A stretch of 30,049 bases of DNA, taken from positions 1 through 30,049 of IMG/VR virus record IMGVR_UViG_3300044300_002822; one strand, 5' to 3'. Both the position numbers and the translations under genes were made by a program. Shown in pieces: positions 1 to 30,049 of this stretch (its first letter is position 1; every line of letters starts with the position of its first letter). The notes under the pieces are model-generated. The model did not search any database and was not told where the DNA came from. It was given only the letters and a program-made list of their open reading frames with translations. This stretch comes from a virus (Duplodnaviria > Caudoviricetes).

Positions 1-156
1 AGTTGTTGATCTGGATAACATATCCCTGGTTCTAAGTTTCCTGTTTAGTGACTCTTCTGCAAGAGTTATAAATTCAGGTATCCTGGAAGTTAAATCAGAT
101 CTGTTTAACCAGTTTGCTACTGCAGTATGCAGTTCTGCTTTTGTAGATATTGCCAT
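1..156 (-). CDS. Head-tail adaptor / head completion protein, N-terminal part (runs off left edge)
   Basis: Manual translation from ATG at 156: MAISTKAELHTAVANWLNRSDLTSRIPEFITLAEESLNRKLRTRDMLSRSTT. The WLNRSDLT..IPxFIxLAE pattern and the position two genes after the capsid gene are typical of podovirus adaptors. Confidence 0.7.
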   Translation of the reverse strand, partial: MAISTKAELHTAVANWLNRSDLTSRIPEFITLAEESLNRKLRTRDMLSRSTT

Positions 157-474
157 CTAACTCAAATGTCCTTCCCAGGTTCGGAATGGTTTGTTTTCTG
201 GTCTATCTAGCCATTTTAATAGTTTTTTTGTAGACCCTTTTGGACCTAGTATTCCATCTCTATAAAGTTTTGCTGCTATTACCGGGGGAATTTCTGCAAC
301 ATGCCTGACTTCATTCTTCCTGTCAACAGGTTGCTCTCTGAGGTACTTTGTGTAATCTAATGTTGGCTGGATATCCTGCTTTTTAGTGATATGAAATTTA
401 CCATCACCATCTTCTGTATGGACATCTGTTTTCACTCCATCCACCACACCCATTGGGGTTGTATTTAAAGGCAT
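157..474 (-). CDS. Conserved small phage protein downstream of major capsid gene
   Basis: 105-aa ORF with GGAGAG upstream; its stop abuts the next ATG; HVAEIP motif. Confidence 0.75.
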   Translation of the reverse strand: MPLNTTPMGVVDGVKTDVHTEDGDGKFHITKKQDIQPTLDYTKYLREQPVDRKNEVRHVAEIPPVIAAKLYRDGILGPKGSTKKLLKWLDRPENKPFRTWEGHLS

Positions 475-507
475 AAAAATCCATTTCTATCTCTCTCCAA
501 TGTTTGT

Positions 508-536
508 AAAAAACCCCTCCCGGTTAAAAGAGGGGT
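508..536 (-). terminator. Rho-independent terminator after major capsid gene
   Basis: Minus strand ACCCCTC-N10-GAGGGGT followed by a T run, about 20 nt after the capsid stop codon. Confidence 0.8.
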
Positions 537-557
537 CAGTTTAAGGGTTAACTAAGA

Positions 558-2020
558 TCAACCACCACAATCACCTACAAGCCCATGTGCGAGCTCGTTG
601 TCGATTTGGAGTCCACCTTCCCATATGATGTATTTACCCAAAGCATCACCAGTTCGCCCAATCTCCTGAGTCTCGAAAGCCCTCAGTTGTGCTACTTTGG
701 CGTATTCTGGATTGATAATTAATACATCTTTTTCGCCTCTTATGAAACGATCAGCTTGTACTGCATACGTTCCAAAGTCACCAATGTAGACAGACACATT
801 TGCCTGAACTTCATCAGCTTTTGTTGGAAGTGCAACAACCTGGGTTGCAGATGCTCTACCTGAAAATGCTGAAGCCAATTGTTTGTTTGCCGAACTCATA
901 ATCATCTGAGTTGGCTGGTCTCCAGAATTGTCGTAGCAGAGTTTTAAAACTGCTTTTAAAAGCGTTTCTGTGAATGCTCTTGCAGTTCCATCTGTTCTGG
1001 CAGTTGAACCTACTGCAGCCTGGGCTGCTGTTGGGTTGGCACCAGAACCACCACCTTTAGAGATGTTGGTTGCTAACTTAGCCAGGATACCTGCAGATGT
1101 TCTTGCAGTACCTGCAGCACCAGAATTTACTACTGAGTTGCCAAGCATGAGCTTTTCTACATCACGCTTTAATGCACGAGACATGATACTAAGCTGATGG
1201 GCCATGGCATCATTTACGCCTGCCCTGTCAATTGCAGCCTGAGTACCAGTTACTGCTGCACTCCTGTACAGAATCTGACATTGATTGGAGTTGCGAACAG
1301 TATTATTTGCTGCTGCTGCTGCAATCGTATCACCTTCTAACTGAGCAGTTGTACTAACTGCTGGCATTATCTTCACCCAGGTTCGTTACTTCTGGGCCGT
1401 TCAAAAGAACTGCTGCATATTCAACTATGCAGATGGGACTATATCATAACCCTGACAGGGTCTCTTGCGCTTCCAACCACTTGGTTGTACTTCCTAATGG
1501 AATAGTCTCTGAACCTTCCTCAAATGAGGCTTGGCTGCTGATCAACAGGTCTTGTCTTTCCAGCAATTCACAAGATTTGCAATAACTATTACTAGTTAAG
1601 GCCTCCATATTAAAGGGCTTCAGTTTGGTGTTCAAATAAAGTATTGCTTACGCTACGTTTACCTGCCATTGAGACAAAAGGTGTCTCTTCCGGGGATATA
1701 TTATCAGTTTTGTTATCATGGCTTTTTTAATTACCATTTCTCATAATTTCTTATGAGCTCAGACTATATCATCACCATCATGGTGCCGGGAGCTCTTGGA
1801 GGGGTTATCGTTTGTGCTACTCACCCTCTAGTCGTTGAACCTTACTGCTACTTTTGCACTTCACAGTCTTGGCTGCTGATTGTCTCCAGCATTACCTGGT
1901 AAGATGTTCCAGCAATTCACCCGGTTACGATCCAAATATTCAGATCACATCCGAAAGATCTTCTCTAATACCTTTTGCACCATCGCTATGAGTTGTGAAA
2001 GCGTTGGTTACGAGAGCCAT
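558..2020 (-). CDS. Major capsid protein (DUF5309/SU10-like), spliced: exon1 2020-1942, exon2 1704-1613, exon3 1364-558; 325 aa
   Basis: Joined exons (79+92+807=978 nt) give an uninterrupted frame: MALVTNAFTTHSDGAKGIREDLSDVI-Y-NISPEETPFVSMAGKRSVSNTLFEHQTEAL-PAVSTTAQLEGD...KRDVEK...SVYIGDFG. These motifs match this capsid family. GAAAGGAAA precedes the ATG and the gene follows the scaffold gene. Confidence 0.92.
1365..1612 (-). ncRNA. Group I self-splicing intron 2 in major capsid gene (248 nt, no ORF)
   Basis: Exon ends in U (GCCCTT), intron ends in G (ATAATG). IGS GGAGGC. Core motifs: P AATTGCTGGAAA, Q GATCAGCAGCC, R GTTCAGAGACTA, S ATGATATAGTCC. P3 TCTTGTG/CGCAAGA, P8 ACCCTG-TC-AGGGT. Extra hairpins between P7 and P3' (IA-like). 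Confidence 0.93.
1705..1941 (-). ncRNA. Group I self-splicing intron 1 in major capsid gene (237 nt, no ORF)
   Basis: Exon ends in U, intron ends in G (AAACTG). P1 GAUCU/GGAUC with U-G wobble. Core motifs: P AATTGCTGGAA, Q AATCAGCAGCC, R GTTCAACGACTA, S ATGATATAGTCT. P3 CCGGG/CCCGG, P8 CACCA/TGGTG, P9 CTCATAA-GAAA-TTATGAG. Confidence 0.93.
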
Positions 2021-2055
2021 AAATTTCCTTTCATTTCAGTTAATGTTAATCGGGT

Positions 2056-3000
2056 TTACAACATCTGTTTAAAAACTTCAGTTGCATCAGACATTTTGCC
2101 GGATTTTGCAAGTTTCATTTTGGCCTTAGTAACAGTAGTATGCTTTCTGGGCTGGTTCCCTGCTGAACCGGGAGTTGCAGGCCGGATTGCCTCTTTTGCA
2201 GGTTTGAGTCTAACTTTCCCCTTACCTGAAAGTCCTGCTGCTTTCATTCCTGACCTCAGGGCTAAAACTGCTCTATGGTCATAAATGTTTGCCAGCTCTT
2301 CCTGGGAGTAGCCTAATTCTTTTAAAGCATACTGCCTGATTTGGGACTTTTCCTGTTTCATCACCTCAGGATCTTTCCATTCAGGAATGGTTTCAATCAG
2401 AGTCTGGTGTTGCTGAGACAAATACTGTTGCATCTGAGCCTGTTGCTCTTGAGCCTGCTGTTGTTGCATTCTCTCATGCTCCATTCTCAATTCAGCTTGT
2501 TTTTCCTTCCTGGATCTTGCATCTTCTTTTTGCTTCATCCATTCCAGAGGATCTGCTTCATATAACTGGTCCCAGTCAGGTTCTTTTGGCTGCTGGAGTT
2601 CCTGTTCTGAAACTAATCGGTCCAGGTTCTGCTGATACCTTAACTGCTCCTGCTTGGCTGCCTCCTGGGCTACCTCAAGTTGCTTGCGTGATTCCGCTAA
2701 TGCCTGTGTTTTTTTAGTATAATCACTCTGCCTTAGATAACCATCTTTCAGTTCAGGGAGGGTGACCTCATAATCCTGACCATCCAGTTTAACCGCATGG
2801 TATTCTTCTTCAGGTTCCTCCTGTTCTTCAATCTGTTCATCTTCTTCAGTAGTAATTTCAGCATCTGCTTCAGCTTCAACCTCTTCAGTTTCTGCTTCTA
2901 CTTCTGCCTCTGTTTCTGCACTTACTTCCTGTTGATTGTCGGGTTCCCCGGTCAACATTGACTGAAATGCCTGTTCTGCTTGCTGGAGTCCGCTTGCCAT
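2056..3000 (-). CDS. Capsid scaffolding protein
   Basis: Acidic N-terminus, VKLDGQDYEVTLPELKDGYLRQSDYTKKTQALA motif, Q/E coiled coil, immediately upstream of the capsid gene. Confidence 0.88.
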   Translation of the reverse strand: MASGLQQAEQAFQSMLTGEPDNQQEVSAETEAEVEAETEEVEAEADAEITTEEDEQIEEQEEPEEEYHAVKLDGQDYEVTLPELKDGYLRQSDYTKKTQALAESRKQLEVAQEAAKQEQLRYQQNLDRLVSEQELQQPKEPDWDQLYEADPLEWMKQKEDARSRKEKQAELRMEHERMQQQQAQEQQAQMQQYLSQQHQTLIETIPEWKDPEVMKQEKSQIRQYALKELGYSQEELANIYDHRAVLALRSGMKAAGLSGKGKVRLKPAKEAIRPATPGSAGNQPRKHTTVTKAKMKLAKSGKMSDATEVFKQML

Positions 3001-3021
3001 TGGTTGCTCCTGTTTAAATTG

Positions 3022-3288
3022 TTAAGATCGTTTTTTGATCAGTTTATTAAGTTGAGCTTTATGTAGCTCACCTCTTTCCATTATAACACCTAAATGTGCC
3101 CTAACCTGTGCTGTTGCCCAGACAAGTTGCCATAGCACTTCTCTACCTTCAGAATCTTTCAAGTCTGAAGATTTCCAGGTGTCTAAATAAAGTTTTTCCA
3201 GTTCCTCAAATGCCTTAGTGAGGACCGGGTCATTTATCAGTTCTTTTGCCCTTTGGGAGTCTTTTAACTCCTGGTCTATCTCATCCAT
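3022..3288 (-). CDS. Small conserved head-module protein preceding scaffold
   Basis: 88-aa helical ORF (RAKELINDP...REVLW) in the usual portal-scaffold slot. Confidence 0.75.
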   Translation of the reverse strand: MDEIDQELKDSQRAKELINDPVLTKAFEELEKLYLDTWKSSDLKDSEGREVLWQLVWATAQVRAHLGVIMERGELHKAQLNKLIKKRS

Positions 3289-3290
3289 AA

Positions 3291-5591
3291 TTAATACAAT
3301 AGAGATTGAGGAGTTAACCCCAGGTTTTGGAGTTGACTGGGGTTTAAAGTGTGGAGTTCTGAGAGGACATTTCTGAATCGGTCACCGGAATATGTAGCAT
3401 TGCTATCTCGTATGCCCCCTCCAGTTCTTCCGGGGTTATTGATTGAGCCTGTCCCTGGTGGTCCTGCATTAACAGATCCAGTTGGTTGTCCAGAATATTT
3501 TTCTGCTGCTTCACTAAGCCCGGCAACCTGTCCCCCAGGGTTGAGGCTACCATTTTCATTAATATGTCTAACTGCATTGGATCGTATTGCATTGTCACCT
3601 TTCCATTTCATTATTACCAGTTCAGGCATACCAAGAGACTCATCCCACCCGGTTGATCTCCAGTATTCCAGAAGGTCCTGATATTTAGTTTCTGAACCAC
3701 CAAATTTAGGGCTCCTTACATATTTTTCATCAAAAGGCACCCTACCAAGTTCAACAAACCCATAATCATTATACACCTTTGGCAGAAAACCTCTAGGATA
3801 TTTTTGACTTGGGACTGCATATGCATCAAGTGCTGTTGCACCCTCCTCAATTGCCTTACCCATTACTCCTGGTGCTGCAACACCTTTTGCTCCAGGTTCA
3901 TTATTTACAACTCCTACTACTGCCTTTTCATTTGGTCCAAGATCAGGGTGATTAAACCCATACTCATCTGCATAGTTTGTTCTTTTAATCCCAAAAAAGA
4001 CTTGGGTGTCTTTTCCTCCTAATTGGAAAACATTAAAACTACCACTCTTTATACCCTGCTGGAGTTCCTTCAGGTTATACTCAGTTAGTGTGGCAGATGC
4101 ATCAGAATTCCTGATTGCATTTATAAAGTCTGTTGGAGAGGCACCACCTCTACCTACAGGCATCAATGTTGTTCTCCAGTTCCCCTTTGCTGCTTCCAGA
4201 GCAAGTTGGGCCTGTTTTGGAGATTGAATGTGTTGAAGGGGAGTGAATTGGATATTTTTTATCTTTTCTTTTGTTAAAGTTTCAACAGGAGGTCCTAAGT
4301 CTGATGCCCTTAATATATTATGAATCTTTGCACCTCCCTCTCTTTTTGATTTGGAAAAATCTGAAAATACAGATTCATAACTTGTAGGTGCAGGAAACTT
4401 TCCAACTACCTCCCCTTTAACTCCATATTTATATGATGGGTGTTTTGTAGTTCCAGGATGAACTCCCAATTCAACAAGATTGTCTGGCCCCTTATCCAAC
4501 TTAATAAGGATCATGGCATCACCAAGATTGGTTCCATATGTTGAAGGATCTTCCAATTTTCTTGAAATCTTAGTGATATTAGGTGCCCCCAAAATTTGAC
4601 CTTGAGAAGATGCTAACTGCTGGACAATTCTTGCTCTAGCATCAAAAGATAAATTTTCCAGATATTTCTGATATCCTGGAGCACCAAATCCAGGGAAATT
4701 CTCAAGTGCCTGTTTGACTGAATTTTTCATTTTTGGGGTAGTCTGCCTGACTAACTTATCTAACCTTTTTAAATTACGTTTCCCAATTCTTCCATCCCTT
4801 ACATATGCATCCATTGTATTTAATGTTGAATCTGCAAATGTTGTGTTACCTCTATGAGCCTCATGCCCCATTGAAACAACTACTGCATGATCTGCTTCAT
4901 CCAGGTTCCTAAGTATTTTACCTTGACCACCTTGTACTGCCCAGACTACATTTGCATCTCTTGAGGATTCTAAATTGGGGAACTTCTTACCTCCATACAA
5001 CCCTACCCCCTGATCCAACTTGGAAGAATCAATCCCAGTATAAACAGTTCCTCCATCAGTCAGATCTGCATGTATAGGGAAAACTTTTAAGTCTTTTAAA
5101 TCTGCAGGAGTCAGGTCTGGGATATCATCAATATATTTTGGAACTTCAGCAACTGGGACAACTGGAGAACTTGATTTGGGAGGGGTACTAGATAATTTAG
5201 AACCTTTTCTAATTGTTCTTGCAAGATCAATAGGAACAGATAATGCCCCACCAACATGAGGACCTAGCATAGTTGATAATCCAACATCTGCAGACTCCAG
5301 AAGGGACCATATCCCAGGCTCAATTGCTCCTGTATAGTCTCCTTTTTCAAGTAGAGTTTTTGCTTTTTCTGCTTCTTGAGCAGATCGGATACCTGACCTG
5401 ATAGTACCTTCTACTGGAGTAACATCTTTTCTAAGTTCAGATAATAGGTAGGTTGCATCTTCTGGAGTACCGGGAAGGGTATCTTCCCATACTGGGAGAG
5501 TACCAAAATATGATCTGATAGAATCAAAAAAGGAACTAGGTCTACCCTGTCTCAGTTCTGATTGGTACTGGTCATAAACCTGTTTAGGCAT
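3291..5591 (-). CDS. Large multidomain protein with C-terminal GNAT-like domain (polyvalent-protein-like, possibly virion-delivered effector)
   Basis: 766-aa ORF overlapping the portal stop. The segment VVNNEPGAKGVA...AIEEGATALDAY...FLPKVYNDYGFVELGRVPFD resembles GNAT motifs A/B. Function is inferred. Confidence 0.6.
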   Translation of the reverse strand: MPKQVYDQYQSELRQGRPSSFFDSIRSYFGTLPVWEDTLPGTPEDATYLLSELRKDVTPVEGTIRSGIRSAQEAEKAKTLLEKGDYTGAIEPGIWSLLESADVGLSTMLGPHVGGALSVPIDLARTIRKGSKLSSTPPKSSSPVVPVAEVPKYIDDIPDLTPADLKDLKVFPIHADLTDGGTVYTGIDSSKLDQGVGLYGGKKFPNLESSRDANVVWAVQGGQGKILRNLDEADHAVVVSMGHEAHRGNTTFADSTLNTMDAYVRDGRIGKRNLKRLDKLVRQTTPKMKNSVKQALENFPGFGAPGYQKYLENLSFDARARIVQQLASSQGQILGAPNITKISRKLEDPSTYGTNLGDAMILIKLDKGPDNLVELGVHPGTTKHPSYKYGVKGEVVGKFPAPTSYESVFSDFSKSKREGGAKIHNILRASDLGPPVETLTKEKIKNIQFTPLQHIQSPKQAQLALEAAKGNWRTTLMPVGRGGASPTDFINAIRNSDASATLTEYNLKELQQGIKSGSFNVFQLGGKDTQVFFGIKRTNYADEYGFNHPDLGPNEKAVVGVVNNEPGAKGVAAPGVMGKAIEEGATALDAYAVPSQKYPRGFLPKVYNDYGFVELGRVPFDEKYVRSPKFGGSETKYQDLLEYWRSTGWDESLGMPELVIMKWKGDNAIRSNAVRHINENGSLNPGGQVAGLSEAAEKYSGQPTGSVNAGPPGTGSINNPGRTGGGIRDSNATYSGDRFRNVLSELHTLNPSQLQNLGLTPQSLLY

Positions 5592-7698
5592 TTGGCAGGT
5601 TCTGTTGTGCTAACTGGGCCTGCAGGAGTTGGGCACTTTGTCTCATCTGCTCCCGGTCCTTTTCAAGATTGGCTTTGAGGGAAGCTGCATCAATTGTGGT
5701 GTTGTATTTTGCTTCCATCTCCATTATTGACAGTTGGGCTTGTGATTCAATCCTGTCCTTCTCCCGGTCATCAAGCCTAATCATTTTCTCCCTTTCCAGT
5801 TCCAGTTTGGCAACATCATTTTGTGCATCTGCCTGTGCTTTTTGTCCCTGGATCTGGATATACTGTTCCTCTGGTGTTGGTTGTGGAGGAGGAGGTTCTG
5901 GAGCCTGATACTGTTCAGGATCACCAAAAAAGACACTAGGGTCCTGAAAACCAGCAAGTTCTATCATCCGGGAGAGAGTCGCATGATAGTTTTTAAGACT
6001 TACAATTGGATTTTCAGGACCAAACTGTTGCAGCATTGTTTCCTGTTTCTGGGCAATAGTTGACAGGAACTGCATTTTTTCCATATCACTTCCGGCACCA
6101 AGTGGGATATCAACTGTAAGGTCCATATCTGAGTCCCAGTACCTGGGGTCAATTGGTACCCATTGGTTATTGAGCCGGGCCATTTTTGCCCTGTCCTGGT
6201 ACTTCACAACAAGATGTAAAATACCTTTGTAAAGAGGTTTCAGGGAAGTTTCAGCAAATATCCGGGCAATTAATTCTATGTGTGCCTGGGCAGCTTTAAC
6301 AGATGCATCTATGCCAACCCTGGCAGTACTGGTCAGGCTCTCAACATCAAGACCCTGTGAGATTTTGGTTATGCCTGTACGACTTGCTTTTATCTCATCG
6401 AGCATTCCCATTACGCCCAACGCAGGTTGTCCCAGGAATGGAGTGTCTAATTGTGTAACACTTGCTGGCCCTCCTCTTGCACGAATTATACTCCCAACTT
6501 CAGTATTCAGGACATCCTTCATATTGACCTGCCCCTCCTGTACAACCATTCTGGGCGAAACTGCCATTACCAAACTATCCATGACATTTCTGAGAATGGC
6601 GCTCTTGATGCGTTGTATATCAGCAACAATATCGGTTATGGAGGCTCCATCCCAGGAGTGAGGTGTTGGGTCAGGGGTAAATCTTACAAAAGGGATATAA
6701 TCACATGGCATCACATTCACAATATTGTGGGATGATCCAATTGTGCAGACCTTCAGGAGTTCTGAGTAGTTATCCTGATCCCTGTCTATGCGTACAAAAG
6801 ATTCACAGTATAAAACCTTCCTGGAGGCAGGCTCCATATTGTCCTGGTGCCGGGTTGCATTATCTGCATGTCTGTTGACAAATTCCTCATTATTAGAAAA
6901 TCCTTCTTCAATCCCGGAGTGTTCTTCAATCTCTTCCCTGTCATATCCCATACTGACGAGCTCAGAGATCGTCTTATATGACCTGTGAGAAACAATGTCT
7001 GCAGAGTCAACTGTCTTGGCAACCCTGGATATCAGGAACTCTTCAGGAGGAAGTGCTTCAATCCTGATCTGCCCTTCCTTAATTCTTCTTTTGAGTGAAA
7101 CATCATAAAGCGGAACACCTTCAGGAGTCTGCCCGGAAGATTCCATCTCAACTTCTTCCACATCTTCTTCACCTGCCAGTATTTGTGCCTGCTGTTCATC
7201 CAACCCGGTAAACTTGGAAGTATTTACTGTTTCTGATTCTTCCCACCAGTATTTTAAAACTCCAGTCCTCCTGATGAGTGCATCCTTAAATACAGTCATC
7301 AATGTAGTGAAGAAGTTGGGCTGCTGTTCCAGTATCAGGTTATTGATGTAGCTGGAGCATTGTTCTGCCATCTGGATATCTTCAGGCCCCTTTGGTGTAA
7401 ACTGCATGATCTTCTTCCCACCAAAAAATACCCTGAGGAGAGATGGAAGGATAGCATTGATGGTATCCCTGACATCATAACTGGTTGCACCAGATCTTCC
7501 TTCATCATCCTGTTCAGGAAAATGCCCGGAATAATATTTTGAGGAGATTACTCTTTCCTGGGAGAGTTCATCACAATACTGGATTGCATCATCAAGAAGT
7601 CTGCCTACATAACCCTTAAATTCTTCCTCATCCATCTGCTCTGAGGGTTCAAATTCTTCTTCTTCAATTTCTTCTGGATTTTCTTCTGAATATGCCAT
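5584..7698 (-). CDS. Portal protein (P22-like)
   Basis: 704 aa; KDALIRRTGVLKYWW, ALPPEEFLISR, DIQRIKSAILRN motifs; C-terminal Q-rich coiled-coil barrel; downstream of terL. Confidence 0.92.
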   Translation of the reverse strand: MAYSEENPEEIEEEEFEPSEQMDEEEFKGYVGRLLDDAIQYCDELSQERVISSKYYSGHFPEQDDEGRSGATSYDVRDTINAILPSLLRVFFGGKKIMQFTPKGPEDIQMAEQCSSYINNLILEQQPNFFTTLMTVFKDALIRRTGVLKYWWEESETVNTSKFTGLDEQQAQILAGEEDVEEVEMESSGQTPEGVPLYDVSLKRRIKEGQIRIEALPPEEFLISRVAKTVDSADIVSHRSYKTISELVSMGYDREEIEEHSGIEEGFSNNEEFVNRHADNATRHQDNMEPASRKVLYCESFVRIDRDQDNYSELLKVCTIGSSHNIVNVMPCDYIPFVRFTPDPTPHSWDGASITDIVADIQRIKSAILRNVMDSLVMAVSPRMVVQEGQVNMKDVLNTEVGSIIRARGGPASVTQLDTPFLGQPALGVMGMLDEIKASRTGITKISQGLDVESLTSTARVGIDASVKAAQAHIELIARIFAETSLKPLYKGILHLVVKYQDRAKMARLNNQWVPIDPRYWDSDMDLTVDIPLGAGSDMEKMQFLSTIAQKQETMLQQFGPENPIVSLKNYHATLSRMIELAGFQDPSVFFGDPEQYQAPEPPPPQPTPEEQYIQIQGQKAQADAQNDVAKLELEREKMIRLDDREKDRIESQAQLSIMEMEAKYNTTIDAASLKANLEKDREQMRQSAQLLQAQLAQQNLPNA

Positions 7699-7797
7699 AT
7701 TTGGAAATTTTGAGGTAAAAATGGGAAAAACGAGCTCTCAGAACTCTCTCTCTACTAATTTTTTGATGTTACGAATGCAGTAACATTCCTTTTCTTC

Positions 7798-7806
7798 ATT
7801 ATACCA
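7798..7806 (-). promoter_or_regulatory. Extended -10 promoter (TGGTATAAT) upstream of portal gene
   Basis: Perfect TGnTATAAT in the 136-nt intergenic gap, 100 nt before the portal ATG; no well-spaced -35. Confidence 0.5.
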
Positions 7807-7834
7807 CCAGAATTGGCTAAAGAGGGTGCTGTTG

Positions 7835-8581
7835 TCAAACGCCACACATTCCTTCACATTCATCTGTGAAAAAATTAAGTTGCCCCTGCTCTTCCATAGT
7901 CCTGAAATCAACATCACGCAATGGCTTTAAGCTGCGATGTAAATATAGTTTTCCTTCATAAGTGGGGCAATTCCTTAACGCTTCATCCACCTGGCAAGTC
8001 TCCTCAAACTCTTCAGGCCACTTATTCTTAATCTCTCTCCATTGCTCATCATTATGATAGGGACAACCAAGACAGGCAGATTTGGGTGGTACTTTATATC
8101 CTTTCTTTTCCATCCAAGTCATACAGTCATTCCTGCTCATCTCCAGATCAATTAAGGGCCAGGTGTGTTCAATGTACTGGACCCTGCTTGGTTTCATCCT
8201 GGCCCATTCATCAGTTGAAATTCCCATTTGCAGGATTACTGGATTACCTTTTGATGAGTGTGGCTTGCAGAACTTTTGTACTGGTCTGATCTTAAAATCG
8301 TAAGTACATTGTCTTTTCCCCATACCCTTGTTTGAAGTAAAAAGTGGTATCGGACGGAAGTGTTTATCCTTTAGCATTTTATCTTTCAAATTCCCTGCAT
8401 CAACCCTGACAACTGGAAAATTTAAGTAACTCTCCAGCCAGTCAAGATGTTTATATACTGCTTTCGGTTCCCATCCAGTATCAGCAAATACTGCATAGTC
8501 AGGTGGTTCAATTTCTTTATGATGAGCCAGGAGTACCAGAGTGGTTGACTGAACTCCTGCACCAAGACTAATTATTTTCAT
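7835..8581 (-). CDS. PAPS-reductase-like (PP-loop, adenine nucleotide alpha-hydrolase fold) Fe-S protein
   Basis: ISLGAGVQS PP-loop variant, FADTGWE, RQCT, GIS.DE..R, PL, KSACLGCPY and terminal ECEGMCGV cysteines. Confidence 0.8.
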   Translation of the reverse strand: MKIISLGAGVQSTTLVLLAHHKEIEPPDYAVFADTGWEPKAVYKHLDWLESYLNFPVVRVDAGNLKDKMLKDKHFRPIPLFTSNKGMGKRQCTYDFKIRPVQKFCKPHSSKGNPVILQMGISTDEWARMKPSRVQYIEHTWPLIDLEMSRNDCMTWMEKKGYKVPPKSACLGCPYHNDEQWREIKNKWPEEFEETCQVDEALRNCPTYEGKLYLHRSLKPLRDVDFRTMEEQGQLNFFTDECEGMCGV

Positions 8582-9459
8582 TTCTTTAAATATTCTTCAA
8601 AAGTACATGAATTAAATATCTGTCTCCTGTTAACCCACCTGACAAATTTTTTCTGGTAAGGGTCAGTTTTGTCATAAGGCATTGCATATGGGTCACACCC
8701 CCAACCTTTCAGCATCATCACCCTATGCATGTCCTCTTCTGGAGTAGAATCATAACCAATCAACACATAAAACTGCATCTGGTATGGTTTTATACCTGCA
8801 TCAACAACTCTCTGGTAACCACGCTTAATAACTTTCTCATCCTTAATCTGGTCCCAGGCAAATGTGACCTGACTACTGGTGTTATTTATGTTCCTGAACT
8901 TAACTGATGCTAATGCCTGGGCTTGCCTTTCAGAAATTATCCGAATGTTAAGACCCTGGGAAAAATTAACTCTAAGATCCAACTCTTTTATTTCTTCAAT
9001 CCTGTCTTTCCATTCTGGATTGCCGAAAAAGTCATTATCCAACAGCACCAGAAAATTAGATGATCTCTGGGTCCATAATTTTTCAATGGTGTTTACTGAT
9101 TTAGGTTTCCCCTCTTTCTGGGGAACAACACAAAATGAACAATTAAATCTGCAACCACGTTGTGCAAAACCAATATTATGGGGATAATTGTAAAAAGAAT
9201 AATCAGGGTCCATTTCTTCAATCTCATTGGGCAGACTGATCTTGAGATCAATACCAGTCCCTCCAACAATCATGTCATCCTGAAGATCTGCCCCTGAAGA
9301 AAAGTTAAATATCTTGGAAGCATAAACTTTATCATACAGAGAATGAGCAAGAGGCATGTAATGTTCAACCTCATCTCCCATCAGTTTATGCCATGCACTA
9401 ATTTTCATTAATGCCAGGTTTGGAATCTTGGAATCAACATCCAGCAAACCTATTTTCAT
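8578..9459 (-). CDS. Radical SAM protein with short N-terminal cobalamin-binding-like region
   Basis: RGCRFNCSFC (CxxxCxxC), LLDNDF, YVLIGY motifs; N-terminal PNLALMKISAWHK..GD.V; ATGA overlaps at both ends. Confidence 0.88.
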   Translation of the reverse strand: MKIGLLDVDSKIPNLALMKISAWHKLMGDEVEHYMPLAHSLYDKVYASKIFNFSSGADLQDDMIVGGTGIDLKISLPNEIEEMDPDYSFYNYPHNIGFAQRGCRFNCSFCVVPQKEGKPKSVNTIEKLWTQRSSNFLVLLDNDFFGNPEWKDRIEEIKELDLRVNFSQGLNIRIISERQAQALASVKFRNINNTSSQVTFAWDQIKDEKVIKRGYQRVVDAGIKPYQMQFYVLIGYDSTPEEDMHRVMMLKGWGCDPYAMPYDKTDPYQKKFVRWVNRRQIFNSCTFEEYLKK

Positions 9460-10856
9460 GCAATACCCAAAATGTTACGTTTGAGGGGTTTACTCCACCC
9501 GGAAGAGGTCCCGGCAATAACTGCACTAGTTCCTGCAAAAGTAAGTACAAAACTATCAGCAAAATCAGGGCTGCCTCTATGTCCAATCCTTTTCTTCATC
9601 TCATCCTTTGTCTCCATCCTGATCTTACCTGATGATTCATAAGAGAACCTGGGGGAGCAGAGCTCAAACATCAGTCTCTCATCCCTGGGGATCTTACAAT
9701 GTTTCTGCTCAAACCACTCTTTTGCCCGGTGCCATAGTTCACACCTCAAATTCTTGTACTGCCCGGACAGTGATGCAGACTCCCCAGTATTGATACCAAT
9801 AACAGGCAGACCCAACTCAAGACCCCTGTCCACAATAGATGCTCCTGCACCTATTACATCCACCATAATCTCCTGGGGGTCCTTATTCTGCTGCCTGGAA
9901 TTCTGGTACTCATTATTAATTGCACCCATCAAATTCATAGTATCAATCTTGGCCCATGACTTAATAGGCTCCATGACATGATTACCCTGTCTCTTGCAGA
10001 GTGCAGATTTATCACTCCCGAATCTTGCGACATCCAAACCCCATACAATTGGAGCATTGCCAGTTGGATCAACATCTCTTTCAACTGCACTTTCCACAAG
10101 CCCATTTGAAATAATCGTATCATCAGAAGTCTCAGCAAAATTACCAAGTACCCTGATTGCATAAGTATTGGAATCCCTCCCATATCTCTCTGCCATTTCC
10201 TCAATATACTCTGCAGAGACCCTGGGAGAATCTTCACAGGAAACTGTCTTTAGCCACCACCTGTCCTTCAACTTGGTAAAGGCATCAAAAAAGTATCCTT
10301 CTGATCGGGTTGGATTGCCAACCAGGATGAGACATGCATTACCACTAAGAGATCCACCTGCAGCTTCAAATATTGCATTATCAATTGAACTGGCTTCATC
10401 CACTATCAATAAAATTTTTGATGAATGGATCCCCTGCAGGGCCTCCGGCTGCTCTTTTCTTGCTGTGCGTGCTGAGATGAAAGACCCTGAAGGATCTGAC
10501 TTGAGTACAATCCTTTCAGAAAATACTTCAAACAAATCCTTCAAAGCCGGAGGCAACCTCAGTAACTGGGATTTTAATTCTGCAAATAAGGCATCAAACA
10601 ACTGGGCTGCAGTTGGTGCAGTACAAACAGTCTTTTGTGGATAAAAACATAACATGTGATGAAGCATCAACCATGCACAACATGTACTCTTGCCAGTTCC
10701 ATGACCAGACTTGACTGCAAGCAATCTTTCTTTCTGAGATGCTTCCAGTAGATCCTTCTGCCAGGGGTCAGGTTCCTGTTCTAGGATGTCGATAACGAAT
10801 CGTACTGGATCACTTTTGTACTTGGCGATAAACTCTGTGAAGATGTTACTGGACAT
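9456..10856 (-). CDS. terL: Terminase large subunit
   Basis: Walker A SGHGTGKS, Walker B LIVDEAS, coupling motif GNP, RNase H-like GLDVARFGSD and SPDFADS. Confidence 0.96.
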   Translation of the reverse strand: MSSNIFTEFIAKYKSDPVRFVIDILEQEPDPWQKDLLEASQKERLLAVKSGHGTGKSTCCAWLMLHHMLCFYPQKTVCTAPTAAQLFDALFAELKSQLLRLPPALKDLFEVFSERIVLKSDPSGSFISARTARKEQPEALQGIHSSKILLIVDEASSIDNAIFEAAGGSLSGNACLILVGNPTRSEGYFFDAFTKLKDRWWLKTVSCEDSPRVSAEYIEEMAERYGRDSNTYAIRVLGNFAETSDDTIISNGLVESAVERDVDPTGNAPIVWGLDVARFGSDKSALCKRQGNHVMEPIKSWAKIDTMNLMGAINNEYQNSRQQNKDPQEIMVDVIGAGASIVDRGLELGLPVIGINTGESASLSGQYKNLRCELWHRAKEWFEQKHCKIPRDERLMFELCSPRFSYESSGKIRMETKDEMKKRIGHRGSPDFADSFVLTFAGTSAVIAGTSSGWSKPLKRNILGIA

Positions 10857-11398
10857 TCTGGAAGCTCCTCCATTTTATGTAAAAATTCAGTCGGGACCCA
10901 ATAATTCCTGGTAGTCTTTCCCTCATTATTATGCTGCCACTCTGCATGAGATAATATCTCAGGAGCACTAATCCAACCCCTGAGATCATAAGTGCCATAA
11001 CCTCCTGTAACCAGGATATAATATTTATCAGGCTTGTCACCTTCCTTAAAAAATAACTCCATCCATTCCTTAGGCCGGGTGCGGACCTCATAATGCTCAC
11101 CAACATCAGGGTGCTCACTAGACCTCTCAAAAATTCCATAAGGATACAACCCAAGATACCTGGCAACTGCAATCTCTCCAAGAACACCCTCTATTGCATT
11201 CTGCCACAAACCCTGACCTTCCTTACCATAACCCTTAGACTCATAATCCTCTGCTGCGTTTCCATTTCTTGAACTTTTCAGGCATTCCACTTGTCTTAGT
11301 CCTCCTGCGTAAAAGCCAATCAGGAGCTCTCTCTGAGTCAATATTATTCTTGTCGATAATTCTGTAGACATTAACTTCATTCTCCCTCCCTGGAGCAT
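10781..11398 (-). CDS. Hypothetical protein, possible PD-(D/E)XK-type nuclease (start uncertain, maybe 11371)
   Basis: GEIAVARYLG...PDVG...EVRT resembles the E..PD..EVK nuclease signature; overlaps the terL start by 76 nt. Confidence 0.6.
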   Translation of the reverse strand: MLQGGRMKLMSTELSTRIILTQRELLIGFYAGGLRQVECLKSSRNGNAAEDYESKGYGKEGQGLWQNAIEGVLGEIAVARYLGLYPYGIFERSSEHPDVGEHYEVRTRPKEWMELFFKEGDKPDKYYILVTGGYGTYDLRGWISAPEILSHAEWQHNNEGKTTRNYWVPTEFLHKMEELPECPVTSSQSLSPSTKVIQYDSLSTS

Positions 11399-11558
11399 CT
11401 ATGATCCATACACCAAAATCCTTAGGCAACTTACCCTGTAACCACTCATAAAGTTTCTCTGCTCTTTCCCTGTTCTCTAACTTGACTAACCCGGACCCAG
11501 TTTCCCTAATCTGTTTCCTAAGGTCATTCAGAATCTCTCTTGATGAACGCTTCCCCAT
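11241..11558 (-). CDS. Hypothetical protein
   Basis: 105-aa ORF filling the gap between its neighbours; overlaps both, so the ends are uncertain. Confidence 0.5.
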   Translation of the reverse strand: MGKRSSREILNDLRKQIRETGSGLVKLENRERAEKLYEWLQGKLPKDFGVWIIDAPGRENEVNVYRIIDKNNIDSERAPDWLLRRRTKTSGMPEKFKKWKRSRGL

Positions 11559-11760
11559 ATGGAATTGTATAATGTAAATCTGGATTATCTAAATCAATGC
11601 AGTCAATTGCCAATGCAGAAGCATGTTTGCCAAGATGTTGGGGATATGACCTGATCACCTGGGCATTCACTACCCGGACACCCTTCTCATGCAATGTGTC
11701 CTCAACTTCAAAAAATATCTTGTCTCCAATCCTTATCTTACTGGGTGCTGTATCTGACAT
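11524..11760 (-). CDS. Hypothetical protein (start at MSDTAPSK, 11760)
   Basis: GAGG RBS 6 nt before ATG 11760; the longer ORF-track start translates non-coding repeats. Confidence 0.6.
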   Translation of the reverse strand: MSDTAPSKIRIGDKIFFEVEDTLHEKGVRVVNAQVIRSYPQHLGKHASALAIDCIDLDNPDLHYTIPYGEAFIKRDSE

Positions 11761-11772
11761 AAGAAACCTCAA

Positions 11773-12224
11773 ATTTTGAAAAATAATATTTTGAAAAATA
11801 ATTGGGAGAGGTGTGTTGGGTATGTCAATTGACACCCGGTGTCCTAACCCCCCAGGGGGGTATTCTACCCTATCCCCTAGCAATATCAGTTACTTACACC
11901 CCTATCCCTACCATCCCCCCTATGATAAACATGGTAACATGTACCTAAACGTAGCAATTGCAAGGGATTGAAGCATAAGTGATAAATTTGGATGTACGAT
12001 TACAGACATTATCGTACATATAAAAATGACTCACATGGGCGTATGCGAGAGCCTATAAAGAACTCTCTTAGAGTAGTTATTACTATAGTAATACTTACTA
12101 CCCCTACTATAGTATTACTTACTCCCCCTATAGTAATACTTACTCTTCCTATAGTACTTATGCTTCTTCTATAACTCATAGTGTTCTATATCTCTATACT
12201 ATATATATAGATCTATATATATAG
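11773..12224. other. Non-coding repeat/palindrome-rich block: putative packaging initiation site/genome end or replication origin
   Basis: Lies between terS and terL. Contains a 15-bp tandem repeat, several palindromes, G/C runs, an IHF-like site, iteron-like repeats and a 26-bp perfect AT palindrome. Confidence 0.55.
12083..12160. repeat. Iteron-like direct repeats CTATAGTAWTACTTACT x3 plus a degenerate fourth
   Basis: Copies at 12083, 12107, 12128 and partial at 12149; periods 24, 21, 21 bp. Confidence 0.85.
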
Positions 12225-12225
12225 G

Positions 12226-12819
12226 TTAGCCAATCTTACTCACCAGGTACTCCAACCTTTCAACATCTACATAATCCTGGTCAGCAACATTATCTGGTCC
12301 AACAAATCCTAATCCAACTCGCACATCCCATTCCCATTCTCTAGATCCAACAGATGGAAGAGATGGTGCAGGTAATTCTTCCAGCTTCTTAATCTCTCCT
12401 CCATTCTCCAGGTATCTATTCACAGCATCATCCAGTTCCTGTTTCTCCATTGCTTTCTGCAATTGAGATTCATATCTTGATTCAACCTTAAACATCTTAT
12501 ATGGATGATTAACTTTCCATGCATGTGTCAATTCATATTTCTTAGGCTTTTTTGGTTTTACAGGAGGTCTGTAAATCTGTCTGCATGTCTGGCTGCAGAA
12601 CACCCTCTTATATACCTGCTGGAACTTCTCACCACATTGCTTGCATTTAATAAGTCCCTTCTTCTTATTTCTTGCCTTTCTCATCTCTGCATACCTGTCA
12701 TAGTGGTAGTCTCTCTTGTACTTCTGCCTACATACTTCAGAGCATATTATTTCCTTAACAGTCTTAGGCATAAATAAGTTCTTGCAGATCTTACACTCAA
12801 TTTCCTGTTTCATTATCAT
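12226..12819 (-). CDS. Zinc-finger protein (two CxxC...CS..C units)
   Basis: CKIC...CSEVC and CKQC...CSQTC; C-terminal YLENGGEIKKL motif. Confidence 0.75.
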   Translation of the reverse strand: MIMKQEIECKICKNLFMPKTVKEIICSEVCRQKYKRDYHYDRYAEMRKARNKKKGLIKCKQCGEKFQQVYKRVFCSQTCRQIYRPPVKPKKPKKYELTHAWKVNHPYKMFKVESRYESQLQKAMEKQELDDAVNRYLENGGEIKKLEELPAPSLPSVGSREWEWDVRVGLGFVGPDNVADQDYVDVERLEYLVSKIG

Positions 12820-13024
12820 CTCCTTCCTGGGTTGTTGCTTCAGACCATCTTTCTATTCGGTCTATATCAAGTTTCTTCTCATAAACAGTTTCTGCCAACA
12901 TCTTTAACTGTACTTCATCCACTCCTCTTCTCCTCTCTGGTTCCAGATCCTGTACCACCTCAATCACATCATCCAGGCAGTCAAGCATACCAAGTGTCAT
13001 GTGCAGTCTGAGCATCTCACTCAC
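12797..13024 (-). CDS. Hypothetical protein
   Basis: 75-aa ORF overlapping both neighbours in operon fashion. Confidence 0.65.
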   Translation of the reverse strand: MSEMLRLHMTLGMLDCLDDVIEVVQDLEPERRRGVDEVQLKMLAETVYEKKLDIDRIERWSEATTQEGDDNETGN

Positions 13025-13490
13025 TCTTGAGTTTCTTCTTAGGAGGTGTTATATCCTTCACCTGCTTCATTTGGGCTCTCAGGGCATCAAGATGCATCTG
13101 GGTTGCATCAGTCACATTCATGTCAATTGTCTGTCTTTCACCATAATGAATTGGTGAATATTTTGATGCAATCCATTGCTTGGAATTAATGAGGGTCTTG
13201 GCAGCACTAGGGTCAATATGTCCCATTTCCAGCTTATTATTAATGCTCCTGATCTCGTCAACTGTGAGCTCTGCATGTGCTATTCTTGCCTCCTTATACC
13301 TCTCATTAAGTTCTGGAGTTGTTGTGATCTTGTGATAGAGAGTCTTATAAGGCACCTGTATTTCTTTTGCCATCTTGGGCAGGCTGCCGAACTCTGAGTA
13401 TCCATCAAAAATCTTGTCCCAGAACTCCGGGTCATCAAACATCCTTTTAACTCTTGCTTTTCTTGCTCTTCTTATTGGTGTTCCACTCAT
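13017..13490 (-). CDS. terS: Terminase small subunit (Sf6-like)
   Basis: N-terminal HTH, YKEAR...A...DEI, KQWIASKYSP..YGERQTID; strong GAGGAGG RBS. Confidence 0.85.
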   Translation of the reverse strand: MSGTPIRRARKARVKRMFDDPEFWDKIFDGYSEFGSLPKMAKEIQVPYKTLYHKITTTPELNERYKEARIAHAELTVDEIRSINNKLEMGHIDPSAAKTLINSKQWIASKYSPIHYGERQTIDMNVTDATQMHLDALRAQMKQVKDITPPKKKLKSE

Positions 13491-13618
13491 TTATCCTCCT
13501 CACACCTGACCTCAATTGATCCTCCAGGATTGATATATACCATGATTGCAATAACCACTATTACAATTCCTGTGAATACCCCAAACAGGTATATGCCTAT
13601 GAACATTCCTATTGTCAT
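13487..13618 (-). CDS. Small membrane peptide (43 aa)
   Basis: Manual translation MTIGMFIGIYLFGVFTGIVIVVIAIMVYINPGGSIEVRCEEDK; ATGA overlaps at both ends; GAGGTG RBS. Confidence 0.75.
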   Translation of the reverse strand: MTIGMFIGIYLFGVFTGIVIVVIAIMVYINPGGSIEVRCEEDK

Positions 13619-14700
13619 GTCACCTCTTTCATATGCCTGATTATTTCATAGGCCACCTGAGGCACTATGGCATTTCCAATGGCCTTTAATCTTTTTGCCC
13701 TATCAGGTATTTTCACTCCGACTCTTGGGATGTCAGGTTCGTCCATCCAAGTGGATATCCCATCAGATAATGTTCCACCCAGTCCGGGTTGAGTGACCCC
13801 TGTACTGCATCTCTCCCCCCCTCCTGTTTCACTACAACTGTTGTTAATGATTCCTGTGAACCCTTCTTCCCCCTGCTGCGATCCTGGAATCCCTGTCTTG
13901 CTTCTGAAGATACTGGAGTCGGCCACATCACCACTCCTGCCAACTTGCCTTTTTTCGCCACTTTCTCCCAGTTCACATTCTCCCCGGAATCCTTCCAATC
14001 TCTTGCATTCGGAGTTGGCCACATTTTTACTGCCATTGTCAGGGGAGTTCCTCCCTGTGCATATTTCTTCTCCCTTTCGGTTGCTGAGTCCTGAGTTGGA
14101 GTAGGCCACATCTCTGGAGTCGCTACCTGTTCCGCCAGGCAACCCGGATAATCCTTCCTGCCTATTGACTCCCTGTATGCTTTCCTCTTCTCTCTCCTCC
14201 CCTCTTTTGGTTCTATCTGAACTGTACTGGGAGTGAGCCACAATCCAGACCCGCATTCTTCTATGGGGAGCATCTTTGGCCAGAGCTCCAATATGGAAAA
14301 CCTGGGACTGATATCCTTCACCTTCCAGGTCAGCAAGCACCTCCTGGAGCCCCAGTTTAATGTGTCCAGTAACATTCTCCGCAAGTACCCAATTGGGCCT
14401 GCATTCTTGAATGACTCTAAACATTTCCGGCCAGAGGTGCCGGTCATCATTCTGGCCTCTACGCCTCCCGGCTTGACTGAATGGCTGGCAGGGATATCCC
14501 CCGGTAAGTAGGAATGGGGAAACAATTCCATTTGCTCTATACGTTTTGATGTCGTCATGTATTGGTACTCCTGGAAAATTCTTGGTTAATACTTTCTGTG
14601 CAAATTCTTCATTCTCAACAAACTGGACAGTCTCAATTCCTGCCCATCTTGCTGCAAGTGCAAATCCACCTATTCCTGAAAATAAATCCAGATGTGTCAT
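13615..14700 (-). CDS. DNA (cytosine-5) methyltransferase, catalytic (alpha) polypeptide
   Basis: Motif I DLFSGIGG, IV GGYPCQPFS, VI ENV, VIII HRRMRVW, X RLKAIGNAIVPQVA; no motif IX in this frame. Confidence 0.93.
   Translation of the reverse strand: MTHLDLFSGIGGFALAARWAGIETVQFVENEEFAQKVLTKNFPGVPIHDDIKTYRANGIVSPFLLTGGYPCQPFSQAGRRRGQNDDRHLWPEMFRVIQECRPNWVLAENVTGHIKLGLQEVLADLEGEGYQSQVFHIGALAKDAPHRRMRVWIVAHSQYSSDRTKRGEEREEESIQGVNRQEGLSGLPGGTGSDSRDVAYSNSGLSNRKGEEICTGRNSPDNGSKNVANSECKRLEGFRGECELGESGEKRQVGRSGDVADSSIFRSKTGIPGSQQGEEGFTGIINNSCSETGGGERCSTGVTQPGLGGTLSDGISTWMDEPDIPRVGVKIPDRAKRLKAIGNAIVPQVAYEIIRHMKEVT
13713..14558 (-). CDS. Nested alternative-frame methyltransferase beta polypeptide (WxTP repeats plus motif-IX-like end)
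   Basis: 281-aa open frame wholly inside the MTase gene, GGAG 8 nt before its ATG, four WxTP repeats, terminal LNPDWVEHYLMGYPLGWT. Confidence 0.75.
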   Translation of the reverse strand: MTTSKRIEQMELFPHSYLPGDIPASHSVKPGGVEARMMTGTSGRKCLESFKNAGPIGYLRRMLLDTLNWGSRRCLLTWKVKDISPRFSILELWPKMLPIEECGSGLWLTPSTVQIEPKEGRREKRKAYRESIGRKDYPGCLAEQVATPEMWPTPTQDSATEREKKYAQGGTPLTMAVKMWPTPNARDWKDSGENVNWEKVAKKGKLAGVVMWPTPVSSEARQGFQDRSRGKKGSQESLTTVVVKQEGGRDAVQGSLNPDWVEHYLMGYPLGWTNLTSQESE

Positions 14701-15137
14701 CCATGCACCTCATCCACTATGAAGGTTCCATCATGCAGAACCATCTCGTTTGGACATGATTTGATACACACCCTGACCCCTCCAATTGTCTTATCTTTTG
14801 CCTCTTCCCTGGAGATCTGGATATGTCTGATCTGGTTATCATTCTGGTAAATACCTGCAGTCTCCATTGCATCAATCAGTACCTTCAAAAGGTTATCAAC
14901 ATCACAGTCAGGCCCTTTCCTGACCGGGTAGTGAATTGCTATTGCCATTGCAAGTGTTTGATCCTCCCCAAATGCCTGTGCTCCTTTTGCCTTTGCATCC
15001 ATCCAGTAGACTGCAACCTCATGAATATATGCTCTTGCCCTTTTTGTCTTTATCAACTTCCGGCCTGCAATCATCCAGTACTGATTAGTTGATACCGGGA
15101 ATGGGAGATTAAGCGTTAGCATTTCTTTCCCTGACAT
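14697..15137 (-). CDS. rusA: RusA-family Holliday junction resolvase
   Basis: LPFPVSTNQYW, DVDNLLKVLIDAM, GIYQNDNQI motifs. Confidence 0.9.
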   Translation of the reverse strand: MSGKEMLTLNLPFPVSTNQYWMIAGRKLIKTKRARAYIHEVAVYWMDAKAKGAQAFGEDQTLAMAIAIHYPVRKGPDCDVDNLLKVLIDAMETAGIYQNDNQIRHIQISREEAKDKTIGGVRVCIKSCPNEMVLHDGTFIVDEVHG

Positions 15138-15507
15138 CCCTCTGCAGTTTCTTGAAAATTTCCTTCACCTTATCAGGCATTGGCACCTTCTGAGATTCAG
15201 GTCCTGAAAGCATCTTATGATGTTCCTCACCAAGTCTTTTCATATAAACAGGATCTTCACATGCTTTCCTCCTGGGATTCTCTGGAGTCCCTTCTCTGAT
15301 ATCCTTCACAGTTGGAAAAAAAGCATTGGTCTTAATATGCTCCTGAAATGATCTTTCAATCCTCTGGGCAGGCATATCAGCAAGTGATTGTGCCCAGAAT
15401 GCAATATCTGTTTTATCAAGTTTCCCGAACTCCCTGACATGACTGTGATAGTTCTTCTCACATGCTTTCAGGGCTTTTAATAAAACTGCATATTTAGTCT
15501 CATCCAT
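15109..15507 (-). CDS. Putative helicase loader (G39P/lambda-P-like)
   Basis: W...L.D.....I...F..HI....FFPTV.DI pattern; located in the replication module. Confidence 0.55.
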   Translation of the reverse strand: MDETKYAVLLKALKACEKNYHSHVREFGKLDKTDIAFWAQSLADMPAQRIERSFQEHIKTNAFFPTVKDIREGTPENPRRKACEDPVYMKRLGEEHHKMLSGPESQKVPMPDKVKEIFKKLQRDVRERNANA

Positions 15508-15916
15508 GAGTCTCCTCCTTCATTTTTTTAAATTCCTCATAAGTGAATTTGTTGGATTTTTGAACATTACACTCCCGGCAACAAACCACTAAATTGGTAG
15601 GGTCCATGACCTCTTCCCTGGTCGATAATGCTGATACCGGGATCTTGTGATCCAAAACAAATGAATCCCTCTCTGGCTTCAGTCTCTTCTGGCAGTAGTG
15701 ACATGGTGCAGTATTATCAGACAATCTTGCTTCCATCCATAGCTGGATATAAATAGCTCTGGGGTAACCACCTTTCCTGCTCCTGACATTACCTGATGCC
15801 TTTTGCTTCTTATAAGCCATCTTGTGCTTGCAGGACATGCTACAATACTTCTGGGTTTTTTTATTTGATTCATCAGGGACATACTCCTGCCCACAAAATT
15901 CACAAATCTTGTACAA
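15500..15916 (-). CDS. HNH endonuclease with N-terminal zinc finger
   Basis: CHYC...LDHKIP...NLVVCCRECNVQK; N-terminal CEFC...YCSMSC. Confidence 0.88.
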   Translation of the reverse strand: MYKICEFCGQEYVPDESNKKTQKYCSMSCKHKMAYKKQKASGNVRSRKGGYPRAIYIQLWMEARLSDNTAPCHYCQKRLKPERDSFVLDHKIPVSALSTREEVMDPTNLVVCCRECNVQKSNKFTYEEFKKMKEETHG

Positions 15917-15919
15917 AAC

Positions 15920-16159
15920 TCAGTTAAGAATGACATCTGGTTGCTCTCCGTTGCATGTAACTCTCTTGGCAATAGGCAGTTTGGAATCCCTGGGATTTAT
16001 TTTAACCCTGAGACCCCTTCCAATCATCTCCCTCTGGACATAATCCTGTACCAGGTGACCTTGTGCCTCAGACTTTCCATATCTTGCCTCACCCTCCTTA
16101 ATGAGACTCTCTATGAGCTCTATTTCACCCTGATTATATGGCCTTAAACGATAACCCAT
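15920..16159 (-). CDS. Hypothetical protein (start MGYRLRPY)
   Basis: AGGAGGT RBS before ATG 16159. Confidence 0.65.
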   Translation of the reverse strand: MGYRLRPYNQGEIELIESLIKEGEARYGKSEAQGHLVQDYVQREMIGRGLRVKINPRDSKLPIAKRVTCNGEQPDVILN

Positions 16160-16166
16160 GCACCTC

Positions 16167-16565
16167 CTAGTTGAGTTGATTAGGATTGTTAATCCTGGAC
16201 CATTCAGCATCAAGTGCAGATACTTGGTCACGACTTTTAGGCATTAACTGGTTCTGCCTGTCTGAGATTAAATCGAACCTGATACCAACCCATTCATTGA
16301 GCATTGACTGGGCAATCACATGCACCACATCCCTGTTGTTGTTAACATACTGGTTGCGAATCTGGGTCAACCATCTCTCTGATGCTTTTATGCTCTTCCA
16401 GGGCTTCATATTACCTTTGAGGTCACAGCACTCCTCCTGCTTATATTCCACCCACTCTGCCCATACCTCATTAAAGCCATTTATAACCTTCAGTTCTTCT
16501 GGAACAATGGCTAATGAAAGTATGTCTGTTGCTTCAGGTATTTCTGGTTTGATTTTTTTAGTCAT
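16167..16565 (-). CDS. Replication-initiator C-terminal-domain-like protein
   Basis: WAEWVEYK...KP...VIAQSMLNEWVGI resembles the C-terminal domain of lambdoid initiators; preceded by an AT-rich tract. Confidence 0.55.
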   Translation of the reverse strand: MTKKIKPEIPEATDILSLAIVPEELKVINGFNEVWAEWVEYKQEECCDLKGNMKPWKSIKASERWLTQIRNQYVNNNRDVVHVIAQSMLNEWVGIRFDLISDRQNQLMPKSRDQVSALDAEWSRINNPNQLN

Positions 16566-16662
16566 AGTATTTTTTCTTTTTTTAATTTTTCTTTTATTTA
16601 TAGTTAAAGATAAGTTATATCTATATATATATATCTATAGATAATACACGCATAGGAGGAGG

Positions 16663-17262
16663 TCAGTTTGCCTGCATCTTAATTTCTGCCTTTTTTGCCT
16701 TAAACAGTTCAATAATTTTATCATTATTCTGATAAGTGACAGGCATTGTCCCAAAATATAGTTTCAGTTCTTCCAGTTCATTTATTTCCTGGATCTTGGC
16801 TTTTATCTTTTCAGACTCAGATAACTTTTTCCCCTTCTTTTCCTTAGGTGGAGTCCTTACTTCTGCAGCTTCTCCATCATCATCTTCATCTTCTCCTGCT
16901 GATAGATTGAACATACTCTGCAGTACCTGCCTCTTGGCATATGTAAGAGAACTACCAACTCCCTGGGCAGTTTCTCTCTCCAGCACCAACTCATAACTGT
17001 TCTGGATAAATTCACCTGACTCAGTATCAACAACCAGGGTAACTAAACCCCTTCCTGTTGGAAAATGTGATATAAGTAAACCAATCTTTTTTGTCTCCTT
17101 ATCTATTTTTTTAGTAAGTGTATCTAACTGAATGTAGTCATTACCATAATGAGGATTTTTACCCTCAGGTGTAACAGTACTACCCAGTTCTTTTTTAACT
17201 AAATGCATCTTTTTAAATACTTTAGTGCATGTCTTAGATGTGATAAAATTAGTATCTTCCAT
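16663..17262 (-). CDS. erf: ERF-family single-strand annealing recombinase
   Basis: KNPHY...Y..LD, QGVGSSLTYAKR, EDDDG motifs. Confidence 0.88.
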   Translation of the reverse strand: MEDTNFITSKTCTKVFKKMHLVKKELGSTVTPEGKNPHYGNDYIQLDTLTKKIDKETKKIGLLISHFPTGRGLVTLVVDTESGEFIQNSYELVLERETAQGVGSSLTYAKRQVLQSMFNLSAGEDEDDDGEAAEVRTPPKEKKGKKLSESEKIKAKIQEINELEELKLYFGTMPVTYQNNDKIIELFKAKKAEIKMQAN

Positions 17263-17270
17263 GTTCTCTC

Positions 17271-18134
17271 CTAATAGTCAGTTAATGAAATAGTTTTTAT
17301 GCCTGAAAAGTATCCAGTCATAGTCTTTTTTTTAGCCTCTGGTGCCCTTACATATGTTTTGTAATTCTCCAGTAAATTATAGATATCATCTCTTGCACTA
17401 TTGATATCTTTCTCACTCAATCTGTACACCTGTACAAGATATGGTGAACTCTTTTCCAGTACTACAAACAGGAAGTCATAGTCATCACCAGTCAGGGCTT
17501 TAAGACCATCAATATACCATGCAGCCTGTATGTCATAACGGAACTTTTTTATTGCATATTTAAATGCAACAGGATGTGCAGAAACAGCAGTTTTAAAATC
17601 AATTGCTATCTTTTTATCTTCCAATAGTTTGTCCACCCTAATTGCACCCCTAATACCTGAAATTTCAGGATGATTAAAAAAACCTGATATCTCATTTACA
17701 CCCTTAGATTTCTTAAAAACATTCTCAGTCATAGGGTCATTAAATATGTTATCCCTCCACTTAATTACCTTTGTATAATCCTCCTGGGTTATTAATATCT
17801 TCCCATCTGCTTTTGCTTTTGCCTCACAGTCATCATGTAACTGCCTACCCTGTTTTGTCCTCCTGTCCACTTTTGGCATGACCATATATGTTGCATCAAA
17901 ATTTGCAACCTCAGATCCGGGAGTAACAATAAAATGAGCAAGTGTCCCTAATTTAAGTGCAGGAGTCTCTTCAAATTCCTCCTTATTGAGTAAGTGACTT
18001 ATACTCTGGTCAAGTTTCTTGATATCACTTGAATGGATGTATTTCTCCAGGGTCAGGTATTCCTTAAAAGGCATACCCTGGATCAGGTTCCCCAACTCTT
18101 TTCCCGGAGTTTCTTCATCAATGTAATGCAGCAT
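17271..18134 (-). CDS. RecE-like exonuclease (PD-(D/E)XK, DUF3799-type)
   Basis: SSDIK, GTLAH, DRRTKQG, RVD...DFKT, YDIQAAWY..G, F.FVVLEK; GGAGAG RBS before ATG 18134. Confidence 0.88.
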   Translation of the reverse strand: MLHYIDEETPGKELGNLIQGMPFKEYLTLEKYIHSSDIKKLDQSISHLLNKEEFEETPALKLGTLAHFIVTPGSEVANFDATYMVMPKVDRRTKQGRQLHDDCEAKAKADGKILITQEDYTKVIKWRDNIFNDPMTENVFKKSKGVNEISGFFNHPEISGIRGAIRVDKLLEDKKIAIDFKTAVSAHPVAFKYAIKKFRYDIQAAWYIDGLKALTGDDYDFLFVVLEKSSPYLVQVYRLSEKDINSARDDIYNLLENYKTYVRAPEAKKKTMTGYFSGIKTISLTDY

Positions 18135-18158
18135 AATTATCTCTCCATATAAATGTAA

Positions 18159-18244
18159 AATTAATCCTGCCCTGCGAACACACACCCAGAAGCCCAGAAG
18201 TCAACTTACCAAACTTCTGTTTAAAAAACAGGGCAGGACTAATT
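18159..18244 (-). other. Intergenic structured RNA element (16-bp stem with internal hairpin)
   Basis: AATTAGTCCTGCCCTG pairs with CAGGGCAGGATTAATT (one G-U); inner CAGAAGT/ACTTCTG stem. Confidence 0.6.
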
Positions 18245-18247
18245 AAG

Positions 18248-18571
18248 TCAGAAGATATTATCTTCATCATCATCATTACCACTACCACCACCAGATGGCA
18301 TTATTCTCCAGCATTGAATGGTGTTGTAGTAGTTGCCATTGTTCTCACTCTTTCTCCCTTTCAGGTTCAGAGAGAGATCCACTTCCTGACCCTTCTTATA
18401 TTTATCAAGCAGGTCACACTTATCCTGTACGAGCTCAACTTTAATATGTTCAGGGTAATCAGGGTTAGGGGCATGAAGGAGTATGAACTCCCTTTTTTTG
18501 AACCTGTCAGAAATGACTTGTTCTGGAAATATCTCTTCAATTACTCCAGAGATCTCAATTGGTGTACTCAT
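18248..18571 (-). CDS. DUF3127-family single-stranded DNA-binding protein
   Basis: FKKREFIL, YPEHI..EL.QDKCDLLD, NLKGR, YYNTIQCWRI; G-rich linker and acidic tail DDDEDNIF. Confidence 0.85.
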   Translation of the reverse strand: MSTPIEISGVIEEIFPEQVISDRFKKREFILLHAPNPDYPEHIKVELVQDKCDLLDKYKKGQEVDLSLNLKGRKSENNGNYYNTIQCWRIMPSGGGSGNDDDEDNIF

Positions 18572-18631
18572 ATTTTTCTCCATCAATGGAAAGGGCACAT
18601 CCATGTGCCTTATTAATACTGACCCTCCAGA

Positions 18632-18835
18632 TCAGTTCAATTTCCGGGGTCCATCCCCAGAAACTTTGAATAACTCCACATCCTCTTCCCGGAAAAATCT
18701 GGGACCATTTTTGTGAAGCTGAATTGATTTAATTTTAGAATGAATTTTGCGGAATTGACTTTCAGTCATTCCTAAATACTGGGCAGCATCAGGTGACTTT
18801 AGCCAACCTGGAATAGCTGATCTTGTGGTACTCAT
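18632..18835 (-). CDS. Small helix-turn-helix (excisionase/MerR-like) DNA-binding protein
   Basis: WLKSPDAAQYLGM...RFFREEDV; GGAGG RBS; first gene of the leftward arm. Confidence 0.8.
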   Translation of the reverse strand: MSTTRSAIPGWLKSPDAAQYLGMTESQFRKIHSKIKSIQLHKNGPRFFREEDVELFKVSGDGPRKLN

Positions 18836-18889
18836 TTTTTCCCTCCATAGAAAAAAGTAATTTAGTTACCTAGTTGATAGGCAAATAAT

Positions 18890-18918
18890 ACCTTAAATTC
18901 TTTTTGCAGATAGGTCAA
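18890..18918 (-). promoter_or_regulatory. Sigma70-like leftward promoter
   Basis: TTGACC-17 bp-TAAGGT with an upstream A/T tract. Confidence 0.55.
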
Positions 18919-19047
18919 GCAAATTGTGAACCAGATTAAAAAAAATAAAAGTTTATTTTTTATGTGTAAAACTACAAAAAAACTTCCCCTGTAAGTTACT
19001 GATATAATGTCAGAACAAAAATAATTAAAAAAAAGTGAAAATAACAC

Positions 19048-19080
19048 TTGACAACATTGTGAATATGTGTGAATATATAT
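19048..19080 (+). promoter_or_regulatory. Sigma70-like rightward (early) promoter
   Basis: Perfect TTGACA at 19048 preceded by A tracts; -10 region imperfect (GAATATATAT). Confidence 0.45.
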
Positions 19081-19138
19081 GCATACTAAGAATAACCTTA
19101 GTATGATTATTAATTTAAAGGAGAGAAAAGGAGAGAAC

Positions 19139-19762
19139 ATGAAAGTATTAGCAGGAAACAAAGCATTCCCAGAAAGAACATTAGCCAGTCAGAATATTCT
19201 TGACCTGCTGGAAGAACATGCTTTTAGTGGTTGGGGAACTGGTGGTGGTTGTATAGCCATGAGAAAAGATTATGATTCTGGCATTGCAATGATTATTACT
19301 GACAATGATGCAGGTCTTGATACTCTTGATGAACAAATTCTAATAGGTTTTGATGATGAGAATGGAGATCCTATTGAATTGGAAGGAACATACAATAACA
19401 ATTTTCAACACTCTGAAGCTAATGATATTCTTTCAGAGATTCACAGATTGGAGTCAAATCTTTTAACTGCAATGCCTAATTCAATTGAAACTAATTTTTA
19501 TAACATTCTGGATACAGAAGATTCATGCATGAATTTTTTGCTTTATTTTGATAAGGATCATGCATCTTTTTGTGAGTATGAAGATATGTTTGATTGCAAA
19601 AGAGGGACACCAGAATTCCTTAAAATAATACAGGATAGTGTTCGTAGTTTTTTAAGTCCAGAACATGATTGGTTTACTGATGTAATTGGAGACAAAATCT
19701 CAAGTTGGAATTCTGCCCAAGATATAATTGATGATTACATAAAAATTAAGAAAGGAGAGTAA
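19139..19762 (+). CDS. Acidic early hypothetical protein
   Basis: AAGGAGAG RBS before ATG 19139; 207 aa, D/E-rich, WGTGGGC motif. Confidence 0.8.
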   Translation: MKVLAGNKAFPERTLASQNILDLLEEHAFSGWGTGGGCIAMRKDYDSGIAMIITDNDAGLDTLDEQILIGFDDENGDPIELEGTYNNNFQHSEANDILSEIHRLESNLLTAMPNSIETNFYNILDTEDSCMNFLLYFDKDHASFCEYEDMFDCKRGTPEFLKIIQDSVRSFLSPEHDWFTDVIGDKISSWNSAQDIIDDYIKIKKGE

Positions 19763-19764
19763 AT

Positions 19765-19935
19765 ATGAGTTGGAGAAAAAACATACCTATTGAACAGGAA
19801 ACACATGATGCGGTTGTTGCTGAATTAAATCGTATTGAAGAAAAAGGTCATGGCAGACCACCTATTACTCAATGGGTAAAAAGAGCAATATTTGAAAAAA
19901 TAACTAAAGATAATAATAACGATAAACAATGGTAA
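19765..19935 (+). CDS. Ribbon-helix-helix-like small regulator (56 aa)
   Basis: Manual translation MSWRKNIPIEQETHDAVVAELNRIEEKGHGRPPITQWVKRAIFEKITKDNNNDKQW; strand-helix-helix pattern; GGAGAG RBS. Confidence 0.7.
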   Translation: MSWRKNIPIEQETHDAVVAELNRIEEKGHGRPPITQWVKRAIFEKITKDNNNDKQW

Positions 19936-19944
19936 GGAGAGAAC

Positions 19945-20277
19945 ATGAAAAACAAATCACCAAAAGCAACTGAAAAACTTTTAGCCAGAGCAAAAGAATT
20001 ATGTCTAAAAGCTGAAATTATAGAAAATTCCAGAGGTCATTACAGGAGACATTCTCCTCTTGGCTCAACTTCAGTTCCTCAGAAAGTAATTACAATTGAT
20101 GGCATTAGATTTTCAGTTGGAGGAGCAAAACAATATTTAACTGCAAAAGAAAAGGAGATACCCACACAATCATTTCAGGAAGTCTTAGAAGAAGAAGAAG
20201 GAAGGTTAAGACAAAAAGACCTGAGACAGCATCAGATGTATCAGGATGAAGATCTTAATTATTCAGGTAATCGTTAA
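19945..20277 (+). CDS. Early hypothetical protein
   Basis: 110-aa ORF with AAGGAGAG RBS. Confidence 0.75.
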   Translation: MKNKSPKATEKLLARAKELCLKAEIIENSRGHYRRHSPLGSTSVPQKVITIDGIRFSVGGAKQYLTAKEKEIPTQSFQEVLEEEEGRLRQKDLRQHQMYQDEDLNYSGNR

Positions 20278-20294
20278 TCAAAAAAGGAGAGAAC

Positions 20295-20471
20295 ATGACA
20301 GATTTTGAAGCAGCAATGATTGCTGAAGGAGTAATAGAAGCACAAAGTGAAGAACAGTTAAATGAAGCATGGCAGCATCTAATTGATACTGGACTTGCCT
20401 GGTCACTACAGGGATGGTTTGGGAGATGTGCTAAACAATTAATTGAAGAAGGAATTTGTAAGGAGGCATAA
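20295..20471 (+). CDS. Small early protein (58 aa)
   Basis: Manual translation MTDFEAAMIAEGVIEAQSEEQLNEAWQHLIDTGLAWSLQGWFGRCAKQLIEEGICKEA; AAGGAGAG RBS; TAATG coupling to the next gene. Confidence 0.8.
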   Translation: MTDFEAAMIAEGVIEAQSEEQLNEAWQHLIDTGLAWSLQGWFGRCAKQLIEEGICKEA

Positions 20472-20677
20472 TGGCACATTTACATTTAGTTGAAGATAGT
20501 CATGGTGATGTAGTCGATCAGATTATTTTTTGTTCTGACTTCTGCAACCAGGATTATTGTTTAAGAGAAGGTGTTGACTACCAGGGGTGGTTTGGTTGTC
20601 AGGAAATTTCAATAACTGAACCTTGTGCTAACTGTGAATCAGAAGTGCAGGGGGTAGAACCAAAGGAGGCAGTATGA
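20471..20677 (+). CDS. Small Cys-rich early protein
   Basis: AGGAGG RBS; CSDFC and CANC motifs. Confidence 0.75.
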   Translation: MAHLHLVEDSHGDVVDQIIFCSDFCNQDYCLREGVDYQGWFGCQEISITEPCANCESEVQGVEPKEAV

Positions 20678-20997
20678 AACACATAATCACCTTCATATCA
20701 CTCTGTATCGCACCATTATTGTTTCAGGTGCAACTACATGCAACAGAGTATAAAGTTGTCTGTAAGAGAGTTACAGGGTGTCCTGTAGTCAATGGAACAT
20801 GCCCTACCTGTGAGATAGTGCAGAATGGTAACACATTCCAAAAAGTGACTAATGAACAGATAAGAGAGTGGGGTAAAAGAATGAAGGAAGAGATGAAGTA
20901 TGACTACTCTTCACTTGAAAATGATGACCCCCCTAGAAGATCAAAAGGGTGGGAATGGGATGGTCCTACCTGGAAGGGACTTAGAGTCTTAAACTAG
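20674..20997 (+). CDS. Putative exported Cys-containing protein
   Basis: AGGAGG RBS; signal-peptide-like N-terminus (MKHIITFISLCIAPLLFQVQLHA). Confidence 0.65.
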   Translation: MKHIITFISLCIAPLLFQVQLHATEYKVVCKRVTGCPVVNGTCPTCEIVQNGNTFQKVTNEQIREWGKRMKEEMKYDYSSLENDDPPRRSKGWEWDGPTWKGLRVLN

Positions 20998-23255
20998 AAC
21001 AGTAATGATCTTGTCAGATCACTTGCATAGTCATAGATTTTGGGTGGAGTATCCCAATCCCTATAACCTGGAGAGAGCATGGTTGGTAGTAATGCCGGAG
21101 CCTGTCTCTCTCCTGCACGTTGATTAGCCCACCTTTTTTCTTCTGCTTTTAAATCCCTTAATCCCCTTCTCATATTTTCTGTACCGGGTGCTGTGAGTGT
21201 TCCACCCATGCCCTGCATCTGGCTTTTTACTGCCTGATCCTCTAATGCAGATGATACATCTCCTGCCAATCTTGGTGCTCCTCTTAGTGACTGGATTGTA
21301 TCAATAGTCTTAGTTAATGGAGATGCTTCACCCCGAATGAGTTTTTCAATCTGCTGTCTCTGGAATGTTGGTGATCCTTTCAAGATTTGCTTGTTTAAAT
21401 AATCCATATCACCAATTGTTTTAATCTTCTTGATAAAGTCAAAAGCAACCTCTGGAGTCTTGAATAGATATCTCAGCTTCTCTGGTTCTTCTTCAGAAAA
21501 TAACCTCAATATCTTGGACTCATTTGCCATTGACAGGTTTGTATTTTGAACCTTATTATACATGCCATATGCATATCCCATTCGATATGCTTGCTTCTGG
21601 GAATCAGTAAACCCATTCATGGCCCTTCTCACCATATCACTTGCAACTTTTGTATCCTTATGGTGATTCATTCCAAGATCAAATGCTTTTGAATTTTTGT
21701 GTGCATTCTCCCAGATACCAACAGCTTTTGTATATTCAGGTGATTGTGCTTTTAATTCTTTATTTATTAAATTCCTTAGATTCATCAATTCACCCTCATC
21801 CAGTTTTGCCAGGGTATCACCTTTAATAGTCTTAGTCATTTTTTGGATTTCCTGGTCAAGATATCTCTTGAAAAGGTCATACTGCATAATAGGTACAGGA
21901 CCTCCTGCTTTTTCACCCGGTAATGATAAAGGAACATCAGTACCCCAGGGACCTCTTCCCTCACCTGCATCAATCCCTTTTGACATTTTCTTTTTAACCA
22001 ACTGAGGCATTTTAAATCTCATTTTCTTCCAGGCATTCCTGACCATATCTCCTACATCATCTTTCTGTTGCAGGAGTCTGTTAATCTCTGTTGCAACTTG
22101 TGGAAGGTCAACAAATTTAGGGTCTGCAATATCATAAAATGGTTGGGCAATAACTTTAGCAAATCTTGATATTCTTTCTTTAAATGCTTTTGGATCAGGA
22201 ACTCTCCTGGCTAAATTCTTCTTGATCAGTCCTCTTGCAATCCCTGGGAATTTTTCTGCTCTTTTTGTTAGTGTCTCAGTTGCATCTGCCATAACTGATG
22301 GTGATGCCAGGGTACTTACTTCTGCTGCTCTCTGTACCATCCCCCCAGGTTTTGCAAGATCTGCAATAGTCATTATATCTGAAATTTCTGTATCACCCCT
22401 TTTGATAATTTCATCCAGCAACTCATCAAACTCACTAAGTTCCATGTTGTCCATCTTGGTGGCACTAATAACAGATTGCAGGGATTTCCTGTTACCATCT
22501 ACTCCCTTACTTAAAAGTTTGTTTACTCCATAATCTGCAACACCTCCTGCTGAACCTAAAGGAGCTCCTACCACTACACCAGTTTTTGCATAATCAATTG
22601 CTTTATCTGATTTTAACCTGTCATGTATGTTACCCTCAGATTCTCCAACTCCATACAGGTATCCTTCTATTCCTCCAGTTATTCCTCCAGCTAATCCTCT
22701 CTTGAATAAATTCTTTACCCATTCTCCTGCTACTGGTGCAATTGCAGGTAACTTAGTCAGTAATTTTGCAGTTAAACTGAATGGTATTGTGAGACCTCCT
22801 GCAACCTGTGATGCAGTTGATGGACTCATACCCATAACATTAAGGTCCTTATTTTCTGGAGACTCCCTAAATTTCTTTATCTTACCCTGTACAGTCTTTA
22901 ATTCTTTTTCAAATGTATCTCCACCAGTATTTGATCTTAACCATGCTTCTAATTCATCAGCACTATTAAATGAGATTCCCTGTCCATATTCCCTAAAGAC
23001 ATCCACAAGATAATCAGTAAATTTATCCTGGGCTTTTTCCCTATTCTCCCAATCTTCTTTACTAAGTTCTCCTACAAAAGGGACATCTACTGTAGGAGAA
23101 AACTCCTTCATTTCAGATGGAGGTATCAGGGTTCCTGTTTCTCTCATCCCCTGGAGGTCTACACCCTTATCCTTAAATATCTGGATGATCTCTTCTTCAG
23201 TATGCCCAGAGTCTTTTAATAAATTATAGTTCCTTAATATAGTGCTATTCTTCAT
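20994..23255 (-). CDS. Internal virion / DNA ejection protein (large)
   Basis: About 753 aa; GQGISFNSADELEA motif and Gly/Ala-rich glycine-zipper segments; last gene of the late arm. Confidence 0.7.
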   Translation of the reverse strand: MKNSTILRNYNLLKDSGHTEEEIIQIFKDKGVDLQGMRETGTLIPPSEMKEFSPTVDVPFVGELSKEDWENREKAQDKFTDYLVDVFREYGQGISFNSADELEAWLRSNTGGDTFEKELKTVQGKIKKFRESPENKDLNVMGMSPSTASQVAGGLTIPFSLTAKLLTKLPAIAPVAGEWVKNLFKRGLAGGITGGIEGYLYGVGESEGNIHDRLKSDKAIDYAKTGVVVGAPLGSAGGVADYGVNKLLSKGVDGNRKSLQSVISATKMDNMELSEFDELLDEIIKRGDTEISDIMTIADLAKPGGMVQRAAEVSTLASPSVMADATETLTKRAEKFPGIARGLIKKNLARRVPDPKAFKERISRFAKVIAQPFYDIADPKFVDLPQVATEINRLLQQKDDVGDMVRNAWKKMRFKMPQLVKKKMSKGIDAGEGRGPWGTDVPLSLPGEKAGGPVPIMQYDLFKRYLDQEIQKMTKTIKGDTLAKLDEGELMNLRNLINKELKAQSPEYTKAVGIWENAHKNSKAFDLGMNHHKDTKVASDMVRRAMNGFTDSQKQAYRMGYAYGMYNKVQNTNLSMANESKILRLFSEEEPEKLRYLFKTPEVAFDFIKKIKTIGDMDYLNKQILKGSPTFQRQQIEKLIRGEASPLTKTIDTIQSLRGAPRLAGDVSSALEDQAVKSQMQGMGGTLTAPGTENMRRGLRDLKAEEKRWANQRAGERQAPALLPTMLSPGYRDWDTPPKIYDYASDLTRSLLF

Positions 23256-23257
23256 TA

Positions 23258-24703
23258 CTAATCCCAAGTAAGATTATCTTGAACTTCTTCTTTTTTTGTA
23301 ACTTTTTTATTCCTGTTCAACTTTAATTTTAAATCTTTTCCTGACTCTTGAACTGCAGCTTCTTTCACTTCATTAAAAGCCTGTTTTAAACTCTCTGGTG
23401 CTGCAGAATTATAAAGATCCATTATTCTCTGTCTCCTTCTTGCTTTTCTCTCTACATCAAATGCACTATCTCCGGGAACAGGATACATTATTACCCTGAA
23501 CTGAGTTAATTCTTCTGCCCTTACAGTTGCCCCGGAAAAGAGATATGCAAATCCCTGGGCACCACCCATATAGATTTGTTCTGCAGATCTTGCAGCACCT
23601 GTGAATGGGTTAGCAGGTAGTCCCCTTATCATGTATTGTAACCAATCATCTGCAGATGGTTTTTCTGTTTTTGTGTGATCAAAGTCTGGATACTGTTTTG
23701 CTAATGCTCTTATATCATCTTCTGATTGAATTATCTGACCAAACTTATACCCAGATTTTACAGTTTCAGACCCAGGTAATTTTTCCCCCTGTGACATCCA
23801 TTGTTCAATTGTTGGATCTTCTTTCCAACCCCATTTAGTCATTTGTTCTTCACTTATATTTCTTGACTTACCATATTCCCAGGGTGTTGGCATACCTTCC
23901 AGAGGTCCTGCAAACATACCCATCTTCTCTTTATCTCCATCCTTAACCACTCCCTTAACAGTCTCATGCTGTTGCCTCATCTTGTAATATTTTCTGTAGT
24001 TCTTAGGAGTTACCTGGCTGCCGGGTTGAGTTGCCTTAAATAAAATTCCATCCAGAGTTTTGGAGTCAAGTTTAAGATCACCTGTACTATCAGGTGCAGT
24101 TTTAATTGTAGTCTTATATTGTCCATCCTGAGTAAGATATGAATGCCCAGTAGGGTTGCCTTTACCATCCAGTATTGGTATTGTTTTAACTTCTCCCGGT
24201 TTTGTTTTAATCTGGGAAATAATATTCATGGCTGCAGTTGCTCCTTTATTAGGATCTGCAGCAAACATGTTCTGGAGCATAGGGATAGTCTTTTGGAACT
24301 CTGGAATACCAGTATTATTAATAGACTCTAGAACTGCAGGGAAGTTATCAATCATTCTCTGCTTATCCTGTTCTGCCTGAAGTACTAATTTCTGTTCCTG
24401 TTTAAATTTCTGGTTTTCTCTTATCTGTCTTTCCCTATCTGATAATGCATCAAAATAATCCTTCCTGGAACCCTGAAGGTTCTGAGTAGCTTGTCCATAC
24501 TGTTGCATCCCGGCAAGTCCTGCTCTCCCTAAACCTGAAAGATCAATACCCCCTCCTCCAACCCAGGGACTGACAGAATCATCTGCAAGCAAACTAAGAC
24601 CTGCAGTCAATAACCCCTGAGATACTGGGGATGGTCCAGTAACATATGGTTTCGGATTACCTTCCTTATCTAATGCCCATTCGGGATAACCTAGTAATGA
24701 CAT
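23258..24703 (-). CDS. Internal virion / DNA ejection protein
   Basis: 481 aa; GLLTAGLSLL...LGRAGLAGMQ N-terminus and SGATV...E motif; position in the ejectosome cluster. Confidence 0.65.
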   Translation of the reverse strand: MSLLGYPEWALDKEGNPKPYVTGPSPVSQGLLTAGLSLLADDSVSPWVGGGGIDLSGLGRAGLAGMQQYGQATQNLQGSRKDYFDALSDRERQIRENQKFKQEQKLVLQAEQDKQRMIDNFPAVLESINNTGIPEFQKTIPMLQNMFAADPNKGATAAMNIISQIKTKPGEVKTIPILDGKGNPTGHSYLTQDGQYKTTIKTAPDSTGDLKLDSKTLDGILFKATQPGSQVTPKNYRKYYKMRQQHETVKGVVKDGDKEKMGMFAGPLEGMPTPWEYGKSRNISEEQMTKWGWKEDPTIEQWMSQGEKLPGSETVKSGYKFGQIIQSEDDIRALAKQYPDFDHTKTEKPSADDWLQYMIRGLPANPFTGAARSAEQIYMGGAQGFAYLFSGATVRAEELTQFRVIMYPVPGDSAFDVERKARRRQRIMDLYNSAAPESLKQAFNEVKEAAVQESGKDLKLKLNRNKKVTKKEEVQDNLTWD

Positions 24704-25375
24704 CTAACCTCCATATATATTCATACCCTGATTAATTATCCTCCACCACTCTGGTTTAAGTTTTCTCCTCTTATCCGGGTTAAGTCTATCATCTCTATAC
24801 CACCCAGTTTCTTCATTATCTGGAACCTCTGCTAATAAACCTTGCCCTGGACCCATACCCCCTGCTAATGATGCTGGGGGATTTATTCTCTGATGATCAT
24901 ATCCTTCAGCTATCCCCATCTGATTTGCAGCAGGGAATCTAGGGTAATTTGGTTCTGCCATAGAATTTATACTACCTGAAGCTTTGCCTAGTGAATAACC
25001 CCCTCCATGTATTGCATGATGAGGTGGTAGTTCTTCAGACATACTATCTTGAGCAAGATAATCTGGGGACATACTATGAGCTTGTTTACTCCACATATCC
25101 TGTTGACTTGGGATCTTATTAACATAAGCACCTTCCAGGGGTGATGGTGATGGCATTTGACCCGGACCTTCTTCAGAAAGTAGTCCTCCTGGAATATCAC
25201 CCATTGATTTCTGAACAACCCTGACCATCTGATCAGGAGTTAACTGTTGAGGTCCATACTGATTAATAATATTCTGGTTGCGAGCCTCTTCTAATTTTTT
25301 CTTTTGCAACCATTGTTCAGCAGCATCTCTGCCATGCAGTTGTGCAATGTAATCATATTGTGGATTCCTATTCAT
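24704..25375 (-). CDS. Probable internal virion protein
   Basis: 223 aa, G/P/Q/M-rich, tightly coupled within the cluster. Confidence 0.6.
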   Translation of the reverse strand: MNRNPQYDYIAQLHGRDAAEQWLQKKKLEEARNQNIINQYGPQQLTPDQMVRVVQKSMGDIPGGLLSEEGPGQMPSPSPLEGAYVNKIPSQQDMWSKQAHSMSPDYLAQDSMSEELPPHHAIHGGGYSLGKASGSINSMAEPNYPRFPAANQMGIAEGYDHQRINPPASLAGGMGPGQGLLAEVPDNEETGWYRDDRLNPDKRRKLKPEWWRIINQGMNIYGG

Positions 25376-25384
25376 ATTGTCTCC

Positions 25385-26362
25385 TTATCCCCAAAGTCCA
25401 GAATCTACACCCATTCCATACATTCCAAGACCTGCCATACCAAGTCCAAGTGCCTGATCAAATGGTGATTTACCTTCTCCATGTACTGTTGAAGTTGAAC
25501 CCCAATTTGGTGAACTTGCCATTTGACCCCATTGACTGAGCATATTTGGAGTAAAATTCTCTCGCCTCAGGAAATCCTGGTAGTCAAACTGTTTAGCCTG
25601 AATGTCCTTAGAATCAGCATACCTACCCTGATCTCCAAACCTGCTGGCAAGACTCATTCTTGGATTAATAGTTCCCATCAGGTTGCCATATGCACCACTC
25701 TGGATACCTGCAGTTGCATACTTGTTCCCAATATTAAATTTATCAGCTTCAGATAATCTATTGATATCAGTCTGCATTGCCTGGGTTGCATCCATTCTCG
25801 CTTGCCTGTCTCTGCTTGCCAGTTCCTGCTCAAGACCCAATCCTATATTTGCTGCCATTTCCTGTCCTACCACATTCTGTCTTGCTGCCCCCGGACCACT
25901 TGCATTAACTCTCTGGGCACCTGCAGTATTTTTAATATTTGCCAGATTACCCAACCTGGTTGCCCTTTTCTCTGCCAATGCCAATTGCTGTTCAGGGTTG
26001 TAGCCCATTCTGTCCATATACTGAGCCATGTCTGGACCTTGAAGGAATGAACCTGCTTTCATTTGTCCCGGATCAAACTTAGCCAGGTTCTGATACCCCT
26101 GTGCTGCCTGGTCAAAATAACCACCTGGAGCACCATACTGAGACTGCATCTTATTTAACATTTCTGACTGTTGTTGCAGAGATGCATTTGGATCACCCCC
26201 ATATGGATTTGCTCCTGTATATTGAGAAGGTCCTGCATCCAGTAAACTCTCCCACCTTCCAGAAATATTCTCAAGAGTTGGTCTTGCTCCAGTACTCATT
26301 TCTGATGTTTGAGTTACCGGGCGTTTATTAAAAAAGTTATCTATGTTTATGCCGGGTATCAT
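25385..26362 (-). CDS. DNA ejection (pilot) protein
   Basis: 325 aa, Q/A/G/M-rich, with C-terminal glycine zipper ALGLGMAGLGMYGMG. Confidence 0.65.
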   Translation of the reverse strand: MIPGINIDNFFNKRPVTQTSEMSTGARPTLENISGRWESLLDAGPSQYTGANPYGGDPNASLQQQSEMLNKMQSQYGAPGGYFDQAAQGYQNLAKFDPGQMKAGSFLQGPDMAQYMDRMGYNPEQQLALAEKRATRLGNLANIKNTAGAQRVNASGPGAARQNVVGQEMAANIGLGLEQELASRDRQARMDATQAMQTDINRLSEADKFNIGNKYATAGIQSGAYGNLMGTINPRMSLASRFGDQGRYADSKDIQAKQFDYQDFLRRENFTPNMLSQWGQMASSPNWGSTSTVHGEGKSPFDQALGLGMAGLGMYGMGVDSGLWG

Positions 26363-26372
26363 TAGTCCTCCT

Positions 26373-26648
26373 TTATGCTGTGTAGTATGGGTTCGTAGAT
26401 GCGATAACTGGTCTGCCTGCTGAGTCCAGTTGTGCCCCTGTTAATTCAGATGCTGAAAGATTTCCTGTATTTGATACTCTGATTCTAAACCATTTTGAAC
26501 CATCATATGCTTTTAAAACAATTGATCCTGTTTCCATAAAATTATCCTGATCAAGTTTTAAATTCTGGTCATTTGCTCTTTCAAGTTGTGTCTGTAATTC
26601 AGTCTGGGTTGATGGCTTATATTCATTAGTAATTGGTGGTAATTTCAT
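26373..26648 (-). CDS. Small tail-associated protein
   Basis: 91 aa; ATGA-coupled to the upstream tail gene. Confidence 0.65.
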   Translation of the reverse strand: MKLPPITNEYKPSTQTELQTQLERANDQNLKLDQDNFMETGSIVLKAYDGSKWFRIRVSNTGNLSASELTGAQLDSAGRPVIASTNPYYTA

Positions 26649-28585
26649 CTCCTACCTCCTGTTGATATATCTGCTCTAATCTGCCCTAGTGACCAGGATT
26701 GGTCCCAACCAGATTCAACCCGGAACTTAAACTGCCTGCCTGTCTCCCTTACATCTGTATATCCATCATCTGCAACTTCATAATTGGAAGATTCTGATTC
26801 AGTCCCAGTAGGAGTCATGCTCGTTTTAAATTTCATTCTTAGCCCATTTGTTCCCTGGGTGCTATCTGTAATCAATTGAGTGATATGTGCTATATTATCT
26901 CCTGCATCTCCAACTTCCATCCCCCCTGTTTCTGCAAAACATAATCCTACATCTGAAGTTGAGTCTGTACCTGTCACCAGGTTTCTATCAAGATCAGAAA
27001 CATCTGCACTCGTATATGCAACCTGTTGTGTTGTTCGTTTAGAAGATGATGCCTTTTGTTCATGGACATATATCTTGTTATCATCTGCAATTGCAATTGG
27101 ATCGTCAAATACCCCTGAATCAACCCATGCTGTTCTGCAGAGCTCACCAACTGCCCACCAGTTCTCCTTATAATTAAACATTACATACTTTAATATTTCA
27201 TCAGAGTCTGCAGATGCATACCACCATGTTACTTCAAAAAACTCCTGATTAACTGATGCATAAATTTTGGAATCCTGAACTCGATTCATACTTCCAAATA
27301 CATAATCTGACACATCACATTCAAGTGGTTGAACAGAACCCTGATACTGGAAGAATCCTCCAGGAGACATCCAAAATGCCATGTCACCAACTGCAACCAT
27401 ACTCCTGTTGGATATTGCTCCACAAGCATCACCAACCTTTTTTCTGCCATATACATAAGGAGGTCCTACCCAGTCAATTGCATGGAGGTCTGTTGTTGTC
27501 CATATTAAGATTCTATCCCCAACAGTCTTGCCTGCCATAACCTGACCTGAGGTGTCAATAAAGAATGAACCTGCCTGGTTATCTGATGCTGCAGTCCAGT
27601 CTGTATTATCATCTGTATCGGACCACATAATCTGTCTGTTGTTACCTGCAGCACCTAATGCAAACATATGTCTCTCTTTACTCACCAGCATTGCATAGTT
27701 GTTTGTGGGTGCAGTTGCATGGACAACTGTTGCCTTAACTGATGTGGGGTTAGTTGCACTTGGGTCCCATTGATAAAGTTTACCATCACTAGTACTCATC
27801 CCTACTAATTTTTCTCCCCAGAGGTCAAATATCCATGATGATGCTTCTAATACCAGAGAAGATGTTTCTGCATTTTCATTACCATACCTTCTGGTTCTTT
27901 TAATATTTATTGTTTCTCCTGTACTTGAATCAGTTACCAGTTTATCTGAATCTGAACCAGTATATGCAGCAGATCCATTTTTTGGACCTACTGTCATAGA
28001 TTTAGTAGTAGGGAATGAAACTATCCTGTGAGAATTTGGATATGTCTTATTATTTGCCCCTGCACTTGATCCTGTGATCTCAATTTCATCTCCAACACCA
28101 AAAGGAGCAGGACCAATACCTGGAGCATTTGTGTTTGTTACATTATCAGTAAGGACAACAGATGCACTTGTAATTGTTGCTGGTGCAGTAAAAGTAAAAT
28201 CTGTTCCTGTTACTTCTGCAACTGTTGTAGTACCAGAAAAATCTCCTGCACCAAATCCTAATCCTATTTTTGCATTTGCATCACCTTCTGCAAAACCTAC
28301 AGGAGTAATATCAACTGCAGTTCCAGAAAGGGAGGTGAAGATGTAAAGTTTTTTATTAGTTCCAATTGCTAACCACCTGTCACCAGAGTAGTCCCTCCAT
28401 GTCATCATGGCCCTTCCAACACCAGAAAGAGATGCACCAATTGTTTCCTCCCAACCACCAAGAGGTTGCAACTTGCCATCTTTCCACCTGACTAAATTAC
28501 AGTCATGCCATCTGCCTCTGGCTTCATATGCAGTACCATTCTTCCAAACTCCAGGTGGTGGTGTGAATTTAACTAATTTGCCCAT
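26645..28585 (-). CDS. Tail hub / packaged-DNA stabilisation protein (P22 gp10-like)
   Basis: 646 aa, beta-rich; WSD..D..DW....NQAG, FWMS..GFF.Y.G.V..L.C.V.DYVF, GRQ motifs; terminal GGRR. Confidence 0.75.
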   Translation of the reverse strand: MGKLVKFTPPPGVWKNGTAYEARGRWHDCNLVRWKDGKLQPLGGWEETIGASLSGVGRAMMTWRDYSGDRWLAIGTNKKLYIFTSLSGTAVDITPVGFAEGDANAKIGLGFGAGDFSGTTTVAEVTGTDFTFTAPATITSASVVLTDNVTNTNAPGIGPAPFGVGDEIEITGSSAGANNKTYPNSHRIVSFPTTKSMTVGPKNGSAAYTGSDSDKLVTDSSTGETINIKRTRRYGNENAETSSLVLEASSWIFDLWGEKLVGMSTSDGKLYQWDPSATNPTSVKATVVHATAPTNNYAMLVSKERHMFALGAAGNNRQIMWSDTDDNTDWTAASDNQAGSFFIDTSGQVMAGKTVGDRILIWTTTDLHAIDWVGPPYVYGRKKVGDACGAISNRSMVAVGDMAFWMSPGGFFQYQGSVQPLECDVSDYVFGSMNRVQDSKIYASVNQEFFEVTWWYASADSDEILKYVMFNYKENWWAVGELCRTAWVDSGVFDDPIAIADDNKIYVHEQKASSSKRTTQQVAYTSADVSDLDRNLVTGTDSTSDVGLCFAETGGMEVGDAGDNIAHITQLITDSTQGTNGLRMKFKTSMTPTGTESESSNYEVADDGYTDVRETGRQFKFRVESGWDQSWSLGQIRADISTGGRR

Positions 28586-28926
28586 CAGGTATCTGCTTTA
28601 GGTGGTGGTTGTATTTTTAAATTGCATTCTTCAACTAATCTATTTGTCAAACCTTTTGCTTTAATTGATTCCTTATCCTTTATTTCATCAGGAGTAAAAT
28701 CTGCCCTGATGGTATCTGTATAGCAATCACACAACATCTGTCTCAATATAGATGACATAGTCGGTTGTTTCATCTGGAAGTTCATACTGCACATCTGCCA
28801 TAGTTGTCGTACCACTTCTGTTGAGTAGTTGCCATTGAACTTTGGAGAAATCACATCTGTTTCTACCGGGATGGGTTTTGTGCATCCAATCAAAATCAGG
28901 AGTAAACTCAACTTCAATATCTTCAT
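28585..28926 (-). CDS. Lipoprotein following endolysin (possible spanin-type lysis accessory)
   Basis: MKILKLSLLLILIGC lipobox from ATG 28926; four further Cys. Confidence 0.65.
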   Translation of the reverse strand: MKILKLSLLLILIGCTKPIPVETDVISPKFNGNYSTEVVRQLWQMCSMNFQMKQPTMSSILRQMLCDCYTDTIRADFTPDEIKDKESIKAKGLTNRLVEECNLKIQPPPKADT

Positions 28927-28951
28927 CTTCCAGTTCAAAAATAATCTCCAT

Positions 28952-29392
28952 TTAACTATAACTCCAGAGGGCCTTATTAGACTTCCCAGTTGCACTATCT
29001 ATCCCTCTTGGCTTCAGATCCAAATGTATGAATCTGGATGTTTTTGAATGCTGACTAATTCCAATTCCAGTCCAACAATCCATCTCCAATGCCTGCTGCA
29101 ATACTATCCTCCCTCTGGCTCGATTTACCCCAAGATCTACTGCCATACAACCTTCTCCATCAATATCACAATGGGCCGAACTGGGATGACCTCCTGAGTC
29201 AATATTATGCTGGAGACATCTCAAGCCAGAATTCACAGGAAGAGGGAATCCACATCTCTCCCGGAGTTCATCCAGTTTAGTAATCAGTTCCAAGTTGATT
29301 ATAGCTTCACCATTTTCAAGAGATCTGCAACCGCATCTACATTCTAATTCATCCCGATTGAAGAACTTGATCACTTCCCAGTTAATAGACAT
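28952..29392 (-). CDS. Endolysin, peptidase M15 family (Zn D-Ala-D-Ala carboxypeptidase fold)
   Basis: ECRCGC, SGLRC..HN, SAH, AVD, GIG, FIHLD motifs. Confidence 0.92.
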   Translation of the reverse strand: MSINWEVIKFFNRDELECRCGCRSLENGEAIINLELITKLDELRERCGFPLPVNSGLRCLQHNIDSGGHPSSAHCDIDGEGCMAVDLGVNRARGRIVLQQALEMDCWTGIGISQHSKTSRFIHLDLKPRGIDSATGKSNKALWSYS

Positions 29393-29467
29393 AGTTATCC
29401 CTGCTACAATATATTTAAAAAACTTCCTCCTGGAGAGAAAGGTAAAAATAGGACCTTTTTGGTGCTA

Positions 29468-29665
29468 TTAACTTTTTGCTTGATCTGCTTCAAGCTGCTT
29501 ACAAAAGGCTGCATATAGCTCATCATCTAAGGTGTTTTTTGAGCTTGCCACCAATCGGGCAAGCAGCTTCTGTACAACGATCAAGAGTAGCTTCTCTGAT
29601 ATTAGAGAGACACACATTGTCTTGACTACTCCACTAACAACTGATCCTAATAATGCAATTGGCAT
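29468..29665 (-). CDS. Putative holin
   Basis: 65 aa, hydrophobic N-terminal two-thirds, SKNTLDD motif, adjacent to the endolysin. Confidence 0.6.
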   Translation of the reverse strand: MPIALLGSVVSGVVKTMCVSLISEKLLLIVVQKLLARLVASSKNTLDDELYAAFCKQLEADQAKS

Positions 29666-29669
29666 TTTA

Positions 29670-30049
29670 TTATCCTTTCCTACTGGCGGTTAACATTTCT
29701 AATTGTTTTGCTTGCTCTAATTCTCTTTCAATATTTTCAAGTCTTGCAGAAACTGCTGCCATATGACCTGAACACTCAGAACTTATTTCAACAAATTTAT
29801 CAAAATTCTCCTTCTGACTTGCCCGGTTTGCTTTGTCTGTTCTAAAAGTCCAAACAAATAAAATTAATATTAATGCTCCTGCAAATCCCTGGTCTAAAAT
29901 TATTGTTAAAACATCATCTACTACTGTTTCTGTAGTACTACCCTTATGAGCCGAATGAGATGGATGTGGATTGTTTGTCTGAGCAATAACATCAAGACCA
30001 TGAGGTTCTGCCCAGGCTAAAGTTCCAATTAATAATGATGTTGCTATCT
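29670..30049 (-). CDS. Membrane protein, BhlA/UviB-like holin candidate (5' truncated)
   Basis: Manual translation ...IATSLLIGTLAWAEPHG...ILDQGFAGALILILFVWTFRTDK...RLENIERELEQ...RKG*; one TM segment followed by a coiled coil. Confidence 0.6.
   Translation of the reverse strand, partial: IATSLLIGTLAWAEPHGLDVIAQTNNPHPSHSAHKGSTTETVVDDVLTIILDQGFAGALILILFVWTFRTDKANRASQKENFDKFVEISSECSGHMAAVSARLENIERELEQAKQLEMLTASRKG

Follow-up and report, generated by a model that had tools for sequence, protein, structure and literature searches.

In an uncultured marine tailed phage, we found the three exons of the major capsid protein gene separated by two group I introns without open reading frames (ORFs), and we demonstrate the identity of the introns, their exact boundaries and the absence of ORFs within them. 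The explanation that we regard as probable is that both introns are likely self-splicing in the late mRNA, that they are likely near-neutral passengers of the gene, and that they have been spread by homologous recombination between co-infecting phages and not by an endonuclease of their own. The case bears on the question of how group I introns that encode no endonuclease maintain themselves and spread where phage genomes are compact, and its added value is a well-resolved mobility record of ORF-less introns: a natural series of intron-less, one-intron and two-intron alleles, together with insertions at four sites, an intron that is chimeric and an almost identical copy beyond a deep division of the capsids, in which the ribozymes (237–251 nt) are easy to assay in vitro.

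The capsid gene and its genomic setting

The window, as we call the whole stretch of DNA analysed, comprises the 30,049 bases of a virus record, a linear metagenomic contig with an estimated completeness of 81%. Judged by sequence profiles, the gene that hosts the introns is a major capsid protein gene of the SU10_MCP (DUF5309) type: exon 3 matched PF17236 with 194.7 bits, against a cut-off of 24.1, and an intact relative (L006) matched the solved capsids 9ny2 and 7z45. The protein encoded by exon 1 was matched at 100% in two further relatives (L003 and L005). Upstream of the capsid gene follow the scaffold gene and then the portal and terminase genes, and no second capsid gene was detected among the window proteins scanned with Pfam and phrog profiles. 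Capsids of cultured phages were at most 39% identical (165 records), while a genome scan returned 19 loci, all of them Bradyrhizobium or Bradyrhizobiaceae prophages with 38–40% identity, and none of these 19 loci had an intron match.

Table 1. Features of the capsid region of the window; positions are those of the window.
Feature	Position	Strand	Remarks
Conserved gene, no assigned function	157..474	-	downstream of capsid; phrog_3982
Terminator-like hairpin	514..533	-	downstream of capsid gene; chance level
Capsid exon 3	558..1364	-	807 nt including stop codon; PF17236 SU10_MCP, E 3e-57; phrog_1328 major head protein
Intron 2	1365..1612	-	248 nt, ORF-less group I; in-frame stop at its start; RF00028
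P7.1, G-U-A linker and P7.2, intron 2	1474..1502	-	IA2 signature
Internal guide core, intron 2 (P1)	1602..1605	-	U.G at splice site; from fold
Capsid exon 2	1613..1704	-	92 nt; supported by frame and homologues
Intron 1	1705..1941	-	237 nt, ORF-less group I; in-frame stop at its start; RF00028
P7.1, intron 1	1799..1828	-	single long helix with internal loop; one pair double-changed in 4 of 9 rows
Internal guide, intron 1 (P1)	1928..1933	-	U.G at splice site; G faces exon position -2
Capsid exon 1	1942..2020	-	79 nt, 26 codons plus one base; last letter U
Shine-Dalgarno-like purine run	2026..2031	-	precedes ATG at 2020; read from sequence, function putative
Head scaffolding protein gene	2056..3000	-	directly upstream of capsid; phrog_3927, E 3e-57

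Intron boundaries and reading frame

The Rfam search of the whole window (E ≤ 1) returned two matches, both of them to RF00028 on the minus strand: positions 1413–1623 (86.5 bits, E 5e-21), which correspond to intron 2, and positions 1740–1977 (75.9 bits, E 8e-18), which correspond to intron 1. Both introns exceed the gathering score of the family, which is 50 bits. Deleting 1941–1705 and 1612–1365 leaves exons of 79, 92 and 807 nt that form a single frame of 325 aa, with U as the last letter of both 5' exons and G as the last letter of both introns. An early stop is met if neither intron is removed, if only one is removed or if exon 2 is skipped, and in the last case the frame is shifted. Within the ranges scanned, an open frame was left by 150 sets of U/G boundaries, so that frame restoration was rejected as sole proof of the boundaries and homologues were needed to fix the intron ends. 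The alignment ran gap-free over both junction points in all 17 inspected relatives without intron 1, and the junctions cannot slide because the flanking letters differ. The preliminary description of this DNA, made from the letters and a list of ORFs, had named the inserts as group I introns with precisely these ends and had joined the remainder into a 325-aa major capsid protein; the Rfam scores, the gap-free homologues and the assignment of the product to SU10_MCP and phrog_1328 bear it out.

The longest stop-free stretch in six frames spans 51 codons in intron 1 and 72 codons in intron 2, which leaves no space for a homing endonuclease gene in either. The introns had been described as ORF-less, and indeed no homing endonuclease ORF was found inside intron 1 or intron 2, all measured relatives being 237–251 nt long. 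When unspliced, 12 out of 12 copies of intron 1 and 4 out of 6 intron-2 types meet a stop immediately, and the idea that unspliced introns append a degradation tag was rejected on this ground; an in-frame stop at the start of an intron is described as a likely folding aid (PMC3984707). It had also been foreseen that gene callers would mis-annotate this gene, and they do miss exons 1 and 2, returning 272 aa in place of 325 aa for the window and 287 aa for one-intron relatives; such N-truncated capsids corrupt phylogenies that use this marker gene of a widespread family of marine phages.

Folding, covariation and subgroup

Single-sequence folding recovered P1, P3, P4, P5, P6, P7.1, P8, P9 and P9.1 in both introns, and additionally P2, P7.2 and P9.2 in intron 2, while the fold of intron 1 had no P2 and one long P7.1. 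The folding z-scores of the two introns (-0.89 and -1.89) are weak when taken alone. P7 is a pseudoknot with the guanosine-binding pair; its complementarity over 5 bp was taken from the cmscan alignment and the letters themselves, and both of its strands co-vary in three relatives of intron 2 (L050, L143 and L145). The core helices P3–P9 and the P, Q, R and S elements were found in both introns, and here too the folds, the cmscan alignment and the covariation agree with what had been read from the letters. In the P1 test, the terminal U of the 5' exon paired with a G in both introns.

According to RNAalifold, 25 of the 66 predicted pairs changed on both sides among intron-1-type sequences (9 rows) and 30 of 73 among intron-2-type sequences (6 rows), counts that are taken over RNAalifold's own structure from few and related rows, with many of the double changes contributed by a single divergent row (L238). 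Introns 1 and 2 are only 66% identical to each other and are therefore separate acquisitions.

More than half of viral group I introns are reported to belong to subgroup IA2 (PMC11835236), whose marks are P7.1 and P7.2 hairpins with a G-U-A link (PMC3428280) and an extended domain 9 composed of P9.0, P9.1 and P9.2 (PMC4227781). Intron 2 shows the P7.1/G-U-A/P7.2 arrangement at 1502–1474 and the extended domain 9, with P9, P9.1 and P9.2 in the fold and P9.0 from sequence, and by these published structural marks its predicted structure places it in IA2. Intron 1 does not show the P7.1/P7.2 mark, having instead one long P7.1 with an internal loop, and may resemble IA3.

Distribution among close relatives

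The exon-3 protein query recovered 38 viral loci, 4 of which end short of site 1. Nine of these loci contained intron 1, two intron 2 and three a third intron (one partial), and two independent contigs (L001 and L002) have introns 1 and 2 at the positions found in the window. The third intron (L029, approximately 3197–3443; also L030 and, partially, L033) is 247 nt long, IA2-type and ORF-less, and interrupts this capsid gene near codon 122 in carriers that have neither of the two introns of the window. Overall, four different insertion sites are used.

Haplotypes were drawn from the exon-3 loci together with pattern scans, giving 110 exon-2-anchored sequences, the window included, that collapsed into 53 haplotypes; anchorless sequences were dropped. 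Intron 1 was carried by 13 out of the 52 haplotypes with the 5' exon in view and absent from the other 39, proportions that refer to non-independent haplotypes and to pattern scans biased towards window-like alleles. Exon position -2 at site 1 was C in all 13 carrier haplotypes, opposite the guide G, and A or U in 38 of the 39 haplotypes without the intron. The remaining haplotype (L113) has no intron at site 1 and yet has the intron-linked C at -2, and it represents either an allele from which the intron was lost precisely or a permissive site that stands empty. A C at -2 without intron 1 was also found in two distant capsids (L109 and L144). At site 2, the last six exon letters of the window were present in 3 out of 3 carriers, versus none of 47 intron-less haplotypes. 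The 18-nt intron-2 pattern had seven viral matches, five of which fell by chance outside introns. No endonuclease-bearing long version of intron 1 was recovered with the core pattern, an exact pattern that misses divergent copies and whose 12 matches were all contigs already in the set.

Sequences with and without the intron were interleaved in the tree built from 33 capsids, and two close pairs (L008/L007 and L026/L027) have nearly identical capsid proteins with the intron as the only difference. The capsid genes of this family are mosaic along their length, and ordinary recombination in co-infections can thus carry introns. We also observed that the 20 nt before site 1 (1944–1963) are unchanged at synonymous positions in 11 out of 17 intron-less relatives, two of which have about 70% protein identity; co-conversion in the past is one possible cause, and a signal in RNA or DNA is another.

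Probable movement between distant capsid lineages

Patchy presence in close relatives is accompanied by a near-identical intron 1 in a distant capsid lineage. The capsid gene of L050 has 58% nucleotide and 41% amino acid identity to that of the window, while its intron 1 is 98.3% identical and occupies the same codon, and the two sequences share only about 5 nt upstream and about 7 nt downstream of it. L050 and the window group together in the intron tree (100/99), and in the capsid tree L050 lies in a far clade (100/100). Intron 1 has likely jumped between lineages, since the coat gene of so distant a virus holds an almost identical copy of it. A query with the L050 protein fetched 80 loci, 2 of which had introns. 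In the clade of L050, L145 holds an older intron 1 at the same site (86.7% identical to that of the window) as well as a second intron, and L143 holds the second intron and no intron 1. The second intron of the L050/L143/L145 clade is inserted 2 nt upstream of site 2 of the window, and in L050 and L143 it is 72–74% identical to intron 2.

A chimeric intron, cut by the contig end, was observed at site 2 of L106 (2353–2462). Its first 37 nt are identical to intron 2 of the window and its core is different; it follows a window-type exon-2 end, in which 26 nt, including letters outside the reach of the guide, are identical to those of the window. In L238 we observed an intron-1-type (1362–1598) and then an intron-2-type sequence (approximately 1775–2021) in a capsid gene of another family, phrog_14242. 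This pair is carried by L235, L236, L238 and L240, identical over the stretch printed; the phrog_14242 capsid gave no tblastn match to the capsid of the window, and its PF17236 score was weak and below the cut-off.

These observations suggest, tentatively and with less than even confidence, a broader reading, namely that two families of capsid-specialist, ORF-less ribozymes spread among small marine phages without an endonuclease, with the 5' guide module and the core exchanged separately by intron-to-intron recombination, crossing between capsids of 41% identity and settling in other capsid families in the same order. If true, the endonuclease-free spread of capsid-specialist ribozymes would be a natural and testable route of intron mobility.

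Exon junctions in RNA libraries

Junctions were sought in assembled contigs of eight out of 21 listed RNA runs, all eight from marine or seawater libraries. Three contigs from three studies, with depths of 3.4–5.9, join the exons at the exact predicted points and are the first RNA hints for these two junctions. At site 1, a contig of 154 nt (X6, depth 3.84, short side 38 nt) joins 1704 to 1942, omitting exactly 1705–1941 and retaining the C at -2; it fits the two-intron DNA of L001 and L002 with a 26-nt loose end, three differences in exon 1 and none in exon 2. At site 2, two contigs (X4, depth 5.89; X5, depth 3.4) join 1364 to 1613, omitting exactly 1365–1612, with window-type flanks and an exon-2 end made of the carrier-linked letters (3/3 carriers, 0/47 intron-less).

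X4, X5 and also X2 combine the intron-1-less letter at site 1 with a window-type exon 2. This combination is absent from the fetched DNA, and therefore unsampled intron-less genomes exist, which could be the source of the site-2 junction of X4 and X5; that exon-2 stretch occurs in only two viral contigs, both with two introns. Intron-less alleles of relatives were recovered in X1 and X2, no junction in X3 and X7, and no exon-2-skipped form in any of the eight runs, where stretches without coverage carry no weight. Unspliced intron sequence was present in the libraries X1 and X8, and a contig of X8 ending at 1942 overlaps an intron-1 contig by 30 nt, possibly an assembly fork at the splice site. 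From these low-depth contigs, all from RNA libraries, splicing in vivo of both introns is likely, intron-less DNA being the other possible source of the junctions. The metatranscriptome search proposed in the preliminary description has yielded exact joins with intron-linked letters.

Splicing, persistence and spread

Two-step self-splicing is the standard route for the group I family. By this chemistry, each guide would pair with the exon end to form P1 with its U.G pair, a guanosine bound in P7 would attack the 5' site, and the exons would be ligated behind the terminal G. Each intron opens with an in-frame stop, which may release ribosomes ahead of the ribozyme core, and production of the capsid protein would require the removal of both introns. 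As to spread, closely related phages would swap segments of the capsid gene, and a distant lineage would be reached by intron-to-intron exchange with an older copy at the same site; L145 holds such a copy, which would explain the jump to L050. The patchy and interleaved presence speaks for tolerated passengers in a conserved essential gene and against a needed checkpoint, and fits the "conserved intron refuge" that had been offered as an alternative at the outset.

Collaborative (trans) homing, in which a free-standing endonuclease encoded elsewhere cuts intron-less capsid alleles and so drives ORF-less introns, appears rather unlikely to us. It is a published mechanism for ORF-less phage introns, and the published case (PMC3984707) resembles the window in its ORF-less intron, conserved phage gene and signs of recent spread; moreover, the exon letters adjoining both sites travel with the introns, and the synonymous conservation upstream of site 1 may be a trace of repeated co-conversion. 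The window differs, however, in that an endonuclease gene next to the introns or co-occurring with them was not found. The neighbourhood of the capsid gene showed no nuclease gene, either in the window or in seven intron-bearing loci with ORFs listed, where part of the flanking ORFs was scanned, and no free-standing endonuclease adjacent to or travelling with the introns was detected in records that are mostly fragments and show the linkage of distant genes only in part. The HNH gene of the window (15500–15916) lies 13.5 kb away, its homologue among five records occurred only in the intron-less complete genome, and PF01844 was matched in none of four intron-bearing records (55–95% complete); this gene was rejected as the homing partner, having no linkage to the introns. 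In addition, the few nucleotides of flank homology between L050 and the window offer little for repair.

In a model of mobility at the RNA level, excised introns, plentiful because so much capsid mRNA is made, would reverse-splice into guide-matching capsid mRNAs and become fixed by reverse transcription and recombination. The guide of intron 1 pairs perfectly, over 7 nt, with the native exon end of the L050/L144/L145 clade and, in the clade of the window, with two extra G.U pairs; the minimal flank homology between the window and L050 also suits this route. It can further be noted that all eight RF00028 matches in the five intron-bearing records searched whole (the window and four others) sit in capsid genes, although this shows only that those records have no introns elsewhere, because they were chosen via capsid introns; a further, complete record, the fifth beside the window, had no RF00028 match. 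We consider this route improbable, since no reverse transcriptase family match was found among the 25 window proteins scanned, the exon letters that travel with intron 2 in L106 extend beyond the reach of the guide and point to DNA-level exchange, and the older same-site copy in L145 makes intron-to-intron recombination sufficient. About as improbable is the regulatory checkpoint raised in the preliminary description, by which capsid output would be tied to GTP, Mg2+, temperature or the translation state of the host. Both splices are obligatory, compensatory changes conserve the structure, and a "molecular on-switch" and growth-state-dependent splicing in T4 are discussed in PMC11878797. The structure has to be conserved for splicing alone, however, no ligand-sensing insert is visible in the folds, and the capsid intron of mycobacteriophage LittleE is reported to be efficiently spliced (PMC3706429). 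Most relatives lack the introns (39/52 haplotypes in the case of intron 1), four sites are used and sister genomes differ; the checkpoint is not supported because the introns are gained and lost among capsid genes that are almost the same. Finally, a dead gene or an assembly artefact has a negligible chance of being the explanation: it could draw on the linear, metagenomic nature of the contig and its completeness of 81%, but the same insertion points in L001 and L002 largely refute an artefact, and exon 3 is intact, the helices covary and the scanned proteins offer no second capsid gene to replace this one. Passenger introns spread by recombination thus remain the reading that we prefer.

Comparison with known systems

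Published examples of capsid genes with group I introns exist, and the presence of such introns in a gene of this kind is not itself new. LittleE has a capsid group I intron spliced in vivo, BAKA and Optimus have a tail intron, that of BAKA being 265 bp, ORF-less and shown to be spliced, and a capsid intron of Tuc2009 is named in the same source (PMC3706429). The introns of LittleE, BAKA and Tuc2009 are like those of the window in that they lie in a capsid or late structural gene, follow a U, end in G and occur in some relatives only. In LittleE, however, the capsid gene has a single intron, which contains an endonuclease ORF, whereas in the window the SU10_MCP capsid gene of an uncultured marine phage has two introns that differ in type, contain no ORF and enclose an exon of 92 nt. 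Among crAss-like phages, the Delta and Zeta groups have group I introns in MCP genes, one of which is in five fragments (PMC7886860), and Jug phages have 2513 introns with a mean of about 206 nt, for which metatranscriptomes supported splicing in 37 out of 76 tested (PMC12880540). The split MCP gene of the former and the many short introns of the latter resemble the situation described here, but those are large, intron-rich gut genomes with many endonucleases, while the window is small and has only two introns, both in the capsid gene. Given these cases, the surprise at a capsid location that was implied in the preliminary description is overstated. In the main texts of the full-text literature searched, we found no report of introns in SU10_MCP/DUF5309 capsid genes.

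The DNA polymerase introns of Pf-WMP3, phiI and W31 (IA2; PMC3428280) are like intron 2 in their G-U-A-joined P7.1/P7.2 and extended P9, and differ from it in that intron 2 has no HNH ORF and a capsid gene as host; intron 1 differs from the IA2 phage introns in being without the two-hairpin P7 arrangement. The best matches of intron 2 in cultured phages had 66–75% identity and included DNA polymerase and HNH-linked introns.

The tail tube gene orf142 of Staphylococcus phage Twort has three introns, all ORF-less. Together with the polymerase gene of SIOphi, it is among the multi-intron genes with exon skipping (PMC11878797), and both are like the capsid gene of the window in having several group I introns with short exons between them. 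Here, in contrast to Twort and SIOphi, skipping of exon 2 shifts the frame and so could give no useful variant.

Other features of the window

Downstream of the capsid gene, the product of the conserved gene at 157..474 had no Pfam match and no nuclease family match. The terminator-like hairpin that precedes it in position is not above chance, because two such sites were seen versus 2.8 expected in shuffles, and a terminator-like site in P9 of intron 2 was rejected as being at chance level. A 766-aa gene without a known family (3291–5591) separates portal from scaffold in the head module, and several relatives have different-looking ORFs in its place, one of them with DUF7178. Genes for a PAPS-reductase-like and a radical SAM protein (7835–9459), possibly involved in DNA or tRNA modification, lie between terminase and portal. 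The Pfam match of a C5 DNA methylase gene (13615–14700) spans only residues 1–163, and a 281-aa open frame (13713–14558) overlaps this gene on the same strand. Finally, an AT-rich island at approximately 18900–21000 is transcribed from the plus strand, opposite to the rest of the genome.
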